Source: a virus (taxonomy: Duplodnaviria; Heunggongvirae; Uroviricota; Caudoviricetes). From it: a DNA stretch of 49,193 bases. This document shows positions 1-49,193 of the stretch, piece after piece. The stretch lies in IMG/VR virus record IMGVR_UViG_3300045988_148039; one strand, written 5' to 3'. The position numbers were made by a program, and so were the translations under genes. How positions within the stretch are numbered: position 1 is the first letter of the stretch; each line of letters starts with the position of its first letter. The notes under the pieces were generated by a model, which searched no databases, was not told where the DNA came from, and was given only the letters and a program-made list of their open reading frames with translations.

Positions 1-77
1 TAATTTTGAAAACCTTGATGCTTCAAAAGTTATTCCATTGAGCGAAAGCATCCCTTCCTTTATGGAAGCAGATAGCC
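1..77. repeat. Terminal direct duplication: 1..77 is identical to 49117..49193 (circular-closure overlap)
   Basis: Exact 77-nt identity of the two window ends read directly; implies a circular molecule of 49116 bp. Confidence 0.9.
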
Positions 78-618
78 GTATTGGTTTTTCAACCTCGTCA
101 GCAAAGCCAAGCTCAACAGCTTCTTCTGCATTTAGCCATGTTTCCTGATCCATTAGTTCAATTAATTTATCCTCAGAAAGCCCTGTTTTCTCCTTATATG
201 CAGATAAAATACTATTTCGTATCTTATCCATCATCTCAGCAATATCACGCAATTCATCCGCATCCCCCATTGCCCATGTCCACGGATTATGGATCATCAT
301 CATAGCATTAGATGGGATAATAATTTTATCACCCGCCATTGCAATAATAGTTGCAGCCGATGCAGCAATGCCGTCGATATAAACAGTAATATTCGCCTTA
401 TGGCGTTTTAATGATGAAAGAATAGCTTGAGCAGTAAAAACAGAACCGCCATAACTATTAATTTTTACGTTGATAGTATTTGATGAAATATCCTTTAACT
501 TATTCACTATATCAGAAGAAGAAACCTCATCAAATTCGCCAATATATCCGTAGATTAAAAGTTCAGCCGGTGAGTCATCTTCACCCGTGCTATTTTTTAT
601 TTCCCACCAATTAGGCAT
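1..618 (-). CDS. Head maturation protease/scaffold (ClpP/S49-like, lambda gpC-like), N-terminal part; gene continues across the junction into 48670..49116
   Basis: Minus-strand ATG at 618 overlapping the portal stop; my translation MPNWWEIKNSTGEDD...INSYGGSVF...AMAGDKIIIPSNAMMMIHNPW stays open to base 1 and is in frame with ORF 48670..49167 through the duplicated 77 bp. Confidence 0.7.
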   Translation of the reverse strand, partial: MPNWWEIKNSTGEDDSPAELLIYGYIGEFDEVSSSDIVNKLKDISSNTINVKINSYGGSVFTAQAILSSLKRHKANITVYIDGIAASAATIIAMAGDKIIIPSNAMMMIHNPWTWAMGDADELRDIAEMMDKIRNSILSAYKEKTGLSEDKLIELMDQETWLNAEEAVELGFADEVEKPIRLSASIKEGMLSLNGITFEASRFSKL

Positions 619-2185
619 CATCTGTCTCCATATTTTGTTCATTTACCTCAGAAACAGGAGGCGTAATCAGCCCTAATTCACGGCGAGCACTCTCCTCCCT
701 GCCACAAATTTGTGCGGTTTCTTCCCAGTTAAGACCTGACATTTCAGCCGCTTCTTTTTCACGGGTAGAGAATGTTTCTTCAACACGCAGTTTTGCAGCT
801 TTGACTTCTTTAAGGGGATCTAATTGACCTTGTGATGGGCCATACCATTGAGCGCCACTCCATGCAGCGCGATATTCTGGCCCATAAAAAAAACCAGGGG
901 CAATAACACGACCTTTAGCAACAGCTTCAGCCAACCATTCCTCATAGATCGGTTGGCAAAATGACTGAACCATCCAGTCACGTCGCATACGGAACATTTT
1001 CCAGGCTTCAAGTAATGCGGCCCTGCTTGCGCTATAACTTGCTGTAAAATGCTTTACCAAGAGTTCGTAAGGGAGTTCTAAAGCAGCCCCAATTTGACGG
1101 CATATGGCGACAACAAAACCATCAAATGCCGTATTTGGTCGCCCGGGATTTGCTGTATCTATCGACTCACCTTCCCCCAAACTTACTATGGAGCCATTCC
1201 CCATTTCTTGGGTGTTATCATCATGGTTATCGATCTGCTCGTACTGAGGGATACCTGATTCACCTACTGGTCCATCAGGAGCGTCTGTTTTAATAAAAAC
1301 TGTAAACATCCCTGACACAACCGCAGCAACCAATTCAGCATCGGTGTATCGTCCTAACTGCTTCAATGCTTCAATTACAGGAGCAAGGACAGGAACGCCA
1401 CGGCGTTGCCCAGGCCTTTCAAAATCCTGCATAACATGCAGAATATTTCTTCTTCCTGTTTTACTCCCATATGCGGGAATACGTTCCCACTTGCGGGTTA
1501 CAAAACCAGAAGTCCCGGCTGGGTGATGTTTTGCAACCCAGTACGCCACAGGCTCGCTAAATTCACCAACCTCTACGCCACCGTAAAGATTTGGTATAAA
1601 ACGATCCTCTGGATTGCAAACACGATCACCTTCAATTAAATAGACGCACAAATCATATATAACACCCTTACGCTTAATAACTGGTAGCGCAGCAAATATA
1701 TCGCCAGATGTTAACGCAGATATTTGGACCAATGATTGCAATTGTCCAAAAGTACACATTCTTGATGCATCACAATTTGGAGAATCAGCCCATAATCTAA
1801 ACTCACGCTCAACATGCTTTTCCCATGCTCGCGCTTCTTCCTGCGTCATCCCCAAGAAATCGGCATCAATGTTCGCATTTAGTTTTAAACCGGAACCAAC
1901 AACGTTTGTCCTGATAGTTTTTATTGCGCCAACCGATAGCGGGTTTCCCATGAAGAGATCACGAGAACGCTCACGCAATTTATCTATATTTTTAACAATA
2001 TCATCATCAGGAGAACCAGCTTTACTAAACCAACCCCTTAATGATTTTTTATGAGTGCTTGCACCATGACGTGAATATCCAAGGTTATTAATACTTTCAA
2101 GTGCTTCTAACCGTTTTCTTGCCAAAGCTCGATTTAATGCCCTCTGAGGTGAAAACGGTGCAATAACTCGATCAAGAATATTCAT
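611..2185 (-). CDS. Portal protein (lambda gpB family)
   Basis: 524-aa ORF between gpW-like and protease genes; sequence resemblance to lambda B recalled from memory. Confidence 0.8.
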   Translation of the reverse strand: MNILDRVIAPFSPQRALNRALARKRLEALESINNLGYSRHGASTHKKSLRGWFSKAGSPDDDIVKNIDKLRERSRDLFMGNPLSVGAIKTIRTNVVGSGLKLNANIDADFLGMTQEEARAWEKHVEREFRLWADSPNCDASRMCTFGQLQSLVQISALTSGDIFAALPVIKRKGVIYDLCVYLIEGDRVCNPEDRFIPNLYGGVEVGEFSEPVAYWVAKHHPAGTSGFVTRKWERIPAYGSKTGRRNILHVMQDFERPGQRRGVPVLAPVIEALKQLGRYTDAELVAAVVSGMFTVFIKTDAPDGPVGESGIPQYEQIDNHDDNTQEMGNGSIVSLGEGESIDTANPGRPNTAFDGFVVAICRQIGAALELPYELLVKHFTASYSASRAALLEAWKMFRMRRDWMVQSFCQPIYEEWLAEAVAKGRVIAPGFFYGPEYRAAWSGAQWYGPSQGQLDPLKEVKAAKLRVEETFSTREKEAAEMSGLNWEETAQICGREESARRELGLITPPVSEVNEQNMETDDA

Positions 2186-2421
2186 AAATCTCTTATCACC
2201 ACTCGTTTAATTCGTGGGCCTCGGCGTATACCTGCTGATAATCTTTCTACTTCATTACGCCAGTAATCCATCTCTTTTCTGACTTCTGATAAATCCGCAC
2301 GAGTTAACTGCCGCGTGCCAAATTTATATGACTGACCGCCAATAGCAATAGCGCGATATGCTTCCCGCCAGACAGATAACATCTCTCTGGCTTCAGTCAG
2401 AGAAAATGCTTCATTGCTCAT
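2182..2421 (-). CDS. Head-tail joining protein, gpW-like
   Basis: 79-aa ORF between large terminase and portal, the position lambda W occupies; ends in RRGP motif like lambda W. Confidence 0.55.
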   Translation of the reverse strand: MSNEAFSLTEAREMLSVWREAYRAIAIGGQSYKFGTRQLTRADLSEVRKEMDYWRNEVERLSAGIRRGPRIKRVVIRDL

Positions 2422-2432
2422 TTATATTTCCT

Positions 2433-4289
2433 CTATATGGTTACGCCTTTACTTATAACTCTACGGCGTCTTCTACGTATACCTGACGAGTTCTGCACAT
2501 ACACATTACCTCGCATTTCCTGTTCAGCAAGCCAGTCAAAATTAGGGTTCAGAATTTCCATCGCGGCAGTTGCATAGTTACGGCAATCAAGAGGCTCGTT
2601 ACGCTCGTAGACTTTCACCCACTTTTCTTTTGTCTGCCCATTTTTATATTCAAATATTTTTTTCTCTGATAATAGCCCTTTAAAATAATCAGTATCATAT
2701 CCTCTGTCAGAATCTAATGGAAAATGCATATAACCAGGACCAGGATCATGTAGCTTAATTCGTGCCATGATGGTCCCTTTACCATCATCAACCCCCAAAT
2801 TAAACAACATAGCGCCTACACGGTTATTATTGCTTGGCTTTCCTATAAACGGTAAACCTACCCCACCACGACCTCTGATAGAATATATTCGCCTTGATTC
2901 TCGCGGCTTAGTAAAGCGATATACCTCTGTCGTAAAATGCCCACCAGAGTCAATACAAACGGAAGAAATCTGTAATTTTCGACCGTCACGAAATGACCAG
3001 CTACGGAGTAAGTATTCATCAAGTTGTTTCCAGACAACATCTTGTGCGGGATCGCCCGGAAATATTTTATATTCAATCCCCCATGATTCCTTACCTTTTC
3101 CCCAACCGACCAATTCACAAACTAAATACGTGTCCTGTACGTCAACACCAGCACTTAACAATAAAACATCATCTGGTAAAAACTCTTCAAACCTTATTCT
3201 GCGTTGCAACAAGTATTCAGGATCGATATCGTCTTTAGCATCCTCTTTCCATGGCTCACCCAGCTTAAGGTTAATAAACTCCATTAATCCATTTTTATCG
3301 CGGTTTCTGGTTGCTTCCGTAAATTCTTCAACCAGCTCTGACAATGCAACCCACGGGGAGTAAAGACTGTTAATATGAAAACCAACAATACCTTTAACTC
3401 CAGTATGTTCAGCTATCCATACCCCCTTCGCCAACCAATCAACGTCTGGTTTACCAGATCCGCGCATAATCCCGCCGCACTCACAGCACTCATATCTGGC
3501 CGTTTCCGGTAACGCCTCACCTGAATCGCTCTTATCCCATCTGACTTGCGACCATTTCATCACCTGCATGGTGCCACAACATGGGCAAGGAACATGGTAG
3601 TAACGCTGATCGGAGAGCTTAAACCACTTGTGGATTTTGCTCGTTTCCTCCAAAACAGGAGTAGAAACAAAAACTTTCTTACGATTATGAAAGTTGGTAG
3701 TACGCTGAATACCTAGTTTTAGTGGGTCGCCCTCCTGCGTCACACCGTAACGATCAATCTCATCAGCTAACAGTATTCGAATTGGCCTGGATGCAAGACC
3801 TGCTGGGGAATTAGCACCAACAAGTGCTATATATCCACCAGCGTAATGCTTCATACGTATAGTCGTGCTGGACTTTTTGGCTGCACCGCGCCCCTCTTTC
3901 CCTTCATGCAGCTTGTGTTTCAAACCAGGGGAATATTTGAACGTCGGATCAATACGCTCTTTTGAAAAAGCCTCAGCCGCCTCTACCGTTGGATAAATCA
4001 TCAACTGAGGAGATGGCTCCTGATCTGCAAAGTAACCCATAACATTTAGCTGTAATTCGGATTTACCAATTTGCGAGCTACATTGCATCACTACTGTTTC
4101 TGTATCAGCGTCACCAATAACATCCATTGGTTCACGCAAATATGGCACTCGGCTTGTACGCCACGGCCCTGGCTCTGGAGACGTTCCCGGCGCTACATGA
4201 CGATACTTATCAGCCCATTCGGAAACAGTTAGCCGTGATTTAGGGCGAAGCGCACGGAAAAAAGCGGTGCTCCATACTGTTTCGCCCAT
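2433..4289 (-). CDS. Terminase large subunit (lambda gpA-like)
   Basis: 618-aa ORF; N-terminal ...VSEWADKY... and overall layout resemble lambda A; followed by W-like and portal genes. Confidence 0.85.
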   Translation of the reverse strand: MGETVWSTAFFRALRPKSRLTVSEWADKYRHVAPGTSPEPGPWRTSRVPYLREPMDVIGDADTETVVMQCSSQIGKSELQLNVMGYFADQEPSPQLMIYPTVEAAEAFSKERIDPTFKYSPGLKHKLHEGKEGRGAAKKSSTTIRMKHYAGGYIALVGANSPAGLASRPIRILLADEIDRYGVTQEGDPLKLGIQRTTNFHNRKKVFVSTPVLEETSKIHKWFKLSDQRYYHVPCPCCGTMQVMKWSQVRWDKSDSGEALPETARYECCECGGIMRGSGKPDVDWLAKGVWIAEHTGVKGIVGFHINSLYSPWVALSELVEEFTEATRNRDKNGLMEFINLKLGEPWKEDAKDDIDPEYLLQRRIRFEEFLPDDVLLLSAGVDVQDTYLVCELVGWGKGKESWGIEYKIFPGDPAQDVVWKQLDEYLLRSWSFRDGRKLQISSVCIDSGGHFTTEVYRFTKPRESRRIYSIRGRGGVGLPFIGKPSNNNRVGAMLFNLGVDDGKGTIMARIKLHDPGPGYMHFPLDSDRGYDTDYFKGLLSEKKIFEYKNGQTKEKWVKVYERNEPLDCRNYATAAMEILNPNFDWLAEQEMRGNVYVQNSSGIRRRRRRVISKGVTI

Positions 4290-4294
4290 GAGGT

Positions 4295-4855
4295 TTATTC
4301 TTCCTGCTTAATAAATCGGGATTCCTGGAGCGCCTGAAGCGCAAAATTAATCTCGTCTTCAATAATGCGTTCGATCTCCCTGGCTGTTTTGCCTTCACAA
4401 CGGGGAGCTGCTCTTGGAGCAATACTAAATAAGCGGCTACGCAATTCATTAGCTGCCAGAAATGCATCATCCCTGACCGCATCTTTAGCGATGAGAGAGC
4501 CTTCCTTTTCTTCAAATTCAAGGCGTTTCAGCTTTGCCTGATAAATTTTTTCTGCGGTCTTAGCCTTGTTGAATTGCACCGCAACACCGGAAGTACCACC
4601 AGCTAATCCGGCATCATCAGCGGGTAACTCTGGTTGTTCCGAAGATATCCCATGCCCTCTTTTTCCGTTTTCAGCAGATACCTCACGACCAACCTGTCGG
4701 CTCGCTTCATAAGCCGCACTAGCTTTATCAAAATCCAGCTTGCCGCTTTTCAGCACTGGAATACGACCGGAACGACAGAGCTTCGTAACCATTGCCGGAG
4801 AAATACCTTTCCGGCGGGCAAACTCTGACTTACTAACGATGGCCATTACTTGCAA
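4295..4855 (-). CDS. Terminase small subunit (Nu1-like, N-terminal HTH)
   Basis: 186-aa ORF immediately upstream of the large terminase; N-terminal HTH-like segment SKSEFARRKGISPAMVTKLCRSGRIP. Confidence 0.6.
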   Translation of the reverse strand: MQVMAIVSKSEFARRKGISPAMVTKLCRSGRIPVLKSGKLDFDKASAAYEASRQVGREVSAENGKRGHGISSEQPELPADDAGLAGGTSGVAVQFNKAKTAEKIYQAKLKRLEFEEKEGSLIAKDAVRDDAFLAANELRSRLFSIAPRAAPRCEGKTAREIERIIEDEINFALQALQESRFIKQEE

Positions 4856-5436
4856 CCATTAGCAAGATACTGAACAAATCCCTCATGCGTTTCATGCGCG
4901 TCGTGGTACTGACGATAAACATCCAGCAACAATGCAATTTCCATATCCGTCGCGGGAATACGTTCTTTATCAATAGCCAGGTACTTAATTTGAACAACAG
5001 GGGAAGAATTATCGTCTTCTTCCCGCGGCTGTTCATCGCTTAACATTTCGTCAAGCTCTGCATCATTAAACCCAAGCAGATCAATATCAAAATCATCATC
5101 CATTAACTCTTTGACTTCTTCGGCCAGAAGCTGCATATCCCAACCAGCATTTAAGGCCAGCTTGTTATCTGCAATCCTGTAAGCCTTCTTCTGTTTTTCA
5201 GAAAGGTTACTCAACCGAATCGCCGGAACTTTATCCATTTCCAGAATTTCGGCTGCTGCAAGCCGACCATGCCCCGCAATCAGTTCATTCTTTTCATCGA
5301 TCAGCACAGGATTAGTGAAACCGAACTCACGGATACTGTTCACCAACTGTTCAACTTGCTCATCTGAATGAGTCCGTGAATTTTTGGCATATCTGAGCAG
5401 CTTACCGACTGGTAAATATTCGATTTTTAGAGCCAT
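4846..5436 (-). CDS. ParB-like nuclease domain protein (paralog 1)
   Basis: 196 aa; ParB N-terminal-domain-like region (...LIAGHGRLAAA...KKAYRIADNKLALNAGW...); overlaps the small terminase start. Confidence 0.65.
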   Translation of the reverse strand: MALKIEYLPVGKLLRYAKNSRTHSDEQVEQLVNSIREFGFTNPVLIDEKNELIAGHGRLAAAEILEMDKVPAIRLSNLSEKQKKAYRIADNKLALNAGWDMQLLAEEVKELMDDDFDIDLLGFNDAELDEMLSDEQPREEDDNSSPVVQIKYLAIDKERIPATDMEIALLLDVYRQYHDAHETHEGFVQYLANGCK

Positions 5437-5993
5437 TTTTTAACCGCCATAACACAACAGGTTAAAGAAAACTGTTTAACTTATTGATACTAAAAGAGAA
5501 AAATGACGATCTTTTTACTCATAAAAAATCACACAAACCAGCATAATTATCTGATTTTATTAAGTTTTTATAAGTAAAAAGGATCTTGCGATGGTGTTTT
5601 GGTTAAAAGATTGGATGTATTTACATGATTTATAACGATTTTTATCAAAACAACATCACATTGGTTAAAGATCTGCACGTATCTTGATGATCTAAAAGAA
5701 AATTTTCTACTTTCTTTTTACCAGCACAAATACAGCAAAAAATCACATTTTCCCGATATTTTTCAACGAGATGAGTAAATTTCTTTTACCGCAACTTTTA
5801 ACCTAACTTTTTTCACGTTTAGCTAGCCGAACATCGGGGTTCGAATGACCCGCATCCAACGCTTTTGGCCAGAAGGACCCAATTCTGCCGGACGATGAAA
5901 CGATGCTCGTGCTCCCCCACAGACAGCCAGCGAGCGACGCTACAGAACACAGTGAATACACTCTGCATAACAACACCATCAACCACACGATGA

Positions 5994-6713
5994 TTAACGA
6001 GAGAAGGTCTTAGAAAGAATGTCATCAATCGCCTTTGTGACTTCATCAGCAAACGCACCCTCACCAGCACGCAGCGCCACGCCATGCCAATCAAGACGCT
6101 GCGAATAGTTAGGTTGCTGGATAAACGTAAGGATCAACGTAGGACGCCGCCCAACGCGCTGCCAGACGCCTGGTTGAAGCGGGTTACTTGTACCAGGTCG
6201 AACAACAAAAAACTCCGTAGGCTTGCCCTGACGGCGATTTTGATGCGCATCTCGCTGAACTCTTAGGCCAGATAAGACCTGCTGTAATTGCCCCCGCGAA
6301 ATATTCCCGTATTTGTCCAGCTTTGCGCCGGGACCAGGAGCAAGCTGCCAGCCGTTAGGCAAATATCCACCAGCCCTTAGCGCCCCTTCTGAGCGTTTGT
6401 ACTGTCGTTGGCCACCTTCGATTTGCGGAGTCAACGTTACAGGGGCTGGCGTTCCTCCCCATTCACGAGCATACACAATGGCTGTAGGATCACTCTTCTT
6501 TGCGGCCAAAACGTAAGTAGAGTTCTGAATCCACGGCGTGGGCCTGTCAAATACCCGATTAATTTCATTCTTAATCGCAGCCTGAGAAGCCTTTGCCGTT
6601 CTGGTTGCCGCAAGCGCCATTGCGAACGGCAATTCGCGTTCTTCAAGGCGCTGGAGTTGTCGTTGAATATCCTGAGAAGAAAAATCCATCTTTATCTCAA
6701 TTCTGTCAGCCAC
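5994..6713 (-). CDS. Hypothetical protein co-oriented with the ParB-methyltransferase
   Basis: 239-aa ORF, 17 bp downstream of the methyltransferase stop; no family recognised. Confidence 0.45.
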   Translation of the reverse strand: MADRIEIKMDFSSQDIQRQLQRLEERELPFAMALAATRTAKASQAAIKNEINRVFDRPTPWIQNSTYVLAAKKSDPTAIVYAREWGGTPAPVTLTPQIEGGQRQYKRSEGALRAGGYLPNGWQLAPGPGAKLDKYGNISRGQLQQVLSGLRVQRDAHQNRRQGKPTEFFVVRPGTSNPLQPGVWQRVGRRPTLILTFIQQPNYSQRLDWHGVALRAGEGAFADEVTKAIDDILSKTFSR

Positions 6714-6729
6714 CAGCGCCTCCTACACA

Positions 6730-8109
6730 CTACTTAATCAACGGCCGGAAAGCCGCCAGCACATCATCAGATCGTCCGATTGTTGAACCACCAGGCAACG
6801 GCAACTCAAACTCAAAACGAACAGCTTTCTCCAGACTCGCCCAACTAAGGGAATCATCGTTAATGACGTGCAAATACCAGCTCTTACAGTTGAATATTGA
6901 CCGCTTAATCCTGAAACCATGTACACGACACAACTGCTTCACTTCATCATCAGAGTGAAACTTCTGGTAAAACCAGTGCCCCTTCCGGTACAACGCGGTA
7001 AAACCGTTATGATCAATAAAATAAAGCCGGCTTTTGGAACTCGCAGCTTGTGTTTGCTTCAGGACTGTTTCCAGCTCTCCACGGCTACGGCCAGAAAAGA
7101 ATATTGACCCACCAGCTTTACACAAGCCTTTCAGAACCGTCAGAACGGACCATTCAGCCTCGACACTATCGACCGAGTTCAAAACGCTATCGCAAATCAC
7201 GTAGTCGTAACGCCCTCGCGTTTTTAAGTCGTCCACCAGCGTATCAATCATCCGGTTTGTTGCGGTCCTATCCAGAGTGTTTCCAGCGCCCTTACGGCGG
7301 AAAAGCTCGAGATCATGCAGGTTATATCCCTTTGCCCTGAGCATTCGCGCGTAGTCTCCCTGCCCCGAACCAAAATCAATTCCTCTTGGCGTCTTGGCAA
7401 TGATCGGGAGGATCAACGACTCATACAGGTTTGATTTCAGGCTGCCACCATTACGCAACCGCATAAGCTGCGCATACGTCTGGATGTATGTTGTTTTCTC
7501 CAGATGAGAATACTCAAATACACCATAAGTTTTATTCAGATAACTTTGGTATTTTTCCTTCTCAACATCAGGGATCACAAACACCGTTAGCGGTGTGCGC
7601 GTCATCTTCGCTGCTAATGCATACTGAGCACAGTGAATAACCTCGCCAGACTGAGTCGCAACACAACCACCCCACGGACCATACTTGATAACCAGTTCCG
7701 CTATGTTCTTTCGAACATATGCCATTTTCGCGCGCATATTGCCTGAGATCTGGCTTGCCGATACCTGAACAAAACCATGCTTATCTTCCAGACCGGACAC
7801 CCTGCAACGCTCATCTCCGCTATCAAAATCCGTTCCGTTATGCAGTTGGTTAAACCGTACTTCGTCGTATACCGTCGTTTCACAGGGCAACACATACACC
7901 GCAGCACGCGTTATTCCCAACTTACGTAGCGCCTTCGTCCTTTGGTGTCCCGCCACCAGCAAATCGCCGCGCACTATCAATGGCTTCACAAGCCCCAGCT
8001 CCCTGACGCTTTCCGCCAGCCTCGCAAGATCATCTTCACCGATAAAACGCGGGTTATATTCCGCGCCGCGTAGGTGCGTTATGTCGTAATTGAGGTGAAG
8101 CATCAGCAC
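6730..8109 (-). CDS. ParB N-terminal domain fused to a SAM-dependent methyltransferase (probable DNA methyltransferase)
   Basis: 459 aa; N-terminal ParB-like region (LVAGHQRTKAL) and central motif-I-like IDFGSGQGDYARML; overlaps the upstream ParB-like gene by 7 nt. Confidence 0.65.
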   Translation of the reverse strand: MLMLHLNYDITHLRGAEYNPRFIGEDDLARLAESVRELGLVKPLIVRGDLLVAGHQRTKALRKLGITRAAVYVLPCETTVYDEVRFNQLHNGTDFDSGDERCRVSGLEDKHGFVQVSASQISGNMRAKMAYVRKNIAELVIKYGPWGGCVATQSGEVIHCAQYALAAKMTRTPLTVFVIPDVEKEKYQSYLNKTYGVFEYSHLEKTTYIQTYAQLMRLRNGGSLKSNLYESLILPIIAKTPRGIDFGSGQGDYARMLRAKGYNLHDLELFRRKGAGNTLDRTATNRMIDTLVDDLKTRGRYDYVICDSVLNSVDSVEAEWSVLTVLKGLCKAGGSIFFSGRSRGELETVLKQTQAASSKSRLYFIDHNGFTALYRKGHWFYQKFHSDDEVKQLCRVHGFRIKRSIFNCKSWYLHVINDDSLSWASLEKAVRFEFELPLPGGSTIGRSDDVLAAFRPLIK

Positions 8110-8726
8110 ACCTCCCCAGCCAGCAATGCGGATACAAATCCGATATAGCTGCCATTATCATCAACATAACGAGACACCGCGCAGTCAAAACGATCCGCTT
8201 CCTCATCCGTTGCCGGGATTTTATGACCTCCAAATGACAGGTACTGAACTTTTACGCCTGATTTGGCCTCATCCTTCTCAAATGGGATATCCATACCCTC
8301 TGTGTCATCGTAGACCGCCGCACTCAATAAGTTATCCAGTTCGCGCTGAGTAAAACCAATTGAGTCCAGAGCAAAATCATCGGCCGCAAGATCTGCAAGC
8401 TCCGCGCTTAACAACTCTTCATCCCAACCAGCATTCAGCGGAATACGGTTGTCGGCCAGACGATATGCCTTCTTCTGATTCTCCGTTAGCCCAGCCAGAA
8501 CAATGCAGGGAACATCATCCATCCCCAACTGAGTGGCCGCAGCAATTCGACCATGACCAGCAATTACAACGTTGTTCTCGTCTATCAGGATCGGATTAGT
8601 CCATCCGTACTCCTGTATGCTGGCAACAATCTGATCTACCTGCTCCACGGAGTGTGTGCGAGCGTTCTTTTCATAACCAATCAACACAGAAAGTGGTAAA
8701 GAAACCACATTAAGTTGTTTTGTCAT
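8103..8726 (-). CDS. ParB-like nuclease domain protein (paralog 2)
   Basis: 207 aa; alignable along its length with the 4846..5436 product (VEQ...IAGHGR...NQKKAYRLADNRIPLNAGW, IPATDEE). Confidence 0.65.
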   Translation of the reverse strand: MTKQLNVVSLPLSVLIGYEKNARTHSVEQVDQIVASIQEYGWTNPILIDENNVVIAGHGRIAAATQLGMDDVPCIVLAGLTENQKKAYRLADNRIPLNAGWDEELLSAELADLAADDFALDSIGFTQRELDNLLSAAVYDDTEGMDIPFEKDEAKSGVKVQYLSFGGHKIPATDEEADRFDCAVSRYVDDNGSYIGFVSALLAGEVC

Positions 8727-8960
8727 GCCGTTTATCCGCTAAAATCCCCTCGCTTGTGCAAGCAAGTGGGCCTCGGTTTGTATCCACGGCACCCTGTGGG
8801 TATGAATGACTGTCGTCAGGTCGCAACTGACGGCGGTCGCCCACCTTCCAGTAATAAAAAAGCCACCAGCATTAACTCCACAATGAGCTGGAGTTAATGA
8901 GGCAGCTTTGGTTTGCGCATTATCGCAGCCCCTGATAAGCACAAGAGCTGCTGTAATGCG

Positions 8961-9674
8961 TTACTCTGGTATCAAACAGATGTGGCCGTTATTTACCTCA
9001 ATGCGAGAGTATCTCGGCTTACCATCCACGATTCCGGTAATGACAAGTTCGCCATCAGGCGACCATTCTTCTTTGTCGTCTTCAAGTACCGCGCCTTCTG
9101 GCAGATCAATACAAGCAAAAACAGGACAGCCAGGATGACGTTTATCCTCCATCGCAATCAGCATCGACTCACCGAACCACTCTGTAGTAGCACGGCCATC
9201 AGCCGCCTGATAGTGAATCAGATACTGGTTTTCGCCATTTGCATACTGAGCACGGGCTTGAACTTCTCCCCATTCGTCACTGATACGCATTGTTACCAGT
9301 TGGGATAATTCAAACTTAAACGGAACAGCCTCGGCACCAATAGATATCGGTGAGTTTTCTCGCTGCTCTGGACCTTCACGCTTCACAATTTGAACATCTT
9401 TGACGAGCCAATCACCTGTGTTATCTACTTTTCGATACTCATCGGTATCAGGTAACTCAATAACACTCATCCCATCCGGGCAAAGCAACGATACATCTTT
9501 CGAAACACTGCGGATAATGCCGTTATTGTCATACATCATCTTTAAAGTGTGAGGCTGAAATTTCTTCTGCTCCTCATACCAATTTCTTCCGTCTTCAGTA
9601 AAAAGCGGTAGCACATCTGGATGTTTGCCGCGGGGATCAATAAGCGGCACACTGATATTTTTTAAATGCATCAT
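8961..9674 (-). CDS. Tail-fiber-assembly-like protein (Tfa-type N-terminal domain, divergent C-terminal half)
   Basis: Starts MMHLKNI...NWYEEQKKFQP...LKMMYD like the two Tfa proteins in the invertible segment; C-terminal 130 aa unrelated to them. Confidence 0.5.
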   Translation of the reverse strand: MMHLKNISVPLIDPRGKHPDVLPLFTEDGRNWYEEQKKFQPHTLKMMYDNNGIIRSVSKDVSLLCPDGMSVIELPDTDEYRKVDNTGDWLVKDVQIVKREGPEQRENSPISIGAEAVPFKFELSQLVTMRISDEWGEVQARAQYANGENQYLIHYQAADGRATTEWFGESMLIAMEDKRHPGCPVFACIDLPEGAVLEDDKEEWSPDGELVITGIVDGKPRYSRIEVNNGHICLIPE

Positions 9675-9851
9675 ATAAATAACCCTACATCTATCTCATT
9701 GACTTGAATGAAACGCACCCTGACCGCAATTGCTCCCGCTTACGCCGAAAAGCTCTCTGCGCCACTAAGATGCGCCACAGGACACCAGCAATAACCACCA
9801 GCGAGATACAAAAACACACGGCCACAACCATCAGAAAAATGCCAACACCAT

Positions 9852-10058
9852 TCATGAAACTATCCATTCTTCAATGAATATCTCCAGTAATGTCAAGAGA
9901 TACGCCGTCCCCAGCGCGGTTCCTACCGATATAGCTAAGACAAACCTCAAAGATAACGAGGTGTCTTTCGCTTTTCTCCAGACGTAAGCGCCAGCCAGAA
10001 ATACCAACAAATCTCTTATTGGAAGCGGAAACCAGAACAAATCACTCGGCAAGTCCAC
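9852..10058 (-). CDS. Small hydrophobic protein
   Basis: 68-aa ORF with two hydrophobic stretches, co-oriented in the minus-strand operon. Confidence 0.3.
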   Translation of the reverse strand: MDLPSDLFWFPLPIRDLLVFLAGAYVWRKAKDTSLSLRFVLAISVGTALGTAYLLTLLEIFIEEWIVS

Positions 10059-10060
10059 GG

Positions 10061-10516
10061 TTATATCCTTCCATTCATTTTTATCGGATGACCAGATAGC
10101 CTTACGCAGTTGAGCTGTAAAGCTCCGGTATCAACTAAATAATCAACTAACATGATTAGAGATTCATATTCAGCCAGACAGCTAACCTGACGCATTCGAC
10201 CGCCGTTGTTCTCCAGAATGTCGGCCACCTTTGCAGCCAACTCGCTTAGACAGGAGAACTTATTCCCATATATCGTTTTATACTCGCGCTTCTGGCATTC
10301 TTCGGCTTGCGGCTGGTTATCGAGAGCTATCAGCGACCGATAACTATCAAGGAAGTCCACAATCTCATTCAGGCACTCTTTGGCTGCCTCATCGTGACTT
10401 TTTCCGTATGCTTCATGGAGGACTTTCATCCTCATAATTGCTCCGTCACACATAATCGAAAGCGCGTAAAGCACATCACTAATCGCCATTTCTTTTTTGG
10501 TGCTTGTCGAAGGCAT
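10061..10516 (-). CDS. Hypothetical protein
   Basis: 151-aa ORF packed tightly in the minus-strand operon. Confidence 0.45.
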   Translation of the reverse strand: MPSTSTKKEMAISDVLYALSIMCDGAIMRMKVLHEAYGKSHDEAAKECLNEIVDFLDSYRSLIALDNQPQAEECQKREYKTIYGNKFSCLSELAAKVADILENNGGRMRQVSCLAEYESLIMLVDYLVDTGALQLNCVRLSGHPIKMNGRI

Positions 10517-10590
10517 CCCATGTTCTCCTTTGTCTGGATGTAAAAAAGCCCCGGCAATTGCCGAGGCTCGTTGTTCGTTATCGTTACGGT

Positions 10591-10788
10591 TTAATGCTCG
10601 CGTCGTCCGGCGACAACTTCGGATTTGTATTTCAGGTCGCCCAGCAAGAATTGCAGTTTAAGCATCTTTGCCGCCGTGTAGTTCCCTGATTCCACAACCT
10701 CTTTCATGAGGTCATAAACGGCCGCTACATCATCAGCCAGGAACTCTTTGCGTTGCTGCTCAGTCGCACGTTTGAAGGAAATACGCAT
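10591..10788 (-). CDS. Hypothetical protein
   Basis: 65-aa ORF whose start overlaps the stop of the upstream gene by 1 nt. Confidence 0.35.
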   Translation of the reverse strand: MRISFKRATEQQRKEFLADDVAAVYDLMKEVVESGNYTAAKMLKLQFLLGDLKYKSEVVAGRREH

Positions 10789-11057
10789 TACTCATCATCT
10801 CCTGCTGCACATACAACCTCACAAAAAACATCAGCGGAATGTTTCTCCTTGAACGAATGACGCTCAAAACCGCACTCAATATCAGGCGCAAAAACATCCA
10901 CCACATACGGTCTTTCAGAATGTTTGTTTTCCCAACGATAAACCGTAGTGACGTTGAAATGTTTTAACGCTTCACGGAACTCAACGCTGCCCGTCAGGTT
11001 TTTTGAGGTCAGGTATTGCAGGAGGTTTTTTACTACTTCACGGTCTTGTACTTTCAT
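10788..11057 (-). CDS. Hypothetical protein (first gene behind repeat cassette A)
   Basis: 89-aa ORF; ATG preceded by GGAGA inside the conserved leader. Confidence 0.45.
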   Translation of the reverse strand: MKVQDREVVKNLLQYLTSKNLTGSVEFREALKHFNVTTVYRWENKHSERPYVVDVFAPDIECGFERHSFKEKHSADVFCEVVCAAGDDE

Positions 11058-11065
11058 CGGGTTAT

Positions 11066-11173
11066 CTCCGGTTTAACCAGGGCGGGTATCGCTCGGTTTC
11101 GGGTATAACCATAGGAAATTTTTTCCCACCTGTAAAGCACTTTTTATATAAATCTATAATTATATAATTCTAT
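11066..11173 (-). promoter_or_regulatory. Conserved promoter/leader cassette, copy A (AT-rich palindromic motif plus ~75-nt leader ending in the RBS)
   Basis: Near-identical to 18236..18345 and 27641..27750; contains TATAAATCTATAATTATATAA and ends ...CCGGAGA just before the ATG at 11057. Confidence 0.7.
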
Positions 11174-11757
11174 GACATTTGCCAGAGAGCATCATGCAAC
11201 TGGATACCTCCGTTGCACTGGTTGCCCCAGCCATGCCAGCCATCAGGTAAATCACCGCGAGCAAACAGCTCAATACGAGGAACATCGCCTAACAGCTTTA
11301 CCAGCTTGTCACGGACCACATCAGGCTTCCGAGAATGCTCCAGACGAGGCGATGTAAACGACTGAATGATCCCCGCATCAAGACGGGTCGGCAGTTTGCC
11401 TTTTACCGCAAACAAGCAGTCTTCACTGTTTGCACGAGTCATATGCCCCATCCCCATCACCAGCTTATCTGGTTGTCGGCTACCACATTTGTTCCATGTG
11501 AAGCCCTTCATGGTCATCAGCCTGAATCCCCATGCTTTCACCACCAGCAACGCTTCTTCTGGCTGAGTCGGAACCCACCACATGGCCAACAAACACGATT
11601 CAGGATTAGCAAGCTGCCAGACAGGAATACGAGCAATCTCCTCAGCTTTCATCGTTGGATACTTAAAACCAGCTCCACGATTCCCATCCTTACACTTGTC
11701 TTTGTATTCCCAGGGGGGATCTGCATAAATCAGATTAAACAATGCAATTTCCTCCAT
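11170..11757 (-). CDS. MT-A70-family N6-adenine DNA methyltransferase
   Basis: 195 aa with N-terminal catalytic DPPW motif (LIYADPPWEY). Confidence 0.75.
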   Translation of the reverse strand: MEEIALFNLIYADPPWEYKDKCKDGNRGAGFKYPTMKAEEIARIPVWQLANPESCLLAMWWVPTQPEEALLVVKAWGFRLMTMKGFTWNKCGSRQPDKLVMGMGHMTRANSEDCLFAVKGKLPTRLDAGIIQSFTSPRLEHSRKPDVVRDKLVKLLGDVPRIELFARGDLPDGWHGWGNQCNGGIQLHDALWQMS

Positions 11758-12065
11758 GTTAATTGTGCCTCCGGCGCTTATCTCCGGCAGTCATAACGCT
11801 GGCCAGCTCTACAGCAAACACAACGAAAAGGGCACTAACCAGACTGATTAATACCCTTGCCTGTTGTGTGCCGGATATCGCCCGACAACGCTGTTTTGGT
11901 AACACGGCTACAGTTCCGTGCCGCTCCAGCTTTTACCCCTTTGCGGATAACAGGCCCTGCCTGTACTCACTAACCAACGGCTTCCCGAAATGTGCACCAG
12001 GCACGCATAAAGATGAGCACGAAGAAGTAACTCCACCGCGCTTATCTTTATGTGTGAGGGTGAAT

Positions 12066-12141
12066 TGGTGGCCCCTACCGGATTTGAACCGATGACCGTG
12101 CGATTATGAGTCGCCTGCTCTAACCACTAAGCTAAGGGGCC
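12066..12141 (-). tRNA. tRNA, anticodon CAT (Met, or lysidine-modified minor Ile2 given resemblance to E. coli ileX as I recall it)
   Basis: Reverse complement folds as a cloverleaf: 7-bp acceptor stem GGCCCCT/AGGGGCC, T-arm with TTCAAAT loop, anticodon loop CTCATAA, encoded 3' CCA. Confidence 0.8.
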
Positions 12142-12270
12142 ATATTTGATTTGTTTGTCTGGTGTGGCGCCGCGCACGAAAATCCCAGCCAATAAATTCA
12201 GGATTTTTGGGCGCGGCGGCATATCAGACAAACATGGTTGATGCGTGCGCCCATGAGAAAAGCGCATAGA

Positions 12271-12310
12271 ATGTTGTAACTATATATTTATATAATTATA
12301 GAAATATATA
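12271..12310. promoter_or_regulatory. AT-rich palindromic motif copy (TTATATAATTATAGAAAT) just downstream of the lysis genes
   Basis: Same motif family as in cassettes A-C, read directly. Confidence 0.4.
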
Positions 12311-12520
12311 TTACTTTCGGCAGTTGATTTCCCATGCCCTGTTATGAGCCAGAATATCTTTCTTTGTCTGGCGGTCCATAACATCGATGTCGTGATCAGT
12401 CAGGTAGATGGGCTTTACCCAATCACAGGCGGTATCAACCACCACCGGGACGCTTCCACGACTCCCGCAGCTCGCGATCAACATCGTCATCAGCCATATG
12501 GTTAACACTCTGCTGTACAT
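12311..12520 (-). CDS. o-spanin (Rz1-like outer-membrane lipoprotein)
   Basis: 69 aa with lipobox-like LIASC after a hydrophobic N-terminus; overlaps the 3' end of the i-spanin gene in another frame. Confidence 0.55.
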   Translation of the reverse strand: MYSRVLTIWLMTMLIASCGSRGSVPVVVDTACDWVKPIYLTDHDIDVMDRQTKKDILAHNRAWEINCRK

Positions 12521-12713
12521 TACCCACCTCTTTTGTCACTTCTATACGCCGCTCCGCAGTGGCTTTTACGGCGGCTGCATTCTCATTAATGCGCTGCTTT
12601 TCAGCTTCATCTTCGGCCTTTTCTCGCCCTTTCATACGACCAAAACCAAACGCGCCGAATGCAACCAATATAATTGTGCCAATAAATGACAACACGGCCT
12701 TCAAACCAGTCAT
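12435..12713 (-). CDS. i-spanin (Rz-like)
   Basis: 92 aa: N-terminal transmembrane segment then charged helical region; directly downstream of the endolysin. Confidence 0.55.
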   Translation of the reverse strand: MTGLKAVLSFIGTIILVAFGAFGFGRMKGREKAEDEAEKQRINENAAAVKATAERRIEVTKEVGNVQQSVNHMADDDVDRELRESWKRPGGG

Positions 12714-13252
12714 ACCACCACTCGCTCTTTCATCCAGCCGTAGACAAACGACTCATTAGCCTCGCGCTTCTCCGCCAACTCCAGATAGCGTTCGCCCTGC
12801 GTACAGTTCAGCGACGTCAGCATCACCCGTTCGCCGTCTTTTCCCCGATTCCCAAGATAAGCACGCAGCGCATTAATGGTACGTGGACCGATTCGTCCGT
12901 CTGCATCCAAATCGGGATACAGCTTCCCGCGCAGGTTGAACACATTCAGCCAGCGTTGAAGCATTTTTGACGCCACTGTTGGCCCCATGTTCACCCCCGT
13001 GTCACACAGCTCTGCGGCAATATCAGAGGATAATGCGGCCACCTGATCAAAGCGTGGTCCGTACCAGTAATCAGCCTCAAGGATTTCCAGTGCCTGTTCG
13101 CGGGTTAAATCGCGCATATCGCCACGGTATCCATGAGCACGGGCAGTGTTCTGAGTAATGCCCCACTTTGTTGGGCCTCCCTTGTCGTCAGGGTGATCCA
13201 CATAGCCGCCCTCTTTTCCAAGAACGCTGTTAAAAATCTCATCTTTGGTCAT
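12710..13252 (-). CDS. Endolysin (glycoside hydrolase family 108-like with peptidoglycan-binding domain)
   Basis: 180 aa with N-terminal EGGYVDHPDDKGGPTKWGIT motif; sits between holin-like and spanin genes. Confidence 0.8.
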   Translation of the reverse strand: MTKDEIFNSVLGKEGGYVDHPDDKGGPTKWGITQNTARAHGYRGDMRDLTREQALEILEADYWYGPRFDQVAALSSDIAAELCDTGVNMGPTVASKMLQRWLNVFNLRGKLYPDLDADGRIGPRTINALRAYLGNRGKDGERVMLTSLNCTQGERYLELAEKREANESFVYGWMKERVVV

Positions 13253-13535
13253 GATTAAACCCTAATGCGTCAACTATCCGCGCCAGATTGCCCCTGAAAT
13301 ACAGAACAACGATGCAGATAATCAGATTTCCAATAACCACCAGCCAGTGGGATTCTTGATAAAGACCGAACACATAACGGAAGGGAACATTGGCGTATAC
13401 AATGACGTAGATATAAGCCAGAAAGGAAACAAATGGACGATGCCTGGAGTCTTTCCGTCGATAAAGCATCAGCGCCATTACTATTACTGTGCAAAGCACC
13501 GCATTAATCAGTGCTGACGGGTCACTGCTTACCAT
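13239..13535 (-). CDS. Holin-like membrane protein (second membrane protein of the lysis cassette)
   Basis: Internal ATG at 13535 preceded by GGAGGGGG; three predicted hydrophobic helices. Confidence 0.45.
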   Translation of the reverse strand: MVSSDPSALINAVLCTVIVMALMLYRRKDSRHRPFVSFLAYIYVIVYANVPFRYVFGLYQESHWLVVIGNLIICIVVLYFRGNLARIVDALGFNHDQR

Positions 13536-13917
13536 TTGAACCCCCTCCACGTAAGCGGGAAAGCATTCCAAAGATGCTACCGAGATCCTGGCTGTTTACG
13601 AACGTGAGGATTTTAATGGTCAATGCAGCCACAATAACCGCACCAAGCGCATCCAGAGGACGATCGTTGTAGCTGGTCCATTTGGCAAGAAATGAGCCAA
13701 CTAACGGCGCTCCAATCACTCCAACAATGAACGATGTAAAGAAATAGCCAATCAGCTTGAGACGGCTAATATTCACCGCTGTAGCAACATAGAAAACAGC
13801 GCCAGCAAATGCCCCGAATACAACGCCGTAATCAATACCAGTTGCAATACCAAAAACACTGGCACCCATCAGGCCACCAGCAGCAACGGCCGTACCGGAA
13901 ATTGGTTCTGCTGACAT
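13522..13917 (-). CDS. Putative holin
   Basis: Start chosen at internal ATG 13917 with GAGGA RBS; Gly/Ala-rich multi-helix membrane protein upstream of the endolysin. Confidence 0.5.
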   Translation of the reverse strand: MSAEPISGTAVAAGGLMGASVFGIATGIDYGVVFGAFAGAVFYVATAVNISRLKLIGYFFTSFIVGVIGAPLVGSFLAKWTSYNDRPLDALGAVIVAALTIKILTFVNSQDLGSIFGMLSRLRGGGSNGKQ

Positions 13918-14106
13918 TGAAATCCTCGTTAAAAAAAAGCCCCGCCGAAAAGGCAGGGCTTCATAAAGCAACAAATTACGCGGTAATCGCTTAACGCAGT
14001 TTTACTACGTTAAATGAAACACTACACCCAGTTACCACCTAAAACAAGGTTTCTCCATAAAAAAAACCTTCAAAACGTGGTTAATCGATCAATAAAAAAA
14101 CAATAC

Positions 14107-14382
14107 TCACAGTAGTGCAGAAAAGAATAGCGGCTTAACTGCTTTCCTCACCTCACTAGCATACATCCCCGCAGCTATCTCAGTTGTGAACAAACGCCCT
14201 CCAACTAGCCATGCAACAGGTGCAGATGCCAGGGATGCCAATGCAATTTCATCGGTAGCAAGCTCTCTTTCAAGATACTCACGAAATCCGGGGTTAATAG
14301 TTACCGTATCCAACATTCTCTGGCGCGCCACCTTACGTTCACGAATATGGGCGATCAATTGCTCTTTGGTAAAAGTAGCCAC
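14107..14382 (-). CDS. Hypothetical protein
   Basis: 91-aa ORF, co-oriented. Confidence 0.35.
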   Translation of the reverse strand: MATFTKEQLIAHIRERKVARQRMLDTVTINPGFREYLERELATDEIALASLASAPVAWLVGGRLFTTEIAAGMYASEVRKAVKPLFFSALL

Positions 14383-14385
14383 AGG

Positions 14386-14886
14386 TTATCCCTTCCCATC
14401 TTTGACTGTGCGATCAGCTTTTTCGCGTTTATGGCTCTCATAAAACCATCGGTGAAGCTCCATTAGCTCTTTATCAATAGGCTCATATTCACGGTCAAAA
14501 TATGCCTGAGCATCTTTTTCATCTTCACTCGGTAACTCACCAGGACCAAACAAAGTGTTATAAATCCACATCAGTGCATTTTCTGCATTACCAGTTTCTC
14601 TCCATTCAATAATGGCAGCGCGCATAACCAGGAGGTTTTTGCCAAAGAACAGATCGAGTTCTTTAAATCGCTTACGAATATATTCGTTTTCGCCTTCAAG
14701 AGCTGCGATGCGCTTATCTTTGCCTTCCTGCTCGTCCAGTAGTGCCAGCATAGCCTCTGGAGTTGCTAAATCCTGCCAGTTATCTGACGTGTCGCTTGCA
14801 GTTCGCAGCATAATTTCTTCTTCTGCTGCCTCACGTAGCGCCAGTGTGTCGATGTTGCTCATTGTGCCTCCTCGATTTCGTCCCAT
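14386..14886 (-). CDS. Ead/Ea22-like protein (paralog)
   Basis: Shares N-terminal ALREAAE...LLALLDE with 15089..15616; assignment to the lambdoid ea22-like family is from memory. Confidence 0.45.
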   Translation of the reverse strand: MGRNRGGTMSNIDTLALREAAEEEIMLRTASDTSDNWQDLATPEAMLALLDEQEGKDKRIAALEGENEYIRKRFKELDLFFGKNLLVMRAAIIEWRETGNAENALMWIYNTLFGPGELPSEDEKDAQAYFDREYEPIDKELMELHRWFYESHKREKADRTVKDGKG

Positions 14887-15092
14887 TCCACCCAGGCATT
14901 CTCTCCATCAGCATCGATTTCACCTTTGTGACCGCATTTGGAACAGACGGCCTCATCACCCGCCCACAAAGAATCTTTGGTTACCGACCATCCTGTTACC
15001 TTGGCTTTGCCGTGCTGGCACTTAGGGCAATCATCAAGCCATTCGACTTCGACTGTTGAAGGACCAAATCCATGTTCAGTTCGGATGCTCAT
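14859..15092 (-). CDS. Small zinc-ribbon protein
   Basis: 77 aa with CPKC...CSKC cysteine pairs. Confidence 0.4.
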   Translation of the reverse strand: MSIRTEHGFGPSTVEVEWLDDCPKCQHGKAKVTGWSVTKDSLWAGDEAVCSKCGHKGEIDADGENAWVEWDEIEEAQ

Positions 15093-15616
15093 AACTGAAC
15101 TCCTTTGCGAATCTGGGCGGCTAACTCGTCACATATGTGCGTCAAAGAGCAAAGTTTGATTGATGGATGTTCGCGCATCATCTCTACCCCCTGTGCCCGC
15201 ACTTCAGACAGGAAAGCATCAGTGGCTGGAATGGGCTTTTGTGGTGATATAGCAATGCGAATTGTCTCAAGGTCTGGATCTGTTTCCGCTGCTGGCACCT
15301 TGATATAACCCATCTGCACCCCATTCATGATGAACCTGCGACGGTCATCACATATCGCCTTTAGCCCCGCATTCTCCGCCACCAGCGCCGCGAGTTTAGT
15401 CTCAAGCTCTGCAATTCGGCACATTGCATCAATATTTGTGTCCTCCAGCCGCTTAATTTCATCCAGTAGCGCCAGCACAACCTGCGGTGTGACCTTCATA
15501 CGAAACGCAAGCAATTTTTGCGGCGTTGCCACGACTTTTATTGCTTCTGCTGCCTCACGCAGTGCCTGGTAATTAATTTCGCTCACTGGTTGCCTCCTGA
15601 ATACGCTTAAACTCAA
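15089..15616 (-). CDS. Ead/Ea22-like protein (paralog)
   Basis: 175 aa with the same N-terminal motif and a coiled-coil-like middle. Confidence 0.45.
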   Translation of the reverse strand: MSLSVFRRQPVSEINYQALREAAEAIKVVATPQKLLAFRMKVTPQVVLALLDEIKRLEDTNIDAMCRIAELETKLAALVAENAGLKAICDDRRRFIMNGVQMGYIKVPAAETDPDLETIRIAISPQKPIPATDAFLSEVRAQGVEMMREHPSIKLCSLTHICDELAAQIRKGVQL

Positions 15617-16211
15617 TTACCCATACCCACGGGTTAGATAGCCAGTTCTCTTGCCCGTAAATACCGCGCCAGATATCACCAAAGCCAACGCGATAAACAG
15701 CTTCCGGCGGTGTAATCTTGTACGTCGCCGGAAATGCGCCTTCCGCTTTAGCATCTGCCTCGCTCATGTCATGCAGCCGTTCCACACGCACGTCGGTAAT
15801 TTCCAGCAAAATACGCGAAGCCCAGCGCGGCATGTGAATCGACGGGGTCCAGCCCTCAGCTGGCTTGCTACTATCTGAGTAATCAGCCTTGTAATCACAC
15901 AGTTCAGAAGCCAGAGAGACACCATCTTTGATTTCCTGAATGACATCGTTATCCAGCCAAAAAGCGTTGAATGTTTCACGGACCCATATGCGATCACCAA
16001 CGTTACCGAACGGGCATAAACCATGTTCCGGTGCATCCATAACGTGGGTATAGACACCATTGCGTTTCTTTGTCGGTTTACGGATAACCAGGCAGTTATC
16101 GGCCCTGACATTTTTTACAGGTCGGCGAGTCTGCGTTTTCCTTCCTTCGAGGATGGCCCGGACCATCTCATCGTTAAAAATCATGCCGCGCTCTTTCACT
16201 CTCCCTCCCAC
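15573..16211 (-). CDS. Hypothetical phage protein
   Basis: 212-aa ORF, no confident family. Confidence 0.45.
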   Translation of the reverse strand: MGGRVKERGMIFNDEMVRAILEGRKTQTRRPVKNVRADNCLVIRKPTKKRNGVYTHVMDAPEHGLCPFGNVGDRIWVRETFNAFWLDNDVIQEIKDGVSLASELCDYKADYSDSSKPAEGWTPSIHMPRWASRILLEITDVRVERLHDMSEADAKAEGAFPATYKITPPEAVYRVGFGDIWRGIYGQENWLSNPWVWVIEFKRIQEATSERN

Positions 16212-16507
16212 GTTTTCAGACTTTCACCACAAAACGGGCAAAATGAGACTCGAATAGGTGATTTAGAAAACTCACCGGAACGCAACATCACCAAATCAGG
16301 TCCACGGGTTAAACTCTCATTCCAGATTTTGTATAGCAGTAAGCCTTTTCTTACTGAGCATTCAGCATCGTGCTCAAGAGACTTTGCCAATGCAGCACAC
16401 GGCTCTATTCGATTGCCATTAATTCGACAATTTGATCCACTCACTTCAACTCCTCCCGACGACGTTCCTGAAGCTCTAGCATTGCGGCTCGGAAATCCTG
16501 CCACCAT
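16196..16507 (-). CDS. Hypothetical small protein with C-terminal CxxC (start uncertain)
   Basis: Only ORF covering the 16212..16440 gap; overlaps both neighbours, so the true start is probably internal. Confidence 0.25.
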   Translation of the reverse strand: MVAGFPSRNARASGTSSGGVEVSGSNCRINGNRIEPCAALAKSLEHDAECSVRKGLLLYKIWNESLTRGPDLVMLRSGEFSKSPIRVSFCPFCGESLKTWEGE

Positions 16508-16806
16508 TCCTCATCTGCAACGGGGGTGTTCCGCTCCAGCACCTTGTCCGCATCGGCGATCAGGTTTGCCAGACTCTTGTCTGAAATCTTCGTTACCGGA
16601 GTCGTTGGTTGCTCAACCTGCCCGATAGGTTTTATCGTGCTCAAAAGGAGGCGACGGCGGGAAAGTGGTGCCCCACAACGACGGCCATCTTCCTTGCGAT
16701 ATGTTTCTTTCGGACCAACACACCAGGTTGTCGGCGTTTCGCGCAACTTCACTCTTTTCTCACCATCATTGGTAATGATTATTCCGGTATGGGTTTTGAT
16801 GCTCAT
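16441..16806 (-). CDS. Hypothetical protein
   Basis: 121-aa ORF. Confidence 0.4.
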   Translation of the reverse strand: MSIKTHTGIIITNDGEKRVKLRETPTTWCVGPKETYRKEDGRRCGAPLSRRRLLLSTIKPIGQVEQPTTPVTKISDKSLANLIADADKVLERNTPVADEEWWQDFRAAMLELQERRREELK

Positions 16807-17105
16807 GCCACAGCCCCTCTCAACGGCTTAACTTTGGCTAATAAGGTGTTAAACAACATGGAGTTAGGATTCATGCCAAATGGCAATTCCGGTTTAGCGG
16901 AGTAGTACAGGCAACCATTTATTTTCCTGGTTGTTATCTGTCCTTCGGCAACCATGCTTCTCAGTCTGCAACGCATAGAGTTCTGCGACACACCAATGTG
17001 CTCCGCGATTACGTCCACTTTTGAACATGGGTGATCGGTCAGGAAATTAATCACATCTTGGGGGTTAATAATTTTGCGTTTCATTGTCGAGGCGTCCTTA
17101 TACAT
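16803..17105 (-). CDS. Putative winged-helix DNA-binding protein
   Basis: 100-aa ORF with HTH-like middle segment; AT-rich motif copy directly upstream. Confidence 0.45.
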   Translation of the reverse strand: MYKDASTMKRKIINPQDVINFLTDHPCSKVDVIAEHIGVSQNSMRCRLRSMVAEGQITTRKINGCLYYSAKPELPFGMNPNSMLFNTLLAKVKPLRGAVA

Positions 17106-17150
17106 TTATATAAATATATAATTCTATATACGGCGGGAGACATCCCGCCG
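17101..17150. promoter_or_regulatory. AT-rich motif copy plus GC hairpin (CGGCGGGA-gaca-TCCCGCCG)
   Basis: Read directly; lies between the stop of 17162..18229 and the start of 16803..17105. Confidence 0.4.
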
Positions 17151-17161
17151 TAGGCTTACTG

Positions 17162-18229
17162 TCAGGCTTTCAATAGCGATTCTTTCAGATATCGGGCATC
17201 AGCCAGGGCGTTTGGAGTAATCTTGCGAACCCATGCATTACGGGTTGGACTCCACTTAAAGGCGCGTGATTTAAGCAGCGAACGAATGTTTGCCTCTGGT
17301 TTGCCAGGGAAATAAAACAGGATGCGGTTATCCTCTGGATCTATCTCCATAGAAAAGCCGTCGTATTCTTCGCGCTGTGCTCCTGTTACAGACTTGACCG
17401 ATTCAAGCTCTTTAATACGGCTCTGTAGTCGTTTGATTTCGGCGTTATTGTTACTCAGTGAGTATGAAGGAAAGCCAATGTGCCCACAGAAATCTCCGGC
17501 CAGTAACTCTTTGGCTTCGCTTTCTGTAAACCTGAGATCGATTAATGCAGAAAGCTGCTGTAATTGGTCTTTTTTGTATTTGCGAATGACCTTATTTGCG
17601 GCCTTCATTTTGATGTGTGACTTCATGCAGCCTTGCAGCTTACGAAGCAACTTAAATAGCGCATCAGGATCATCAGACGAAACTCCATTACGGCCGACAC
17701 CTGCGGCTTTGCTCTCGTAGTGTGATGCTTTACTTTCGCATTCAACAAACGCTTTTCTGAATAACGCATCAGCTTTAGACAAACGGCGGCGATGGCCTTT
17801 CGCGCTATAATGGTCAACTAAAATCGGCTGGCCTAACGGGATCACATCCAACAGGTCATGCGCTCGCTTATGCGCCACCGCACCTTCTTTTCTGGCTTTT
17901 TCTGCACAAGCAATATATCGGGCAAGACGCGCGTTCTGGCGTTCCTGATAGGTATTTACGTAATCATCTCCGCGCTGCTGCTGTTCAAGCCATGCTTTGC
18001 GCAGCTTTTCTGTTACGTCTACCAACTCCGCAGGGATACAACCTGTTTGGGATTCATAAGAGTGACCATCCTCATAAAGACGTCCATCGTCTTCAACAAA
18101 GAAAAAGGTTTCGTGCTCATCGCTTTTGACCATACGGCCATTAACATGACGTAATCTATAGCCAGTATCAGTGCTTAACAGGCTGTTAGGGTTGTTGATC
18201 CAGTCAGAAATAATTACTTGTTTATTCAT
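17162..18229 (-). CDS. Hypothetical protein (first gene behind repeat cassette B)
   Basis: Start taken at internal ATG 18229 (MNKQVII...) preceded by GGAGA of the conserved leader; the longer ORF to 18283 would run into the leader. Confidence 0.5.
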   Translation of the reverse strand: MNKQVIISDWINNPNSLLSTDTGYRLRHVNGRMVKSDEHETFFFVEDDGRLYEDGHSYESQTGCIPAELVDVTEKLRKAWLEQQQRGDDYVNTYQERQNARLARYIACAEKARKEGAVAHKRAHDLLDVIPLGQPILVDHYSAKGHRRRLSKADALFRKAFVECESKASHYESKAAGVGRNGVSSDDPDALFKLLRKLQGCMKSHIKMKAANKVIRKYKKDQLQQLSALIDLRFTESEAKELLAGDFCGHIGFPSYSLSNNNAEIKRLQSRIKELESVKSVTGAQREEYDGFSMEIDPEDNRILFYFPGKPEANIRSLLKSRAFKWSPTRNAWVRKITPNALADARYLKESLLKA

Positions 18230-18235
18230 CAGATT

Positions 18236-18345
18236 TCTCCGGTTTAACCAGGGCGGGTATCGCTCGGTTTCGGGTATAACCATAGGAAATTTTTTCCCAC
18301 CTGTAAAGCACTTTTTTATATAAATCTATAATTATATATTTATAG
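18236..18345 (-). promoter_or_regulatory. Conserved promoter/leader cassette, copy B
   Basis: Near-identical to copies A and C; its AT-rich part extends into a longer near-palindrome ATCTATAATTATATATTTATAGAT. Confidence 0.7.
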
Positions 18346-18400
18346 ATTTTCCGATGTTCCCGATGTCTACAAATCACTAAAACAGCTCAAAATGACACTT

Positions 18401-18778
18401 TCACTCTCTTCTCTTTTTCAAGTAGTCGACAACATACGCCCTGGCCTTTGCCAGCTTCCGGCGATACTGTCTGAGACTAAGAGAAAGGGCGTGGGCTTTA
18501 TCAATATGCGGTGCATTTATGTCGAGGCCCCGAATCTCCCACGCCCCGTATTCAATTCGGACAACCAGCGCCGCAGTCTCATCAACTACCGTGAGGGCCG
18601 TCACCGCTCCCTCTATACTGGTTTCCAGTGAGTCATTTGGTGCACCGCCCCCTCCGGTAAACTGGCAGCGCGTAACCATCATCATTTCTAACATCGACGC
18701 GAAACCGCTACGGGCGTTGCAGCCATTGCGCACCCACAGCGCCCATAGCTCAAACAAGCTATCCAGATCGCGTCTCAC
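18401..18778 (-). CDS. Hypothetical protein (possible antiterminator Q-like, from position only)
   Basis: 125-aa ORF just upstream of cassette B; functional guess is positional. Confidence 0.3.
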   Translation of the reverse strand: MRRDLDSLFELWALWVRNGCNARSGFASMLEMMMVTRCQFTGGGGAPNDSLETSIEGAVTALTVVDETAALVVRIEYGAWEIRGLDINAPHIDKAHALSLSLRQYRRKLAKARAYVVDYLKKRRE

Positions 18779-18781
18779 TGT

Positions 18782-19114
18782 TCAGATCTCCCGTATCGTG
18801 ACGGGATAAAGCGCCTCTACCTGCTTTTTCTTCATGATGTAGACGTCTGTTCGCACACCTTTAGTGTCGACACAATCAATCGTCCCATCGTCATAAAACA
18901 CCATAAAATCAAGTTTATAAACGACACCACCTGGCAGATGAAAAGGCACCTGCATAAGAAACGTCACAACGCGGCCAGCTTTTCTCAGTAGCTTCAGTTC
19001 GCAGTAGTAATCAGCCTCTTTTTTGCTATCAAAAGCGATATCATCGACAACCGTTTTTTTATTGCCGTATTTGCTTTTCCTTGTCGCTGGTTTGCGAAAG
19101 CCGGTATATCTCAT
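18782..19114 (-). CDS. DUF1064-like phage protein
   Basis: 110 aa with KYGNKKT...FDSKKEADYYCELKLL pattern recalled for that family. Confidence 0.45.
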   Translation of the reverse strand: MRYTGFRKPATRKSKYGNKKTVVDDIAFDSKKEADYYCELKLLRKAGRVVTFLMQVPFHLPGGVVYKLDFMVFYDDGTIDCVDTKGVRTDVYIMKKKQVEALYPVTIREI

Positions 19115-19515
19115 TTGGTATCCCCTGGTACTTCACCAAGACTAAGATCAAACCCAATTTCGTCTTTAACTGACTGCGGCAACAGCTCCCACGTCTGCGC
19201 ACACAAAAACTCATCGGTGCCATAACGCTCAACAAAGCGAGCACAATTACTCAGGGGAGGGTGACGAACGGCAATATGCGGAGGCACGCGCCCACCACCA
19301 GGCACAACACCGCGATGATGTGGTGCGCACAATCCAAAGCTATGGAAGTGGCAATTCTCATCAACGCTGCCGTAATCAGGATCGTGATGCAGCTCCGTCC
19401 ACAGCTCTGGATTCTCAATTTCACGACCATCAATAATGCAAGCTATGCAACCCACGTGAGTGAGCACCGCTTGTATATAAAGTTTCTCTTTCTTCGTTGG
19501 TGTACGTCCGTTCAT
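19111..19515 (-). CDS. Hypothetical Cys/His-rich protein (possible nuclease)
   Basis: 134 aa with His/Cys clusters (CHFHSFGLCAPHHRG). Confidence 0.4.
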   Translation of the reverse strand: MNGRTPTKKEKLYIQAVLTHVGCIACIIDGREIENPELWTELHHDPDYGSVDENCHFHSFGLCAPHHRGVVPGGGRVPPHIAVRHPPLSNCARFVERYGTDEFLCAQTWELLPQSVKDEIGFDLSLGEVPGDTK

Positions 19516-19748
19516 CAGCGCCCCTTACCATTGATAAAGAGGTTGAACTCGTTGATTAACTGGACATACATGCTTCTGGCCGCGTAGTTCTTTGCCAGCT
19601 CTTTACGGGATGAGATCCCGCAAAACTCACGCAGAATCACAGAGGCCTCAGAACTGTTTGAAATGTTCTTCCCTGTTTTACTGGTCAGAAAGCGCCAGAA
19701 TTGGGGATTCTGGCAATGCATCGCAGCACCGCGAACATAACCACTCAT
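19515..19748 (-). CDS. Hypothetical small protein
   Basis: 77-aa ORF, co-oriented. Confidence 0.35.
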   Translation of the reverse strand: MSGYVRGAAMHCQNPQFWRFLTSKTGKNISNSSEASVILREFCGISSRKELAKNYAARSMYVQLINEFNLFINGKGR

Positions 19749-20260
19749 TGATGGCCCCCGTCATTTCTGGTGCTTTTCACCGTGCGGCTGCTTAAAAACC
19801 TGCCATTACGAGAAACAGACACATCTCGTTTACCCAACCTCATTTCACGGCGGTAACATTCAGAAAATGCCTCGTCCGGCAGCATATAAATGCGACGCTT
19901 CGCCTCCGTATCCAGAAGAGAACGGCTTGGGGTTACATATAAAAACGACTCATCAATAGGGATAAAACCACGAGCAAGAATTGCTGGCAGAATGCCAGGA
20001 AGAACGCAGAAAACAGCTCCACGATGCAGCAACATCTTGTACTCCATGACCTCCGTTATCCCCGTGACGACTGTTACGGTGTCACGTCTGTTACGGCTGG
20101 CAACCAGTCGCTGCACACGTCCAATTTTCTGCTCTACAGATAGACGTTTACTATCGTTATCAATATGATCGATAACAAATCCTTTAATCGTTTGATCAAG
20201 GTAGTGCACCACCTGCGATTGAATCTGGTGATTATCACCAAAGAAGGCCAGAATCATCAT
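19745..20260 (-). CDS. Hypothetical protein
   Basis: 171-aa ORF immediately downstream of the Cro-like gene. Confidence 0.4.
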   Translation of the reverse strand: MMILAFFGDNHQIQSQVVHYLDQTIKGFVIDHIDNDSKRLSVEQKIGRVQRLVASRNRRDTVTVVTGITEVMEYKMLLHRGAVFCVLPGILPAILARGFIPIDESFLYVTPSRSLLDTEAKRRIYMLPDEAFSECYRREMRLGKRDVSVSRNGRFLSSRTVKSTRNDGGHQ

Positions 20261-20751
20261 TCCTCAAGCCTCCCAAGTGCTGAACGCCGGGCGTTGCTAA
20301 TCTCCTTATGAATCAGCTCGATATCGCTGGAATCTTTATTCTTAAACTCCAGCACGGCAATCGCATCACGAACCTCTGAAACGGTTACGTGTGAGTGTTT
20401 CCAGCGAGCAATGAATCGCGGACCGCGTAGATTGCAACGCTCCGCAGGCATCCCCAGCTCAGAGAAAACCGCTTTCAGCCTTGATAAGCAGTTAACAGGG
20501 AGATTCCCTTTGATCTTGTTCTGCCGAACCGATGTGCCATCGCTACGCTGGCGCTGACGTTCGGCAAAATCTGCCGCCCATTGCTGGACGTTAATCCGGC
20601 CTTCCGAATACGCCACCAGCAGCGTCAGGTTATCCGCACGAGGGAATCTCTCGAAGCGATACCAGGCACCAATCAGTGATGACGTAAAGCCAAACTTTCT
20701 GGCAACACCAATTTGGCCTCCATTTTCGTCAACCCACTCCTGAAAGGTCAT
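20257..20751 (-). CDS. Cro/CI-type HTH regulator, divergent from the cI-like repressor
   Basis: 164 aa; N-terminal HTH-like segment; transcribed divergently across the operator region. Confidence 0.55.
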   Translation of the reverse strand: MTFQEWVDENGGQIGVARKFGFTSSLIGAWYRFERFPRADNLTLLVAYSEGRINVQQWAADFAERQRQRSDGTSVRQNKIKGNLPVNCLSRLKAVFSELGMPAERCNLRGPRFIARWKHSHVTVSEVRDAIAVLEFKNKDSSDIELIHKEISNARRSALGRLEE

Positions 20752-20770
20752 TTAACGAACTCCAGTTAAA

Positions 20771-20888
20771 ACCACGATATGTGGTATTAAAACCACATAT
20801 CGTGAGTTTTTCAATGGGCGAAACAAAAAATAACCTTCTATTTGTGGTCCACCTCTCGTCTTACCATGTGAAAACCACTAAATGTGGT
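20771..20888. promoter_or_regulatory. Immunity operator region with ACCAC-N5-GTGGT palindromes
   Basis: ACCACGATATGTGGT (20771..20785), a 13-bp perfect inverted repeat CACGATATGTGGT/ACCACATATCGTG with 6-bp spacer (20773..20804), and ACCACTAAATGTGGT (20874..20888). Confidence 0.6.
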
Positions 20889-20925
20889 AATGTATAAATA
20901 ACCCACCATTCACGATTGATGAGAC

Positions 20926-21582
20926 ATGAAAAGCAACGACGAGAACATCAAGAAAGAAATAGGTCTGCGCATTCAGACTCTACGGAAACAATCCGGCATG
21001 ACTGCCGGAGATCTCCAGCAAGTCACTGGAATAGGCTTAAGCACCTTGCAGAACTATGAGGCCGGATTAAGACAACCATCTATACCTGCCATCAAGAAAA
21101 TCGCGCACGCCCTGAAAGCATCAGCGCCTTATATCGCGTGCTTAACAGATAACCCGTTCCTACCCCAGAATACTAACGCTCCTGTTATTCCTGGGCTTGT
21201 AGCTATAAAAAATGACATAGCATCGCACGCCGGAGAAAAGCCAGTGCTGGCGATAGAACAGGAGATTCTACGAAGCAAGAACATCAACCCATCGTCTCTG
21301 TCAGTTCTCCAGAGCAACGATGAGTTAATGTCACCAACAATATCCCCTGGCTCCCAAGTCCTGATTAATACAGACGATACAGAGATTCATGAGGGGATCT
21401 ATGCCCTTGAAGACAGAAATGGCCTGGTTGTTTTGAGGCACTGTAGAGTCATACCGGGTGACAATGCTGTTATGCTGTCAACCGAAAGGGATGCTGAAAT
21501 GAACACTAAGCATCTGAATAACGAGGAATTTAAGCGTTATAAAGTTCTTGGCCGCGTAGTTAGTGTTGTCAACTGGTTATGA
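20926..21582 (+). CDS. cI-like repressor (N-terminal XRE HTH, C-terminal LexA/S24-like autocleavage domain)
   Basis: 218 aa; HTH segment GMTAGDLQQVTGIGLSTLQNYEAG; S24-like C-terminal region with candidate Ser (ELMSPT) and Lys (KRYKVLGRV). Confidence 0.75.
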   Translation: MKSNDENIKKEIGLRIQTLRKQSGMTAGDLQQVTGIGLSTLQNYEAGLRQPSIPAIKKIAHALKASAPYIACLTDNPFLPQNTNAPVIPGLVAIKNDIASHAGEKPVLAIEQEILRSKNINPSSLSVLQSNDELMSPTISPGSQVLINTDDTEIHEGIYALEDRNGLVVLRHCRVIPGDNAVMLSTERDAEMNTKHLNNEEFKRYKVLGRVVSVVNWL

Positions 21583-21624
21583 TACACAGCACGGCGAAAG
21601 CCGTGCATTTCTACGCTCAAAAAA

Positions 21625-21639
21625 ACCACATTTTGTGGT
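21625..21639. promoter_or_regulatory. Additional ACCACATTTTGTGGT operator next to a TTGACA -35 element
   Basis: Read directly, downstream of a CACGGC-gaaa-GCCGTG hairpin that follows the cI stop. Confidence 0.5.
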
Positions 21640-21674
21640 TTTGACAACATGTAAAAGTATAAAAGAGGCTACGC

Positions 21675-22049
21675 ATGGAATTACATACAGCCAATAAAAA
21701 CGAAACTCTGATCACTGCTGGAATCGAAATCCAAGCGTTGAACATAGCGATTGAGTGTATGTTATGCCAAATCATTGATAATGAAAAAGATATCGACTGG
21801 ATAGAATCTATCCTTCATCTGGCATCAGAACAAAAAGTCTGCCTCAAAACGGCCTTACAATACGATGTGCCAGCGGTATCGAAGCTGTGCCAGCCATTGA
21901 TGGCATATAACAGGGCTATTATTTCTGTATGCCTCATGATTCTTGATGAAAACACCCCTCTTAGCGACCGCTCAGAAGCTGCTCTAACACTCTCACGTAA
22001 ACAGCGACAGCTAGCAAATCAACTGATATCAACGATAGCTGACCTCTGA
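21675..22049 (+). CDS. Hypothetical protein downstream of cI
   Basis: 124-aa ORF with an AGAGG RBS. Confidence 0.4.
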   Translation: MELHTANKNETLITAGIEIQALNIAIECMLCQIIDNEKDIDWIESILHLASEQKVCLKTALQYDVPAVSKLCQPLMAYNRAIISVCLMILDENTPLSDRSEAALTLSRKQRQLANQLISTIADL

Positions 22050-22075
22050 CTGAAAGCGGGCTAACGCCCGCTTAT

Positions 22076-22180
22076 ATGATTATAGATTTATATAATTATA
22101 TAAAACGCTTTTCATCCGCCAAAAAGTTGGTTATGCTTACCTCGTTCTATAAATATAGATTTATAGAATTATATAACCAA
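22076..22180. promoter_or_regulatory. Two AT-rich palindromic motif copies upstream of the ParA-type gene (candidate centromere/operator)
   Basis: TTATAGATTTATATAATTATATAA and TCTATAAATATAGATTTATAGAATTATATAA read directly. Confidence 0.5.
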
Positions 22181-22184
22181 ACAC

Positions 22185-22853
22185 ATGGAGTCTCGACAAA
22201 TGACTATCTCTGTAGGTATTTTCAACGGAAAAGGCGGCGTAACCAAATCAACAATTGCCCGTGCTTTAGCAGTTGCTTATGCAAAGGCCGGCTGGAATGT
22301 ATGCCTGATCGATATGGATGTGCTTAACGGAACGGTAACGCGTTGGGTACAACGCAGAATGGCCAACAATATCGAACCTGCAATCGCGGCGCAGCCGTGC
22401 GGCACGCCATCACAAGTCCAGAAAATCATCGAATCAGAAGTATACGACCTGGTTATCGTCGATGGCGGTGCCTACGCATCTGAATCAGTACCGAAGCTCT
22501 CTGAATTTCTGGATATGGTTATTTTGCCAACCAGATTCTCTACCGATGACCTGGAAACCACCGTTAACACAGCTCATGGCATCGTTAAAAAGGGTGTGCC
22601 AATCAAGAAAATTTGCATGGTGTTCTCAGGCGCGGCTGAAAACGAAGCCGACTACATTGAAGCCCAAGAGTACCTGGCTAATACGCCATACTTTGTTGTC
22701 GATAAGTACATTCCCCACAAGCCAGCTCTGAGCAAAGCTCAGGATAAGGGCTTAAGCCTCATTGAATGCTCATACGTTGCGCCACGCAAAAAGGCAGACG
22801 ACGTTATTCAGGGGATTATCAACCAGCTTGAGGCTCTGACTACTGCCGCGTAA
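22185..22853 (+). CDS. ParA/ParF-type partition ATPase
   Basis: 222 aa with deviant Walker A NGKGGVTKST. Confidence 0.75.
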   Translation: MESRQMTISVGIFNGKGGVTKSTIARALAVAYAKAGWNVCLIDMDVLNGTVTRWVQRRMANNIEPAIAAQPCGTPSQVQKIIESEVYDLVIVDGGAYASESVPKLSEFLDMVILPTRFSTDDLETTVNTAHGIVKKGVPIKKICMVFSGAAENEADYIEAQEYLANTPYFVVDKYIPHKPALSKAQDKGLSLIECSYVAPRKKADDVIQGIINQLEALTTAA

Positions 22854-22854
22854 T

Positions 22855-22893
22855 ATATAATTATAGTTTTATAGATTTATATAAGAGGGGATA
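22855..22893. promoter_or_regulatory. AT-rich palindromic motif copy between the ParA-type and RHH genes
   Basis: TAATATATAATTATAGTTTTATAGATTTATATAA read directly. Confidence 0.45.
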
Positions 22894-22896
22894 CAC

Positions 22897-23145
22897 ATGG
22901 CCGCACCATCAAAACCACCAAAGAAGAACAGCAAAGGCGTACCGCCATCGATCGAACAACCGCAGGTTTTCGACCCGACTGAAACGCCAGCCAGAACCAA
23001 ATCAGGTGGGGCACAAATGGCGTTTAACGTCGACCCTGAATTTAAACGCGAGTACAAAACGTTCGCCAGCTCAATGGATATGTCATTGAAAGAAGTGCTG
23101 ACAAAATCTTTTGAGTTACTCAAGGCTCAATACAACCAGAAGTAA
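22897..23145 (+). CDS. Ribbon-helix-helix DNA-binding protein (ParG-like partner of the ATPase)
   Basis: 82 aa: Lys/Pro-rich N-terminal tail then RHH-like C-terminus; immediately downstream of the ATPase gene. Confidence 0.5.
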   Translation: MAAPSKPPKKNSKGVPPSIEQPQVFDPTETPARTKSGGAQMAFNVDPEFKREYKTFASSMDMSLKEVLTKSFELLKAQYNQK

Positions 23146-23174
23146 GAGAAGGTGACGGCCTCCAGCGCCAACTG

Positions 23175-23357
23175 TTGGCCGTCGCGACACAACAAGGGGA
23201 ATTTGTTATGTCCGAGCAACAATATACACGGTTACTGAAAACTCGTCTAACCGACCTCAAACGGCTGCAAGCTGGTCGCTTATTTGCCCTGCTATCCACC
23301 AGGCCAGAATGGGTACGTGAAGCAGTTCTGAAAGGCTTAATGCGCTCCAGCGTTTAA
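23175..23357 (+). CDS. Hypothetical small protein
   Basis: 60-aa ORF. Confidence 0.3.
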   Translation: MAVATQQGEFVMSEQQYTRLLKTRLTDLKRLQAGRLFALLSTRPEWVREAVLKGLMRSSV

Positions 23358-23366
23358 ATTCAACCA

Positions 23367-23389
23367 TAAAAAAGGCCCCCGAAGGGGCC
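23367..23389 (-). terminator. Rho-independent terminator (GGCCCC-GAA-GGGGCC with run of T on the minus strand)
   Basis: Perfect GC hairpin preceded on the plus strand by AAAAAAA; read directly. Confidence 0.6.
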
Positions 23390-23395
23390 TAATCG

Positions 23396-23518
23396 CTACT
23401 TGCTGCTAATGTTTATCGTCACATTCAGAGCGTTATCAGTAATCTTCCAACCCTCCCCATGTGGCGTAAACAAAGCTCCAGTAACAACGATAAAAATACA
23501 CATACAGTATTTTTTCAT
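23396..23518 (-). CDS. Small hydrophobic peptide (about 40 aa)
   Basis: Internal ATG at 23518 gives MKKYCMCIFIVVTGALFTPHGEGWKITDNALNVTINISSK; terminator immediately downstream. Confidence 0.3.
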   Translation of the reverse strand: MKKYCMCIFIVVTGALFTPHGEGWKITDNALNVTINISSK

Positions 23519-23916
23519 TGTATGGCCCTTACAGGCCGTTTCACGGCATCCCCACCGACGAAAACAACGCGAGAGCAAGCACGGCTGCTTGTGCTTGCAT
23601 GTACGGCAACGGAGAATCCTCCCCTAAAGTCGGTGCCCGGGTGCGAATCGGCGGGAAGGTCCACAGGTATTTTACGATTATTTTAAGATTAGTAATAGGA
23701 AAGAAATTAAACGAAAAAACTCGTTTATTTTCACAAAATCAGTAACCTACCCACAATCTGTGAGTTTGCAGGCACAACAAGAACCACAATTTTTTGAAGC
23801 ATAATAGTGGACTATTATTACCTTTTGGGTAAAATTAACTTGCTGCTTGTGCTTGCGTGGTTGTTTATACAACAACGTAATGCTGAAAGGACCGCGAATC
23901 CGATCAGCACGAAAGA

Positions 23917-23943
23917 ACCGTCCTCAATAGGGCGGTTTTTTTG
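23917..23943 (+). terminator. Rho-independent terminator-like hairpin (ACCGTCCT-caat-AGGGCGGT then T7)
   Basis: Read directly in an ORF-poor region upstream of the antirepressor. Confidence 0.45.
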
Positions 23944-24034
23944 TTTCTGCCTACCAATAAACCCACGCTATGTGGTTGTCTCTGTTAAAATCCCGCCGTA
24001 TTGACATGAATGCGCCATTGGTGGACACTTTCCG

Positions 24035-24110
24035 AGCCGTAGCAAAATCTACGGTCGGGATTAGCCTCCTGAATAACACGATGGCGCATACCGCGTTAGC
24101 GGTTTTTTTA
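24035..24110 (+). ncRNA. Candidate small antisense RNA (immI/C4-like position upstream of the antirepressor)
   Basis: TTGACA at 24001..24006; about 75 nt with hairpin CCGTAG-caaaatc-TACGG and a 3' hairpin plus T-run at 24090..24109; GATTAGCCTC at 24058 recurs at 24224 next to the following ORF. Confidence 0.3.
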
Positions 24111-24235
24111 TGCGTAGAGCACTGTTACGCCCAAATTATGGTGGGTCGTACAGGGGCGGAGAAATCCGCGCCGGTTCGTCATTGTGTCCGGTAAGGCTAA
24201 CCCTGTACGGCTCACCACCATTTGATTAGCCTCGA

Positions 24236-24463
24236 ATGGCGGTGATAGTTCCATATACTGGAGATATCACAATGACAAACCTACCCCATGACTATTACGT
24301 CAACCTCGTAAAGATCCTTCTCAAGAAAGCCTCATACGCCGATAAATTCCGCCTGGCTGAAATCATCGAGCGCGAAGCTATGCGCATCGCCAGCAACGAT
24401 AACGCTGTTTCTGACGCAAAAATCTCCCTCGTAACCAAAGTAGTTATGGGAGGTGCAAAATGA
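24236..24463 (+). CDS. Small protein upstream of and overlapping the antirepressor start
   Basis: 75-aa ORF; stop overlaps the antirepressor ATG. Confidence 0.35.
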   Translation: MAVIVPYTGDITMTNLPHDYYVNLVKILLKKASYADKFRLAEIIEREAMRIASNDNAVSDAKISLVTKVVMGGAK

Positions 24464-25611
24464 AAACGCTTCGGACCGTTAACACCCTACAGCCTATCCT
24501 GCATAATCAGATTCCAGTAATCACAACTGAGCTACTCGCCCGCCTTTATGGAACAGAAGCAATCCGTATACAGCAAAATCACCATGAAAATAAAACTCGG
24601 TTCATTGAGGGGAAGCACTTCTTTAAAGCTGTTGGTGATGAACTCAAAAATTTGCGACTAGTTTTAAACGAGTCACAAAATGAGGTACAAATTTCCCCCA
24701 AAACTCGCTCTCTCATCCTCTGGACAGAACGTGGGGCTGCACGTCACGCTAAAATGCTCGAAACCGATCAGGCGTGGGATGTGTTCGAACGTCTGGAAGA
24801 CTGCTATTTCAGCCAGAACGCGCAAACGGCCGCGACCGTAACCGTCTCACCAAACAATGCTCGTGAGGTTGTCGATACGCTCAACGCCAAACCAATGTAT
24901 TACGTTAAGGTGTGCAACAACGAGCCACTCACAACCTCAGCCGATGTTGCCCAAGCATTCAGCACCACAAACAATTCCATCGTTATGGCCATCGATGCGT
25001 TACGCATTCCTCGCACGGCTGCGGCGCGTCACTTCTTTAAAGAACAACGACCGCTGGAAGGAAGCGACCGCGAAATAACAATCTATCGCATGACAAAAGA
25101 CGGATTTACCTTGCTCATGGAGAGTATCGACGGTCCAGGCGTGAAAGATATCAAGCTGGCCTACATTGAAGCCTTTAACGCTATCAGCAGCGTGTTAAAA
25201 ACACAGTACGAGCGTGATCTGGCTAAACGACTGTACCAGGAAAAAACGATTATCCGCGCGGCAACAGAGCATAATCGGCTATTAACGGAACCGAACTACA
25301 GGAAGGAACTAATAAAGGAGTTTGACAAGGCAACAGGGAAAACCAAAGCGGCGCTAAATCTGCCAGCAATGACTCAGGAAAATGTGATATCAGCCTTACT
25401 TCTTGATCTGCTCAGAAACGCCAGAGCACTTATCAGCTTTGACGAAAATCTGAACCCTCAGCTCAAACTACTACCACCGACAGGCAAAGTAGTCGACCAA
25501 GCTGATCACAACAGCATACTCAGCGTACTGGATGCAAACCTGCCAGCCAAGACACTACAGGAACTGATAAAAATATCTGCGGATAAACTGGCCGCAGGTG
25601 CAAAACCATAA
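24460..25611 (+). CDS. Antirepressor-like protein
   Basis: 383 aa; domain assignment (KilA-N/ORF6N-like N-terminus, Rha-like middle) is from memory of those families. Confidence 0.6.
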   Translation: MKTLRTVNTLQPILHNQIPVITTELLARLYGTEAIRIQQNHHENKTRFIEGKHFFKAVGDELKNLRLVLNESQNEVQISPKTRSLILWTERGAARHAKMLETDQAWDVFERLEDCYFSQNAQTAATVTVSPNNAREVVDTLNAKPMYYVKVCNNEPLTTSADVAQAFSTTNNSIVMAIDALRIPRTAAARHFFKEQRPLEGSDREITIYRMTKDGFTLLMESIDGPGVKDIKLAYIEAFNAISSVLKTQYERDLAKRLYQEKTIIRAATEHNRLLTEPNYRKELIKEFDKATGKTKAALNLPAMTQENVISALLLDLLRNARALISFDENLNPQLKLLPPTGKVVDQADHNSILSVLDANLPAKTLQELIKISADKLAAGAKP

Positions 25612-25645
25612 AACAAAGCGCCCGATTTGGGCGCTTCTTCAATTC

Positions 25646-26281
25646 TTAATATTTCGGTGTAATCAGTAGCGATACATGCCCTGATTTGTCACGAGAAACG
25701 TAATACTCGCCTCTCTTAGTCTTGAACTCAGCTTTCTGCATATCAGATTTAACAATCTGCTCTAACTGCGCAATCACGGTGTCTCTTTCACTTGACGCAT
25801 CCAAGACTTCAACTGCTACGGCCATAGAAAGCAAGGAATCAGAGTTAGGCTTGGATACTCGCCATAATAACTCAGAAATCTTTCCATCCTTATCAACTCT
25901 AGCCCGACCGTTAACAGATGAGTTGATGGCAAATTCAACGGTGTTGTTACCTTGTTTAACAGACTTAATTCTTATAGTGGAGGTGGCTTTTCCTGATGTA
26001 GCGATGCCTTCAAGGTCATCATTATATAACTGCTTAAACTTATCTACGGTCACACCATCAAAAGCAGCTCCGGTGGTAGCCGTAGTGCTGGAGTCTTCTG
26101 GGATCAAGGTCACAGCCGCAAGAGTATTAACAACTACAAAAGTAGCAATCCCGAGAAAGCCACTCACTAAAACAGCTTTGAACCTACTACCAGAAGACGA
26201 GGCACATTGTTTCCGATATGCGCCACGAACTACGAAGAAACACAAAATCAGGCTAATAATAAACGCCACCAGCATCCCCAT
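25646..26281 (-). CDS. Membrane protein with two N-terminal transmembrane helices
   Basis: 211 aa; hydrophobic segments LVAFIISLILCFFVV and GFLGIATFVVVNTLAAVTLI, then a Ser/Thr-rich soluble domain. Confidence 0.5.
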   Translation of the reverse strand: MGMLVAFIISLILCFFVVRGAYRKQCASSSGSRFKAVLVSGFLGIATFVVVNTLAAVTLIPEDSSTTATTGAAFDGVTVDKFKQLYNDDLEGIATSGKATSTIRIKSVKQGNNTVEFAINSSVNGRARVDKDGKISELLWRVSKPNSDSLLSMAVAVEVLDASSERDTVIAQLEQIVKSDMQKAEFKTKRGEYYVSRDKSGHVSLLITPKY

Positions 26282-26343
26282 AGAAATCTCCTTTTAGATA
26301 TAAGGGTAAAGCAATATCGTATTAGATCTTCCTTTAGACACAA

Positions 26344-26357
26344 CCCCCCCTCCCCCC
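26344..26357. repeat. Homopolymeric tract CCCCCCCTCCCCCC
   Basis: Read directly, 63 to 76 bp upstream of the membrane-protein start codon. Confidence 0.8.
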
Positions 26358-26841
26358 ATACAGGGTGCCCTTTACCGGAGTTCCGGCCCCTTCTCAAAAG
26401 CATCAAAAAAAGCTCGAGATCGAGTACCGGAACTCATGCCACCAGATAGCTCCACATCGTTTCCAATGCTTCGCCGCCGTGTGCGCCCTGTGGCCCACAA
26501 TCATGCCATTGGTCGTCTGATATACCTTCTTCTGCTCATTGAGCACAGGCGAGTTGTCGCACTCCTGCCTTTCTCAGACTCGACTTAGTTTAGATCGCTG
26601 TTCCTGGCTTGCGTCAGCACACTTCCCCCTTGTACGCATACCCGCGCGCCACTTCGCCCAAAAACACCGAACCCAACGAAGTGGCAAAGACAACGACGCG
26701 AGCGTGAGTCTGAAATGGGCACCAGTAAAAAAGGGGTTGCAGGCGCAAAAAGATTTGATTATCTTTAGACGCAAGAAAGCCGCCCCAATCAAGAGGTGTC
26801 TTTTTAAATCCAGCCTACCAAGCAAGATTTAAATTTCAGAC

Positions 26842-26866
26842 TGAAAACCGCCCGGCAAGGCGGTTT
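26842..26866. terminator. Bidirectional terminator-like hairpin (AAAACCGCC-cggcaa-GGCGGTTTT)
   Basis: Perfect 9-bp stem flanked by an A-run and a T-run; downstream of the HTH gene. Confidence 0.6.
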
Positions 26867-26916
26867 TTGTCTTTCTGGCGCTTACATTACACCACCATAA
26901 AACGATCCGTAAAGGA

Positions 26917-27189
26917 TCATTTGATCCCTTGTTCCAATTCTGACGACACTTTAACCTTTTCCCATACAAGGGTTTGCAGCCTTAACAGAATCGCATCTTT
27001 ATCAAGGTGTGAAAGATCCTTAACCATATCGTCAAACGACAGAACGCGAATGGCCATCTCAATGACCCTCGGCGGCTCCCCCTTCTCATATCGCTTATAT
27101 GTAGCCAACGATATCCCAAATTCTTCGGCGGCTCGCTCCTGCGTCCAGTTCATCCCACGACGCCATAATTTCAATTCATAACCCGTCAT
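26917..27189 (-). CDS. XRE-family HTH regulator
   Basis: Start at ATG 27189 with GGAGG RBS; HTH segment WTQERAAEEFGISLATYKRYEKGE. Confidence 0.55.
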   Translation of the reverse strand: MTGYELKLWRRGMNWTQERAAEEFGISLATYKRYEKGEPPRVIEMAIRVLSFDDMVKDLSHLDKDAILLRLQTLVWEKVKVSSELEQGIK

Positions 27190-27218
27190 AGCATCCTCCG
27201 CGCACAATATTAACACTC

Positions 27219-27243
27219 GCAAAGTGTCAAAATGACACTTTGC
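27219..27243. promoter_or_regulatory. Perfect 11-bp inverted repeat GCAAAGTGTCA-aaa-TGACACTTTGC (candidate operator)
   Basis: Read directly about 30 bp upstream of the HTH gene start. Confidence 0.55.
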
Positions 27244-27252
27244 GCATTGTGT

Positions 27253-27633
27253 TTACTTAACGAGGAATAAAAATGGTTTATTGTTAGGCGGTGTAATCGG
27301 GGCTGGCTCGCTTTTGCTCATGCGATCAGTGTACCAGGCCAGCTCCTTGTCAAAGTAAGCCTGATTAAAATAGGCCATGAATGTAGTTTCAAATCCATAA
27401 CGACCGCTAATACGCAGCATCTGATTGCCGTTCTCTGTTTCCAGATATACCTGGGCACGTTCCTGATTCTCCTTCAGCCAGGTTAAAGCCTCGTCGCACG
27501 AGGACACACGATACTCATCATCGTAGCCGTCATCGATGCGGCTTGAAGAAGAACGGCAAATCACGCCAACAGAACCAGCCAGGATAGTTTGAATTTTAAG
27601 GAAAGCGTTTTTGCGGATTTTGATCATGCTCAT
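27253..27633 (-). CDS. Hypothetical protein (first gene behind repeat cassette C)
   Basis: 126-aa ORF; ATG preceded by GGAGA of the conserved leader. Confidence 0.45.
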   Translation of the reverse strand: MSMIKIRKNAFLKIQTILAGSVGVICRSSSSRIDDGYDDEYRVSSCDEALTWLKENQERAQVYLETENGNQMLRISGRYGFETTFMAYFNQAYFDKELAWYTDRMSKSEPAPITPPNNKPFLFLVK

Positions 27634-27640
27634 CGGGTTT

Positions 27641-27750
27641 TCTCCGGTTTAACCAGGGCGACTATCGCTCGGTTTCGGGTATAACCTTAGGAAATTTTTT
27701 CCCACCTGTAAAGCAGTTTTTATATAAATCTATAATTATATAATTCTATG
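27641..27750 (-). promoter_or_regulatory. Conserved promoter/leader cassette, copy C
   Basis: Differs from copy A at a handful of positions over about 105 bp; read directly. Confidence 0.7.
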
Positions 27751-27796
27751 AGCACAAAAAAGCCCCTTTGCAACAGGGGCTTATCATTCGTTCTGA

Positions 27797-28096
27797 TCAG
27801 ATGTTAAACGCTATTCGTTTTCCTGTGGGAAGCTCAACATCCAGGCTTAATTTGCCTCCCATAGATTCAACGTAACGCTTTAATGTCGCCAGCTTTAAAT
27901 CATTTCCGCGCTGCTCCAGCTTTGTTACTGCTGGCTGGCTTATACCCATCGCCTCAGCAACCTGTTTTTGTGATAACTGGAGTTCTTCACGCATCATCTG
28001 CAAGCCGACCTCAAGAATCATCTCATCTGCCATTTCTTTAATTCGCGCCTGGCTTTCAGGTGAACGGCTGGCAATCGCCTCATCTAATGTTCTCAT
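27797..28096 (-). CDS. HigA-like HTH antitoxin
   Basis: 99-aa HTH protein immediately downstream of the toxin-like gene. Confidence 0.6.
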   Translation of the reverse strand: MRTLDEAIASRSPESQARIKEMADEMILEVGLQMMREELQLSQKQVAEAMGISQPAVTKLEQRGNDLKLATLKRYVESMGGKLSLDVELPTGKRIAFNI

Positions 28097-28449
28097 TACT
28101 TGCTCTCCAGTGTGTTCAGATGTGCTGCAAACTCATCCTCAGCTATACGCACCAGTTTTTCATAAAACCGTTTATCGTTACTTTTGTCTCCTGCACAAAG
28201 AACGATGGCCCGGCGAATCGGATCGAACGCATAAAAGGCTCTTATCGGACGGCCAGAAAACTGAACGCGAAGCTCTTTCATATTTTTGTACCGAGAACCT
28301 TTTACGGTATCGGCATATGGCCTGGGTAACTCAGGTCCGTAAACCTGTAGCTTTTTCAAATCAGCCAAAACCTTTTCCTGAAGAGCGTCTTCTTGCTCAT
28401 TTAGCCAGTCGTCAAATCGCTGGCTAAAAAGTACCGTCCACATGCTCAA
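28096..28449 (-). CDS. HigB/RelE-family toxin-like protein
   Basis: 117 aa; toxin-upstream order as in HigBA; stop overlaps the antitoxin start. Confidence 0.6.
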   Translation of the reverse strand: MSMWTVLFSQRFDDWLNEQEDALQEKVLADLKKLQVYGPELPRPYADTVKGSRYKNMKELRVQFSGRPIRAFYAFDPIRRAIVLCAGDKSNDKRFYEKLVRIAEDEFAAHLNTLESK

Positions 28450-28687
28450 TCCTATAACCTGTAGTTTATATCACTAACTATATAACCTGTGAGTTATAAT
28501 TTCAAGAAAAACGGGGCTATTTAACATAATGGACGTTATCGGCACCACCGGATCACCGTTCGTTGTCGGATCTAAAAAATCCGCTCAAAAGATCATGTTT
28601 TCCTGGGCGTTTTCCACCGTTTTTTATGTTGCTTATTTGTTAATGAAATCTCGTTTCCAGTTTCGCCTCATTTTCGACGCGAAAGCC

Positions 28688-28978
28688 CTATTTTTGTGAC
28701 TTTACTCCTGGCATATGGACTTCCCAGCGCCGAATCCCCATAGCTGCGCAAAAATCAGCCACATAATTCAATCCCGCCCATTCGCGGATACCACCACGGG
28801 CTTTTTCAATGAAAACGGCAATCCCTTTTTTATTGAGAGCAAAAAGCCGCCAGCTTTTTGTCACTTCGTCCTGGGTAGCCACAACACAAGTGAAAGCGCC
28901 CATGCGATACAGGTCCAAGAACTCTTTGCGTGTTTTGCGTACAAGTTCCATAACAAACCTCATATTTGCATGTTTCAA
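28688..28978 (-). CDS. Hypothetical protein
   Basis: 96-aa ORF translationally coupled to 28975..29274. Confidence 0.4.
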   Translation of the reverse strand: MKHANMRFVMELVRKTRKEFLDLYRMGAFTCVVATQDEVTKSWRLFALNKKGIAVFIEKARGGIREWAGLNYVADFCAAMGIRRWEVHMPGVKSQK

Positions 28979-29274
28979 ACATCTGTTTTGTCATCAATGA
29001 AGATTAACCCTAACCCAGCGAAGTAACACAGCAGCGCCCAGGCTGCATACGGAATGCTGGATCTGGATGTGGACTCCTTTAACATCTGCCAGTTGCGAAC
29101 ATTGCGACTATCTTTTAAGCCAAGTTTTTTGGCCAACTGCGAGCCGCTCATTCCGGTCAGGCCAATGACTGCCCGAACTTCTCCACATGTAGGAGATTCC
29201 CATTCATCCGCTTTTTTTAAACAAGCCGGATTCAACATTTTTAAAACAGTATCTTTATCCATAACCATCTCCAT
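28975..29274 (-). CDS. HTH protein with C-terminal hydrophobic segment
   Basis: 99 aa; HTH-like MSGSQLAKKLGLKDSRNVRNWQ and C-terminal IPYAAWALLCYFAGLGLIFI. Confidence 0.4.
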   Translation of the reverse strand: MEMVMDKDTVLKMLNPACLKKADEWESPTCGEVRAVIGLTGMSGSQLAKKLGLKDSRNVRNWQMLKESTSRSSIPYAAWALLCYFAGLGLIFIDDKTDV

Positions 29275-29504
29275 TTATTACATCTACGATGGTAGGAAAT
29301 CTTTTCCTATGTGGCAATAGAAATTTACCACATTTCGTATAAGACAAGTTTTCTATACCTAATAGGAAATCATGATTCTTACGTTTTATCGCGTTCTGAT
29401 GGCTACTGTGTGCGTATTTATCGACGTTTATTGATAAGGCTCGCCCTTTCCTCCTGCAAAGCCTGGCCGTAGGCCTTATTTCGGCCTTATATAAATTGAT
29501 TTTG

Positions 29505-29625
29505 TATAGTTCGAAACGCGCCGTTTCGAAAAGGATGATCAGGCTGCTCCATGCCTCCGGCAAGTGCCGGAGGAGGTATATTTGAGCGTAGCGACTCGAA
29601 CCGGCGCGAGCTTTAGCTCGCTGCA
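29505..29625. other. Cluster of perfect hairpins/palindromes
   Basis: TTCGAAACG-cgc-CGTTTCGAA, CCTCCGGCA-ag-TGCCGGAGG and GCGAGC-ttta-GCTCGC read directly. Confidence 0.6.
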
Positions 29626-29639
29626 AGGGCGAACATATT

Positions 29640-29905
29640 CACAGGCAAAGCCTGCGTAAGTTAAATAAAGAAAGTCTTAATAAAAGAAAGTGATTTTGCA
29701 TTTATTTGTTTAGTGCATCTATTATAAAAAACCATTTGCATATACATATCAAAACTGTGGACAACTTAATTAGCCGATGCCTGTAAAGGCGATATTTACG
29801 CTGTGTTCAGGTTTAGAGAAAATTAATTTAGCTTGTTTTTTGAACAGATATTTTATTGCGACGTAGATAATCCTCCGGTAAAACCGGATTCATCATTCAG
29901 GTGGG
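29640..29905. other. AT-rich region downstream of repA with DnaA-box-like TGTGGACAA (candidate origin)
   Basis: AT-rich 260 bp directly 3' of the RepA stop; TGTGGACAA at 29756..29764. Confidence 0.4.
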
Positions 29906-30886
29906 TTAATGTTGGAGTGATTTCCAGGTCTTTCTTAGCCTGTTATAACGCTGCTCAACGAGGGAGCGTAAATATGCAAGGTCAGCTCCAGGATACATGC
30001 CATCAGCAAATTCCTGGCTAACCTCTCTAGTGATTTGATGACGAAGTTCGGCCTCTCCCTTTTCCCGAACAAGACGCGCAGCTCTCTCCGCTGCTTTCTG
30101 TTTTGCCTTTATCTCTCTGGCCGTCTTCCTCTGACGCCATACATTCTCCATCTGCTCCTGAATAACAATACGCTTATAATCAGCCTCCGTTATCGCTTTT
30201 TTAAGCCGTTCGCTATTCTTCGCATTGAAGTAATTAAGTTTCTGGCTAACCGCACGTCTCCATGCTTGTTCAGTAATACCAACGGTTTCCAGCAGTTGAT
30301 CACGAATCTCTATTTTCGCTGGCCAATACTGTTTATTCACCCGATCCCAGCGACGTTCATAATCAATAAAACCTAACGCTTTCAGTTGCGACAACGCCCT
30401 TGTACAGCGCGTTATAGACTTGTTCCCAGCTTCGGATACGGTAGACAGGCCGCAAAAATCAGCCAACGCCTCAGCACTAGCCAGAACCCGCTTAGAAATG
30501 ATGTTTACATGGTGCAAAATCGCAGCGATCACAGCATTAATCGCCCGACGACGATGCTCGTTTATCCGGCGCTTCCGCTCTGACGGTTGATTAACGTAGA
30601 ACGCAACCTCACACGTAAGATCACGCCCATTAATGCGCTGTAAAGCATCAGATAACACCAGCGGCAGCTTGTGCGTATGGTGCTTTGGAGGCTGGAACTC
30701 CGGCGACAAATTACAAACGTAAGCTGAACGTAGAGACGGCATTGGTCTATCCATATGTTCGCTCTTGCGTCCACGGAAAACCAACGTATAATGGGAGTTG
30801 TCGAGGCGCCCATGGATTGTTGTTGTTGGTTTTCCGTGGATGTCGCAAGAAGCCCGCAGATTTATCTGCGGGCTTTTTGTTTCCAT
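29906..30886 (-). CDS. repA: Plasmid replication initiator RepA (IncFII/RepFIIA-type); true start possibly internal (MDRPMPS, about 30754)
   Basis: Central segment NKSITRCTRALSQLKALGFIDYERRWD resembles R100/R1 RepA1 KLSITRATRALTFLSELGLITYQTEYD as I recall it; basic C-terminal half; length about 280 aa from the internal start. Confidence 0.7.
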   Translation of the reverse strand: METKSPQINLRASCDIHGKPTTTIHGRLDNSHYTLVFRGRKSEHMDRPMPSLRSAYVCNLSPEFQPPKHHTHKLPLVLSDALQRINGRDLTCEVAFYVNQPSERKRRINEHRRRAINAVIAAILHHVNIISKRVLASAEALADFCGLSTVSEAGNKSITRCTRALSQLKALGFIDYERRWDRVNKQYWPAKIEIRDQLLETVGITEQAWRRAVSQKLNYFNAKNSERLKKAITEADYKRIVIQEQMENVWRQRKTAREIKAKQKAAERAARLVREKGEAELRHQITREVSQEFADGMYPGADLAYLRSLVEQRYNRLRKTWKSLQH

Positions 30887-31067
30887 ATCTGGTCACTTTC
30901 CAACCAGACACCCACAATCATAACCACGTTACGTGGTTTTAAGAGAACTCTACCACAACACTTTCGGTCATGCACGAAGTCTCTCACTGATCGAACGATA
31001 ATCCACCAGTAAAAGGATCTAAATTGGATCTCGTTTTGCGAGCATCATACTACTGGCCTAACTCCAG

Positions 31068-31622
31068 TCAATGATTCCCAGCCGGAAACCTGCGGTAAAG
31101 CGTGGATAAGGTAACATCGAAGATAATCGCTATCTGCTTACGTGAAACACCATTCGCAATAAGCCTTCCGATCTGTTCCCATTGCTCTGGTGCCAATTTT
31201 GAGCGGCGTCCTCCTATCCTGCCGTTAGCCCTTGCCACCGCCAATCCTGCACGCGTTCTTTCAATCATATTTTCCCGCTCCATCTCTGCGACTGCACTCA
31301 GCATCGTGTAGGCAAAGCGGCCAATTGAAGTGCTAATTTTTATCCCTTCCGTAATCGAAATAAACTCAATGTTGTTTGATAAAAAATAATTAAGTAAATC
31401 AACAAGATGAATCAGAGAGCGCCCCATTCGGTCCAGCTTCCAGACAATAACCGTATCGCCCGGCCGTAACACCTTCAGTAGCTTATCAAGTCCTGGTCGT
31501 TTTGATTTAGCACCGGATATTTTATCTTCAAAAATCCGGTCACATCCTGAACTCCTGAGCGCCTCCAGTTGTAATTCCAAATTCTGGTCAAAAGTTGACA
31601 CCCTCGCATAACCATATTGCAT
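31068..31622 (-). CDS. Serine recombinase, Gin/Hin/Pin/Cin-family DNA invertase
   Basis: 184 aa; MQYGYARVSTFDQNLELQ, VWKLDRMGRS and C-terminal HTH closely parallel Gin as I recall it. Confidence 0.9.
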   Translation of the reverse strand: MQYGYARVSTFDQNLELQLEALRSSGCDRIFEDKISGAKSKRPGLDKLLKVLRPGDTVIVWKLDRMGRSLIHLVDLLNYFLSNNIEFISITEGIKISTSIGRFAYTMLSAVAEMERENMIERTRAGLAVARANGRIGGRRSKLAPEQWEQIGRLIANGVSRKQIAIIFDVTLSTLYRRFPAGNH

Positions 31623-31693
31623 ACTTTCTAAACCGCGATTGTTGCTAAAAGCGGGAAAAAATATCGTTCAGACGACACAGAGGCAATTCGCAA

Positions 31694-31720
31694 AAACCTC
31701 GGTTTACAGGAAACGGTAAA
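31694..31720. repeat. Invertase crossover site, left copy (AAACCTCGGTTTACAGGAAACGGTAAA)
   Basis: Inverted copy of 34751..34775 with one mismatch in the shared core; encodes ...LGLQETVN... in both fiber reading frames. Confidence 0.8.
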
Positions 31721-32720
31721 CAGGGCTGGTAACGCCGTGCAAAAAAATGGCGATACTTTGTCCGGTGGGCTTACTTTTGAAAATGACTCAATCCTTGCCT
31801 GGATTCGAAATACTGACTGGGCGAAGATTGGATTTAAAAATGATGCCGATGGTGACACTGATTCATACATGTGGTTTGAAACAGGCGACAACGGCAATGA
31901 ATATTTCAAATGGAGAAGCAAACAAAGCACCACAACAAAAGACCTGATGAATCTTAAATGGGATGCTTTGTCTGTTCTTGTTAAAGCCCTTTTCAGCAGT
32001 GAAGTAAAAATATCGACAGTCAATGCACTGAGGATATTTAATTCATCTTTTGGTGCCATTTTTCGCCGTTCTGAAGAATGCCTGCATATCATCCCTACAC
32101 GAGAGAACGAGGGAGAAAATGGTGATATAGGGCCACTACGCCCCTTTACGCTTAATCTTAGAACTGGTCGGATAAGCATGGGGCATGGTCTTGATGTTAC
32201 AGGGGATATATTTGCAAACCGTTTTGCAATTAACAGTAGTACCGGCATGTGGATTCATATGCGTGACCAGAATGTTATTTTGGGACGCAATGCGGTATCC
32301 ACCGATGGTGCGCAGGCATTACTTCGTCAGGACCATGCTGATCGCAAATTTATGATTGGTGGGCTGGGAAATAAGCAATTTGGCATCTACATGATTAATA
32401 ACTCAAGGACAGCCAATGGCACCGATGGTCAGGCGTACATGGATAATAACGGGAACTGGCTTTGCGGTGCGCAAGTTATTCCCGGCAACTATGGCAATTT
32501 TGATTCCAGATATGTGAAAGATGTTCGACTTGGTTCACAGCAATATTATGGAGTGAACAACTGGCAAACATGGAATTTCCAGTGCCCGTCAGGTCATGTA
32601 TTGTCTGGTATTAATGTTCAGGATACAGGGTCCAACTCTGCCGATAATATAGCGGGCGTTTATTACAGACCCGTTCAAAAGTATATAAATGGCACCTGGT
32701 ATAATGTAGCGAGCGTTTAA
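31694..32720 (+). CDS. Alternative tail-fiber C-terminal segment (no own start; fused to the constant part after inversion)
   Basis: Frame open upstream to the crossover site with no start codon; C-terminus ...[11 protein letters not shown] matches the current fiber's ...INGTWYNAGSI. Confidence 0.7.
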
Positions 32721-32721
32721 T

Positions 32722-33249
32722 ATGATGCACTTAAAGAACATAAAAGCGGGTAACGCTAAAACACTGGAGCAGTATGAGTTAACAAAGAAGCACGGAGTCA
32801 TCTGGCTTTACTCTGAGGACGAAAAAAACTGGTATGAGGAAGTGAAAAACTTTCAGCCAGACACAATAAAGATTGTTTACGATGAAAATAATATTATTGT
32901 CGCCATCACCAAAGATGCATCCACGCTTAACCCTGAAGGTTTTAGCGTCGTTGAGGTTCCCGATATAACGGCCAATCGTCGGGCCGATGATTCCGGTAAG
33001 TGGATGTTTAAGGACGGAGCTGTGGTTAAACGGATTTATACGGCAGACGAACAGGAACAACAGGCCGAATCACAAAAGGCCGCGTTACTTTCCGAAGCAG
33101 AAAGCATTATTCAGCCACTGGAACGCGCTGTCAGGCTGAATATGGCGACGGATGAGGAACGCGCACGACTGGAGTCATGGGAACGCTACAGCGTTCTGGT
33201 CAGCCGTGTGGATACAGCAAAGCCCGAATGGCCACAAAAGCCTGAGTAA
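32722..33249 (+). CDS. Tail fiber assembly chaperone (for the alternative fiber tip)
   Basis: 175 aa starting MMHLKNI; paralog of 33278..33811. Confidence 0.75.
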
Positions 33250-33277
33250 AAATTAAGGCCCAATATCGGGCCTTCTC

Positions 33278-33811
33278 TCATTCTGGTTGTTCGGGAAACG
33301 TTACTGGCAGGCTGGAGGTGTCTGTGGATTCGACTTTCTGCGCGTAAAGCATCCACTCGGTTAATTTTTGTTTATTCTCGTCGGAAATGATGCCCAGCCG
33401 TAGCTGTGAGTCCCATAGCTGGGTTTTATCCCTGACAAGTTGCAACAGGCTTTGCTTTTCATTCTCTGCCTGCTGCCTCTGTTCCTCCTCGGTATAAGTT
33501 CGCTTTATCACTACGCCATCTTTGAACATCCATTTACCCGAAATATCAGCCCGGCGATTTGCTGTAATATCAGGAACCTCAACGACGCTTGCGCCTTCTG
33601 GATTAATTGCTGAAACATCCTTTTCAATACAAATAATAACGTCGTTGTGGTCATAGACCATTTTCAACGTATCAGGCTGAAAGTTCTTTTGTTCCTCATA
33701 CCAGTTTTTCCCATCCTCTGTATAAAGCCATTTGATGTTAAATTGTTTCGTTAGCTGGTATTGCTCTTTTGTTTTAGGGTTGCCAGCAGTAATATTTTTT
33801 AAGTGCATCAT
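33278..33811 (-). CDS. Tail fiber assembly chaperone (for the currently expressed fiber tip)
   Basis: 177 aa starting MMHLKNI; immediately downstream of the fiber gene. Confidence 0.75.
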   Translation of the reverse strand: MMHLKNITAGNPKTKEQYQLTKQFNIKWLYTEDGKNWYEEQKNFQPDTLKMVYDHNDVIICIEKDVSAINPEGASVVEVPDITANRRADISGKWMFKDGVVIKRTYTEEEQRQQAENEKQSLLQLVRDKTQLWDSQLRLGIISDENKQKLTEWMLYAQKVESTDTSSLPVTFPEQPE

Positions 33812-33813
33812 AA

Positions 33814-36132
33814 TTAAATACTCCCCGCGTTATACCACGTTCCATTAATGCAATACTGAATTGGCCTTGCCTGAGTTGTATCAATTAATTCATCACGGTT
33901 TCCGTTAACTGAACCAGTAACGACATAACCTGACCTGTCAGACCAGCCGGGACCATTCCATGTCTGAACAGATGACAGACCGCCAAGGCGAATACCTGTA
34001 ATAAATCTTGAGTTACATTCTGCCTGCGTGTATGCACCAACATCTCCCGCAGAGGGTTTGCGGGTTGTGGTGTAAAACTCTGACCAGTCAGCTTCAAAGC
34101 CATAACCATCACGCGCTGAACGATAAAAGATACCGCCATTTCTGTAATTCACGCGGAACTGTACAGCAGGGCTGCTCCCCGTATTCATATTGAAGTGGAG
34201 GATTAATGTCGATGCGCCACCAATATTTGCGTTATAGACCCCGCTATTCCAGTTCCAGCCAACAGCTTTATCATTTCCGACAGTGCTTCCTGTCTGCCCT
34301 AAAGCAAATGCAGGCTGCTGGTTTTTCGTATTGTAGTCTCGTCGCCAGCCAGGAGCATAAGCATCACCATGATTAATATAAGTGAATTGAGCGTTAGTAA
34401 TTCCGCCACCGCTGGACGTGCTCGGCGTGGTAACGCGTATGGTCATTGCGCCGCGAGTGCCAATAACTTCTACCACAGCACCTGCAAGACAAATATTTCC
34501 GCAACCTGTATCTGTAATGACCTTATTATTTGCATAAGCCCATGAGCCTTTGCACATCCAGTAAGGATGGTTAAATGCCCCCTGACTCTCCAGCCACGAA
34601 ATGAATTGTGCGGTTGTCCAGGCCTGACTATCGCCACCAATATTCAGCCATGAGCTATATGCGCGGCAGGCCCCAATATTTTTGGTGAAGGTATCTTTTC
34701 CCGGAATATCTGCGCCGTTCTGGTTTTTCTGTAATGCGCCAGAAGCCTGATTTACCGTTTCCTGCAAACCGAGGTATTCGATAACGGCGGCAACGGTAGA
34801 TTTCGCAAGAATATCCCGCCCGACTTTTGTCAGAGTTGCCAGGCTGGCGACATCATTCCCCGTAAAATACGGAAACCTGTCTGCCGCAGTAGCAAGCCCG
34901 GCCAGCGCCGTCAGGGTGGCATCTTTCGGTTGCTTACCCGCAAGCGCGTTAGTCATGGTGGTCGCAAAATTCGGGTCGTTGCCCAACGCCGCAGCCAGCT
35001 CGTTCAGCGTATTCAGTGCGTCAGGCGACGAGTCCACGAGGGCAGCGATCGCAGCCATAACATAAGCCGTGCTTGCGATCTGAGTATTGTTAGTACCTTT
35101 TGGCGCAGTTGGTGTTGTTGGTGTTCCGGTCAGCGCCGGACTGTTCAGGGGCGCTTTCTTGTTCGTTTCATCCATTACCACCTTTACAGCTTTCGATGTC
35201 GCGGCCAGTGTTTCAGACGTGCTGTTGGTGGCACTACTGAGCTGAGTTATTCCCCTTACAGTCAGTGAAGCTACAGGCACATTTGTTATCTGCTCCCACG
35301 AATGCGTGTGATTGGACGGAGCCTTTCCGGCCGCAAGATCATACGCTGCCTTAACAGCCTTTGGTGTTGCTGCTAGCGTTTCAGACGTGCTGTTGGTGGC
35401 ACTACTGAGCTGAACAATCCCTTTTCGCGCTGTGGTAGCGTCCTGTGCGGTGTATTTGGCATTAGCCAGGTCATATGCTGCCTTAACAGCCTTAGGCGTC
35501 GCAGCAAGCGTTTCAGACGTGCTATTGGTGGCGCTGCTAAGTTGAACAAAGCCTTTTGAGGTTAAAGTTGCATCAGGATGATTACGTGATTGTTCATGTT
35601 TCACAATGGCTTGCTTAAGCCGCTTTGCTGAAACAGCAAGGGAATCATCTGTACCGTCATCAATTTCTTGTTCATTGGCAAATCTTGCAACCCCAACAAC
35701 AGTTTCGGTTGCGGGAGGATTAATAAACTCAATATCACCAAATGTAATATTTTTAGTATCAAGAGTCTTGATTGCTATGTCACTTGATATTAAAGCAATA
35801 GTAGATGATGCTTTATTTATTATTGCTTGTTCTTGCGAGTATACAGCAAACAACGTTCCCTTATTTGTATACAATCCTATTGTATGGACAACATACTCAT
35901 CTTTACTATCATCCTTCGCCGTTACATGAATTGTATCAGGGGAAACAACTTTGCCACCTATTGTGGTAAGTCGCTTTATTTCGTTTGTTATATTTGTTTG
36001 TGAGGTTGACGTGACATAATATCTACTACCTAAACCAACAGAAACAATCTCAACTTTATTTGTTCCTGTTTTATTGGCATTAACCAGCTCCTGACGCCCG
36101 GCGTCAGTCATCGTAAATAATAATTTACTCAC
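33814..36132 (-). CDS. Tail fiber protein (constant N-terminal part fused to one of two variable C-terminal parts)
   Basis: 772 aa with three tandem ~30-aa repeats QLSSATNSTSETLAATPKAVK; crossover site lies inside at residues ~454-461. Confidence 0.85.
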   Translation of the reverse strand: MSKLLFTMTDAGRQELVNANKTGTNKVEIVSVGLGSRYYVTSTSQTNITNEIKRLTTIGGKVVSPDTIHVTAKDDSKDEYVVHTIGLYTNKGTLFAVYSQEQAIINKASSTIALISSDIAIKTLDTKNITFGDIEFINPPATETVVGVARFANEQEIDDGTDDSLAVSAKRLKQAIVKHEQSRNHPDATLTSKGFVQLSSATNSTSETLAATPKAVKAAYDLANAKYTAQDATTARKGIVQLSSATNSTSETLAATPKAVKAAYDLAAGKAPSNHTHSWEQITNVPVASLTVRGITQLSSATNSTSETLAATSKAVKVVMDETNKKAPLNSPALTGTPTTPTAPKGTNNTQIASTAYVMAAIAALVDSSPDALNTLNELAAALGNDPNFATTMTNALAGKQPKDATLTALAGLATAADRFPYFTGNDVASLATLTKVGRDILAKSTVAAVIEYLGLQETVNQASGALQKNQNGADIPGKDTFTKNIGACRAYSSWLNIGGDSQAWTTAQFISWLESQGAFNHPYWMCKGSWAYANNKVITDTGCGNICLAGAVVEVIGTRGAMTIRVTTPSTSSGGGITNAQFTYINHGDAYAPGWRRDYNTKNQQPAFALGQTGSTVGNDKAVGWNWNSGVYNANIGGASTLILHFNMNTGSSPAVQFRVNYRNGGIFYRSARDGYGFEADWSEFYTTTRKPSAGDVGAYTQAECNSRFITGIRLGGLSSVQTWNGPGWSDRSGYVVTGSVNGNRDELIDTTQARPIQYCINGTWYNAGSI
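34751..34775. repeat. Invertase crossover site, right copy (TTTACCGTTTCCTGCAAACCGAGGT)
   Basis: Inverted copy of the left site, located inside the fiber gene. Confidence 0.8.
35173..35559. repeat. Three tandem ~75-nt direct repeats encoding the fiber repeat motif
   Basis: Repeated nucleotide blocks (GTTTCAGACGTGCTGTTGGTGGCACTACTGAGCTGA and variants) read directly. Confidence 0.7.
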
Positions 36133-36162
36133 GCTTAATTCCTTGAATAAACAAATTGCGAA

Positions 36163-36744
36163 TTAGCACTCGCCAATTAATCGTATATAAGACACAGGCT
36201 GACAAGCACCAACAATACCGACACCACCAGAAACATTGGCTGCTTGCGAAAATGTAAATAATGTTCTTGCCGACTTTGCGCTCTTGATACTTCTTAACGT
36301 ATCTTCCAACATCTCTTTCGAAGGAACGGCACCATCAAAAGAGTTAATCGAAGCAACAATTGAGGCTGTATATGGTTCGCCAGGTGGTGATGTTTCAAAC
36401 CATTCTGTTATGTTTACCTCTCCACCCAAGCTATTTACTACATCTTCAACCGCTGCCCTTGTACCCTTTATTCGCTTTGTTCGTATTATTGATTTGAAAA
36501 CAGAACGCTTTAACGATACAGGCCAACTATCCCTCCATGTATCAGCATTCCATTGCCAAGCTAAATGATCGAGAACAACTGAGTCAAGGTTATCAACAAC
36601 GCTATATATTTCTGTCTTATATATTAAATTGTTAATTGCTTGTAGTTCATCATCAATAGCTTTCGACATAGCTATCACGTTGGGATCGCTAGCTAAGTTA
36701 GGAGGTAAAACATCCAACAAGCTAACATTAAAGATATCAGCCAT
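36163..36744 (-). CDS. Tail protein, P2 gpI-like (baseplate)
   Basis: 193-aa ORF between the J-like gene and the fiber gene; positional and size match. Confidence 0.6.
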   Translation of the reverse strand: MADIFNVSLLDVLPPNLASDPNVIAMSKAIDDELQAINNLIYKTEIYSVVDNLDSVVLDHLAWQWNADTWRDSWPVSLKRSVFKSIIRTKRIKGTRAAVEDVVNSLGGEVNITEWFETSPPGEPYTASIVASINSFDGAVPSKEMLEDTLRSIKSAKSARTLFTFSQAANVSGGVGIVGACQPVSYIRLIGEC

Positions 36745-37861
36745 CCTCTAACCCCGCATACTGGCAATTTATATTTCTCTCTCTGGCGACCTGTGTCTCT
36801 CCAACCACAGTAAATACAGGACTTGATATTTCTAATCTTTTAGCTCCAGCATTTTTTAAACGTTGAATAATTTCATCTGGATTTATATCTCTTCCCATAA
36901 CTGAACGTTGCCATTGTTTATACTCATCAATAGCTTTCTCAACCTCACCTTGAATTAAAGTTGTTCTGTTTTTGTCCGATGAGTTAATCCAGTATTTAAT
37001 TATTATATCGTATTCAATGCTCTCTGGTTTCTTAACAAGAACTTTATCTGTGAATGGTCGAATATTAGTTGCAGAGAGAACGCTATTTATCTGCTCTAAT
37101 AGTTCATCAGAAGGTATATCTCCGTTCTCTAACAAAGAACGGATTTCTACAGTTCCGGGCGATGGTGTATATACATTCACATCTTTTATATTCTGATTGG
37201 CTGTTCTTGTCCAATATTTATAAGAATCCTCCGGCCCTGCTGTAGACAGTTTTTCCGGCGACAGTTTTATTCTTTCAGCATAATTATCATCTGACTCTGT
37301 ATCAGCACCAGAATTAGATGTTGTTAGATTCCTTACGCTGGAAACATACGGCAACGGAGTCACCAACTCGTTTATTTGCCCAGGTAAAAAGCCATTCCCC
37401 GATAAGCCAGGTATAACAGCATATCCTGAGACTGTACCAACTGTTTTCCCAGCTGGTATTTCCAACAAAACATCTGTTTGGAAAATAACACTATTTCCAG
37501 TTGAAATTTGAGTGCCAGCAGGTATTGTATATATCCCCGATAATTTTGTTGACAGATTAAACTCAAATGTAGTCAAGGCAGATTGAGCTTCCAGCCTAGG
37601 CGTATCCGTCAGATAGCCTATATGGTCGAGATATTCACCTTCACCATATGTAAGAAGGTTTTGTTTTGCAGAAAAATCTATAGCTTTTCTTTGCTGTATA
37701 ATAATCTCACACAATGATAAGATGAATAATCTACGTGGATCAGCAGGTGCTAATGTTTCACCTGTTATACTCTCAAAAGCCCTGATTGAACGAGTTGTTA
37801 TATCAGTCGGGTTAGAATCTGCGAAAGTAATATCTGGCAAACCACCACGCGGCAACGTCAT
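36737..37861 (-). CDS. Baseplate protein, gpJ-like
   Basis: 374 aa, downstream of the W-like gene. Confidence 0.7.
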   Translation of the reverse strand: MTLPRGGLPDITFADSNPTDITTRSIRAFESITGETLAPADPRRLFILSLCEIIIQQRKAIDFSAKQNLLTYGEGEYLDHIGYLTDTPRLEAQSALTTFEFNLSTKLSGIYTIPAGTQISTGNSVIFQTDVLLEIPAGKTVGTVSGYAVIPGLSGNGFLPGQINELVTPLPYVSSVRNLTTSNSGADTESDDNYAERIKLSPEKLSTAGPEDSYKYWTRTANQNIKDVNVYTPSPGTVEIRSLLENGDIPSDELLEQINSVLSATNIRPFTDKVLVKKPESIEYDIIIKYWINSSDKNRTTLIQGEVEKAIDEYKQWQRSVMGRDINPDEIIQRLKNAGAKRLEISSPVFTVVGETQVARERNINCQYAGLEDG

Positions 37862-38178
37862 TCTCTAACTCCTATCACAATTTTTGGCCTAATAAAACCA
37901 TCAGAAACGTCCGTTCTTTCAAAAGTAACAGAATGGATAATCGCTCTAGGCTCAAACTCACTAATTTTTTGAATTATTTCTCGTGTTGCTGTAGCAATAA
38001 AAATTGGACTGGGGCTATCAACAAGACTTGAATTAACTCCTAATTTTCTGGCATATGGTACAGTGCCAATCTGAGTATTAATAATAGTAGAGACATTTTG
38101 CAAAACTTCTTCTACAACTGTTTTGGGCGACCAATCAATCGAGTAAGAAGGTGATGATATGGTAAACGTATTATTCAT
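37858..38178 (-). CDS. Baseplate protein, gpW/gp25-like
   Basis: 106-aa ORF of W size in the W position. Confidence 0.6.
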   Translation of the reverse strand: MNNTFTISSPSYSIDWSPKTVVEEVLQNVSTIINTQIGTVPYARKLGVNSSLVDSPSPIFIATATREIIQKISEFEPRAIIHSVTFERTDVSDGFIRPKIVIGVRE

Positions 38179-38642
38179 AATAATTTACCTAACGCACTTC
38201 TAGTTTTTGACTCTATATTGCCAGCAATATCAACTAATGCTTCTTTCAGAGAGGTCTGTCCGACTTCCTGTAATTTAATGCCGACGATAATCACTCGCGG
38301 ATTCCCAGTTGGACCGAAATAAGTCCATGATTCCTCTATATCTGTAATTATAAAATTACCAAAATACTGAATACCAATTACAACAGGATTTACTTCCTGA
38401 ATTGATTGCATTGTCCTAAGTAATGAAAGCGCAGCCAATGGAACAATGCCAAGTGTTGTATCCAACCGCATATTAAAACTAACTTCATCCAGATCTGGGC
38501 CTATATCCTCCAGAACAGGTTTAAGCCCAATAACATCATGGCGCGCTACACGACGCTTTGACGTCCTTTTAAAATTGTTGAACGTATTCACCACTATTGA
38601 TGAGGCAACAAAAGGCATTGTACCAAGCATACCCACAATCAT
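38175..38642 (-). CDS. Hypothetical baseplate-associated protein
   Basis: 155-aa ORF between the V-like and W-like genes. Confidence 0.4.
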   Translation of the reverse strand: MIVGMLGTMPFVASSIVVNTFNNFKRTSKRRVARHDVIGLKPVLEDIGPDLDEVSFNMRLDTTLGIVPLAALSLLRTMQSIQEVNPVVIGIQYFGNFIITDIEESWTYFGPTGNPRVIIVGIKLQEVGQTSLKEALVDIAGNIESKTRSALGKLL

Positions 38643-39259
38643 GCCTGAGCCTCCGTTGTCGGAGCGTATTCCCCCTGAGCTGTGTGATGGTGGCCTTTAG
38701 ATTTAATCCCATCAACATCTATATCACCACCAACAACCTTAACATCCCCAGAAATTGTAGCTGCAACACCTCCAGCAGAAGATCCTTTCATTCCACCTTT
38801 GAAGGTTAGTAATCCTTCAACTGTAGCATTTCCGGTAATGATGGTTTCTGGAGCATCAATAGTTACGGTTCCTGTGGCCTTAACGGTTACATCTCCGATA
38901 GCATCAACAAGGAGTAAATTAGATTCTCTGTCTATCTCAATACGAGTTCCGTTATTAAATCTAATGACGCGTTTATTAACAGTATTAGATGGCGGCTTCT
39001 GTGTTTCATCATAAAAACTACCAAGAATAAAACCTTGTTGCGGCCCTGCGGGATGAAAGATACACAAAACTTGCTCACCAATATCTGGCATCCAGTAATC
39101 AGCATTCTTATCTGTATTTTTCACAATAACTGATAACTTTGCCGAAGTGACGTTATCCTGATCATCGAAAGTAACTCTTGCTGTAACATCACCATCATCA
39201 ATATCAGAAACAACGCCAACTCTTATAGTCTGACGTAATAATGTTTCTAAATCATTCAT
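38639..39259 (-). CDS. Baseplate spike protein, gpV-like
   Basis: 206 aa with GEQVL and Gly-rich C-terminal region typical of P2 V-type spikes as recalled. Confidence 0.7.
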   Translation of the reverse strand: MNDLETLLRQTIRVGVVSDIDDGDVTARVTFDDQDNVTSAKLSVIVKNTDKNADYWMPDIGEQVLCIFHPAGPQQGFILGSFYDETQKPPSNTVNKRVIRFNNGTRIEIDRESNLLLVDAIGDVTVKATGTVTIDAPETIITGNATVEGLLTFKGGMKGSSAGGVAATISGDVKVVGGDIDVDGIKSKGHHHTAQGEYAPTTEAQA

Positions 39260-39261
39260 AA

Positions 39262-40263
39262 TTAATACCCATTAATTACTCTTCGGACCTCAATCGAGGT
39301 GGTATAACCACTAGCCCCAATTGAATGCACAGCTTTCGATATAAGATATTTTCCAGAAAATGAACCGAATCCGTCCAGATTTATAGTTACACCAGCTACC
39401 AATCTGGTGTCTCCAACCAATACTAAAGATCCGGTATTTTGATATCTATTTTTAAGCCGCAAAGCAGCCTTTGCCTTACGTTTTGCTTCATCTAAATTAG
39501 CGACCAGTTTTCTTATCTTAAGATTCGACCCTTCTTCTACGGATGGATCTACCCAAGTATACGAAAGCGACTTTCTTTTTTTAGGTACGCGATATTTGCA
39601 TGTGCAACTTTTATATAAATCAGTAGATTGTGTGCTAAAGCTATATCTGATTATCTCATCAATACCTAACGTAAGCGTAGCGATAGGATCTTTTTGCTCA
39701 AACATCTCTTGAGCAAATATTATTAATTGGCTATCAGTGACCTTTAACGACAACCCTTCGTCCTGGCAAAGTCGATGGAGAAATTTTAAATCGCTTTCCT
39801 CCATTTGATCTTCACGCGCATAATATGGATTACTATCACCATCAATAAGAAACAACAGCTCAAGGTTAGCTAATTTAGCTATAGAAGTTGCTATATCTTT
39901 AAGAGTTGTTTTCTCCCATGCATTACTTTTTAAATCACGTCTAATGCCTGATGAAACAGGAACAGAAACAGCAGTCACCTCAACAACAGAAGGTGGTCCA
40001 GAGCAAGTTATGCCATCTACCTGGAATTTCCCGCACTCAAGAACGATTTGATTTATAGGCTTAAAGCTCAAATCAATAAAATCACCCTTTTTAGGTGTCC
40101 AGTCTCCAGACCATTTCCCATCATCATTTTTTAATATGATAGAAATATCATCGACCTGACCATCTTCATTATCTGTATAAGACATTGACAAAACATCAGG
40201 TGACATATGAGCGGTAATATTTACATTCTGATATATAACATCAAAAAGCGTTTTACGTAACAC
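39262..40263 (-). CDS. Tail protein, P2 gpD-like
   Basis: 333-aa ORF after the X-like gene; family assignment by position and memory. Confidence 0.6.
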   Translation of the reverse strand: MLRKTLFDVIYQNVNITAHMSPDVLSMSYTDNEDGQVDDISIILKNDDGKWSGDWTPKKGDFIDLSFKPINQIVLECGKFQVDGITCSGPPSVVEVTAVSVPVSSGIRRDLKSNAWEKTTLKDIATSIAKLANLELLFLIDGDSNPYYAREDQMEESDLKFLHRLCQDEGLSLKVTDSQLIIFAQEMFEQKDPIATLTLGIDEIIRYSFSTQSTDLYKSCTCKYRVPKKRKSLSYTWVDPSVEEGSNLKIRKLVANLDEAKRKAKAALRLKNRYQNTGSLVLVGDTRLVAGVTINLDGFGSFSGKYLISKAVHSIGASGYTTSIEVRRVINGY

Positions 40264-40471
40264 TATTGCGTCTCCACGGAGGCAAATTGTTTACTGATAT
40301 TGGCATAACCGGAGCATCAGGAACTTTAAGAATAATTCCCGCAGAAAAAAGCACCGTAAAGCGGTGCTCAGTATTAGCATCAATAAGAAGATAAGACAGG
40401 TACTCATTACCATACAACTTTAACGCGATGCTATCCCATGAGTCCCCTTGAACCGTTCTATAATCATCCAA
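40253..40471 (-). CDS. Tail protein X-like (LysM-like)
   Basis: 72 aa; QGDSWDSIALKLYG...ILKVPD parallels P2 X as recalled. Confidence 0.55.
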   Translation of the reverse strand: MDDYRTVQGDSWDSIALKLYGNEYLSYLLIDANTEHRFTVLFSAGIILKVPDAPVMPISVNNLPPWRRNSVT

Positions 40472-43256
40472 AACTTAATCTCCGTTGTTGGAACATATGA
40501 GCACTCAATTTCTTCTCAAAATCAGAATATCCCGCATCTAATGCTCTTTTAGCTGCCGCCTCAGTTTCCTTTGGTGAGCCAGCCGGAAGATTGATTACAG
40601 GCGAATAGGTTATCCCACCAGTCACTGCGTTAACGTTCTGGCGAGGTCCAGAACTCCCGGCAGCAGAGATCCCGTGAGGTGATAAATTTGATTGCCCGAA
40701 CTGGGTTGCGATTGCATTCTGTAAGCTGTTATTTCTGCTAACACCAGATGCCAGAGTAGTCATTATTGCCCCACCTGACTTTGTTAGCTGTGAGAATGGA
40801 CCTTTTTTCGCATCAGAGAACGGCAAATACTCACGTACAGAAGAAAAAACGCCTTTTACTTCATTGATTAAAGCATTTGCTTTTGATTTTATCCCTGTGA
40901 TTAACGTCTCAATTATTTTTGCACCTGACTCTCTCCAGTTTATTCCAGACAAATAAGCTGTTACAGATTGAAATGCTCTTATAAAGAGTCCAACTGGTGA
41001 AAAACGCATAAAAACAGATACCAGCGTATCTATGATTTTCTTTCCTGTTTCGCTCCAGTTAATGCCAGAAAGGTAATTTGTTGTAAGTTTAAACGCTTTA
41101 ATTAATAACGGAAGCGGAGACATCCATTTAAAAGCACTAATTAATGTATTGTAAATTCTTACTCCTGCCGAACTCCAGTTTATATTGGAAAGATAATTCC
41201 ATGCTTTACCAAACATGGATATAATCCATCCATTGAGATCAAAGTTTAAGATAAAGTTTTTTATAGCCTCAAAAGACTTAACAGTGTACTCCTTAATAGC
41301 AGGCCAAACTTTTGATGCACATTCTTTTATTTTATCCCAATTCTGATACAACAATATCCCCAACGCCACAATGGCTGATATGGCCATCTGAATCCAACCG
41401 AAAGGGGTTAGCTTTGTCGCTACAGATAAAGCCAACATAGCTACCCTACACGCTATAACCACACTTTTCATGGTTAGAAACGCACCTGCCGTCATCACAA
41501 TCTGAGACACAAAATTGGGGTTGTTAGCTACAAATTCACTGATTTTTGTAATTAGCGGAACCAGAACACTAAGCGCGGCATTTAAAGCAGGTTGCAAGGC
41601 CTGACCAAAACTTAATGATGCATTGCTAGCCTGAATACGTAATTGTTTCAATCGCTCCGCATTATCTTTCGTTATGTTGGCAAAATCGCGGTCAATAACA
41701 GCACTTCCAGCACCAAGAGATGTTGCTTTGATTCTCTGGTATTCCTTCCAGTTTTGAATCATCGGACGAACAAAGTTCTGAACCTGCATATCGCCAAATA
41801 GTTCACCAAGTAACTTCTGATCTCCGTTCTTAGTCATTTTCATGACAGAATGCATTGCAGCTTCGAATGGATTCTTCCCTTTTTTCTGCGCTGTTGTGAC
41901 AATTTTATATAAATCTACACCGAAATTTTTCTTTGCTTTTTTCAGGGTTTCAGGGGAAAGTATTTTCGCCAAAAAGTTGTTCATATTATTAGCAGCTTCA
42001 TCCGAAGTTGCGGAACCCTTGCGAGCTATCTGCAAAGCTGCCCCCATCGTCGCGGCGGCTTCTTTACCTCCCATTTTTAATGCCTGGAACTGAGCACCAA
42101 GCACAGGAAGATTTTTGGCCATATCTTTAAATTCAAAGTTTCCCTCTTTCCCTGCCTGAACCAGAATCCCCATTGCAGACTTCATTTGAGATGGATCAAT
42201 CTTCAATGAGTCACTTAATGTAAATGATGCTTTCGATACATCGAGGATATCAGAGCCAGTAGCTGTAGCTGTTCGCCCAATAGTCAGCAGATTCGCCTGA
42301 GCCTCTTTATAATCCTGCCCCGCAGCGACCAGAAACCCCTGAGCGGCCTGAATATCAGATGCAAACTGGTTGGTAGCCGCCCCGGTAACAAGCATCGCCT
42401 GCCCCATCGCCTGAACTTCCTCCGGCTTCATATCTGCCGTAAGACCAATCATTTTGTTTTCACGATTAAAATTTGCTGCATTATTAGCAGCAGCAAATGC
42501 ACCAGCCGCTACAGCACCAGTTTGTAATCCTGACCTTACAAGTTGACTCTTTGCCTCACCAAGATGCTCTCGCTTCAATTCACGTTGCCTTTCCAACGCG
42601 CGGTTTAACTCCTCCTGAGCACGTTTTACTGCAAGAACATTTTTCCGTGCTTCAGCCAACGCATTTTTATAGCTGTTAATTTTATCAATACGTTGTTTTT
42701 CTAATGCCCGGTTAAGTTCCTCCTGCTGTTTTTTCACTTGCTGAACATTTGCTCTGGCTAAAGCCAAAGCCGTTCTGTAGCGGTTAACCTGCTCAACGCT
42801 ACGGACCTGAGCCTCACGATTACGATCAATGCTGGCTTTAAGCTCTTTCTCTCTTGAGGCCAAAGCTCTGGCAGATGTATCAGCTCCCTGATAGGCAGAC
42901 TTTAAAGCGGCCAGTTCTTCACGCTGAGAACGTAGTGATGCTCGTAAATTCGATGAATGTGTTTTTGCCTTCTCAAAGTCACGAAGCATCGCTCTGGTTG
43001 GATTGGCCGTGTTTTTTATTTGCTTCTGTAACTCTTCAACGCGAGCGGCAGCTTTATGATATTCGAGGGCAGTCTGTCCAACCTTTACTTTTACAGATTG
43101 TAGCTTTTGAATTTCCCCATGTTCTTTCGTTAATCCAGCAAGCTCGGCATTTAATTTAGCAACAGCCTGATTAGCTGCAGTAAAACTTTTGGGGAGAGAG
43201 GCGGCAACTTTGCCGCCAATTTCAAAAGCCAGCTTAAAGTTCTTATTGCTGGCCAT
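40464..43256 (-). CDS. Tail tape measure protein
   Basis: 930 aa, coiled-coil-rich with internal tandem repeats (...EELNRALE(K/R)QR...), between chaperone and baseplate genes. Confidence 0.85.
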   Translation of the reverse strand: MASNKNFKLAFEIGGKVAASLPKSFTAANQAVAKLNAELAGLTKEHGEIQKLQSVKVKVGQTALEYHKAAARVEELQKQIKNTANPTRAMLRDFEKAKTHSSNLRASLRSQREELAALKSAYQGADTSARALASREKELKASIDRNREAQVRSVEQVNRYRTALALARANVQQVKKQQEELNRALEKQRIDKINSYKNALAEARKNVLAVKRAQEELNRALERQRELKREHLGEAKSQLVRSGLQTGAVAAGAFAAANNAANFNRENKMIGLTADMKPEEVQAMGQAMLVTGAATNQFASDIQAAQGFLVAAGQDYKEAQANLLTIGRTATATGSDILDVSKASFTLSDSLKIDPSQMKSAMGILVQAGKEGNFEFKDMAKNLPVLGAQFQALKMGGKEAAATMGAALQIARKGSATSDEAANNMNNFLAKILSPETLKKAKKNFGVDLYKIVTTAQKKGKNPFEAAMHSVMKMTKNGDQKLLGELFGDMQVQNFVRPMIQNWKEYQRIKATSLGAGSAVIDRDFANITKDNAERLKQLRIQASNASLSFGQALQPALNAALSVLVPLITKISEFVANNPNFVSQIVMTAGAFLTMKSVVIACRVAMLALSVATKLTPFGWIQMAISAIVALGILLYQNWDKIKECASKVWPAIKEYTVKSFEAIKNFILNFDLNGWIISMFGKAWNYLSNINWSSAGVRIYNTLISAFKWMSPLPLLIKAFKLTTNYLSGINWSETGKKIIDTLVSVFMRFSPVGLFIRAFQSVTAYLSGINWRESGAKIIETLITGIKSKANALINEVKGVFSSVREYLPFSDAKKGPFSQLTKSGGAIMTTLASGVSRNNSLQNAIATQFGQSNLSPHGISAAGSSGPRQNVNAVTGGITYSPVINLPAGSPKETEAAAKRALDAGYSDFEKKLSAHMFQQRRLSFG

Positions 43257-43261
43257 TAGTA

Positions 43262-43444
43262 TTAATCCTCATTAAACACATCAATCCATGCGACGATTCG
43301 CCTCAACCGAAGCGAAAGCCAGTAGGATATAGGTGTTGATTGAGATGATTGAGATAGAGAACTCGCGGCCCTCATTATTTGCTTATCAATAGGTTTTTGC
43401 TCATCAAAACCTACGAGAGCAAAAAATTCTGTACCTTTTGACAA
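43262..43444 (-). other. Minus-1 frame extension of the tail assembly chaperone (frameshift product)
   Basis: No ATG start; opens at the slippery site and runs to the stop at 43262. Confidence 0.45.
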
Positions 43445-43692
43445 ACTTTAACAAAGTCTTTCGCTGGCAATCCATTCAGATACTCTATTGGACGACCAAT
43501 ACAGCGAGCAGCCAAGGCTGCATGGACTTTATTATCAAGTGATGTTTGAACTGAAACATACCCTTGAGATTGCAGTAAGTCCGATACCTCTAAAATATCA
43601 CTGCCTTTTAGGTTGTCTAAATCAAGGTTGAGTTCAGTCACCGGCTCAAAGTCTTCAAAACGATATTCTTTACTTAATTTAACGGTTTCCAT
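43411..43692 (-). CDS. Tail assembly chaperone (gpE-like)
   Basis: 93-aa ORF between tube and tape measure genes; ends just after T TTT TTG. Confidence 0.55.
   Translation of the reverse strand: METVKLSKEYRFEDFEPVTELNLDLDNLKGSDILEVSDLLQSQGYVSVQTSLDNKVHAALAARCIGRPIEYLNGLPAKDFVKVCQKVQNFLLS
43420..43426 (-). other. Candidate -1 slippery heptamer T TTT TTG
   Basis: Read directly; in-frame position near the 3' end of the chaperone ORF. Confidence 0.45.
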
Positions 43693-43701
43693 TTTGTCAC
43701 C

Positions 43702-44223
43702 TTATAAACCTAAATCATCACGAACGCTTTTTAATATATCTTCACCATCAAAGATACAAATAAAGTTCAACTTATCAATTTCCAGGACTTCTTTTCCATC
43801 AATAAATAATTTGATATAGAGAACTTCAAATTCATTCTCTGAATCAGTAGCCTTTGCCACCTGTAGCGAACCTAAATCCAGTTTTTTAGGGTTTAGCTTC
43901 ATTGAAGCCCGAATAGGAACCGTTTTATATTTTCCTGTTCCTGCATCATAAACCTGCTGGCTACCGCGAAAATCTACCTGATGAGATGAGGATAGAAATA
44001 ATTTTGTACCAGCAGAGGTCAGAGTTCGCCATTTAAGAGAGACAGTCATTGGTTTGAAATGCCCCAGCGTTCCGCTCTCAAGCTCTCCAGCGATACCTGC
44101 ACCACTAACAGTTTCTGTCATCATCTCAATTGATGGCAGCTTTGCGTCAGCAACACCGATAATACGGTTTCCCTCACCGTATACTGTAAAGTTAATAAGT
44201 CTCTCAGGAATTTGATTGCTCAA
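43702..44223 (-). CDS. Tail tube protein
   Basis: 173-aa ORF immediately downstream of the sheath gene. Confidence 0.7.
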   Translation of the reverse strand: MSNQIPERLINFTVYGEGNRIIGVADAKLPSIEMMTETVSGAGIAGELESGTLGHFKPMTVSLKWRTLTSAGTKLFLSSSHQVDFRGSQQVYDAGTGKYKTVPIRASMKLNPKKLDLGSLQVAKATDSENEFEVLYIKLFIDGKEVLEIDKLNFICIFDGEDILKSVRDDLGL

Positions 44224-44239
44224 AGCAACCTCCTATTAT

Positions 44240-45703
44240 TTATTCAGAAAACAAGTTCAGCAGATAATCAGGATTATATTCCATGACGAACTCTATATCT
44301 CTGGCAGGTGAGAACGGTGTCATTTTTACATGGAATTTAACAATCCCGTCCATTAATGACGTAATCGTGTTTTCTGACTGATCAAAGGTAACAACACCAC
44401 CTGCAATATCCTGATTACCTGTGAGGCCGTTAAGCCAAATATTCGCACTTGTAACAATCGATTCAATTAATCGACGGTTTGCAGGATTGTCTATTTTTGA
44501 CCAATGCGAAAGAATTAACGTATTACCCACCCAGTTAAACATACGTCGGCAAACACGAAATGCGTCTTTGGGGTCTGTAGATGTTGGATAAATAGCATTA
44601 CGGTTTCCCCATGATTTCCAACCATCAAAATTAAGGCTTGTTACAATCCCCTGTCCATTTAAGTAGTTTGCCTGGCTAATGTTAAGCCATACTTCACTGC
44701 CATCTTTACGTACAGCACCGTCCATCTGTAGTTTTATATTTGACGGAGAACGTGATGGAATATCACCATACTGACTATCCAGCAAGCATGTTGCGGCCGC
44801 TAAATGGGTTGAGTGATGGTAAATATTGTCACCAAGTTTCACCATCGGCCAGCACACTGTCTGGTTAGCGGCCATGTGATTATTGTTCTGTTTCCATTCA
44901 GGAACAGCCGAGTAATCACTGATAGTAGATTTATCGGTCGGCGCATCCGTTATAGCTTCTGCTTTGAACAATTCACTAATCAGCGCGGCTTTAGCCGCCA
45001 TTAGCTGACCAACTTCACTATCAGAACTAAATCCAGGTGCAATCACTTGTCCAGGAACTAACTTGAAGCGGGGATACACATCTGACAGTAACTCAAGCCC
45101 TGTATTGGCTTTAGTGTTGGAATCCACACCACCGATAATGTCATTTTTAGTTACGGCACCGGGATCAAGATGCGTATAACTAACCTTAAGAGTAGCGTCT
45201 TTTTCGGTAATTTTTCCTCCGCTAATAGCTGTAATGACCGTATAGCCATTATCATCCAGCGCCAGCACATAATCGGTATCAACCGTTAACCCAGGTGAAT
45301 CACCATCTGCTTTTTTCACAACAACAGATTTATATAAGACACCATCGTTAGAGAGCGTACCTTTCCCGCCAGAAAGTTTTACTAACTCATCAGTAACGTC
45401 TTTCTTATGCTTTGCTGGATCAAGCACATTGATAAATACAACTGGCGCAACACCATATATTCCAAATGCGACTTTAATTACTTCGCTTAAAGTATATTTC
45501 TCGAAGTTTGTGCTATATCCTATTTTAGATACGGCCTCTGCGTATGTATAAGCAATGATAGGTTTATTTACCGCTGAGGCTGGATCTTCTAACTGATTAA
45601 CAGGAGCCGTACCAAATGCGACAATCAACCCAGCACTAACTTGCACTGGAGGAGTTATAGATGTAGCCAGCTCAGATATATAAATACCGTGGCGATATCC
45701 CAT
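44240..45703 (-). CDS. Tail sheath protein
   Basis: 487 aa; N-terminus MGYRHGIYISE resembles the conserved start of P2 FI-type sheaths. Confidence 0.8.
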   Translation of the reverse strand: MGYRHGIYISELATSITPPVQVSAGLIVAFGTAPVNQLEDPASAVNKPIIAYTYAEAVSKIGYSTNFEKYTLSEVIKVAFGIYGVAPVVFINVLDPAKHKKDVTDELVKLSGGKGTLSNDGVLYKSVVVKKADGDSPGLTVDTDYVLALDDNGYTVITAISGGKITEKDATLKVSYTHLDPGAVTKNDIIGGVDSNTKANTGLELLSDVYPRFKLVPGQVIAPGFSSDSEVGQLMAAKAALISELFKAEAITDAPTDKSTISDYSAVPEWKQNNNHMAANQTVCWPMVKLGDNIYHHSTHLAAATCLLDSQYGDIPSRSPSNIKLQMDGAVRKDGSEVWLNISQANYLNGQGIVTSLNFDGWKSWGNRNAIYPTSTDPKDAFRVCRRMFNWVGNTLILSHWSKIDNPANRRLIESIVTSANIWLNGLTGNQDIAGGVVTFDQSENTITSLMDGIVKFHVKMTPFSPARDIEFVMEYNPDYLLNLFSE

Positions 45704-45993
45704 TATTTAATCTCCATGATAGAAGAAGAAACTCTAGAGTACATTACATACTCGACACTGGTTTTATCAGAAAGTCTTTTTTCTGCATCTGCAAAATCAC
45801 TGGTTGCCACAAACAAACACTTTGCACCAGGAATATGTGATATTAATTTTTCACACTCTGGAGATAAGCCATTCTTAAATAGTTTATGCTTCAAAATTGA
45901 GAGTTGAGGGATTGTTGGTCCTATATATACAAATGTTTGAGCAACATCTTCCTTCTTTTCTATATCTTCTTTACTACTTTTCTTATTAGCCAT
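45703..45993 (-). CDS. Hypothetical protein (head-tail region)
   Basis: 96-aa ORF. Confidence 0.35.
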   Translation of the reverse strand: MANKKSSKEDIEKKEDVAQTFVYIGPTIPQLSILKHKLFKNGLSPECEKLISHIPGAKCLFVATSDFADAEKRLSDKTSVEYVMYSRVSSSIMEIK

Positions 45994-46479
45994 TTAGATA
46001 AACTCCTGAGACTGAATATTCTGAGGCTTTAATACTAGCCACGTTCCAGTTGCTTCCGTTATCCAATATGGATATGGTTGATCATCAAACATTCGCCATC
46101 TGATATCACCCTGAAAGAGAAATTTCTCTTCAAGTAAAGGCTTCTCCTGAAAATGAAACATCATCCTTTCAAGAAGAGCCATTACCCATTCATATCCAGT
46201 ATGGTCCTCACAAAAACCACCTAAAAGAAACTTAACCTTAACTTCATCCGTTTCAGGCTGCATTCCTCCTTCCGTGGGCCTGATAATCACATGAGGAAAT
46301 TCTGGCGGTTTATCTGGAGATGGTTGTGATTTAGGAGGCAAGTACCCTTTAAATATTGTTGGAACAAACAATTTAATATCGCTGTCTGTTTCATCATAAG
46401 GAGGCCCCTGCACTAATAAATCATGGAAAACCTCATGTTCCAACCGATTTTTTATTGCATCTATCAAAAGATTAATCAA
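45994..46479 (-). CDS. Hypothetical protein (possible tail completion/neck)
   Basis: 161-aa ORF between capsid and sheath genes. Confidence 0.4.
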   Translation of the reverse strand: MINLLIDAIKNRLEHEVFHDLLVQGPPYDETDSDIKLFVPTIFKGYLPPKSQPSPDKPPEFPHVIIRPTEGGMQPETDEVKVKFLLGGFCEDHTGYEWVMALLERMMFHFQEKPLLEEKFLFQGDIRWRMFDDQPYPYWITEATGTWLVLKPQNIQSQEFI

Positions 46480-46820
46480 ATCGGCATTCCTCTGTTAGTA
46501 TTAACAGTGAGAGTTATTTCCAATACACCAACATTATCTGATACTTCATCAACAATATAATTTTTACCGTTGATTTTCATTGACTGGTCTTTGACAGGGA
46601 GAACAGGAAAATCTTTTCTTGAAACAAATAATATTATTTGCCCTTGATTTATTCCCTCTGCAAACTCAGCATATGAGCGTTTATTCCGCTCATGAATAAG
46701 GTCTGTATCAATAACGGCAAGGATATCCTTGCCGTCTATGTTATATGTATCGGCAAACTCTTTTTCATTGAGGAATATTGCAGAAATATCTTGCGCTATA
46801 ACCTCTTTGAAGGAGTTCAT
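46476..46820 (-). CDS. Hypothetical protein (possible head-tail connector)
   Basis: 114-aa ORF, positional inference. Confidence 0.4.
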   Translation of the reverse strand: MNSFKEVIAQDISAIFLNEKEFADTYNIDGKDILAVIDTDLIHERNKRSYAEFAEGINQGQIILFVSRKDFPVLPVKDQSMKINGKNYIVDEVSDNVGVLEITLTVNTNRGMPI

Positions 46821-47212
46821 TACTTCTTATTACCTTTTTTTTGCGTTGATTTTTTCGCATTACTGGTATCAGAAGTAGCTACAGATTCAGATGAATCATC
46901 AGCAACCGTTTCCTCATTGCCGCCATCATCCTCAAACTCAACCTCGAATACACAGCTACCCGCCTCCGTTCGCGTAATCAACCCCGCGTCCACAGCATCA
47001 TTAACAGCAGATGCGTATCCATGCTCAAAAGCTAACTTAGCAGCATCATAGCCCCCAGCCGCTGCCAAATCACCATCCTCTTCGGTGGCAATAGCATGTC
47101 CTGACGCAATCAGTTCGGCAATCCTGGAGTTATCCATTAGCCCATTAAGCAAACGGCCCGCTTTTAGCGAGCCGTGGCTTATCGTATCAATGTTTTTAAC
47201 CAGTCTGGCCAT
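46820..47212 (-). CDS. Hypothetical protein with acidic middle and Lys-rich C-terminus
   Basis: 130-aa ORF immediately downstream of the major capsid gene. Confidence 0.4.
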   Translation of the reverse strand: MARLVKNIDTISHGSLKAGRLLNGLMDNSRIAELIASGHAIATEEDGDLAAAGGYDAAKLAFEHGYASAVNDAVDAGLITRTEAGSCVFEVEFEDDGGNEETVADDSSESVATSDTSNAKKSTQKKGNKK

Positions 47213-48256
47213 TTAAACCACCTTAGCCACCAGATAGGCGTCAGCTACACCAGGATTAGGCAGTGGAGATGACTTCATAGCAACATAACGGCCTCCCGCC
47301 TTACGAGATACCCAGGCGTCTGGAACTCGTGGTGACTCAACAATCGTCAGAGACTTTTCAACCTCATCTACAAGTTCTACAGCTCCATACAGCATCGTTC
47401 CCCGCCCCGGAGAGCCAAGGAGAATCTTATCCTCCGGCACTAATGGTTCTGGCTTTCCTGTTTTATCACTGAGAATAAGCTCGTCGTAACCATAAAAATC
47501 GAGTCCCTCAACATTACCATAATGAGTTACGCCTTCTTCTAAGTCCTCTGGCTTAATATACCCAAACTCTTTTCGGCGATTATCAAGATATTTAGTTACT
47601 GCTTCATTTTTAACGAATGCATCAACAACTTTTGCCCCCATTACGGCAACACGAGGAGTAAAACCTGAAGTTAGTGATACACGACGTTTCCAGTTGCGAA
47701 CATTGACCAACGGATCTGATTTTGCTGCACTCCATAAATCATCACCTGTCAGTTCAAGATATGGTTTATCTCCTTCCTCTTCAGGCCAAAAATAAACTGT
47801 GTTATCCACTCCTTCACCAACAATATCAACCTGCCCCGTAAACAAGACTTGTGCACACATCCATTCTTCACGGCGGTTAACCATTTCATCAAGCTCAAGC
47901 AAATCTTTACCTAATTGCTCGGCGGCTCGTTCTGCTGGCGATTTTGCGTTGTAAATATTCTCACCCGGAAGCCTGTTTAAAAGCAGCTCTGCTGTTGTTA
48001 CCAAATCAGGTGCAACAAGTGGTGGCTCCAGAGTTCTCGTTACAAAGCCGCGTCGCTCAACGGTTTTTGAGCCAAAACCTTTACCAACAAACGGAGCCAT
48101 AGTACGGCCACCGCGAACAAAATCCAGATCAACTTTCTTTGAATTAAAGGTCTGAACACCAGGAAAAAAAGTACGAAGAAGAAAACGACGAGCCTTGAAA
48201 TTCTGAATAACAGGCTCAAGCATTGTACGTCGTTCAAAAATATCAATATTCGGCAT
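47213..48256 (-). CDS. Major capsid protein (lambda gpE-like)
   Basis: 347 aa; N-terminal ...RFLLRTFFPG... parallels lambda E ...LFLRLFF...; follows the decoration-like gene. Confidence 0.75.
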   Translation of the reverse strand: MPNIDIFERRTMLEPVIQNFKARRFLLRTFFPGVQTFNSKKVDLDFVRGGRTMAPFVGKGFGSKTVERRGFVTRTLEPPLVAPDLVTTAELLLNRLPGENIYNAKSPAERAAEQLGKDLLELDEMVNRREEWMCAQVLFTGQVDIVGEGVDNTVYFWPEEEGDKPYLELTGDDLWSAAKSDPLVNVRNWKRRVSLTSGFTPRVAVMGAKVVDAFVKNEAVTKYLDNRRKEFGYIKPEDLEEGVTHYGNVEGLDFYGYDELILSDKTGKPEPLVPEDKILLGSPGRGTMLYGAVELVDEVEKSLTIVESPRVPDAWVSRKAGGRYVAMKSSPLPNPGVADAYLVAKVV

Positions 48257-48276
48257 AAAAATACGACCTCTTTATA

Positions 48277-48660
48277 TTATGCAGATGGATTTTGTTGTGC
48301 GGTATTAAGGAATATTCCAACCTTCCGGCAAGCCAGATATACATCGGCAACCTTTGCTGATTCAGGAAGGATAACCGCACGTGCATTGAACATTCCGGTC
48401 AACCATGCTGTTCCTACTTGCGCTGAATCAGTCGCATCAATACTGTGTTGAGCAATACAATACGGTTCTTTTGCCACTCCCTCTCCAGAGAGATTTATCG
48501 GAGCCACAGTGACAACATTTGTTGTCTGATCAATACTGACAAAAGCAAGTAACTCACCTCGTTTTACTTTACCGCTGGCAAGTTTAATACTTGTTGAAAT
48601 TGCTGGCATACCACCAGAAATAATCAGATTATCTGGTTCAAATGAAAAAGACTCTCGCAT
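48277..48660 (-). CDS. Head decoration protein (gpD-like)
   Basis: 127-aa ORF between protease/scaffold and major capsid genes. Confidence 0.55.
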   Translation of the reverse strand: MRESFSFEPDNLIISGGMPAISTSIKLASGKVKRGELLAFVSIDQTTNVVTVAPINLSGEGVAKEPYCIAQHSIDATDSAQVGTAWLTGMFNARAVILPESAKVADVYLACRKVGIFLNTAQQNPSA

Positions 48661-48669
48661 AAACTCACC

Positions 48670-49193
48670 TTAATTTTTATCGCGGTTTTTAAATACTGAT
48701 CCAATAACATTTTTTACTGCTTCAGCTTGTTTATCGCCGTTGTTTTCTGGTTGATTAACATCAACTGAATCATTCACCTCATTTGCGTCTTCTTGACGTT
48801 GATTAAGAAAGTTTTTGTTACGCGCTCGCTCTGCATTCATAATTTCCAAAGCAAGTTCAGCAGCAGAAACACCCGTTTTGAATTTTGCATTCTTAACTAG
48901 GTCGTCATGACCTGGAATCACGCTATTCTCGATTGTCTCAATGCGCTCGCGCTCTGATTTAACGCCCTCGTCTTTACCAGCATTAAAAACCTGATTGTAT
49001 AATTCTGGATGTTTATTCTTTAATTCATCAAGAGTCACAACATCGTCCTCATTTTGTTCATTTAATTCAGTAGATAATTCATTTTTATTTTGTGGCAACT
49101 TTGCGAGCGAATCAGGTAATTTTGAAAACCTTGATGCTTCAAAAGTTATTCCATTGAGCGAAAGCATCCCTTCCTTTATGGAAGCAGATAGCC
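48670..49193 (-). CDS. Head protease/scaffold, C-terminal part of the junction-spanning gene
   Basis: Same frame as the 1..618 fragment through the 77-bp duplication; charged C-terminal half typical of a scaffold region. Confidence 0.65.
   Translation of the reverse strand, partial: LSASIKEGMLSLNGITFEASRFSKLPDSLAKLPQNKNELSTELNEQNEDDVVTLDELKNKHPELYNQVFNAGKDEGVKSERERIETIENSVIPGHDDLVKNAKFKTGVSAAELALEIMNAERARNKNFLNQRQEDANEVNDSVDVNQPENNGDKQAEAVKNVIGSVFKNRDKN
49117..49193. repeat. Terminal direct duplication (copy of 1..77)
   Basis: Exact identity with the window start. Confidence 0.9.

What the first reader, a model, noticed from the sequence alone, without database searches (positions are those of the whole stretch)
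20771..21639. ACCAC-N5-GTGGT operator set for the cI-like repressor
Three perfect 15-bp sites of the form ACCAC-N5-GTGGT and one larger 13-bp-arm palindrome lie between the divergent cI-like and Cro-like genes, with one more site overlapping a TTGACA element in front of the gene downstream of cI. This defines a candidate operator consensus distinct from the AT-rich dispersed motif.
Basis: seen in the sequence. Interest (0 to 1): 0.45.

Follow-up and report, generated by a model that had tools for sequence, protein, structure and literature searches.

The report
Repressor operator sites of a phage-plasmid
A short DNA palindrome (ACCAC-N5-GTGGT) repeated around the repressor gene of a roughly 48-kb E. 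coli phage-plasmid, and again in front of its replication gene, is very probably the set of binding sites through which the prophage repressor silences lytic genes and limits plasmid replication; this is ordinary phage biology in an unstudied family.

Summary
The motif is real. ACCAC-N5-GTGGT occurs four times in 49 kb against 0.05 expected. Only two perfect sites (20771, 20874) lie between the divergent genes. The "13-bp-arm palindrome" is the first site plus a degenerate neighbour 21 bp away (20792). The third perfect site (21625) follows the cI terminator. A fourth perfect site (30923) lies outside the stated span, in front of the IncFII-type repA gene.

In 13 relatives whose repressor is 61-66% identical, the 5-bp arms stay unchanged at all homologous positions while the central 5 bp vary. 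Arm columns are invariant in 46 of 50 cases, against 143 of 398 for other non-coding columns. There are no compensatory arm changes, which points to protein recognition rather than a hairpin.

The repressor has an HTH_3 domain and a degenerate S24-like domain (catalytic Ser to Glu, Lys to Arg). Induction therefore probably runs through the C4-RNA-controlled antirepressor nearby.

The closest analogue is the N15/phiKO2 CB repressor, with OR sites plus OL sites at repA. There is no detectable sequence homology to it and the operator consensus is different. Binding itself is untested, and the promoter assignments are weak.

Verdict: a new member of a known kind, of moderate interest.

The parts
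20768..20788 (.). O1: operator AAAACCACGATATGTGGTATT (perfect core 20771-20785). It lies over the predicted start region of the leftward (lytic) transcript.
   Evidence: Exact match; PWM score 30.5 against a shuffle maximum of 19; the right arm GTGGTAT is invariant in 12 distinct relatives.
20789..20809 (.). O1': degenerate operator AAAACCACATATCGTGAGTTT (core 20792-20806, 2 mismatches), exactly 21 bp from O1. It lies between the putative -35 and -10 of the leftward promoter.
   Evidence: PWM 19.4. The left arm AAACCAC is invariant, and the right arm is imperfect in every relative (GTGGG, GTGAG or GCGAG). The 21-bp spacing is kept in the 12 of 13 relatives where both sites pass the 1-mismatch scan; L014 shows neither.
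20786..20814 (-). Putative leftward early promoter: -35 TTGAAA (20814..20809), 17-bp spacer, -10 TTTAAT (20791..20786).
   Evidence: Read by eye. The TTG of the -35 is kept in all relatives. The consensus scan did not report it because the -10 lacks A at position 2. Inferred, weak.
20829..20848 (.). Conserved non-canonical element AATAACCTTCTATTTGTGGT. It has one good half-site (TTTGTGGT, 20841-20848) and a conserved but non-matching left part.
   Evidence: CCTyCy-N-TTTGTGGT is conserved in all 12 distinct relatives. It does not fit the 5-bp spacing. Function unknown.
20871..20891 (.). O2: operator AAAACCACTAAATGTGGTAAT (perfect core 20874-20888), 52 nt upstream of the cI start codon.
   Evidence: PWM 25.2. 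Both arms are invariant in all relatives, and the distance to the cI ATG is 50-54 nt.
20885..20893 (+). Putative extended -10 of the cI promoter, TGGTAATGT, overlapping the right arm of O2.
   Evidence: GTGGTAA-NN-T is conserved in all relatives. Not found by the consensus scan. Inferred.
20926..21582 (+). cI-like repressor gene (218 aa): an N-terminal HTH_3 domain and a degenerate S24-like C-terminal domain.
   Evidence: Pfam HTH_3 E 4.5e-11; Peptidase_S24 E 0.0018, below the gathering score. phrog_4 transcriptional repressor E 3.4e-26. Ser to Glu and Lys to Arg at the catalytic positions.
20257..20751 (-). First gene of the leftward early operon (164 aa). It sits in the Cro position but has no recognisable family.
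   Evidence: No Pfam or NCBIfam hit; phrog_7452 has unknown function; AF2 pLDDT 62.6; Foldseek gave no hit with E below 0.001.
21589..21606 (+). Terminator hairpin after cI (GCACGGC-GAAA-GCCGTGC).
   Evidence: Conserved in 11 distinct relatives with compensatory stem changes, and followed by a T-run in the relatives.
21622..21642 (.). O3: operator AAAACCACATTTTGTGGTTTT (perfect core 21625-21639). It lies between the cI terminator and the ribosome-binding site of orf124 (21675-22049), which precedes parA (22185-22853).
   Evidence: PWM 31.9. Arms are invariant in all 13 relatives with 7 different central pentamers, and the distance to the orf124 ATG is 50-55 nt.
23959..23979 (.). O5 (candidate): TAAACCCACGCTATGTGGTTG (core 23962-23976, 1 mismatch), upstream of the C4-RNA/antirepressor operon.
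   Evidence: PWM 16.1 against a shuffle 95th percentile of 14.1. A 1-mismatch site is at the same place in L007, L010 and L011, but is absent in L002, L004, L005 and L012. The C4 RNA is at 24134-24222. The antirepressor gene is 24460-25611.
30920..30940 (.). O4: operator ATAACCACGTTACGTGGTTTT (perfect core 30923-30937), upstream of the repA leader.
   Evidence: PWM 31.9. Arms are invariant and the centre varies (GTTAC, ACAAC, ACATC) in all 6 relatives that include repA.
30947..30955 (-). Putative extended -10 of the repA promoter (TGGTAGAGT on the minus strand). It would place the transcription start near 30940, at the edge of O4.
   Evidence: TGnTAGAGT is conserved in all 7 distinct sequences. 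Not found by the consensus scan. Inferred.
29906..30886 (-). repA, an IncFII-type replication initiator. The true start is probably near 30754 or 30742.
   Evidence: NCBIfam RepA_IncFII_LM scores 231.5 bits against a cut-off of 70, and the match begins at residue 58 of the ORF. Annotated repA in L001; 277 aa in relatives.

Best explanation
The ACCAC-N5-GTGGT palindromes (full form AAAACCAC-N5-GTGGTTTT) are the operators of the cI-like prophage repressor encoded at 20926-21582. A repressor dimer would place one helix-turn-helix on each 5-bp arm; the arm centres are 10 bp apart, one helical turn.

Predicted roles of the sites:
- O1 and its weaker neighbour O1' are 21 bp (two turns) apart. They cover the start region and the -35/-10 spacer of the leftward early (lytic) promoter and shut it off, probably cooperatively.
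- O2 overlaps the repressor's own promoter, which would give negative autoregulation.
- O3 lies directly behind the cI terminator. It either controls orf124/parA or acts as an auxiliary (looping) site, in the position that OL has in N15.
- O4 sits at the repA promoter, so the same repressor would hold replication initiator synthesis, and hence copy number, down during lysogeny and release it on induction.
- A weaker site, O5, lies in front of the C4-RNA/antirepressor operon.

The repressor's S24-like domain has lost the Ser/Lys dyad. Induction is therefore predicted to go through the antirepressor rather than RecA-stimulated self-cleavage.

Shown: the sites, their statistics, positions and conservation, and the domain content of the proteins. 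Inferred: which protein binds, all promoter positions, cooperativity and looping, and the effect on copy number.
For: 1. Enrichment: 4 exact matches against 0.05 expected. A PWM gives 4 hits at 25-32 bits and 3 more at 16-19 bits, against a shuffle 95th percentile of 14.1 and a maximum of 19.0.

2. Position: all four perfect sites are non-coding and lie directly upstream of transcription units. These are the leftward early operon, cI, orf124-parA and repA.

3. Phylogenetic footprint: 13 relatives from Salmonella, Citrobacter, Klebsiella, Yokenella and metagenomes have cI 61-66% identical. All of them keep a perfect site at the O2 and O3 positions, and O4 wherever repA is on the contig. O1 is perfect or has 1 mismatch in 12 of them (not in L014). 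The central pentamers differ. Arm columns are invariant in 46 of 50 cases against 143 of 398 for other non-coding columns, Fisher p 7e-15.

4. The arms never change by compensatory substitution, whereas the neighbouring cI terminator stem does. This argues for base-specific protein contacts rather than an RNA or DNA hairpin.

5. The repressor is a typical phage repressor (HTH_3 E 4.5e-11; phrog_4 E 3.4e-26). Its predicted recognition helix is identical in all relatives that share the arms. In the 35%-identical (alignment) Serratia homologue the core STLQNYE persists, and AACCAC half-sites persist at the same four positions.

6. Spacing is conserved: O1-O1' is 21 bp in the 12 relatives where both are detectable, and O1-O2 is 102-104 bp.

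7. Precedent: the N15 and phiKO2 CB repressors bind three OR sites plus two OL sites at repA and lower plasmid copy number (PMC4997575).
Against: - No binding data exist.
- The consensus promoter scan found no canonical sigma-70 promoter at any site. All promoter assignments were made by eye (extended -10 or weak hexamers).
- O3 has no identifiable promoter at all. The adjacent TTGACA lacks a properly spaced -10 and is only semi-conserved.
- Other HTH proteins are encoded on the element: the leftward 164-aa protein of unknown fold, a conserved 90-aa XRE protein, and a toxin-antitoxin antitoxin. Any of them could bind instead or as well.
- O5 is missing in about half of the relatives.
- The Serratia relative keeps half-sites but not full palindromes, which is not fully explained.
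Confidence: 0.8

Rival explanations
1. The sites are bound mainly or exclusively by another element-encoded DNA-binding protein, with the cI-like protein recognising something else. Candidates are the 164-aa product of the first leftward gene (the 'Cro' position) and the conserved 90-aa XRE protein near 26.4-26.7 kb.
For: In lambda-type switches Cro shares the repressor's operators. The 164-aa protein is conserved at 71-76% identity, with an all-helical N-terminal region of about 70 residues in the model. A conserved element at 20829-20848 does not fit the palindrome and could be a second protein's site.
Against: No DNA-binding domain is detectable in the 164-aa protein. The sites flank the cI gene itself, and one overlaps its predicted promoter, as expected for an autoregulated repressor. 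The cI recognition helix co-varies with retention of the arms and half-sites. In phiKO2 and PY54 Cro binds only one operator.
Confidence: 0.1
2. The palindromes act as nucleic-acid structures rather than protein sites. They could be small bidirectional terminators or attenuators (an 8-bp stem followed by a T-run), or a cruciform formed by the 42-bp O1+O1' palindrome.
For: The terminator scan flags O1+O1' on both strands and also the O5 core. Every site has the form A4-stem-loop-stem-T4.
Against: - The arms are strictly invariant with no compensatory changes, whereas the true terminator 20 bp upstream of O3 does covary.
- The 13-bp extended complementarity of O1/O1' is unique to this lineage.
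- A 5-bp GC-poor stem is thermodynamically weak.
- The sites lie upstream of genes and promoters, not at operon ends.
Confidence: 0.03
3. The motif is the binding site of a host transcription factor that the element has recruited.
For: None directly. The element lives in several enterobacterial genera, so a conserved host factor is conceivable.
Against: From my own knowledge, no E. coli regulator has this consensus; it is 6/9 to a DnaA box at best. The sites cluster around the element's own repressor gene. Half-site retention follows the element's repressor helix in Serratia. A literature search for the motif found nothing.
Confidence: 0.04

Closest known systems
N15 / phiKO2 / PY54 telomere-phage CB repressor with OR1-3 and OL1-2 operators (PMC4997575, PMC4488713)
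   Same: - Both are phage-plasmids with one prophage repressor.
- Operators lie in the divergent repressor/lytic-gene intergenic region, there is a site directly downstream of the repressor gene, and there are sites at the repA promoter.
- In N15 and phiKO2 this represses repA and lowers copy number.
- CB also lacks the motifs needed for RecA-dependent self-cleavage.
- From my own knowledge, an antirepressor mediates induction in N15.
   Different: - There is no detectable sequence relationship: tblastn of this cI against 50,697 phage records did not list N15, phiKO2 or PY54 among the 40 rows shown.
- The operators differ: a 15/21-bp ACCAC-N5-GTGGT palindrome here, against 16-bp sites with a T-A-N10-T-A motif there.
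- This element is a circular, myovirus-type phage-plasmid with an IncFII-type RepA and a candidate antisense RNA. N15 is a linear plasmid with a protelomerase and a multifunctional RepA.
- repA here has a single site, and it is about 10 kb from cI.
Lambda CI / OR-OL genetic switch
   Same: - The repressor combines an HTH with an S24-like domain, and the repressor and lytic operons are divergent.
- Several partially symmetric operators of graded quality overlap the promoters.
- Adjacent sites are spaced for cooperative binding, and a distal site could support looping.
   Different: - The catalytic Ser and Lys are replaced by Glu and Arg, so RecA-stimulated cleavage is unlikely.
- The half-site sequence is different.
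- No Cro homologue is recognisable.
- There are additional operators at plasmid replication and antirepressor loci.
P1 C1 repressor with dispersed operators and the immI (c4-icd-ant) region
   Same: Both are phage-plasmids whose primary repressor has operators scattered over the genome, including one at the C4-RNA/antirepressor operon. A C4 antisense RNA is present here (Rfam 70.8 bits against a gathering score of 45), upstream of an antirepressor gene.
   Different: From my own knowledge, P1 C1 is an unrelated protein that binds asymmetric 17-bp sites as a monomer. Here the repressor is an XRE/cI-type protein with palindromic sites. The site at the ant operon (O5) is imperfect and not universal in the family.
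IncFII (R1/R100) replication control by CopB repressor and CopA antisense RNA
   Same: RepA is of the IncFII type. A strongly structured 88-nt stretch, with two stem-loops and a terminator, is encoded antisense to the repA leader. A repressor site sits at the repA promoter, where CopB acts in R1 (the R1 detail is from my own knowledge).
   Different: No copB gene is present, and the promoter-proximal site is the phage repressor's palindrome. Rfam found no CopA match.

Membership tests
cI/LexA-type phage repressor (HTH + S24 peptidase-like domain) | N-terminal Cro/C1-type helix-turn-helix domain | tested here: met
   Pfam HTH_3 E 4.5e-11, 43 bits against a cut-off of 23. phrog_4 'transcriptional repressor' E 3.4e-26 over residues 4-217.
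cI/LexA-type phage repressor (HTH + S24 peptidase-like domain) | C-terminal S24 domain with a catalytic Ser-Lys dyad (self-cleavage) | tested here: not met
   Peptidase_S24 scores only 18.4 bits, below the 23.3 cut-off. phrog_6201 'CI-like repressor' gives E 2.9e-9 for residues 110-214.
Lambda-type genetic switch | Several partially symmetric operators in the divergent repressor/lytic intergenic region | tested here: met
   O1, O1' and O2 lie within 20752-20925 and are conserved in relatives.
Lambda-type genetic switch | Operators overlap the divergent promoters | tested here: inconclusive
   The consensus scan finds no canonical promoter. By eye, TTGAAA-17-TTTAAT (leftward) and TGGTAATGT (cI) overlap the sites and are partly conserved. 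No transcription start data.
Lambda-type genetic switch | A Cro-family lytic repressor encoded divergently | tested here: inconclusive
   The 164-aa protein has no family hit. The AF2 model has pLDDT 62.6 and no fold match.
Lambda-type genetic switch | The repressor physically binds the operators | not testable with these tools
   Needs EMSA, footprinting or ChIP.
N15/phiKO2/PY54 CB regulon | Repressor operator(s) at the repA promoter that couple immunity to plasmid replication | tested here: met
   The sequence criterion is met. A perfect site at 30923-30937 lies upstream of the repA leader and is conserved in all 6 relatives that include repA. The regulatory effect has not been tested.
N15/phiKO2/PY54 CB regulon | Homology of the repressor and operators to CB and its 16-bp T-A-N10-T-A sites | tested here: not met
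   tblastn against the phage collection lists no telomere phage among the 40 rows shown. The operator consensus is different.
IncFII replicon | RepA of the IncFII family | tested here: met
   NF040977 scores 231.5 bits against a cut-off of 70. Pfam IncFII_repA is recorded in relatives.
IncFII replicon | CopA-type antisense RNA and a CopB repressor | tested here: inconclusive
   No Rfam CopA hit. A structured 88-nt stretch is encoded antisense to the repA leader (z -5.6). No copB-like ORF appears between O4 and the recombinase gene.
P1-type immI (C4 RNA / antirepressor) | C4 antisense RNA upstream of an antirepressor gene | tested here: met
   RF01695 scores 70.8 bits against a gathering score of 45, at 24134-24222. 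RF03163 (a1b1) scores 35.7, below its gathering score. The antirepressor PHROG hits give E 1.6e-62.

The most novel reading that the evidence does not exclude
In this family the phage repressor may have taken over the role of CopB in an IncFII-type replicon. One palindrome at the repA promoter would make the lysis-lysogeny repressor the copy-number governor. Inactivation of the repressor by the antirepressor would then switch the same RepA/antisense-RNA replicon from low-copy plasmid maintenance to runaway lytic replication. No other replication initiator is recognisable in the early operon. The repressor regulon would then span all maintenance modules: the lytic operon, its own gene, the orf124-parA partition operon, the C4/antirepressor operon and repA.
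Probability: 0.4. Interest if true: 0.5.

Novelty: new member of a known kind. Interest (0 to 1): 0.35.

Why it matters
The element belongs to a widespread family that appears to be unstudied.
- 58 PLSDB plasmids of Escherichia, with one from Klebsiella, match it at 95% identity or more.
- Three phages isolated on Yersinia pestis match it at 99% or more, so the element is an active phage.
- More distant relatives occur in Salmonella, Citrobacter, Klebsiella, Yokenella, Enterobacter and Serratia.

A defined operator consensus gives a direct handle on its immunity specificity: which relatives are homo-immune. It also bears on how lysogeny is coupled to plasmid copy number and partition, and it points to cheap experiments (EMSA, reporter fusions). 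Conceptually it repeats the N15 logic in an unrelated replicon, which suggests convergent wiring of phage-plasmids. It does not introduce a new principle.

Tried and rejected
1. Genome-wide search for relatives of cI in 185,579 species-representative genomes: no confirmed locus. Relatives came from the protein database and contig look-ups instead.

2. Scan of IMG/VR for AAACCAC-N5-GTGGTTT: 120 or more contigs. Each contig listed carries a single isolated palindrome, as chance would give for 14 specified bases in that much DNA, so the scan was uninformative.

3. The pair of 1-mismatch sites at 8683 and 8704, also 21 bp apart: rejected as an operator. Both lie in the first 15 codons of the ParB/Srx-like gene 8103-8726. 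In the Salmonella relative only the part that encodes VVSLPL is kept, and the outer arms decay.

4. The 13-bp-arm palindrome as an element of its own (cruciform or terminator): rejected. The complementarity of the central pentamers is absent in all 11 other distinct sequences.

5. TTGACA at 21641 as the -35 of an orf124 promoter: no -10 at 16-18 bp. The nearby TATAAA (21658) is only 11 bp away and is not conserved.

6. Cro identity of the 164-aa protein: Pfam even at E below 10, NCBIfam, PHROGs, AF2 with an 11-sequence alignment (pLDDT 62.6) and Foldseek against the PDB all gave nothing usable.

7. Rfam CopA for the repA antisense region: no hit; only sub-threshold matches to Thr_leader and CsrC terminators.

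8. LexA box search: one match, in a structural gene and at chance level.

9. Literature searches found no paper on this family or this motif. The searches covered the phage name, the motif, 'phage-like plasmid 48 kb' and 'phage-plasmid IncFII C4'.
Full report
**What the window is.** The window matches three Yersinia pestis phages (vB_YpM_39, 41 and 44) at 99.1-99.5% identity over the immunity region. It also matches 58 circular, non-mobilizable plasmids at 95% or more; these are about 47-50 kb (one of 94 kb), 57 from Escherichia and one from Klebsiella. The annotated relative NZ_AP022818 carries a complete myovirus structural module, lysis genes, ParA, a RelE/ParE toxin-antitoxin pair, a serine recombinase next to the tail-fibre genes, and 'plasmid replication initiator RepA'. 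The element is therefore a phage-plasmid. I found no paper on this family.

**The observation.** ACCACNNNNNGTGGT has four exact matches in 49,193 bp, at 20771, 20874, 21625 and 30923. Dinucleotide-preserving shuffles expect 0.05, and none of 100 shuffles reaches four. The sites share flanks, which gives a 21-bp consensus AAAACCAC-N5-GTGGTTTT.
- Only two perfect sites lie between the divergent genes (intergenic 20752-20925).
- The third 'site' there is a degenerate copy, ACCACATATCGTGAG at 20792 (2 mismatches), exactly 21 bp from the first.
- The '13-bp-arm palindrome' (20773-20785 / 20792-20804) is simply these two neighbours. Their central pentamers, GATAT and ATATC, happen to be complementary in this lineage only.
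- The site at 21625 abuts TTGACA (21641-21646) rather than overlapping it.
- A fourth perfect site (30923) lies outside the given span.

**Gene context.**
- 20926-21582 (+) encodes a 218-aa protein with HTH_3 (E 4.5e-11) and a sub-threshold Peptidase_S24 match. It matches PHROG 4 'transcriptional repressor' over its full length (E 3.4e-26) and 'CI-like repressor' in the C-terminal half.
- 20257-20751 (-) is the first gene of a long leftward operon that includes a Ref nuclease and DUF1064 and DUF3560 proteins. Its 164-aa product has no family assignment. The AlphaFold model built from 11 homologues is of low confidence (pLDDT 62.6) and finds no fold match. 'Cro-like' therefore rests on position only.
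- Downstream of cI come a conserved terminator hairpin (21589-21606), site O3, orf124 (21675-22049, unknown function), AT-rich repeats and parA (22185-22853).
- Site 30923 lies between the stop codon of the recombinase gene (31068) and repA (29906-30886, minus strand). The repA product is IncFII-type: NCBIfam RepA_IncFII_LM scores 231.5 bits against a cut-off of 70.

**Comparative test.** The protein database holds homologues of the repressor at 61-66% identity from Salmonella, Citrobacter, Klebsiella, Yokenella and metagenome assemblies. I fetched 13 such loci: L002 from PLSDB and L004-L015.
- All of them keep the synteny (164-aa gene) <- -> cI, orf124, parA, and those long enough include repA.
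- Every locus has a perfect ACCAC-N5-GTGGT at the positions of O2 and O3. All six loci that include repA have one at O4.
- O1 is perfect or has one mismatch (CCCAC) in 12 of the 13; L014 has no detectable O1 or O1' site.
- O1' always has a perfect left arm and an imperfect right arm (GTGGG, GTGAG or GCGAG).
- The central five bases differ from locus to locus: seven variants at O3, three at O4 and four at O2.
- Over the three non-coding alignments the arm columns are invariant in 46 of 50 cases, against 143 of 398 for the remaining non-coding columns (Fisher p 7e-15). No locus had to be dropped for lack of a site, so the anchoring did not create this result.
- The arms never show compensatory changes. 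The cI terminator stem a few bases away does, for example A-T to G-C in L013. This pattern indicates base-specific protein contacts rather than a folded nucleic acid.
- Spacing is also conserved: O1-O1' is 21 bp where both are detectable, O1-O2 is 102-104 bp, O2 to the cI ATG is 50-54 nt, and O3 to the orf124 ATG is 50-55 nt.

**Link to the repressor.** The predicted helix-turn-helix region (…GIGLSTLQNYEAG…) is identical in all 61-66% relatives. A Serratia plasmid (pJSRIV006_2) carries the same immunity-partition-replication module joined to a lambda-like siphovirus structural module. Its repressor is only 33% identical by tblastn (35% in the alignment) but keeps STLQNYE. It has no perfect palindrome (one site, ACCACAGATTGAGGT, has one mismatch), yet AACCAC half-sites sit in all the homologous positions. 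This fits a binder that is the cI-like protein, but it does not prove it.

**Mechanism (inferred).**
- The arm centres are 10 bp apart, one helical turn, as expected for an HTH dimer.
- By eye, the leftward promoter would be TTGAAA (20814..20809), a 17-bp spacer, then TTTAAT (20791..20786). That places O1' in the spacer and O1 over the start site. The TTG is conserved in all relatives.
- The cI promoter may be an extended -10, TGGTAATGT (20885-20893), overlapping the right arm of O2. GTGGTAA-NN-T is invariant. This predicts negative autoregulation.
- On the minus strand, a conserved TGnTAGAGT (30955..30947) would start repA transcription at the edge of O4.
- None of these promoters is found by the consensus scan, so they remain hypotheses.
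- O3 has no convincing promoter. It may control orf124-parA through an atypical promoter, block read-through from cI, or serve as a looping partner 750-850 bp from O1/O2. This last role would match the OL sites that lie directly downstream of cB in N15 and phiKO2.

**Induction.** The family has Glu at the catalytic Ser position (…NDELM…) and Arg at the Lys position, so RecA-stimulated self-cleavage is unlikely. About 2.5 kb to the right, Rfam finds a C4 antisense RNA (24134-24222, 70.8 bits against a gathering score of 45), with its a1b1 target and an isrK-like element. These lie upstream of a 383-aa antirepressor (E 1.6e-62 to antirepressor PHROGs). This is a P1 immI-like arrangement. A one-mismatch palindrome (23962, PWM 16.1 against a shuffle 95th percentile of 14.1) lies about 60 bp upstream of the a1b1 element. 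Three relatives have a one-mismatch site at the same place, and four relatives with a different upstream region do not. I list it as a candidate fifth operator.

**Replication control.** The repA leader carries, on the opposite strand, a TATAAT (30787-30792) followed by an 88-nt stretch. This stretch folds into a stem-loop plus a strong terminator (-41.1 kcal/mol, z -5.6), the architecture of IncFII CopA-type antisense RNAs. Rfam does not match it, and no copB-like gene is present. The phage palindrome sits where a promoter repressor would act. By analogy with N15 and phiKO2, where CB binding at OL represses repA and lowers copy number (PMC4997575), I infer that the repressor limits RepA synthesis in lysogeny and releases it on induction.

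**Rivals.**
- Another encoded HTH protein could bind the sites, most plausibly as a second binder rather than the only one.
- Hairpin or terminator function is contradicted by the lack of covariation and by the positions of the sites.
- A host factor is unsupported.
- Chance is excluded.

**Comparison and verdict.** Functionally this is a lambda/N15-type repressor-operator set. It is not a homologue of the N15 system: one search lists no telomere phage among the 40 rows shown, and the consensus is different. It departs from lambda in its dead protease domain and in having operators at plasmid-maintenance loci. It is a new member of a known kind. Interest is moderate (0.35).

Noticed in passing
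window 24023-24222 (+), with gene 24460-25611 (+): A P1 immI-like module. It contains a C4 antisense RNA (RF01695, 70.8 bits, above the gathering score), an isrK-like RNA (65.7 bits, above the gathering score) and a c4 a1b1 target (below the gathering score). All lie upstream of a small ORF and a 383-aa antirepressor with ORF6N/Ant and Rha-like parts. Relatives carry Rha-type antirepressors at the same place.
   Followed up: partly
window 23368-23664 (-): A strong Rfam match to ryfA RNA (142 bits against a gathering score of 80), in the non-coding stretch between the partition genes and the antirepressor module. It is possibly a type I toxin-antitoxin or sRNA locus carried by the element.
   Followed up: no
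window 30787-30884 (+): A candidate CopA-like antisense RNA against the repA leader. A TATAAT at 30787-30792 is followed by 88 nt that fold into a stem-loop with a 16-nt loop plus a 16-bp terminator and a T-run (-41.1 kcal/mol, z -5.6). The stretch is conserved in relatives, with a variable first loop. There is no Rfam CopA hit.
   Followed up: partly
window 22072-22184: AT-rich repeats (TATAGATTTATAKAATTATATAA, two good copies plus overlapping partial ones, arranged as inverted pairs) between orf124 and parA. They are distinct from the ACCAC palindromes.
   Followed up: partly
window 20829-20848: A conserved non-coding element, AACCTTCTATTTGTGGT, between O1' and O2. It has one canonical half-site and a conserved left part that never matches ACCAC. 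It does not fit the 5-bp spacing and has no assigned function. It could be a second protein's site or part of a promoter.
   Followed up: partly
window 8683-8718: Two 1-mismatch copies of the palindrome, 21 bp apart, inside the first 15 codons of the ParB/Srx-like gene 8103-8726 (-). The outer arms are not conserved in the Salmonella relative, so this is probably a coding or chance coincidence.
   Followed up: yes
window 20926-21582 (protein residues about 140-180): The repressor's S24-like domain has Glu and Arg at the positions of the catalytic Ser and Lys in all family members. It is probably a pure dimerisation domain.
   Followed up: partly
L003 (Serratia sp. JSRIV006 plasmid pJSRIV006_2, NZ_CP074139): The same immunity, orf124-parA, Ref/DUF1064 early genes and IncFII repA module is joined to a lambda-like siphovirus structural module instead of the myovirus one. 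This is a clear mosaic. Its operators appear reduced to AACCAC half-sites.
   Followed up: partly
window 29906-30886 (-): The 326-aa repA ORF is probably over-extended. The RepA profile match starts at residue 58, relatives are annotated at 277 aa, and in-frame ATGs lie at 30754 and 30742. The upstream in-frame part overlaps the antisense-RNA region and could correspond to a leader peptide, as in IncFII tap.
   Followed up: partly
window 31068-33811: A serine recombinase gene (31068-31622, -) lies next to oppositely oriented tail-fibre and tail-fibre-assembly genes. This looks like a Cin/Gin-type invertible host-range segment.
   Followed up: no

What the first reader, a model, noticed from the sequence alone, without database searches (positions are those of the whole stretch)
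23900..25611. Second immunity-like module: candidate antisense RNA, small ORF, antirepressor
Upstream of the antirepressor-like gene there is an ORF-poor stretch with a TTGACA element, a ~75-nt segment with two hairpins ending in a T-run, and a 10-nt sequence GATTAGCCTC repeated at 24058 and 24224 next to the start of a small ORF whose stop overlaps the antirepressor ATG. This recalls the antisense-RNA control of ant in P1 (c4-icd-ant) and P22 (sar). Together with the separate cI/Cro region it suggests two immunity circuits.
Basis: inference. Interest (0 to 1): 0.7.

Follow-up and report, generated by a model that had tools for sequence, protein, structure and literature searches.

The report
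C4 antisense RNA antirepressor control module
This part of a 49-kb phage-plasmid carries a known kind of RNA switch, first described in phage P1 and in the Salmonella prophage Gifsy-1, that keeps an antirepressor gene silent.

Summary
Rfam places a C4 antisense RNA at 24134..24222 (70.8 bits, threshold 45) and an IsrK-type RNA at 24036..24109 (65.7 bits, threshold 50).

The layout matches the phage P1 immI operon piece for piece:
- promoter;
- leader carrying target copies a1 and b1, ending in a terminator;
- C4 RNA;
- target sites a2 and b2;
- a 63-codon ORF;
- the antirepressor gene, joined to the ORF by an ATGA stop/start overlap.

A second pair, b1/b2, matches the loop of C4 hairpin 2, and b2 covers the ORF's start codon.

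It is the IsrK-like leader, and C4 is the next element downstream.

Across 82 distinct related modules, C4 and its target sites change together. There are 15 a-types; own match is 81/82, cross-type match 0/5716.

The 63-aa ORF is not Icd. The antirepressor resembles Gifsy-1 AnrP, not P1 Ant. An operator-like palindrome shared with the cI/Cro-like region lies just upstream, which supports two linked immunity circuits.

Verdict: new member of a known kind, of modest interest.

The parts
23963..23975 (.). Operator-like palindrome CCACGCTATGTGG, a candidate binding site for the element's main repressor
   Evidence: The motif CCAC-N5-GTGG occurs 6 times in the window against 0.22 expected. Two copies lie in the cI/Cro-like intergenic region (20772, 20875). 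This copy is conserved at -171 from C4 in four relatives, even where the upstream flank differs.
23983..23991 (+). Candidate extended -10 promoter TGtTAAAAT (upstream promoter 'Pa'). Its -35 region would be covered by the palindrome.
   Evidence: Read from the sequence and conserved in relatives. It parallels P1 P51a, which has TGcTATCTT next to operator Oc4. This is inference only.
24001..24029 (+). Sigma-70 promoter 'Pb': TTGACA, 17 nt, GACACT. The predicted transcription start is about 24036.
   Evidence: Sequence. It occupies the same position as Gifsy-1 PisrK (TTGACA-17-TATATT) and P1 P51b. The -10 is weak and was not listed by the scan.
24036..24109 (+). IsrK-type leader / short sRNA. 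It consists of hairpin 1, hairpin 2 presenting a1 in its loop, a linker with b1, and an intrinsic terminator.
   Evidence: Rfam isrK gives 65.7 bits against a gathering score of 50. c4-a1b1 overlaps it at 24023..24075 with 35.7 bits, below its gathering score of 46.7. Fold, terminator.
24061..24067 (+). a1: TTAGCCT, the core of the first GATTAGCCTC copy, complementary to a' of C4
24076..24086 (+). b1: ACACGATGGCG, pairs with the C4 hairpin-2 loop over 11 bp including 2 G-U pairs
24090..24109 (+). Intrinsic terminator of the leader: ACCGC-GTTA-GCGGT followed by T7
   Evidence: The predicted probability that the stem forms is 0.96.
24134..24222 (+). C4 antisense RNA gene. The predicted mature RNA is about 24140..24219, by homology with the annotated ends of P1 C4.
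   Evidence: Rfam C4 gives 70.8 bits against 45. MFE is -46.6 kcal/mol with z = -6.35. The consensus structure is 99% paired, with 10 pairs showing compensatory change and 0 of 500 shuffles as good.
24178..24186 (+). b': GTCATTGTG in the 13-nt loop of C4 hairpin 2
24194..24200 (+). a': AGGCTAA in the unpaired junction of C4, the 7 nt immediately 5' of the closing strand
24224..24233 (+). a2: second GATTAGCCTC copy (core TTAGCCT, 24226..24232), 2 nt after the C4 match
24242..24270 (+). Hairpin that sequesters the Shine-Dalgarno GGAG (24260..24263) of the 63-codon ORF
   Evidence: An equivalent hairpin with a different sequence is predicted in three sister variants.
24268..24276 (+). b2: CACAATGAC, complementary to b', covering the start codon ATG 24272..24274
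24272..24463 (+). 63-aa leader ORF in the position of P1 icd. Its stop overlaps the ant start (ATGA).
   Evidence: phrog_7886 matches over the full length. It is not Icd. The protein is nearly invariant in relatives while the RNA sites upstream vary.
24460..25611 (+). Antirepressor-like gene, 383 aa, with an ORF6N domain followed by a Phage_pRha domain
   Evidence: The N-terminal 156 aa are 53% identical to Gifsy-1 AnrP. There is no similarity to P1 Ant1.
25615..25637 (.). G+C-rich hairpin at the end of the operon, shared with the convergent gene
   Evidence: It was listed for the minus strand; the + strand reading has only a weak T-run.

Best explanation
Region 23960..25640 is a P1-immI-type secondary immunity operon. 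It is the same module that has been studied as isrK-orf45-anrP in Salmonella Gifsy-1.

Steps, with their basis:

1. Transcription starts near 24036 from TTGACA-17-GACACT. A second, upstream extended -10 promoter may also fire; an operator-like palindrome lies over its -35 region. (Inferred.)
2. Most transcripts should stop at the leader terminator (24090..24109). This gives a ~74-nt IsrK-like RNA that displays a1 in a hairpin loop and b1 in a linker. (Family membership shown; termination inferred.)
3. Read-through transcripts contain the C4 RNA. It is probably cut out at G24140 by RNase P and ends at ...ACC(A), about 24219. (Inferred by homology with P1.)
4. C4 pairs through its unpaired junction a' (AGGCUAA) with a2 (24226..24232). 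It pairs through the loop b' (GUCAUUGUG) with b2 (24268..24276). The b2 site covers the AUG of the 63-codon ORF, whose Shine-Dalgarno is already held in a hairpin. (Complementarity and co-variation shown; repression inferred.)
5. This blocks translation of the leader ORF. Through the ATGA overlap, and probably through Rho-dependent polarity as in P1, it also blocks production of the antirepressor. (Inferred.)
6. The a1/b1 copies in the leader or short RNA compete for C4. A surplus of leader RNA therefore titrates C4 and turns the antirepressor on. (Shown for IsrK in Gifsy-1; inferred here.)
7. The antirepressor then inactivates the element's main repressor. (Inferred from family.)
8. The a and b sequences act as an address code that sets immunity specificity. 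(Co-variation shown; function inferred.)
For: - Rfam gathering-level hits for C4 and isrK lie side by side.
- The C4 fold has z = -6.35, with a' and b' unpaired.
- The consensus structure over 31 diverse homologues is 99% paired, 10 pairs have compensatory change, and 0 of 500 shuffles are as good.
- The part order is the same as in the annotated P1 record.
- The Gifsy-1 type locus itself scores isrK 79.3, c4-a1b1 48.1 and C4 69.0 bits. The P1 leader matches the isrK model end to end at 35.1 bits, E = 1e-5.
- Three-way co-variation holds across 82 distinct modules. I defined a' purely by structure, as the 7 nt 5' of the closing strand. Its exact reverse complement lies within 22 nt after C4 in 81/82 modules and in the leader in 81/82. 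Across different types the figures are 0/5716 and 2/5716. There are 15 a-types, 32 b-types and 44 combinations.
- The same phage-plasmid backbone carries four a/b combinations while the 63-aa protein stays almost invariant.
- In Gifsy-1, the validated pairs G28:C162 and G31:C159 (PMC4825925) map by my coordinate conversion onto a1:a'. IsrK supplied in trans raised anrP translation about 140-fold and induced the prophage, and translational coupling through the upstream ORF was shown.
- The 10-mer repeat is non-random.
Against: - There are no expression data for this element.
- The -10 hexamer is weak and was not picked up by the scan.
- The individual duplexes are short (7-11 bp). Their energies (-9 to -15 kcal/mol) are not exceptional against random 80-nt windows, so the case rests on position and co-variation.
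- c4-a1b1 scores below its gathering threshold here.
- The leader ORF is not Icd and the antirepressor is not P1 Ant. The coupling and polarity steps are therefore carried over by analogy.
- The Gifsy-1 authors explain their data by alternative mRNA structures rather than by a C4 repressor.
- Two of their results do not fit a simple decoy model. An a1 mutation (G28A) raised basal expression, and co-expressing STnc1160 made IsrK toxicity worse.
- The antirepressor's target is not identified.
Confidence: 0.8

Rival explanations
1. C4 acts mainly on transcription rather than translation, as the related CI RNA of P4 and CA RNA of N15 do. Pairing of C4 with a1/b1 in the nascent leader, or with a2/b2, would promote premature termination. 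The leader terminator would then be the controlled step.
For: A strong intrinsic terminator sits right after b1 in every module examined. In Gifsy-1, IsrK supplied in trans raised read-through 8-fold, and the authors themselves raised a CI-like role for STnc1160. In 33 of 82 modules, blocking b1 in silico raised the predicted terminator probability.
Against: In this window the terminator forms equally well with b1 free or blocked (0.96 against 0.97). The family-wide effect is mixed, with 8 modules going the other way. The b2 site lies exactly on the start codon, which points to a block of initiation. The translational effect in Gifsy-1 (140-fold) far exceeded the transcriptional one (8-fold). 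The two modes are not mutually exclusive.
Confidence: 0.25
2. The published Gifsy-1 model applies as it stands. The 24036..24109 RNA is the regulator, acting in trans as an activator that remodels an inactive mRNA fold. The 24134..24222 segment is only a structured, partly coding part of that mRNA and not a separate repressor RNA.
For: There is direct genetics and structure probing in Gifsy-1. The leader here passes the isrK gathering score.
Against: The segment passes the C4 model with a tRNA-like closing stem and an ACCA tail. A stable ~80-nt processed species, STnc1160, exists in Salmonella. The "orf45" reading frame is not conserved at the protein level according to the authors, and no equivalent ORF is conserved here. 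In P1, C4 is annotated as a trans-acting repressor RNA.
Confidence: 0.12
3. A P22 sar-like arrangement: a cis-antisense RNA read from the minus strand across the start of the small ORF or of ant.
Against: The scan found no minus-strand promoter or terminator between 24000 and 24500. All conserved structure and complementarity is on the + strand.
Confidence: 0.02
4. The module is an inactive remnant carried along by the plasmid.
For: The -10 hexamer is weak, and RefSeq annotation of a sister plasmid calls the ORF6N part a pseudogene.
Against: All sites are intact and mutually complementary, and the ORFs are open (63 and 383 aa). The same backbone keeps four matched a/b sets, which requires selection for pairing.
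Confidence: 0.04

Closest known systems
Phage P1/P7 immI operon (Op51, P51a/P51b, a1, b1, c4, a2, b2, icd, ant1/ant2)
   Same: The order and spacing of all RNA parts are the same. The C4 RNA belongs to the same Rfam family. a' lies in the junction and b' in the hairpin-2 loop. a2 starts 2-4 nt after C4. A small ORF overlaps the antirepressor gene by ATGA. A repressor operator with two tandem promoters lies upstream; this last point is inferred here.
   Different: The leader ORF is not Icd: there is no NF033153 hit and no BLAST match. The antirepressor is unrelated to Ant1. b2 covers the start codon rather than the Shine-Dalgarno sequence. The a/b sequences are different. The host element is an unrelated 49-kb phage-plasmid.
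Salmonella Gifsy-1 isrK-orf45(STnc1160)-anrP locus (PMC4825925)
   Same: The leader passes the isrK model. C4 follows it in both loci. The antirepressor N-terminus is 53% identical to AnrP. A terminator sits in the leader, and there is translational coupling from an upstream ORF.
   Different: In Gifsy-1 the antirepressor gene follows C4 directly, and the proposed "orf45" overlies C4. Here a separate, conserved 63-aa ORF is inserted and the antirepressor carries an added Rha domain. The a-type is also different: UUGGCGU there, UUAGCCU here.
P4 CI RNA and N15 CA RNA (processed immunity RNAs that cause premature termination)
   Same: Each is a small processed RNA flanked by upstream and downstream complementary copies (seqA/seqC in P4, as quoted). 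N15 is also a plasmid prophage with a separate antirepressor operon (my own knowledge: Ravin et al. 1999, Mardanov & Ravin 2007).
   Different: Those RNAs act by transcription termination. Here the main target lies on a start codon.
P22 sar RNA
   Same: It is an RNA that limits antirepressor synthesis.
   Different: sar is a true cis-antisense transcript from the opposite strand. Nothing of that kind is seen here.

Membership tests
Rfam RF01695 C4 antisense RNA | Covariance-model score at or above the gathering threshold (45 bits) | tested here: met
   70.8 bits, E = 7e-12, full model 1-87, at 24134..24222.
Rfam RF01695 C4 antisense RNA | Long closing stem enclosing two hairpins, with an unpaired junction and a large hairpin-2 loop | tested here: met
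   The MFE structure is identical to the model, -46.6 kcal/mol, z = -6.35. The consensus over 31 homologues is 99% paired with 10 compensatory pairs.
Rfam RF01695 C4 antisense RNA | a' and b' complementary to target sites upstream (a1, b1) and downstream (a2, b2) on the same strand | tested here: met
   a':a1 and a':a2 are 7 bp each, b':b2 is 9 bp, and b':b1 is 11 bp with 2 G-U pairs. Family-wide co-variation is 81/82 own against 0-2 in 5716 cross-type.
Rfam RF01695 C4 antisense RNA | Processing from a longer transcript by RNase P to a ~77-nt RNA | not testable with these tools
   Only sequence features can be read: a tRNA-like 7-bp end stem and a 3' ACCA at 24217..24220, aligned with the annotated P1 ends 48343..48419. 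Processing of P1 C4 by RNase P is from my own knowledge (Hartmann et al. 1995).
Rfam RF01394 isrK | Covariance-model score at or above the gathering threshold (50 bits); three hairpins, the last an intrinsic terminator | tested here: met
   65.7 bits, model 1-77, at 24036..24109. Terminator, fold.
Rfam RF01394 isrK | Hfq binding and trans-activation of the downstream antirepressor | not testable with these tools
   Shown only for Gifsy-1 (PMC4825925).
Rfam RF03163 c4-a1b1 | Score at or above the gathering threshold (46.7 bits) | tested here: not met
   35.7 bits, E = 1e-6, at 24023..24075. The P1 and Gifsy-1 loci do pass, at 51.0 and 48.1 bits. The sites themselves are present here.
P1 immI operon | Small ORF between b2 and ant, with its stop overlapping the ant start | tested here: met
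   63-codon ORF at 24272..24463 with an ATGA overlap at 24460..24463. In P1, icd is 48470..48691 and ant1 starts at 48688.
P1 immI operon | The small ORF is Icd (NCBIfam NF033153) | tested here: not met
   No NF033153 hit, whereas P1 Icd as positive control scores 52.6 bits. BLASTP finds no alignment.
P1 immI operon | Antirepressor homologous to Ant1/Ant2 | tested here: not met
   BLASTP best E-value is 7.4. It is instead ORF6N plus pRha, 53% identical to AnrP.
P1 immI operon | Main-repressor operator at the operon promoter (Op51) | tested here: inconclusive
   The palindrome CCAC-N5-GTGG at 23963..23975 shares its motif with the cI/Cro-like control region, occurs 6 times against 0.22 expected, and is conserved in relatives. 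Binding was not tested.
P22 sar-type cis-antisense control | Promoter on the opposite strand giving an RNA antisense to the ant leader | tested here: not met
   There are no minus-strand promoter-like or terminator-like sites in 24000..24500.

The most novel reading that the evidence does not exclude
The Salmonella sRNA IsrK and the a1/b1 leader of the P1 immI operon are the same element. Gifsy-1 "orf45"/STnc1160, and at least some ORFs annotated as "ash family protein", are translations of the C4 RNA gene.

On this reading the whole family is one three-RNA switch: a decoy leader, a processed antisense RNA and an mRNA target. Its two address sites, a and b, reassort independently. That gives a combinatorial immunity code (at least 15 a-types, 32 b-types and 44 combinations) that is swapped even between otherwise near-identical phage-plasmids.

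Rfam still keeps isrK outside the C4 clan, and the IsrK paper does not mention P1 c4.
Probability: 0.55. Interest if true: 0.5.

Novelty: new member of a known kind. Interest (0 to 1): 0.3.

Why it matters
For this element, the result explains a 1.1-kb stretch that RefSeq leaves unannotated in a sister plasmid. It also identifies the likely induction switch of a widespread family of 47-49 kb E. coli, Klebsiella and Yersinia phage-plasmids.

More generally, the comparison joins two bodies of literature that have been kept apart, P1 c4 and Salmonella IsrK. It offers a re-reading of the Gifsy-1 genetics in which the validated helix is a1:a'. It also shows that C4 specificity sites form a modular, exchangeable code that should decide which co-resident or superinfecting relatives are kept silent.

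None of this is a new principle. It extends a known one.

Tried and rejected
1. **C4-controlled anti-terminator in the leader.** The single-sequence fold suggested that b1 overlaps an alternative hairpin. With the terminator properly defined, its predicted probability here is 0.96 with b1 free and 0.97 with b1 blocked. Family-wide the effect is mixed: 33 modules go up and 8 go down. Two earlier scripts for this test were flawed. I left it as inconclusive.
2. **Duplex energies as evidence.** The a and b duplexes are not exceptional against random 80-nt windows, so I did not use energy as an argument.
3. **Icd and P1 Ant homology.** Rejected.
4. **The 75-aa version of the small ORF, from ATG 24236.** Rejected, because that ATG is absent in most sister plasmids and PHROG and PGAP support 63 aa.
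5. **Solved structures.** None found for either protein.
6. **Weak Rfam hits at 23833..23944** (RNAI 26.7 bits, Phe leader 23.1 bits). Both are below threshold and I treated them as chance. That segment is better explained as a TimR-like RNA.
7. **Column-based counting of the a':a2 and b':b2 pairs on a MAFFT alignment.** Abandoned because variable spacing misaligns the sites. I replaced it with a structure-anchored exact-match test with a cross-type control.
8. **Primary P1 papers** PMC312442 and PMC196329 are not held in the library.
Full report
**What the window is.** The 2-kb region matches three 49-kb Yersinia phages (vB_YpM_39/41/44) at about 93% identity. It also matches 256 plasmids, mostly 47-49 kb circular E. 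coli plasmids, with a Klebsiella aerogenes plasmid at 96.5%. The neighbourhood holds a cI-like HTH gene (20926..21582), ParA (22185..22853), a ryfA-type toxin RNA and HigBA-like genes. The window is therefore a phage-plasmid.

**Checking the observation.**
- TTGACA is at 24001..24006, with GACACT 17 nt downstream.
- The ~75-nt structured segment ending in T7 is 24036..24109.
- GATTAGCCTC occurs exactly twice in 49 kb, at 24059 and 24224, against 0.02 expected.
- The small ORF's TGA overlaps the ATG of a 383-aa ORF (ATGA at 24460..24463).
- That 383-aa ORF carries ORF6N and Phage_pRha domains and matches PHROG anti-repressor families.

**What the RNA parts are.** A whole-window Rfam scan at gathering thresholds gives C4 antisense RNA at 24134..24222 (70.8 bits against 45) and isrK at 24036..24109 (65.7 against 50). 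A permissive scan adds c4-a1b1 at 24023..24075 (35.7 bits, below the 46.7 threshold).

The antisense RNA proper is the next element.

C4 folds exactly as the family model does (-46.6 kcal/mol, z = -6.35). A long closing stem encloses two hairpins, with a 13-nt loop on hairpin 2 and an 8-nt unpaired junction. On 31 diverse homologues the structure is 99% paired. Ten pairs show changes on both sides, no shuffle out of 500 does as well, and slid controls reach only about 40% paired. One caveat applies. The homologues were collected with an exact 16-nt pattern in the 5' strand of the closing stem, so that strand cannot vary in this sample.

**The repeat explained.** The junction of C4 reads AGGCUAA (24194..24200), the exact complement of UUAGCCU, which is the core of both GATTAGCCTC copies. 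One copy (a1, 24061..24067) sits in the loop of leader hairpin 2. The other (a2, 24226..24232) starts 2 nt after the C4 match.

A second set exists. The hairpin-2 loop GUCAUUGUG (24178..24186) is complementary to CACAAUGAC (b2, 24268..24276), which contains the start codon ATG 24272. With two G-U pairs it also matches ACACGAUGGCG (b1, 24076..24086) in the leader.

This is the layout annotated in the P1 genome: Oc4 operator, P51a, P51b, a1, b1, c4, a2, b2, icd, ant1, with icd and ant1 overlapping by ATGA.

**Comparative test.** An exact-pattern scan of IMG/VR with the conserved 5' end of C4 returned 120 loci. After I removed four chance matches and added P1, Gifsy-1, the Yersinia phage and the window, 82 distinct modules remained.

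I defined a' purely by structure, as the 7 nt immediately 5' of the closing strand.
- Its exact reverse complement lies within 22 nt downstream of C4 in 81/82 modules.
- It lies in the leader in 81/82 modules.
- Between modules of different type the figures are 0/5716 and 2/5716.

There are 15 a-types, 32 b-types and 44 combinations. The window's type (a' = AGGCUAA) is unique in that sample and is shared by E. coli plasmid p142_C.

Within this one phage-plasmid backbone I found four combinations:
- a = UUAGCCU with b = CACAAUGAC;
- a = UUGGCGU with b = UCAUCAUGA;
- a = UUGGAAC with b = CACAAUGA;
- a = UUGGAAC with b = UCACCAUG.

Meanwhile the promoter, the terminator and the 63-aa protein stay essentially constant. 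Coordinated three-site change of this kind is strong evidence that the pairings are used and that they encode specificity. P1 and P7 differ in the same way; that comparison is my own knowledge (Citron & Schuster 1990).

**Link to Gifsy-1.** The IsrK type locus in Gifsy-1 itself scores isrK 79.3, c4-a1b1 48.1 and C4 69.0 bits in the same order. The P1 leader matches the isrK model end to end at 35.1 bits, E = 1e-5, including a terminator-like hairpin. Rfam lists isrK outside the C4 clan.

The IsrK paper (PMC4825925) does not mention P1 or RNase P. It does report four relevant things:
- an ~80-nt processed species, STnc1160, from "orf45";
- conservation of orf45 at the nucleotide level but not at the protein level;
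- a comparison with P4 CI RNA;
- compensatory pairs G28:C162 and G31:C159.

Converting their numbering to the Gifsy-1 sequence, those pairs fall on a1 (UUGGCGU) and a' (ACGCCAA). In that system IsrK in trans raised anrP translation about 140-fold, raised read-through 8-fold and induced the prophage, and anrP depended on translation of the upstream ORF.

**Proteins.** The small ORF most likely starts at ATG 24272. It has a GGAG 8 nt upstream and matches phrog_7886 over its full 63/63 length. PGAP aa in four sister plasmids, and the ATG at 24236 is not conserved. It is not Icd.

The antirepressor's first 156 residues are 53% identical to Gifsy-1 AnrP, and it has no similarity to P1 Ant1. Across the 82 modules the gene after b2 is most often an antirepressor directly (ORF6N-type or Rha-type, with b2 about 20 nt before the ATG). 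In others it is icd followed by ant (P1 group), or a 76-aa protein. The window's lineage differs in three ways: it has the 63-aa ORF, b2 lies on the start codon itself, and the antirepressor is a fused ORF6N-Rha protein.

The Shine-Dalgarno sequence is also held in a hairpin (24242..24270). Three sister variants have an equivalent predicted hairpin with a different sequence.

**Connection to the primary immunity region.** The palindrome CCAC-N5-GTGG occurs six times in the window against 0.22 expected. Two copies are between the cI-like gene and the divergent genes, one is just after the cI-like gene, and one is at 23963..23975.

That last copy is 12/13 identical to the copy at 20772. It is conserved at the same distance from C4 in four relatives, even where the sequence further upstream is different. 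It would cover the -35 region of a possible extended -10 promoter (TGtTAAAAT, 23983..23991) lying 9 nt upstream of the TTGACA promoter. This resembles the P1 arrangement of Op51/P51a ahead of P51b. The reading is an inference and no binding was tested.

**Mechanism and its limits.**

*Shown:*
- family membership;
- the fold;
- the complementarity and its co-variation;
- the ORF overlap.

*Inferred by homology:*
- the transcription start;
- RNase P processing to about 24140..24219 (the 3' tail reads ACCA);
- translational repression at b2;
- coupling to ant, and possibly Rho polarity;
- decoy action of the leader;
- inactivation of the main repressor by the antirepressor.

*Weak points:*
- The duplexes are short and energetically unremarkable.
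- The -10 hexamer is weak.
- Two Gifsy-1 results do not fit a simple decoy model.
- A termination-based mode of action, as in P4 and N15, cannot be excluded, though my test of it was inconclusive.

**Verdict.** The finding is real and correctly interpreted in outline. It is a new member, with a new address type and a different leader ORF, of the known C4/IsrK antirepressor-control family.

Noticed in passing
window 23368..23943: A ryfA/timP-type type I toxin RNA lies on the minus strand at 23368..23664 (Rfam 142 bits). A candidate TimR-like antitoxin sRNA lies on the plus strand at about 23842..23943. Its features are a promoter-like TGGACT-16-TAAAAT at 23808..23835, an 18-nt stretch (23842..23859) repeating 23584..23601 and therefore complementary to the ryfA RNA, a strong fold (z = -5.3), and a terminator at 23910..23943.
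   Followed up: partly
window 20772, 20875, 21626, 23963, 30924, 35954: The palindrome (A)ACCAC-N5-GTGGT(T) is dispersed over the genome, with 6 copies against 0.22 expected. This looks like a set of scattered operators for one repressor, as with P1 C1.
   Followed up: partly
L124:781-1068 (K. aerogenes plasmid); L003:2598-2739 (Gifsy-1): A PGAP "ash family protein" CDS matches Pfam PF10554 (Phage_ASH) at its N-terminal residues 2-39, which by my coordinate conversion lie where the CDS runs over the 3' half of C4 and a2. Gifsy-1 "orf45" also overlies C4. These protein calls may be translations of the RNA gene.
   Followed up: partly
L129 (E. coli p142_C, RefSeq): PGAP annotates no RNA gene in the 1.1-kb gap holding ryfA, the leader and C4. 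It also splits the antirepressor into an "ORF6N pseudogene" and a "Rha family regulator". In the window the ORF is continuous at 383 aa.
   Followed up: no
window 27797..28449 (-): A HigB/Gp49-like toxin (28096..28449) and an HTH antitoxin (27797..28096) form a type II toxin-antitoxin pair. Together with ParA (22185..22853) and the ryfA system, this fits plasmid maintenance.
   Followed up: no
window 12066..12141 (-): A tRNA-Met gene (anticodon CAT) is carried by the element.
   Followed up: no
window 24151 and 24213 (alignment A1 columns 18 and 85): In the C4 closing stem the window has U:G where 28 of 31 homologues have G:U. This is a both-sides change unique to this variant.
   Followed up: yes
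L001 and L117, upstream of the palindrome: In the Yersinia phage and one IMG/VR relative, the sequence immediately left of the 23963-type palindrome differs from the window's. In the Yersinia phage record a 573-nt minus-strand CDS lies in that stretch. The palindrome therefore marks a recombination boundary of the module.
   Followed up: no

What the first reader, a model, noticed from the sequence alone, without database searches (positions are those of the whole stretch)
26300..26870. ORF-poor GC-rich 0.5-kb stretch with hairpins
This stretch has no convincing ORF on either strand, is noticeably more GC-rich than its surroundings, and contains a 9-bp-stem hairpin GCCACTTCG...CGAAGTGGC and a perfect bidirectional terminator. 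It may encode an RNA or be a decayed gene.
Basis: seen in the sequence. Interest (0 to 1): 0.4.

Follow-up and report, generated by a model that had tools for sequence, protein, structure and literature searches.

The report
Hidden ColE1-type replication origin in phage-plasmid
The gene-free, hairpin-rich 0.55 kb is most likely a very divergent, unannotated ColE1-type plasmid replication origin, made of a long primer RNA and a short antisense control RNA, inside a 48-kb E. coli phage-plasmid that also has a RepA replicon; it is a known kind of element in an unusual place.

Summary
Window 26331-26920 has no conserved ORF, is richer in G+C than its flanks, and carries three perfect 9-bp hairpins where 0.09 are expected. 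It is the best-conserved DNA of the neighbourhood: 84-94% identity between the E. coli and Salmonella types, against 55-70% in the flanking genes. Substitutions preserve base-pairing only on the minus strand.

A covariance model built only from the last 140 nt before the origin of nine ColE1-type plasmids gives its best hit of the whole window here, on that strand (18.8 bits). It scores 29-38 bits (E 7e-5 to 3e-7) on the Salmonella-type and two metagenomic variants. Decoys reach at most 13.8 bits.

The 5' end resembles the ColE1 RNAII promoter and first hairpin. The opposite strand has a conserved promoter and a strong terminator for a ~100-nt RNA with three stem-loops that would overlap the long RNA's 5' end, as RNAI does.

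Best reading: a ColE1-type RNA-primed origin. It is not a decayed gene.

The middle domain shows no ColE1 similarity, and Rfam's RNAI threshold is not met. Transcription and origin activity are untested. I rate it a new member of a known kind, of moderate-to-low interest.

The parts
26884..26918 (-). Putative RNAII-type promoter. Two GATC sites (26918-26915, 26907-26904), -35 TTTACG (26913-26908), and -10 TGgTGTAAT / TAATGT (26894-26884). It starts 4 nt after the stop codon of the HTH gene.
   Evidence: It aligns to the ColE1 RNAII promoter 'GGATCTTCTTGAGATC...GCGTAATCT' in the nhmmer hits. The hexamers are invariant between the E. coli and Salmonella types, and the only changes (26895-26898) fall in the spacer. 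A promoter-only HMM is not significant on its own, and the simple promoter scan found nothing.
26331..26878 (-). RNAII-like pre-primer RNA, about 505-545 nt. The predicted start is about 26876-26879. The 3' end, which would be the origin, lies within 26331-26374.
   Evidence: The RNAalifold consensus on the minus strand scores -164.8 kcal/mol with 29 of 36 variable pairs kept. On the plus strand it scores -113.5 with 7 of 16 kept. The ColE1 3'-domain model R1 hits 26502-26367(-).
26737..26765 (+). Putative RNAI-type promoter: TTGCAG, a 17-nt spacer, then TATCTT.
   Evidence: This is read directly from the sequence. Both hexamers are invariant in all variants, and the two E. coli/Salmonella differences (26746, 26753) lie in the spacer. 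It is a weak match to the consensus and was not reported by the simple scan.
26772..26874 (+). RNAI-like antisense RNA, about 100 nt, with three stem-loops. It would be complementary to the first ~100 nt of the long RNA.
   Evidence: It folds into three stem-loops in the E. coli, Salmonella and L012 variants (z -3.7 to -4.0), as real RNAI of pMB1 and L057 does. The Rfam RNAI match is weak: 18.1 bits against a gathering score of 47. Substitutions cluster in the middle stem-loop (26812-26833).
26844..26867 (.). It would be the terminator of the RNAI-like RNA on the + strand and the first stem-loop of the RNAII-like RNA on the - strand.
   Evidence: I11. It aligns to the ColE1 RNAI terminator / RNAII stem-loop I.
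26648..26685 (-).
   Evidence: Four of its 13 pairs show changes on both sides. The A.C mismatches seen on the + strand read as G.U on the - strand. One metagenomic variant (L050) lacks it cleanly, together with the next hairpin.
26618..26633 (-). G-run ACAAGGGGGAAGUGUG in the most conserved part of the block, about 250-290 nt upstream of the inferred origin.
   Evidence: The sequence is, and the 94%-identity stretch is. Its position resembles the G-rich loop of ColE1 RNAII at -265. This is an inference only, because the middle-domain model R3 found no similarity.
26454..26469 (-). GGAAAC-loop hairpin (helix 19), counterpart of ColE1 CCAGGGGGAAACGCCUGG.
   Evidence: Two pairs change on both sides (A-U to G-C and U-A to C-G). 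It is aligned to the ColE1 hairpin by nhmmer and by both covariance models.
26378..26435 (-). Long hairpin just before the origin (helix 20; 9-bp perfect core GAGUUCCGG / CCGGAACUC), counterpart of ColE1 GGGUUUCGCC...GGCGGAGCC.
   Evidence: I7. One search gives 20 pairs, 100% paired, four of them with G.U-type changes. Searches align it to the ColE1 hairpin.
26331..26374 (-). Inferred origin zone (RNA-to-DNA switch). Candidate (i) is UAAAG at 26374-26370, by alignment to ColE1 'AUGGAAAAAC'. Candidate (ii) is AAAGG at 26335-26331, where conservation stops. Between them lies a G6AG7 run (C7TC6 on the + strand, 26344-26357).
   Evidence: Model R1 ends at 26367. The conserved block ends at 26331 regardless of which gene lies to the left. 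The role of the G-run is inferred.

Best explanation
The block (about 26331-26920) is a divergent ColE1-type, RNA-primed (theta) replication origin.

Inferred mechanism, by analogy with ColE1:
- A sigma-70 promoter just past the stop codon of the HTH gene drives a non-coding pre-primer RNA of about 510-545 nt on the minus strand (RNAII-like).
- This RNA folds into a conserved multi-hairpin structure.
- Its G-rich 3' part stays hybridised to the C-rich template. RNase H cuts it at an A-run, and DNA polymerase I extends it. No plasmid-encoded initiator is needed.
- From the plus strand, a ~100-nt RNA with three stem-loops (RNAI-like) runs from a promoter at 26737-26765 to the strong terminator at 26844-26876. 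It is fully complementary to the 5' end of the pre-primer and would set copy number and incompatibility by kissing-loop pairing.

Shown here: conservation, strand-specific structure, and sequence-plus-structure homology of the pre-origin domain to ColE1-type origins.

Inferred only: transcription, RNase H / Pol I priming, origin activity, and how this origin shares the work with the IncFII-like RepA replicon of the same phage-plasmid.
For: 1. Selection on non-coding DNA. The block is 84-94% identical between the E. coli-type and Salmonella-type elements, while the flanking genes are 55-70% identical. It has a sharp left border at 26331 whatever the left neighbour is.

2. Strand-specific RNA structure. 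On the minus strand 29 of 36 variable pairs stay canonical; on the plus strand 7 of 16 do. The consensus energies are -164.8 and -113.5 kcal/mol. Covariation exceeds all 500 shuffles and all slid controls, and two helices carry double compensatory changes.

3. Homology of the 3' domain. Model R1 was built only from nine ColE1-type plasmids (last ~140 nt before the origin). Its best hit in the 49-kb window is 26502-26367(-), full length, 18.8 bits, E about 0.008. On other variants of the block it scores 28.8-37.9 bits, E 7e-5 to 3e-7. Decoys reach 13.8 bits or less.

4. Reciprocal search. Model R2, built from the block, has its best match on all nine ColE1 loci at their pre-origin domain.

5. 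The 5' end. An nhmmer profile of the ColE1 RNAII promoter plus first hairpin hits 26924-26844(-) at 23.8 bits, E 8e-7. The full-origin profile gives E 4e-6. The two hits lie on the same strand, in the same order, and at ColE1-like spacing.

6. Collinear short matches. Near-diagonal matches to ColE1 origins number 55, against a mean of 21.9 and a maximum of 48 in shuffles.

7. The antisense RNA. It folds into three stem-loops in three variants, as real RNAI does. Both promoters keep their hexamers and change only in the spacers.

8. Distribution. The block is in 72 and the repA gene in 71 of 5426 complete E. coli genomes, so it is a fixed part of this element.
Against: - The middle ~250 nt show no detectable ColE1 similarity. 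Model R3 gives no hit in the window or in the variants.
- Rfam RNAI scores 18.1 bits against a gathering score of 47 in the window, and gives nothing in the Salmonella-type copies.
- About 14-16 of the 23.8 bits at the 5' end come from a generic terminator-like hairpin. An unrelated terminator at 23910-23948 scores 14 bits. The promoter alone is not significant.
- The window's own R1 score is modest, and the E-values are rough.
- Both predicted promoters are weak matches, and the simple scan found none.
- Nothing conserved lies downstream of the inferred origin, so there is no primosome-assembly-site counterpart.
- The element already has an IncFII-like RepA and a primase-like protein, so a third route to replication is not obviously needed.
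- Only two to four sequence clades exist, so the covariation rests on few independent events.
- There are no expression or replication data.
Confidence: 0.75

Rival explanations
1. The block descends from a ColE1-type origin (for example from an old cointegration with a small plasmid) but no longer fires as an origin. It would be kept for another use of the sense/antisense RNA pair, such as regulating neighbouring genes or excluding related replicons.
For: - The middle domain is not ColE1-like.
- The element has its own RepA replicon and partition genes.
- In the window the long RNA would run straight into the ribosome-binding site of the 211-aa membrane-protein gene.
- Published work notes that it is unknown whether ColE1 origins remain functional in large cointegrates (PMC8683028).
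Against: - The pre-origin domain, which matters only for priming, is the part that keeps ColE1 sequence and structure.
- The block is conserved whatever lies downstream; the 211-aa gene is absent in pO145_122715_2 and in the Yersinia phages.
- The whole 590 bp is under strong constraint.
Confidence: 0.12
2. The block encodes a large structured non-coding RNA of a new kind on the minus strand, with a function unrelated to replication (for example anti-defence or regulation). Its resemblance to ColE1 would be convergent or due to chance.
For: - There is strong strand-specific structural conservation.
- No Rfam family matches above threshold.
- The middle half has no known relative.
Against: - R1 scores of 29-38 bits on several variants, full length and at the same place, are hard to ascribe to chance.
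- The antisense partner, the lengths, the order of landmarks and the promoter resemblance all fit ColE1.
Confidence: 0.07
3. The block acts as DNA rather than RNA. It could be a packaging (pac/cos) site, a recombination site (a cer-like Xer site), or an iteron- or transcription-activated origin.
For: - It is non-coding, conserved and rich in palindromes.
- TGCGTACAA at 26632-26640 (- strand) resembles the XerC arm of cer (my own recollection of the cer sequence).
Against: - Substitutions preserve G.U pairs on one strand only, which is a signature of RNA and not of duplex DNA.
- No XerD-arm counterpart follows the XerC-like half-site (read from the sequence).
- There are no direct repeats of iteron type.
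- The terminase genes lie more than 22 kb away.
Confidence: 0.04
4. The block is a decayed protein-coding gene.
For: Mechanical ORFs of 83-97 aa exist.
Against: - These ORFs start with TTG and are broken or absent in the Salmonella-type copies.
- The block is more conserved than the intact genes around it, the opposite of a pseudogene.
- Whole-hairpin deletions are tolerated.
Confidence: 0.01

Closest known systems
ColE1 / pMB1 / p15A-type origins (RNAII pre-primer plus RNAI antisense RNA; 'ColRNAI' replicons)
   Same: - The layout matches: a long non-coding primer RNA of about 510-545 nt (555 nt in ColE1) and a ~100-nt antisense RNA (108 nt in ColE1) with three stem-loops covering its 5' end.
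- The antisense terminator doubles as the primer's first hairpin.
- The promoter carries two GATC sites and a GTAATxT -10.
- The last ~140 nt before the origin are homologous in sequence and structure: GCGCAC, the GGAAAC-loop hairpin, the long terminal hairpin, the U-run plus GAUGCU, a G-run, and an A-run.
   Different: - Overall identity is too low for blastn; neither search finds the other.
- The middle domain is unrelated.
- RNAI falls below the Rfam threshold.
- MOB-suite typing as given by PLSDB assigns no replicon to these plasmids.
- An extra G6AG7 run follows the homology-inferred origin.
- No rop or mob genes are nearby.
- The host molecule is a 48-kb phage-plasmid rather than a small multicopy plasmid.
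ColE1 origins embedded in large cointegrate plasmids (Ares-Arroyo et al. 2021, PMC8683028)
   Same: A ColE1-type origin shares a large replicon with a Rep-protein replicon. That paper found 64 of 1,035 ColE1 plasmids to be larger than 25 kb, many with IncF, IncC or IncN partners, and with origins that had gone unnoticed.
   Different: - Those cointegrates carry canonical origins, flanked by transposons or IS elements and by ColE1 cargo such as rop, colicin and resistance genes.
- Here only a bare ~590-bp origin cassette is present. It is highly diverged and fixed in a phage-plasmid lineage, and no transposase or mob gene is annotated within 6 kb on either side.
Dual-origin phage-plasmids such as P1 (oriR/RepA for the plasmid state, oriL/RepL for lytic growth)
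   Same: The element is a temperate phage maintained as a plasmid, with more than one replication determinant and a P1-like immI module (c4 RNA, isrK and ant).
   Different: Both P1 origins depend on phage-encoded initiators. The extra origin proposed here would use host enzymes only. Whether it serves lytic growth is unknown.
Mitochondrial CSBII / R-loop-primed origins (my own knowledge)
   Same: The RNA carries a G6AG7 run almost identical in form to human mtDNA CSBII (G5-6AG7-8). There the G-rich RNA forms a very stable hybrid or quadruplex with the template and yields the replication primer.
   Different: There is no homology, only a shared sequence form. Here the run lies 13-30 nt beyond the position that aligns with the ColE1 origin, and its role is untested.

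Membership tests
ColE1-type RNA-primed origin | The pre-origin (3') domain of RNAII is homologous in sequence and secondary structure | tested here: met
   Model R1, built from nine ColE1-type plasmids, scores 18.8 bits on the window (its best hit, at the right strand and place). It scores 16.9-37.9 bits on all other variants, with E down to 3e-7. Decoys reach 13.8 bits or less. The reciprocal model R2 hits all nine ColE1 loci at the homologous place.
ColE1-type RNA-primed origin | An RNAII promoter and first stem-loop lie about 500-555 nt upstream of the origin on the same strand | tested here: inconclusive
   nhmmer gives 23.8 bits, E 8e-7, at 26924-26844(-). However, 14-16 of those bits come from a generic terminator-like hairpin, and the promoter-only profile is not significant. 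Position, strand, GATC pair and conserved hexamers all fit.
ColE1-type RNA-primed origin | The central domain of RNAII (including the G-rich loop near -265) is homologous | tested here: not met
   Model R3 (ColE1 -300 to -140) gives no hit in the block, in the window or in seven variants. Only a G-run at a similar distance is seen by eye.
ColE1-type RNA-primed origin | An antisense RNA of about 100 nt with three stem-loops is complementary to the 5' end of RNAII | tested here: met
   This is predicted only. A conserved promoter (26737-26765) and a + strand terminator bound a 103-nt RNA that folds into three stem-loops in three variants, as real RNAI does. No expression data exist.
ColE1-type RNA-primed origin | Replication is independent of a plasmid initiator protein and depends on RNase H and DNA polymerase I | not testable with these tools
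   This needs a replication assay of the isolated fragment in polA and rnhA backgrounds.
ColE1-type RNA-primed origin | A primosome assembly site lies downstream of the origin | tested here: not met
   Conservation stops at 26331, within 40 nt of the inferred origin, and the downstream DNA differs between relatives. No specific search for a pas motif was made.
Rfam RF00106 (RNAI) | A score at or above the curated gathering threshold (47 bits) | tested here: not met
   The score is 18.1 bits at 26797-26870(+). There is no match at E<=10 in three Salmonella-type or metagenomic variants.
Known large structured RNAs in Rfam (GOLLD, ROOL, OLE, group I/II introns, and others) | A match to any Rfam 15 covariance model | tested here: not met
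   There is no match in 26200-27000 beyond terminator-driven noise.
Protein-coding gene or pseudogene | An ORF conserved in relatives, or decay relative to its neighbours | tested here: not met
   ORFs are not conserved. There are 1-nt indels between relatives. The block is more conserved than the neighbouring genes.

The most novel reading that the evidence does not exclude
The ColE1-type origin is the phage's switchable 'copy-up' or lytic origin. In the plasmid state RepA/ParA keep the copy number low while the RNAI-like RNA holds the primer in check. On induction, read-through from the HTH operon, which ends 4 nt before the primer promoter, would swamp the antisense control. A CSBII-like G6AG7 run would lock the R-loop, so that host Pol I and RNase H amplify the phage genome with no phage initiator. 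This would be the first natural phage known to use ColE1-style priming.
Probability: 0.15. Interest if true: 0.6.

Novelty: new member of a known kind. Interest (0 to 1): 0.33.

Why it matters
- About 1.3% of complete E. coli genomes (72 of 5426) carry this 48-kb phage-plasmid, as do some Salmonella, E. fergusonii, E. albertii and Klebsiella plasmids and three Yersinia pestis phages.
- Its origin cassette is annotated nowhere. It escapes blastn, the Rfam thresholds and MOB-suite replicon typing.
- If the origin is active, it bears on several things: copy number, incompatibility with small ColE1-type plasmids of the same RNAI specificity, how the element replicates after induction, and how phage-plasmids assemble replication modules.
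- It also shows that ColE1-type origins can diverge until only the pre-origin domain is recognisable, which is useful for replicon-typing tools.
- It is not a new principle. The mechanism is the textbook ColE1 one.

Tried and rejected
- Rfam at gathering and permissive thresholds found only terminator-driven noise in the block.
- An 18-mer scan of genome contigs returned 17 hits, about the number expected by chance (1.2e12 positions / 4^18 ≈ 17). None matched the block profile in nhmmer, so there were no new homologues.
- A metagenome scan gave 14 further copies. These added only the L046, L050 and L054 variants, and none was more than 12% diverged.
- Distant relatives of the neighbouring 126-aa protein (47% identity, L021-L024) lack both the HTH gene and the block, so they did not help.
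- A simple Smith-Waterman comparison with pMB1 placed its best alignment at the analogous place, but the score was within the shuffle range.
- The promoter-only HMM was not significant.
- The middle-domain covariance model gave no hit.
- Ideas considered and dropped:
  - Retron or other RT-associated RNA: I recognised no reverse transcriptase among the neighbouring genes I annotated, though I did not scan every ORF.
  - cer-like Xer site: only a XerC-like half-site is present.
  - 5' UTR of the 211-aa gene: that gene is absent in relatives that keep the block.
  - Pseudogene: see the rival explanations.
- Literature: no paper in the library links phage-plasmids with a ColE1-type origin. The vB_YpM_HQ103 paper concerns an unrelated 32-kb phage. 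The plasmid copy-number paper has no supplements held.

Full report
**Context.** The window is a ~48-kb temperate phage that lives as a plasmid (a phage-plasmid).
- It carries portal, large terminase, tail, holin and endolysin genes, and a CI-like repressor.
- It has a P1-like immunity module: isrK, c4 antisense RNA and ant.
- It has ParA/ParB-like genes, a HigB/HigA-like pair, a Hin-type invertase and an IncFII-family RepA at 29906-30886.
- Near-identical elements are circular 46-52-kb plasmids in 72 of 5426 complete E. coli genomes.
- Related copies occur in Salmonella, E. fergusonii, E. albertii and Klebsiella plasmids and in three Yersinia pestis phages, vB_YpM_39/41/44.

**The observation.**
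- The 9-bp hairpin lies at 26648-26656 / 26677-26685.
- The A-run / hairpin / T-run lies at 26844-26867.
- A third perfect 9-bp hairpin lies at 26378-26386 / 26427-26435.
- Three such stems are seen where 0.087 are expected.
- G+C is 0.49-0.54, against 0.42-0.46 in the flanks.
- The only ORFs are mechanical: at most 97 aa, with TTG starts. They are broken or replaced in the Salmonella-type copies, which differ by 1-nt indels.
- No annotator has placed a gene here.

**Constraint on non-coding DNA.**
- In a window-versus-Salmonella alignment the block from about 26340 to 26930 is 84-94% identical. The genes on either side are 55-70% identical.
- The left border is sharp at 26331 (…CCTT-N1-3-GACACAACCCCCCCTCCCCCC…). 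It stays the same whether the neighbour is a 211-aa membrane-protein gene (the window), a terminator directly after ant (pO145_122715_2), or a small ORF (the Yersinia phages).
- The block therefore behaves as a self-contained module.
- It is present in 72 E. coli genomes and the repA gene in 71. More distant relatives of the phage lack it.

**Which strand?** I collected 25 distinct copies from plasmids, viral contigs and metagenomes. They fall into an E. coli type (98-100% identity) and several types at 88-90% (L003, L004, L012, L046, L050). I aligned 13 of them (A2).
These are canonical or G.U pairs on the minus strand but A.C mismatches on the plus strand.
- RNAalifold gives -164.8 kcal/mol on the minus strand (covariation term 3.96), with 29 of 36 variable pairs remaining canonical. 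On the plus strand it gives -113.5 kcal/mol (0.19), with 7 of 16 remaining canonical.
- For the minus-strand structure, 99.7% of cells are paired and 6 pairs have changes on both sides. The covariation score of 0.082 exceeds all 500 shuffles, and slid controls give at most 0.031.
- One metagenomic copy lacks helices 9 and 10 cleanly.
- Caveat: few independent lineages exist, so the covariation rests on few events.

**What kind of RNA?** Rfam finds nothing above threshold. The anatomy suggested ColE1:
- a long minus-strand RNA whose first hairpin is the complement of a strong plus-strand terminator;
- a plus-strand promoter-like pair (TTGCAG-17-TATCTT, 26737-26765) about 100 nt upstream of that terminator;
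- a minus-strand promoter-like pair just upstream of the hairpin;
- a G-rich 3' end.

I fetched nine diverse ColE1-type origins (62-81% identical to one another) and tested three parts separately.

*The 5' end.*
- A profile of the nine full origins hits the window best at 26946-26840(-), E 4e-6.
- It aligns GGATCTTCTTGAGATC…GCGTAATCT…AAAAAACCGCC…GGTGGTTTT with TGATCCTTTACGGATC…GTGTAATGT…CAAAAACCGCC…GGCGGTTTT.
- A profile restricted to promoter plus first hairpin gives 23.8 bits, E 8e-7.
- The hairpin alone gives 14-16 bits, an unrelated terminator at 23910-23948 gives 14, and the promoter alone is not significant.
- This end is therefore supportive but not decisive.

*The 3' domain.*
- Covariance model R1 was built only from the last ~140 nt before the ColE1 origin (A3).
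- Run without filters over both strands of the whole window, its best hit is 26502-26367(-), full length, 18.8 bits, E about 0.008. The next-best hit has E 0.79.
- On the other variants of the block it scores 30.6 (L003, L004), 28.8 (L012), 32.2 (L050) and 37.9 bits (L046, E 3e-7). The hit is always full length and at the homologous place. About 80 kb of decoy DNA reaches 13.8 bits at most.
- The aligned landmarks are GCGCAC, the GGAAAC-loop hairpin, the long terminal hairpin (GGGUUUCGCC…GGCGGAGCC against GAGUUCCGG…CCGGAACUC), a U-run plus GAUGCU, a G-run, and the A-run of the origin (AUGGAAAAAC against CGGUAAAGGGC).
- The reciprocal model R2, built from the block, places its best match on all nine ColE1 loci in their pre-origin domain. 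The scores are 8.6-16.7 bits and the best decoy scores 12.9.
- Short collinear matches to ColE1 origins are enriched: 55 against a mean of 21.9 and a maximum of 48 in shuffles.

*The middle domain.* Model R3 (ColE1 -300 to -140) finds nothing in the block. This part has either diverged beyond recognition or been replaced.

**The antisense RNA.**
- The predicted 103-nt plus-strand RNA (26772-26874) folds into three stem-loops in the E. coli, Salmonella and L012 versions, with z-scores of -3.7 to -4.0. RNAI of pMB1 and of L057 folds the same way.
- Substitutions between clades cluster in its middle stem-loop (26812-26833). In ColE1-type plasmids the loops are where incompatibility specificity resides (my own knowledge).
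- Both promoters keep their hexamers, and the only differences between clades lie in the spacers.
- Rfam's RNAI model stays far below threshold.

**Mechanism.** The inferred steps are as set out under the best explanation: primer transcription from about 26877, antisense control over the primer's first ~100 nt, R-loop formation, RNase H cleavage and Pol I extension.
- Homology places the RNA-to-DNA switch at about 26370-26374.
- Conservation continues through a G6AG7 run (26344-26357) to AAAGG at 26335-26331, where it stops abruptly. In the ColE1 family conservation also stops at the origin.
- The switch could therefore lie at either site. In the second case the G-run would play the '-20 G-rich' role, and the primer would be about 545 nt long (555 nt in ColE1).

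**Comparison and novelty.**
- The pre-origin domain meets a membership test for ColE1-type origins. The central domain, the Rfam RNAI threshold and a downstream primosome site do not.
- I therefore file it as a divergent member of the kind, identified by homology of one domain plus overall architecture, with biochemical membership untested.
- ColE1 origins inside large plasmids are already known (PMC8683028). Those are canonical origins brought in by transposons together with ColE1 cargo.
- Canonical ColE1 origins in phage records appear mostly in engineered, vector-like or very short (1.5-5 kb) records.
- The library holds no paper linking phage-plasmids with such an origin.
- The context is thus unusual, but the mechanism is textbook.

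**Limits.**
- There are no transcription or replication data.
- E-values from the shortened calibration are rough.
- The nine ColE1 sequences are related to one another, so their nine reciprocal hits count as one observation.
- Only a few lineages of the block exist.
- The element also has RepA and a primase-like protein, so the division of labour between replication functions is open.

Noticed in passing
window 23368-23664 (-): A full-length match to the ryfA RNA family (142 bits, gathering score 80) sits on the phage-plasmid, next to the partition genes. In Salmonella, ryfA encodes the small toxin TimP of a type I toxin-antitoxin pair (my own knowledge). It may act as a plasmid addiction module here.
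   Followed up: no
window 24036-25611 (+): This is a P1-like immI module: isrK (24036-24109), c4 antisense RNA (24134-24222), a 75-aa ORF, and an ORF6N+Rha antirepressor (24460-25611). The Salmonella-type copies also match the c4 target model c4-a1b1 just below threshold.
   Followed up: partly
window 27218-27244: A perfect 27-bp palindrome, CGCAAAGTGTCAAAATGACACTTTGCG, overlaps the mechanical TTG start (27222) of the HTH ORF 26917-27222(-); if translation starts at the ATG at 27187-27189 (as annotated in relatives), it lies ~30 nt upstream of the start codon. It is likely this protein's operator. Transcription from here would read into the primer promoter of the origin block.
   Followed up: no
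window 27586-27734: A second island of conserved non-coding DNA lies upstream of the 126-aa gene. It is 88% identical between the E. coli and Salmonella types, where the flanking genes are 55-70% identical. A 30-nt piece (27720-27749) also matches elsewhere in the Salmonella plasmid in inverted orientation.
   Followed up: no
window 26344-26357: A C7TC6 run (G6AG7 in the minus-strand RNA) has almost the same form as human mitochondrial CSBII. It is nearly invariant (one copy has a single G-to-U change) and lies between the homology-inferred origin and the end of the conserved block.
   Followed up: partly
L050:248-758 and L054:2418-2956 (metagenomic copies of the block): These are natural deletion variants. 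L054 lacks 22 nt (columns 303-324). Both keep the 5' and 3' domains, so the central part is dispensable or plastic.
   Followed up: partly
window 17162-18283 (-): A 373-aa protein has a C-terminal half that matches a phage primase family (phrog_19458, 1.2e-35). It could be a phage replication protein and is relevant to which origin serves lytic growth.
   Followed up: no
window 12066-12141 (-): The phage-plasmid carries a tRNA-Met (CAU) gene.
   Followed up: no
L001 (NZ_CP020518.1) 4270-5412: In this otherwise 99.6%-identical plasmid the ant gene is annotated as two pseudogene fragments (an ORF6N part and a Rha part). An extra 141-aa gene lies between the HTH gene and the 126-aa gene (L001 7092-7517).
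   Followed up: no
window 25646-26281 (-): The 211-aa predicted membrane protein (phrog_23465, no Pfam match) directly downstream of the origin block is a variable cargo gene. It is absent in pO145_122715_2 and in the Yersinia phages. In the window, read-through primer RNA would run into its ribosome-binding site.
   Followed up: partly

What the first reader, a model, noticed from the sequence alone, without database searches (positions are those of the whole stretch)
27219..27243. Perfect 11-bp inverted repeat upstream of an HTH regulator, with a half-site copy elsewhere
GCAAAGTGTCA-aaa-TGACACTTTGC sits about 30 bp upstream of the XRE-type gene at 26917..27189. A 15-nt match to one arm (TCAAAATGACACTTT) occurs at 18386..18400, between the Q-like gene and cassette B. 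This suggests a small autoregulated circuit with a second target.
Basis: seen in the sequence. Interest (0 to 1): 0.4.

Follow-up and report, generated by a model that had tools for sequence, protein, structure and literature searches.

The report
Self-repression operator of a phage-plasmid regulator
The perfect palindrome is very probably the DNA site where the small helix-turn-helix regulator encoded just downstream binds to control its own gene, an ordinary arrangement, though the same regulator-plus-palindrome pair is found on many enterobacterial phages and plasmids and has not been studied.

Summary
The palindrome is real. It is slightly larger than reported: 12-bp arms, 27218-27244, CGCAAAGTGTCA-aaa-TGACACTTTGCG. 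It lies 29 nt upstream of a 90-aa XRE-type HTH gene (26917-27189, minus strand) in a ~48-kb E. coli/Yersinia phage-plasmid.

Homologs of this HTH in about 25 loci from many genera, and IncI/K plasmid ygeA at 35% identity, carry an AAGTG-N9-CACTT palindrome just upstream of their start codon, in otherwise unrelated flanking DNA. GTG/CAC is invariant. Inner bases vary symmetrically and track changes in the recognition helix. Some loci have two or three copies. A conserved extended -10 (TGtTAATAT) places the operator over the -35 region, which fits autorepression.

The second site is at 18387-18401 (reader off by 1 nt). It is one perfect half-site plus spacer plus TGA. It is invariant among ten close relatives whose flanks vary, but absent from the diverged Salmonella relatives. 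A second target is therefore possible but weakly supported.

An RNA hairpin role, as for Aca2 to which the HTH is weakly similar, is not excluded and gains no specific support. No characterised family member was found. Verdict: an ordinary autoregulatory operator, a new member of a known kind.

The parts
27218..27244 (.). Perfect palindrome CGCAAAGTGTCA-aaa-TGACACTTTGCG. The family-conserved core AAAGTGTCA-N3-TGACACTTT is 27221-27241. Inferred operator of the adjacent HTH protein.
   Evidence: sequence and chance expectation; conserved AAGTG-N9-CACTT upstream of homologs; 21-bp core invariant in all close relatives, with variable flanks.
26917..27189 (-). Gene for a 90-aa XRE-type HTH protein (HTH in residues ~1-45, then two long C-terminal helices). 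The inferred repressor.
   Evidence: ORF; Pfam HTH_3 29.8 bits, HTH_31 27.6 bits; PHROG 6962, unknown function, E 1.5e-45; AlphaFold model, pLDDT 85, five helices; weak similarity to Aca2, E 8.5e-4.
27207..27215 (-). Predicted extended -10 promoter element TGtTAATAT. The hexamer starts 19 nt from the palindrome centre, which places the operator centre near -31, over the -35 region. TTGACA (27231-27226) lies inside the right arm.
   Evidence: Read. The same TGnTAWWWT element sits at the same distance from the palindrome centre in the 71%-identity relatives L044 and L045 despite diverged flanks. Not detected by the consensus scan, which requires a 16-18 nt spacer. Inference only.
27194..27199 (-). 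Shine-Dalgarno sequence GGAGGA of the HTH gene.
   Evidence: sequence. In the predicted RNA fold it pairs with UUCC in the 3' end of the upstream ORF.
27253..27633 (-). Upstream co-directional ORF of 126 aa with unknown function. Its stop codon is 8 nt from the palindrome. It may be co-transcribed with the HTH gene from cassette C.
   Evidence: no Pfam hit; PHROG 8090, unknown function. Synteny is kept in phage-plasmid relatives only (cluster C21).
27630..27751 (-). Promoter/leader cassette C, one of three ~122-nt copies, upstream of the 126-aa ORF.
   Evidence: family D3; alignment.
26842..26869 (.). GC-rich hairpin (AAAACCGCC-n-GGCGGTTTT), a bidirectional terminator-like site just downstream of the HTH gene. 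It suggests the HTH gene ends its transcription unit.
18379..18401 (-). Second site. On the minus strand it reads AAAGTGTCATTTTGAGCTGTTTT. The 15-mer shared with site 1 is 18387-18401. It consists of one perfect half-site, the spacer and TGA, and its first base is the last base of the stop codon of ORF 18401-18778.
   Evidence: 14 of 18 operator positions; 0.14 sites scoring exactly 14, about 0.18 scoring 14 or more, expected by chance; 23-nt block invariant in 10 relatives with variable flanks; absent in Salmonella relatives L054 and L062.

Best explanation
The palindrome is the operator of the small XRE-family HTH protein encoded immediately downstream. A dimer of the protein binds the two AAAGTGTCA half-sites, with the conserved AAGTG read by the recognition helix and 9 bp between the pentamers. 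The site overlaps the -35 region and spacer of the gene's own extended -10 promoter, so binding shuts off the gene's transcription: negative autoregulation that holds the regulator at a low, steady level. Shown directly: the palindrome, the HTH fold, and the family-wide pairing of gene and palindrome. Inferred: dimerisation, the promoter position, and the sign of regulation (repression). The half-site copy at 18387-18401 may be a weak additional site specific to the E. coli/Yersinia/Klebsiella clade.
For: (1) An unbiased search for the best inverted repeat in the 150 nt upstream of each HTH homolog found a palindrome of the same type in most loci. These came from Serratia, Enterobacter, Rahnella, Symbiopectobacterium, Hafnia, Scandinavium, Lelliottia, Pseudescherichia, Erwinia, Pluralibacter, Citrobacter and Buttiauxella, with unrelated flanking sequence. 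(2) AGTG-N9-11-CACT occurs within about 100 nt upstream of the start codon in roughly two thirds of 34 loci. About 0.16 would be expected in that much sequence, and the rest of the ~250 kb of flanks holds only about the chance number (expectation is my calculation). (3) In 27 distinct sites GTG/CAC is invariant and AA/TT nearly so. Inner pairs 8/16 and 9/15 vary but stay complementary (25/27 and 27/27). The central 3-5 nt are AT-rich and unpaired. (4) Operator type tracks the recognition helix...YKRYE goes with GTG-n-CA...YK[D/A/V]YE with GTGCA...RRTYQGYE with GCGCA, and the pOXA-48 homolog ISRTSLVKYE with ATGTTCA-N4-TGAACAT. (5) Several loci have two or three copies about 56 bp apart, as tandem operators often are. 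(6) Neighbouring genes are not conserved across the family, so the palindrome goes with the HTH gene itself. (7) The 21-bp core is invariant in all close relatives while adjacent bases vary. It is retained in the 71%-identity relatives L044 and L045 together with a TGnTAWWWT element at the same distance. (8) Non-complementary positions show no bias toward RNA-compatible wobble: 8 A.C against 5 G.U on the sense strand. This argues against selection acting only on an RNA hairpin.
Against: No binding or expression data exist. The consensus promoter scan found no sigma-70 promoter here, so the extended -10 promoter is my inference. The set of 27 sites used for the conservation table was partly selected by requiring AGTG/CACT, which makes the invariance partly circular; one search is the independent evidence. 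In plasmid L001 the outermost pair changed symmetrically (G..C to A..T) although the HTH protein is identical, which is what a hairpin constraint would predict. In the window-type elements the palindrome lies between two co-directional genes and would form a very stable hairpin if transcribed. In L041/L043 and in Yersinia phage vB_YpM_44, insertions of 0.3-0.6 kb separate the palindrome from the gene, so tight coupling is not essential.
Confidence: 0.8

Rival explanations
1. The palindrome acts at the RNA level. The 126-aa ORF and the HTH gene are co-transcribed from cassette C, and the intercistronic 12-bp hairpin, extended by an outer stem that sequesters the HTH Shine-Dalgarno, controls translation or stability of the downstream cistron. 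It might be bound by the HTH protein itself, as Aca2 binds an RNA stem-loop. This could coexist with DNA binding.
For: Predicted fold of -30.8 kcal/mol with z = -3.5, in which UUCC from the upstream ORF's 3' end pairs with GGAG of the SD. Symmetric G..C to A..T change in L001 with an unchanged protein. The C-to-T change in L044 and the change in L008 give G.U on the sense strand. The best solved-structure sequence match is Aca2, E 8.5e-4, aligned from residue 1 to 68. Aca2 and other Aca proteins are reported to bind structured RNA motifs, including motifs between genes of one operon (PMC13551039).
Against: What is conserved across the family is the sequence (GTG/CAC invariant), not merely the pairing. 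A.C mismatches are at least as frequent as G.U. Loci such as L019b, L026 and L030 have arms with non-wobble mismatches yet keep the half-site sequence. Tandem copies up to 143 nt upstream of the start codon make sense for DNA operators, not for a UTR hairpin. No Rfam family matches. Co-transcription is unproven.
Confidence: 0.12
2. The palindrome is an intrinsic transcription terminator or attenuator that ends the transcript of the upstream 126-aa ORF, or a plus-strand transcript.
For: The consensus scan lists it as terminator-like on the plus strand: a 12-pair stem followed by CATTGTGTTT. It starts 8 nt after the stop codon of the upstream ORF.
Against: Both flanking genes are on the minus strand. 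There the hairpin is followed by GAGUGUUAAUAUUGUG, which has no U-tract. The stem is only 50% GC with a 3-nt loop. A strong bidirectional terminator already lies at 26842-26869 for any plus-strand transcription. Homologous palindromes in other loci sit 10-14 nt before the start codon with no upstream co-directional gene.
Confidence: 0.04
3. The palindrome is bound by a different protein of the phage-plasmid or host (for example a partition, replication or recombination factor), and its position next to the HTH gene is incidental.
For: The window is rich in other palindromes and repeats with evident regulatory roles. The motif includes TTGACAC, which resembles the ArdK operator ATTGACAC of plasmid R388 (PMC9723621).
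Against: The palindrome type follows the HTH gene into chromosomal islands, IncI/K plasmids and unrelated phages where none of the other phage-plasmid genes is present. No ArdK/KorA homolog was detected: the profile search of solved structures found neither. The motif occurs once in the window, not near parA, repA or the invertase gene.
Confidence: 0.04

Closest known systems
Autoregulated XRE/Cro-C1-type HTH repressors (for example P2 C, HipB, SinR, and restriction-modification controller C-proteins such as C.Esp1396I)
   Same: Small HTH_3 domain protein. The fold search returns exactly these proteins as nearest structures. A palindromic operator sits immediately upstream of the protein's own gene, overlapping the promoter, with occasional tandem operators.
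   Different: No significant similarity to any one of them: all Foldseek E-values exceed 0.04. The operator sequence AAGTG-N9-CACTT is this family's own. There is no partner toxin or restriction gene in this window, and the C-terminal part is two long helices.
Aca2 (anti-CRISPR-associated autorepressor; PDB 7EZY; phage ZF40 Aca2)
   Same: Best sequence match among solved structures, aligned from the N-terminal MT.YEL motif through residue 68, and highest query TM-score in the fold search (0.54). It is an HTH dimer that represses its own operon through inverted repeats (PMC6765145). It sits downstream of a small gene of unknown function on a mobile element. Aca2 is also reported to bind RNA motifs, including ones between genes of an operon (PMC13551039), which resembles the intercistronic position here.
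   Different: E-value is only 8.5e-4. The protein is 90 aa, not about 116-125 aa. The predicted C-terminal part is all-helical, whereas the Aca2 dimerisation domain contains beta strands (against PMC8434428). Aca2's inverted-repeat core is TTCG-N6/8-CGAA, not AAGTG-N9-CACTT. The operator here is between the upstream ORF and the HTH gene, not upstream of the operon. The upstream ORF has no known anti-defence function.
ArdK/KorA-type plasmid establishment repressors (R388, pKM101, RP4)
   Same: A small plasmid-borne HTH repressor whose operator overlaps the -35 TTGACA of target promoters. The plasmids also carry repeated promoter cassettes (PMC9723621), and this window has three copies of a promoter/leader cassette.
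   Different: No detectable sequence relationship; ArdK/KorA structures were not hit even at E <= 1. ArdK binds direct repeats as an asymmetric dimer, whereas this site is a perfect inverted repeat. The palindrome here is not part of the repeated cassettes.

Membership tests
XRE / HTH_3 (Pfam PF01381) transcriptional regulators | Protein matches the HTH_3 profile above Pfam's gathering score | tested here: met
   29.8 bits against a cut-off of 23; HTH_31 27.6 against 27.
XRE / HTH_3 (Pfam PF01381) transcriptional regulators | Helical lambda-repressor-like fold | tested here: met
   AlphaFold model with pLDDT 85 and helices at 3-12, 17-24, 28-36, 41-60 and 64-86. Nearest structures are SinR, HipB, P2 C, HigA and C-proteins, though none reaches E <= 0.001.
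Autoregulatory operator-repressor pair | Dyad-symmetric site directly upstream of the regulator's own gene | tested here: met
   12-bp perfect arms, 29 nt from the ATG.
Autoregulatory operator-repressor pair | The site type is conserved with the regulator across diverged homologs and co-varies with the recognition helix | tested here: met
Autoregulatory operator-repressor pair | The site overlaps the core promoter of the regulated gene | tested here: inconclusive
   An extended -10, TGtTAATAT, lies 19 nt from the dyad centre and is conserved in L044 and L045, but the consensus scan finds no promoter and no transcription start is mapped.
Autoregulatory operator-repressor pair | The protein binds the site and represses transcription | not testable with these tools
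   Needs EMSA or footprinting and reporter assays.
Aca2 (anti-CRISPR-associated protein 2) family | Significant sequence similarity over the HTH and the C-terminal dimerisation domain | tested here: not met
   Profile against PDB gives E 8.5e-4 over residues 1-68 only. No Aca2-type domain appears in the Pfam scan. The model is all-helical and 90 aa, whereas the Aca2 C-terminal domain has beta strands (PMC8434428).
Aca2 (anti-CRISPR-associated protein 2) family | Inverted repeats with a TTCG...CGAA core in the operon promoter or 5' UTR | tested here: not met
   The operator here is AAGTG-N9-CACTT. The Aca2 inverted-repeat core is from PMC6765145.
Aca2 (anti-CRISPR-associated protein 2) family | Encoded downstream of an anti-CRISPR gene in one operon | tested here: inconclusive
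   A 126-aa ORF of unknown function precedes the HTH gene. No anti-defence assignment could be made.
Rho-independent terminator | GC-rich stem-loop followed by a U-tract on the transcribed strand | tested here: not met
   On the minus (coding) strand the stem is followed by GAGUGUUAAUAUUG. A T-rich tail exists only on the plus strand, where no gene reads into it.
ArdK/KorA family | Sequence homology to KorA/ArdK | tested here: not met
   No KorA or ArdK chain among PDB hits up to E = 1.

The most novel reading that the evidence does not exclude
The 90-aa HTH represents a large uncharacterised family of mobile-element regulators: phage-plasmids, IncI/K 'ygeA', pOXA-48-type IncL plasmids and genomic islands, with homologs in about 3,700 plasmid records. 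In this reading it works like Aca proteins. It switches off a burst-expressed establishment or anti-defence gene (here the 126-aa ORF driven by the repeated promoter cassette) and does so on two levels: it binds the AAGTG-N9-CACTT dyad as DNA, and it binds the same sequence as an intercistronic RNA hairpin that occludes its own ribosome-binding site.
Probability: 0.1. Interest if true: 0.55.

Novelty: new member of a known kind. Interest (0 to 1): 0.3.

Why it matters
By itself this is a textbook arrangement: a small repressor with a palindromic operator in front of its own gene. Its value is practical. The comparative analysis defines a recognisable operator, AAGTG-N9-CACTT, for an unstudied HTH family (PHROG 6962). 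Homologs of this family sit on thousands of enterobacterial plasmids, including IncI/K and pOXA-48-type resistance plasmids, and on phage-plasmids. The motif could therefore be used to map the regulons of these proteins and to ask whether they control establishment or anti-defence genes. The finding does not open a long-standing question.

Tried and rejected
(1) F-plasmid YgeA, whose deletion lowers conjugation (PMC9849209), shares a name with the IncI homolog. tblastn of the HTH against the F leading region gave nothing credible (best E 0.058), and F YgeA is a different protein. Rejected.

(2) ArdK of IncN/IncW plasmids as a homolog. It belongs to the KorA family, binds direct repeats, and is not hit by the profile. 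It is a functional analogue only.

(3) The K. aerogenes plasmid L055 was fetched as a 'diverged' relative, but it carries the window-type HTH and both sites, so it was uninformative.

(4) Search for further operator copies in the window. The full pattern AAGTG-N9-11-CACTT occurs only at site 1. Half-site matches with up to 1 mismatch number 11 against 14 expected. Two sites score 14/18, at 18381 and 9544; the latter lies inside an ORF and was not pursued.

(5) The idea that the 15-mer at 18387 is merely part of the triplicated promoter cassette was rejected, because it lies outside the conserved block.

(6) An RNA fold of the second site is not better than shuffles (z = -0.83).

(7) Rfam shows no family at either site.

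(8) The Foldseek PDB search gave only generic XRE hits, so no specific functional assignment follows from structure.

(9) The consensus promoter scan found nothing at the site.

Full report
**Context.** The window is a ~48-kb phage-plasmid. Its 24-31 kb segment is 96-98% identical to about 50 non-mobilisable E. coli, E. albertii and K. aerogenes plasmids of 46-52 kb that carry repA alongside P2-like myovirus structural genes. It is 97% identical to Yersinia phages vB_YpM_39, vB_YpM_41 and vB_YpM_44. The finding lies in the plasmid-maintenance/accessory region. On the minus strand the order is repA (29906-30886), two small ORFs, a HigB/HigA-type pair (28449-27797), promoter cassette C (27751-27630), a 126-aa ORF (27633-27253), the palindrome, the HTH gene (27189-26917), and a terminator-like hairpin (26869-26842).

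**Observation.** The sequence is exactly as reported. The perfect dyad has 12-bp arms (27218-27244). About 0.04 such palindromes are expected by chance in a window like this one. The downstream ORF is a bona fide HTH_3 protein. It lies outside the triplicated ~122-nt cassette and overlaps the stop codon of ORF 18401-18778.

**What site 1 is.** I collected homologs of the HTH protein and their loci from viral contigs and from one genome per species.
- A sequence-blind search for the best inverted repeat in the 150 nt upstream of each homolog returned palindromes of one type in most loci. Examples: AAAGTGACA-aaa-TGTCACTTT (Symbiopectobacterium plasmid), AAAGTGCCA-att-TGGCACTTT (Lelliottia), and AAGTGCA-n5-TGCACTT (Enterobacter, Erwinia, Citrobacter, Buttiauxella, Pluralibacter, Pseudescherichia).
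- The pattern AGTG-N9-CACT is concentrated in the ~100 nt before the start codon. Elsewhere in ~250 kb of flanks it occurs about as often as chance predicts.
- In 27 distinct sites GTG/CAC is invariant. Inner pairs 8/16 and 9/15 switch among C-G, T-A and A-T while staying complementary. The centre is AT-rich. This table is partly circular, since the sites were picked with AGTG/CACT; one search is the independent evidence.
- Operator subtype follows the recognition helix. The 42%-identity homolog on pOXA-48-type IncL plasmids has another dyad, ATGTTCA-N4-TGAACAT, at its operon promoter. The 35%-identity IncI/K 'ygeA' has two AAGTG-N9-CACTT dyads, at -105 and -35.
- Neighbouring genes are not conserved across the family, so the dyad belongs with the HTH gene.

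Sequence invariance with symmetric inner variation, tandem copies, and independence from context together mark a dimer-binding operator.

**Promoter geometry (inferred).** On the minus strand the dyad is followed by GAG-TGtTAATAT-tgtgcgc-GGAGGA-tgct-ATG. The 71%-identity relatives L044 and L045 have TGaTAAAAT and TGaTAAATT at the same 19-nt distance from the dyad centre, although the other intergenic bases differ. An extended -10 promoter there would start transcription near 27200. That puts the dyad centre near -31, over the -35 region, and TTGACA lies in the right arm. Binding would therefore repress. The consensus scan does not call this promoter. In most other subfamilies the dyad ends 10-14 nt before the ATG, so it overlaps the start site or 5' UTR instead.

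**RNA rival.** If transcribed, the dyad forms a 12-bp hairpin extended by an outer stem that pairs the HTH Shine-Dalgarno sequence (-30.8 kcal/mol, z = -3.5).
- One relative (L001) changed the outermost pair from G..C to A..T with an identical protein, and two changes give G.U on the sense strand.
- The best solved-structure sequence match is Aca2 (E 8.5e-4, residues 1-68). That family is reported to bind both promoter inverted repeats and structured RNA motifs, including ones between genes of an operon (PMC6765145, PMC13551039).
- Against an RNA-only role: the family conserves sequence rather than pairing alone; A.C mismatches (8) are at least as common as G.U (5); several sites have non-wobble mismatches; and tandem copies lie far upstream.
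- Membership in the Aca2 family fails on domain architecture and operator sequence. The fold search returns only generic XRE proteins.
- I keep an additional RNA role at about 0.1.

**Other rivals.** A terminator role fails because there is no U-tract on the coding strand. Binding by a different protein is unlikely given the gene-linked distribution. Rfam has nothing at the site.

**Second site.**
- For a real site: it is one perfect half-site, the TTT spacer and TGA, scoring 14 of 18 operator positions; about 0.18 sites at that score or better are expected by chance. Among ten relatives whose 231-nt surroundings are 94-97% identical, the 23-nt block AAAGTGTCATTTTGAGCTGTTTT is invariant. Bases on both sides vary, including the stop codon (TGA/TAA). 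Under a uniform model the chance of that is about 0.02 for the 15-mer and 0.002 for the 23-mer. This is overstated, because the variants fall into a few haplotypes.
- Against: the Salmonella relatives keep site 1 but have an extra gene at this junction and no such motif anywhere else outside the HTH gene. The site is about 110 nt upstream of the predicted cassette-B start, an unusual place for repression.
- I put a genuine second target at about 0.25.

**Known relatives and novelty.** PHROG 6962 is annotated 'unknown function', and NCBIfam gives only weak sub-threshold hits. F-plasmid YgeA is not homologous. ArdK is an analogue, not a homolog. I found no paper on this family. tblastn finds homologs in 3,712 plasmid records, mostly conjugative. 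The finding is a new member of a known kind, an autoregulated XRE repressor with its operator. The side result is a defined operator motif for a widespread unstudied family.

Noticed in passing
window 11054-11175, 18225-18346, 27630-27751 (minus strand): Three copies (76-96% identical) of a ~122-nt cassette that ends at the ATG of three different genes. It comprises an AT-rich TATAA-type repeat block, a TTTACA-17-TATGGT promoter-like pair, and a conserved ~55-nt leader with the ribosome-binding site. It resembles the repeated promoter cassettes of plasmid leading regions. Related AT-rich repeats also occur at 12271, 17098, 22071, 22144 and 22852, as if they were dispersed operators of a master regulator.
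   Followed up: partly
window 20773-20804: The largest perfect palindrome in the window (13-bp arms, CACGATATGTGGT-attaaa-ACCACATATCGTG). It lies in the divergent region between the CI-like repressor gene (20926-21582, +; PHROG 4) and the early operon on the minus strand. A related imperfect copy is at 21622-21647. It is probably the main immunity operator.
   Followed up: no
window 24036-24109 (+), 24134-24222 (+), 23368-23664 (-), 12069-12141 (-): Rfam hits above gathering score. isrK and a P1-type C4 antisense RNA lie directly upstream of the ORF6N/Rha antirepressor gene (24460-25611), a P1 immI-like antirepressor control module. There is also a ryfA-like RNA and a tRNA gene.
   Followed up: no
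L002 (Yersinia phage vB_YpM_44) 10693-11010: A 318-bp MITE-like insertion with terminal inverted repeats GGGGTTCCGTGGG.../...CCCACGGAACCCC and a 5-bp target duplication GCTAT. It sits exactly between the Shine-Dalgarno sequence and the ATG of the HTH gene, separating the gene from its operator and promoter.
   Followed up: partly
L041 3420-4000 and L043 (IMG/VR contigs): A ~0.58-kb segment carrying a reverse-oriented ORF with an N-terminal hydrophobic stretch is inserted right after the predicted -10 (GTTAATAT), between the operator and the HTH gene. With the Yersinia MITE, this is a second independent insertion at the same junction. In L043 the central triplet of the palindrome is flipped (AAA instead of TTT) with the flanks unchanged.
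   Followed up: partly
L053 (pOXA-48-type IncL plasmid) 2400-3830; L063 (IncI-gamma/K1 plasmid) 1890-2252: In the IncL plasmid the 42%-identity homolog is the second gene of an operon and overlaps a downstream gene annotated as a restriction endonuclease, an arrangement like that of a C-protein. A different palindrome, ATGTTCA-N4-TGAACAT, sits at the operon promoter. The IncI/K 'ygeA' homolog has two AAGTG-N9-CACTT dyads.
   Followed up: partly
window 8870-8899, 30850-30875, 46714-46735: Three further perfect palindromes with arms of 11-12 bp. The window has five such palindromes where 0.125 are expected. The one at 30850-30875 lies at the 5' end of repA.
   Followed up: no
window 26944-26952 (minus strand); L054 31165-31173: A near-perfect operator half-site (AAAGTGTCG; exact AAAGTGTCA in the Salmonella relative) lies inside the 3' end of the HTH gene, where it encodes K-V-S. 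This is probably coincidental with the coding sequence.
   Followed up: no
window 11168-11182 (plus strand), just upstream of cassette A on the minus strand: GCAAATGTCAT resembles the palindrome's left arm GCAAAGTGTCAT with a one-base deletion. I judged this to be chance and did not test it.
   Followed up: no

Follow-up and report, generated by a model that had tools for sequence, protein, structure and literature searches.

Related HigBA systems

Gp49-type toxins form a family of ribosome-dependent mRNases, and PF_gp49 is entered with the toxin/antitoxin gene order (PMC11980606). Their stated hallmark is a long C-terminal helix, and some members, such as Mycobacterium tuberculosis HigB2 and HigB3, are non-toxic (PMC9098466). 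The HigBA (tad-ata) pair of IncC (IncA/C) plasmids is an addiction module whose toxic, ribosome-dependent RNase cleaves mRNA (Qi, Kamruzzaman and Iredell 2021, PMC8265657); with it, retention of pACYC184 reached 99–100%, as against an 11.7% loss in the control, and Gly-64 is essential in its toxin (PMC8265657). In the HigBA pair of the Acinetobacter baumannii pAB120 family, the RNase toxin is blocked by HigA, which also represses the promoter with HigB as co-repressor (Armalyte et al. 2018, PMC5906591). In Vibrio cholerae HigA2, the segment that neutralises the toxin is N-terminal and the C-terminal part forms a helix-turn-helix (HTH) dimer (Hadzi et al. 2017, PMC5416850). In the P1 group of phage-plasmids, phd-doc is among the persistent plasmid-like genes (PMC7969092).

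The window analysed here, a whole stretch of 49,193 nucleotides, is a ~49-kb myovirus phage-plasmid carrying a two-gene cassette whose toxin and antitoxin are 55% and 44% identical, respectively, to HigB and HigA of IncC plasmids. The IncC pair is likewise toxin-first, combines a Gp49-type toxin with an XRE antitoxin and is plasmid-borne in a maintenance backbone, as here. Its HigB is identical to the window toxin at Gly-64, Lys-56–Glu-57–Leu-58–Arg-59, Arg-68, Lys-87, Lys-91 and Tyr-94. The two differ in that the IncC host is a large conjugative plasmid rather than a phage-plasmid and in that 4 nt separate the IncC genes, whereas those of the window overlap by 1 nt. In addition, the IncC module is ciprofloxacin-induced, whereas the cassette promoter contains no LexA-type CTG-N10-CAG box. 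Identities to the HigB and HigA of an Acinetobacter plasmid were 57% for the toxin and 60% for the antitoxin; this comparison used p2016LNAB1-3, not pAB120. The upstream palindrome of the Acinetobacter module is of the same 6-N6-6 design as that of the window, but its half-site differs (TATAGA-N6-TCTATA), and Acinetobacter loci usually have one palindrome where the window has two.

Other described systems are more distant. Streptococcus pneumoniae HigBA (6AF3/6AF4) and M. tuberculosis HigB-TAC resemble the window toxin in fold, including the long C-terminal helix, although solved Gp49-like toxins show only 14–18% identity to it in structural alignments, and HigB-TAC requires a SecB-like chaperone that the cassette lacks. 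M. tuberculosis HigA2 (7EWC) and HigA3 (6LTY) are solved antitoxins resembling that of the window, but their HigB2 and HigB3 partners are non-toxic. V. cholerae HigBA2 (5JAA; PMC5416850) is like the window pair in being toxin-first, in its C-terminal helix and probably in the RelE-like layout of its active site and in the plan of its antitoxin; its toxin nevertheless belongs to PF06296 (PMC11980606), whereas that of the window belongs to PF05973. The founding member, HigBA of Proteus vulgaris Rts1, shares the toxin-first order, XRE antitoxin, plasmid location and palindrome autoregulation, but its HigB belongs to PF05015, has an active site of His, Asp and Tyr and is without the C-terminal helix. 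As the addiction module of a plasmid prophage, phd-doc of the phage-plasmid P1 is a functional analogue, although it is antitoxin-first and encodes unrelated proteins, Doc being a Fic kinase.

Organization of the gene pair

Positions 27797–28449 are occupied exactly by two minus-strand open reading frames (28096–28449 and 27797–28096). The features of the cassette, in the direction of transcription, are as follows.

28500–28505, minus strand: −35 hexamer TTGAAA of the operon promoter (sigma-70 scan)
28481–28498, minus strand: putative operator O1, a perfect palindrome (TATAAC-TCACAG-GTTATA) that fills the promoter spacer and overlaps the −10 hexamer
28477–28482, minus strand: −10 hexamer TATAGT (sigma-70 scan)
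28453–28470, minus strand: putative operator O2 (TATAAA-CTACAG-GTTATA, one mismatch), between the −10 hexamer and the ribosome-binding site
28450–28453, minus strand: Shine-Dalgarno sequence AGGA of the toxin gene, 6 nt from the ATG (direct reading of the sequence)
28096–28443, minus strand: toxin gene, 115 aa, Gp49-type HigB of the RelE/ParE superfamily; stop codon TAA at 28096–28098
28105–28108, minus strand: ribosome-binding site GGAG of the antitoxin gene, within the end of the toxin gene and 8 nt from the ATG (direct reading)
27797–28096, minus strand: antitoxin gene, 99 aa, HigA-type with an XRE helix-turn-helix at residues 32–81; stop codon TGA at 27797–27799
27760–27782, minus strand: intrinsic terminator with an 8-bp GC-rich stem (AAGCCCCU/AGGGGCUU) followed by UUUUUGUG, 15 nt past the antitoxin stop codon (terminator scan)

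The longest toxin reading frame starts at a TTG at 28449 and would encode 117 aa. The start codon is most likely the ATG at 28443, however, because the AGGA lies 6 nt from this ATG and would abut the TTG, and because toxin homologues begin with MW(T/I)V and the RefSeq entry is 348 nt long. The toxin stop codon TAA and the antitoxin ATG (28094–28096) form a TAATG sequence in which base 28096 is common to both. Antisense reading frames on the plus strand within the toxin gene (28060–28329 and 28110–28427) were disregarded as lacking support.

The earlier note had proposed a HigB/HigA-like pair with toxin-first order, an overlapping stop and start and an HTH antitoxin, and each of these proposals held: the upstream frame encodes a RelE-superfamily toxin of the Gp49 (PF05973) branch, the downstream frame on the same minus strand encodes the XRE-HTH antitoxin, and the overlap amounts to the single shared base. 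The cassette is a complete and intact two-gene Gp49-type HigBA (tad-ata) type II toxin-antitoxin module, and public records already annotate it as one; that the pair is a Gp49/XRE toxin-antitoxin module is, in our estimation, close to certain.

The toxin and the antitoxin

The toxin matched Pfam Gp49 (PF05973) over 89 of the 90 profile positions, scoring 81.2 bits (cut-off, 23.9; E = 5.7e-23), and was placed in PHROG 3445, "toxin" (E = 2e-33). Gp49 was the only Pfam family found at E ≤ 0.01, with no match to the families of Rts1 HigB (PF05015), Escherichia coli K-12 HigB (PF09907) or V. cholerae HigB2 (PF06296), and the toxin scored 18.9 bits, below the cut-off of 62.85, for the NCBIfam equivalog TIGR02683 (upstrm_HI1419 RelE/ParE toxin). 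An AlphaFold2 model (pLDDT 90.5) predicted a beta-alpha-alpha-beta4 arrangement followed by a long C-terminal helix at residues 91–114. When this model was used in Foldseek, a probability of 1.00 was obtained for Thermus thermophilus RelE (2KHE, E = 6.9e-5), S. pneumoniae HigB (6AF4, TM 0.73) and V. cholerae HigB2 (5JAA, E = 1.6e-4). As modelled, the toxin has the RelE/ParE (BECR) fold, including the long C-terminal helix of Gp49-type toxins. Sequence searches of solved structures with the single sequence, a 31-sequence profile or a profile of 50 sequences chosen as distant representatives gave no real match to the toxin, so its relation to the solved toxins is read from Pfam and Foldseek only.

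In a 50-sequence alignment with a mean column identity of 43%, Lys-56, Glu-57, Leu-58, Arg-59, Arg-68, Lys-87 and Tyr-94 of the toxin were at least 90% conserved; Gly-64 and Lys-91 were at least 90% conserved or invariant in closer homologues and identical in the IncC and Acinetobacter toxins. The spacing E-x-R...R(+9)...K...K(+4) is that of Glu-66, Arg-68, Arg-77, Lys-95 and Lys-99 in M. tuberculosis HigB-TAC (PMC9098466), residue equivalences that rest on spacing and Foldseek ranking rather than on residue-by-residue superposition. In its distal half, the C-terminal helix is mixed or acidic (Glu-102, Asp-103 and Glu-104), as in the non-toxic M. tuberculosis HigB2 and HigB3, and the position equivalent to Phe-93 of HigB-TAC is non-aromatic.

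The antitoxin matched three HTH families in Pfam: HTH_3 (36.9 bits, cut-off 23; E = 3.8e-9), HTH_37 (31.2 bits, cut-off 27) and HTH_31 (28.4 bits, cut-off 27). It falls in PHROG 2339 (E = 2e-30), and its best sequence matches in the PDB were M. tuberculosis HigA3 (6LTY), HigA2 (7EWC) and S. pneumoniae HigA (6AF3_B), all of which partner Gp49-type toxins. Its N-terminal segment is conserved, and with 99 residues it is not extended at the C terminus when compared with the IncC and Acinetobacter antitoxins. An AlphaFold2 model of the antitoxin was set aside (pLDDT 70, pTM 0.38), as it contained implausibly long helices and was built on a shallow alignment of sequences 85–100% identical.

Promoter, putative operators and terminator

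The promoter hexamers, TTGAAA and TATAGT, are separated by a 17-nt spacer and give 10 of 12 matches in the sigma-70 scan; many relatives carry TTGAAA or TTGACA at the equivalent −35 position. O1 and O2, 28 bp apart, cover the promoter spacer, the −10 hexamer and the transcript start. The 6-N6-6 palindrome was kept in 79 of the 81 regions upstream of homologous operons (mean in shuffled sequences, 37.7; maximum, 48), and two palindromes were present at 50 of the 81 loci (shuffled mean, 9.1; maximum, 16). The two half-sites co-vary across loci, occurring as TATAAG/CTTATA, TATAGA/TCTATA, TATAGC/GCTATA and TATAAC/GTTATA. Judged from these sequence patterns, the palindromes are probably autorepression operators in the cassette's own promoter. 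At the other end, the terminator hairpin appeared in both the minimum-free-energy (−15.6 kcal/mol) and the centroid folds of a 56-nt stretch. Since the genes are enclosed by a promoter with two palindromes and an intrinsic terminator, the cassette forms a self-contained operon.

Replicon context and distribution

The cassette lies between repA and parA, with all three in one ~9-kb region. An IncFII-type repA was identified at 29906–30886 (NCBIfam RepA_IncFII_LM, 231 bits), ~1.46 kb from the cassette with two small open reading frames intervening, which bears out the placement of the pair next to the replicon. The conserved-leader gene said to adjoin it was also found: the gene after the terminator (27253–27633) has its own conserved promoter-leader, a ~120-nt upstream region repeated at 11054–11175 and 18234–18344, and no Pfam match. 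The cassette keeps its position in a relative from Salmonella, the repA of which shows only 77% identity. Members of this family of ~47–50-kb myovirus phage-plasmids are present in ~1.5% of complete E. coli genomes, and some were isolated as phages of Yersinia. Membership in the pSLy3 phage-plasmid group was considered and rejected: pSLy3 belongs to the SSU5 supergroup, the phages of which are ~100-kb siphoviruses, whereas the window is a 49-kb myovirus. Literature searches with the phage names or RefSeq protein accessions found nothing specific.

At all 80 related loci examined, a homologous antitoxin gene lay directly downstream on the same strand; the toxin-to-antitoxin order was constant, and the gaps were mostly −8 to +12 nt. 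Toxin and antitoxin identities co-varied across loci (Pearson r = 0.85). For both genes, dN/dS was ~0.04–0.16 where dS was measurable; in most comparisons, dS was saturated while dN was still 0.05–0.35. Both genes are therefore under strong purifying selection. The profile scores, the adjoining antitoxin at every locus and the low dN/dS place the pair well beyond a chance arrangement.

Of the 89 copies of the cassette in complete E. coli genomes, 88 were plasmid-borne, and a homologue was present in 1969 plasmid records as against 7 of 50,697 phage records. The cassette alone, from the promoter to the antitoxin stop codon, recurs at 95% identity on pPCP1 and small plasmids. RefSeq names the toxin only "RelE/ParE family toxin". 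Yersinia phage records label it "higB2", a label that is nominal because V. cholerae HigB2 belongs to a different Pfam family (PF06296).

A proposed addiction operon and its alternatives

We propose, with a probability of roughly 75% for the explanation as a whole, that the cassette is a self-contained, autorepressed Gp49-type HigBA operon encoding an RNase toxin and serving phage-plasmid addiction. As read from the sequence, a single promoter produces a bicistronic mRNA ending at the intrinsic terminator, with antitoxin translation coupled to that of the toxin through the TAATG overlap. The predicted fold and the characterised relatives at 55–57% identity suggest that the toxin (115 aa) would halt translation as a ribosome-dependent mRNA endonuclease of RelE fold. 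Its 99-aa partner would be a dimeric XRE-HTH protein that binds and neutralises the toxin, probably via its conserved N-terminal segment, and, alone or with the toxin as co-repressor, would bind the palindromes and repress the operon. The antitoxin would be the less stable partner, so that on loss of the plasmid-prophage the leftover toxin would arrest or kill the cell (post-segregational killing), an addiction that may assist RepA and ParA in the maintenance of a prophage that is extrachromosomal and low in copy number. On the analogy with characterised systems, we consider the RNase and autorepression mechanism very probable, and that addiction is the main selected role of the cassette somewhat better than an even bet. 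Post-segregational killing is favoured because the toxin and antitoxin resemble those of the plasmid-stabilising IncC HigBA and because carriage in E. coli is almost wholly plasmid-borne.

The same machine may instead serve mainly in abortive infection or superinfection exclusion, guarding the lysogen and the resident phage-plasmid against other phages: infection would stop host transcription or degrade the antitoxin, freeing the RNase. Because the replicon is a phage-plasmid, this is still a live, though less supported, reading, and we regard it as unlikely. Gp49-family HigB toxins in toxin-antitoxin-chaperone (TAC) modules cause abortive infection of lambda (PMC11980606), but both the third gene, for a SecB-like chaperone, and the chaperone-addiction tail of the antitoxin that mark HigBAC modules are absent from this locus, where the terminator follows 15 nt past the antitoxin gene. 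The toxin's PHROG is classed as "moron, auxiliary metabolic gene and host takeover", and PADLOC gave a weak match to the NsnC C-terminal domain (E = 6e-7), but no system-level match. A defensive role would also suit the presence of the cassette on the Rop-encoding ColE1-type plasmid pPCP1, which few daughter cells should fail to inherit. Against it, plasmid stabilisation, and not phage defence, is what has been demonstrated for the nearest characterised relatives, and homologues are scarce in phage records relative to plasmid records.

Two further readings concern the toxin itself. It may be attenuated or inactive, as are M. tuberculosis HigB2 and HigB3, leaving the pair a selfish remnant or an HTH regulator with its partner and little or no killing. 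Such non-toxic Gp49 toxins are known (PMC9098466), and the acidic second half of the C-terminal helix and the non-aromatic Phe-93 equivalent point the same way. However, purifying selection on the toxin is strong (dN/dS ~0.04–0.1), the residues important in toxic relatives (Gly-64, Glu-57, Arg-59, Arg-68, Lys-87, Lys-91 and Tyr-94) are all conserved, and the toxin is nearer to the toxic IncC and Acinetobacter proteins than to any solved structure; the antitoxin, moreover, is kept at every one of the 80 loci, as expected where the toxin is dangerous. Inactivity is accordingly quite improbable. Still less credible, to the point of being nearly negligible, is a ParE-like DNA-gyrase poison in place of an mRNA endonuclease: RelE and ParE have one fold and the RefSeq name does not separate them, but the sole Pfam match is to a family of ribosome-dependent mRNases, Foldseek puts RelE and HigB structures first with ParE2 only at rank 17 (E = 0.03), and the 55%-identical IncC toxin cleaves mRNA.

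The Yersinia pestis pPCP1 cassette

A closely similar cassette lies beside pla on pPCP1 of Yersinia pestis (NC_004837.1, 7790–8430), with 95% nucleotide identity over window positions ~27807–28532; identity is 98% between the toxins and 93% between the antitoxins, and O1 has the same half-sites in both. The pPCP1 copy differs in that its carrier is a 9.6-kb ColE1-type plasmid with Rop, its terminator region is unrelated and its O2 is degraded (GGGGTAAGCTACAGGTTATA), whereas the window O2 has one mismatch. No paper describing the pPCP1 toxin-antitoxin cassette was found. An assignment of 52 Yersinia plasmid matches to pMT1 was rejected, as almost all were pPCP1 (9.6 kb), and a lead on a Y. pestis toxin variant (P0010), which looked inactivated because one of its beta-strands is scrambled, was dropped since the reference pPCP1 gene is intact.

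Plasmid pPCP1 is multicopy, and the persistence of the cassette on such a ColE1-type replicon, which should seldom be lost at division, suggests that it may spread selfishly or have some other role. Y. pestis EV76, which carries pPCP1, was the isolation host of phages vB_YpM_39, 41 and 44, members of the same family as the window. Since the cassette moves as a discrete unit among phage-plasmids, small plasmids and pPCP1, cross-neutralisation between co-resident elements is plausible. That the phage-plasmid and pPCP1 cassettes do cross-talk, as an instrument of plasmid-phage conflict rather than of simple maintenance, is a speculation to which we give little credence. If it were true, incoming HigA could neutralise resident HigB and so act as an anti-addiction or anti-defence factor, allowing the phage-plasmid to infect hosts of pPCP1 or to oust that plasmid; in the opposite direction, HigA from the resident cassette could abolish the addiction imposed by the phage-plasmid.

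Significance

The cassette is of a known and ordinary kind and is already annotated, so it has little importance beyond correct annotation. The palindromes that co-vary over 80 loci offer a natural specificity series for HigA-operator recognition. For the phage-plasmids themselves, the analysis confirms that the ~47–50-kb myovirus family couples RepA and ParA to a HigBA-type cassette that probably serves addiction, the same strategy as that of P1 with phd-doc.

Operon architecture

The cassette is made up of two coupled minus-strand ORFs (27797-28449) and their expression signals. The earlier note had described a toxin-first gene order with overlapping stop and start codons, and the sequence bears this out: the toxin stop codon TAA (28096-28098) and the antitoxin ATG (28094-28096) have one base in common, in TAATG. 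The most likely start codon of the toxin is the ATG at 28443, giving 115 aa, because AGGA (28450-28453) precedes this ATG by 6 nt but would abut the TTG, because homologues have the N-terminus MW(T/I)V, and because this 348-nt version is the RefSeq annotation. The -10 element found by the promoter scan is flanked by two 18-nt palindromes, the putative operators O1 and O2.

28096-28449, minus strand: upstream (toxin) ORF in its longest form, 117 aa from TTG
27797-28096, minus strand: downstream (antitoxin) ORF, 99 aa
28105-28108, minus strand: GGAG, 8 nt upstream of the antitoxin ATG
28505-28500, minus strand: promoter -35, TTGAAA
28482-28477, minus strand: promoter -10, TATAGT, 17-nt spacer to the -35
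28481-28498: O1, TATAAC-TCACAG-GTTATA, perfect palindrome filling the promoter spacer and overlapping the -10
28453-28470: O2, TATAAA-CTACAG-GTTATA, between the -10 and the ribosome-binding site
27782-27760: GC-rich terminator hairpin, 8 bp, followed by UUUUUGUG, 15 nt past the antitoxin stop

Since promoter, operators, two coupled genes and terminator are all present, the cassette is a complete unit; directly past its terminator starts a separate element, the repeated promoter-leader that belongs to the next gene.

Identity and fold of the two proteins

The toxin matched Gp49 (PF05973) in Pfam (E 5.7e-23; 81.2 bits, cut-off 23.9), with no other Pfam family at E <= 0.01, and PHROG 3445, 'toxin' (E 2e-33). 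Its confident AlphaFold2 model (31-sequence alignment; pLDDT 90.5, pTM 0.84) consists of a strand, a two-helix hairpin, a four-stranded sheet and the long C-terminal helix typical of Gp49-like toxins (PMC9098466). The top group in a Foldseek search of the PDB comprised Thermus thermophilus RelE (E 6.9e-5), Streptococcus pneumoniae HigB (TM up to 0.73), Vibrio cholerae HigB2 (E 1.6e-4) and RelE of Escherichia coli, Mycobacterium tuberculosis and Pyrococcus horikoshii. The antitoxin, previously proposed to be an HTH protein, indeed carries a helix-turn-helix of the XRE type (residues 32-81; HTH_3, E 3.8e-9), and its best three PDB sequence matches are all HigA (M. tuberculosis HigA3 and HigA2, and S. 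pneumoniae HigA).

The current classification has 13 RelE/ParE families, of which PF_gp49 is characterized by toxin-then-antitoxin order and ribosome-dependent mRNase activity, and is separate from the Rts1 (PF05015), K-12 HigB (PF09907) and V. cholerae HigB2 (PF06296) families (PMC11980606). Because PF_gp49 is distinct from PF06296, the 'higB2' label in Yersinia phage records is only nominal. Scores of RefSeq records already give the pair the names 'type II toxin-antitoxin system RelE/ParE family toxin' and 'helix-turn-helix domain-containing protein'.

Conservation of the pair and its operators

One genome per species was scanned and the best 80 loci were kept (toxins 52-98% identical), from Enterobacterales, Pasteurellaceae, Moraxellaceae, Alcaligenaceae and others. 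All 80 had an antitoxin homologue directly downstream of the toxin on the same strand, mostly at a gap of -8 to +12 nt, and toxin and antitoxin identities co-varied over the loci (Pearson r 0.85). dS was saturated in most comparisons while dN was still 0.05-0.35; where dS was measurable, dN/dS was 0.04-0.16 for both genes. In an alignment of 50 much more diverse sequences (43% mean column identity), the toxin residues K56, E57, L58, R59, R68, K87 and Y94 were still at least 90% conserved.

Within the 100 nt upstream, 79 of 81 loci had a 6-N6-6 palindrome, one mismatch being allowed (shuffles: mean 37.7, maximum 48), and 50 of the 81 regions contained two (shuffled mean 9.1). Half-sites differed between lineages in a compensated manner (TATAAG/CTTATA, TATAGA/TCTATA, TATAGC/GCTATA, TATAAC/GTTATA and TATAAA/TTTATA), the pattern expected if the operator of a dimeric HTH protein co-evolves with its repressor.

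A mobile cassette in a phage-plasmid

The window is 98-99% identical to circular E. coli plasmids of ~47-50 kb, such as the ATCC 25922 plasmid. Three Yersinia phages whose isolation host was Y. pestis EV76-CN are just as close to it. An annotated relative has genes for terminase, portal, capsid, contractile tail, baseplate, tail fibres plus an invertase, and holin/endolysin, together with RepA and ParA, and is therefore a myovirus phage-plasmid. The cassette lies by the replication region, as the earlier note had placed it. It sits between repA and ParA and shares a ~9-kb block with the immunity elements; the 'conserved leader' reported beside it proved to be a ~115-120-nt repeat.

29906-30886: repA, IncFII-type (231 bits)
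22185-22853: ParA
27630-27751, 11054-11175 and 18234-18344: repeated promoter and 5'-leader, ~115-120 nt, three copies at 94-96% identity
22072-22095 and 22855-22884: shorter leader pieces
24036-24109, 24134-24222 and 24460-25611, plus strand: isrK RNA, C4 antisense RNA and ORF6N/Rha-domain antirepressor-like gene
28688-28978 and 28975-29274, minus strand: two small ORFs, 96 and 99 aa, 4-nt overlap, between cassette and repA

Every copy of the repeat combines an AT-rich palindrome (ATATAATTATAGATTTATAT) with a GC-rich leader and reaches the start codon (ATG) of an ORF on the minus strand (27633, 11057 and 18283). Rfam held no matching family; the repeat probably marks three co-regulated transcription units, for example with late or repressor-controlled promoters. 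The leader gene beside the cassette (27253-27633; PHROG 8090, function unknown) is followed by a strong hairpin (27218-27244) and a 101-aa HTH protein gene (26917-27222, minus strand; HTH_3, weak RstR-like and MqsA-like matches, PHROG 6962).

Rfam matches to isrK (65.7 bits) and C4 (70.8 bits) lie directly upstream of the antirepressor-like gene, an arrangement known from the P1/P7 immI immunity cassette. A tRNA gene (12069-12141, minus strand; 65.8 bits) and a full-length ryfA match (23368-23664, minus strand; 142 bits, gathering score 80) were also detected. ryfA encodes TimP, a small toxic protein under repression by the TimR sRNA, so the phage-plasmid may have a further toxin-antitoxin locus, of type I, close to parA. 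The two small ORFs, annotated as hypothetical (PHROGs 4595 and 8351, function unknown), are kept in all relatives. Weak HTH matches (mobile mystery protein A, E 1e-4) were obtained for the upstream ORF, and the pair might serve replication control or form a further regulatory or toxin-antitoxin-like module of two genes.

In a Salmonella relative with just 77% repA identity, the cassette position is the same. Among complete E. coli genomes, 85 of 5426 carry the cassette, and 88 of 89 copies are plasmid-borne. It also moves alone: small E. coli plasmids share the segment from promoter to antitoxin end (~27807-28532) at 95% identity, and Y. pestis pPCP1 (NC_004837.1, 7790-8430) carries it at 95% nucleotide identity directly downstream of the plasminogen activator gene pla, with flanks and terminator unrelated to the window's. 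A Firmicute scaffold (NZ_JH976447.1, Amphibacillus jilinensis Y1 Scaffold15, 9631 bp) is the size of pPCP1 and 99.96% identical to it over 4.5 kb, and is almost certainly contaminant Y. pestis pPCP1 sequence.

Characterized relatives and probable role

A protein search of plasmids found a homologue in 1969 records. A large group at 55% identity, at position ~13-15 kb of 90-335-kb plasmids from many genera (for example pSRC119-A/C, typed IncC), is the IncC higBA (tad-ata) of Qi et al. 2021 (PMC8265657). That toxin is a ribosome-dependent endoribonuclease that strongly inhibits E. coli growth and is inactivated by G64V, and pACYC184 carrying the pair showed 99-100% retention over 70 generations, against 11.7% loss of the control (PMC8265657). 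For the Acinetobacter family, the toxin was described as an RNase whose activity HigA blocks; HigA also represses the promoter, with HigB as co-repressor (PMC5906591). The window proteins are 55% (toxin) and 44% (antitoxin) identical to the IncC pair and 57% and 60% identical to an A. baumannii plasmid pair, the antitoxin N-terminal segment included. G64, K56-E57-L58-R59, R68, K87 and K91-R92-F93-Y94 are identical in all three toxins, and the spacing E-x-R, R at +9, K, K at +4 is that of E66/R68/R77/K95/K99 in ribosome-bound HigB-TAC, the M. tuberculosis Gp49-like toxin. By analogy with these 55-57%-identical relatives and from the modelled fold, the toxin would be a ribosome-dependent mRNase, HigA would neutralize it, and the operon would probably be autorepressed at O1 and O2.

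The cassette is thus a complete Gp49/XRE operon of two genes, under selection and with its palindromic operators conserved, and it lies where the plasmid prophage has its maintenance functions. We consider post-segregational killing in support of low-copy plasmid inheritance its probable role (probability about 0.55). Abortive infection or exclusion, a role seen for Gp49 toxins in toxin-antitoxin-chaperone systems (PMC11980606), is a less probable alternative for this cassette, which has no chaperone gene. Purifying selection and residue conservation speak against an attenuated toxin like M. tuberculosis HigB2 and HigB3, making this quite improbable, and a ParE-like gyrase poison is scarcely credible; ParE2 appeared only at rank 17 of the Foldseek ranking.

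Literature searches found no paper on the window orthologue or the pPCP1 copy. There is no novelty of substance, the family being already characterized both biochemically and as an addiction module; strictly, the window cassette belongs to a known family without having been characterized itself. One mildly unusual point, and a speculative one, is that in Y. pestis the phage-plasmid and pPCP1 cassettes might cross-neutralize each other.
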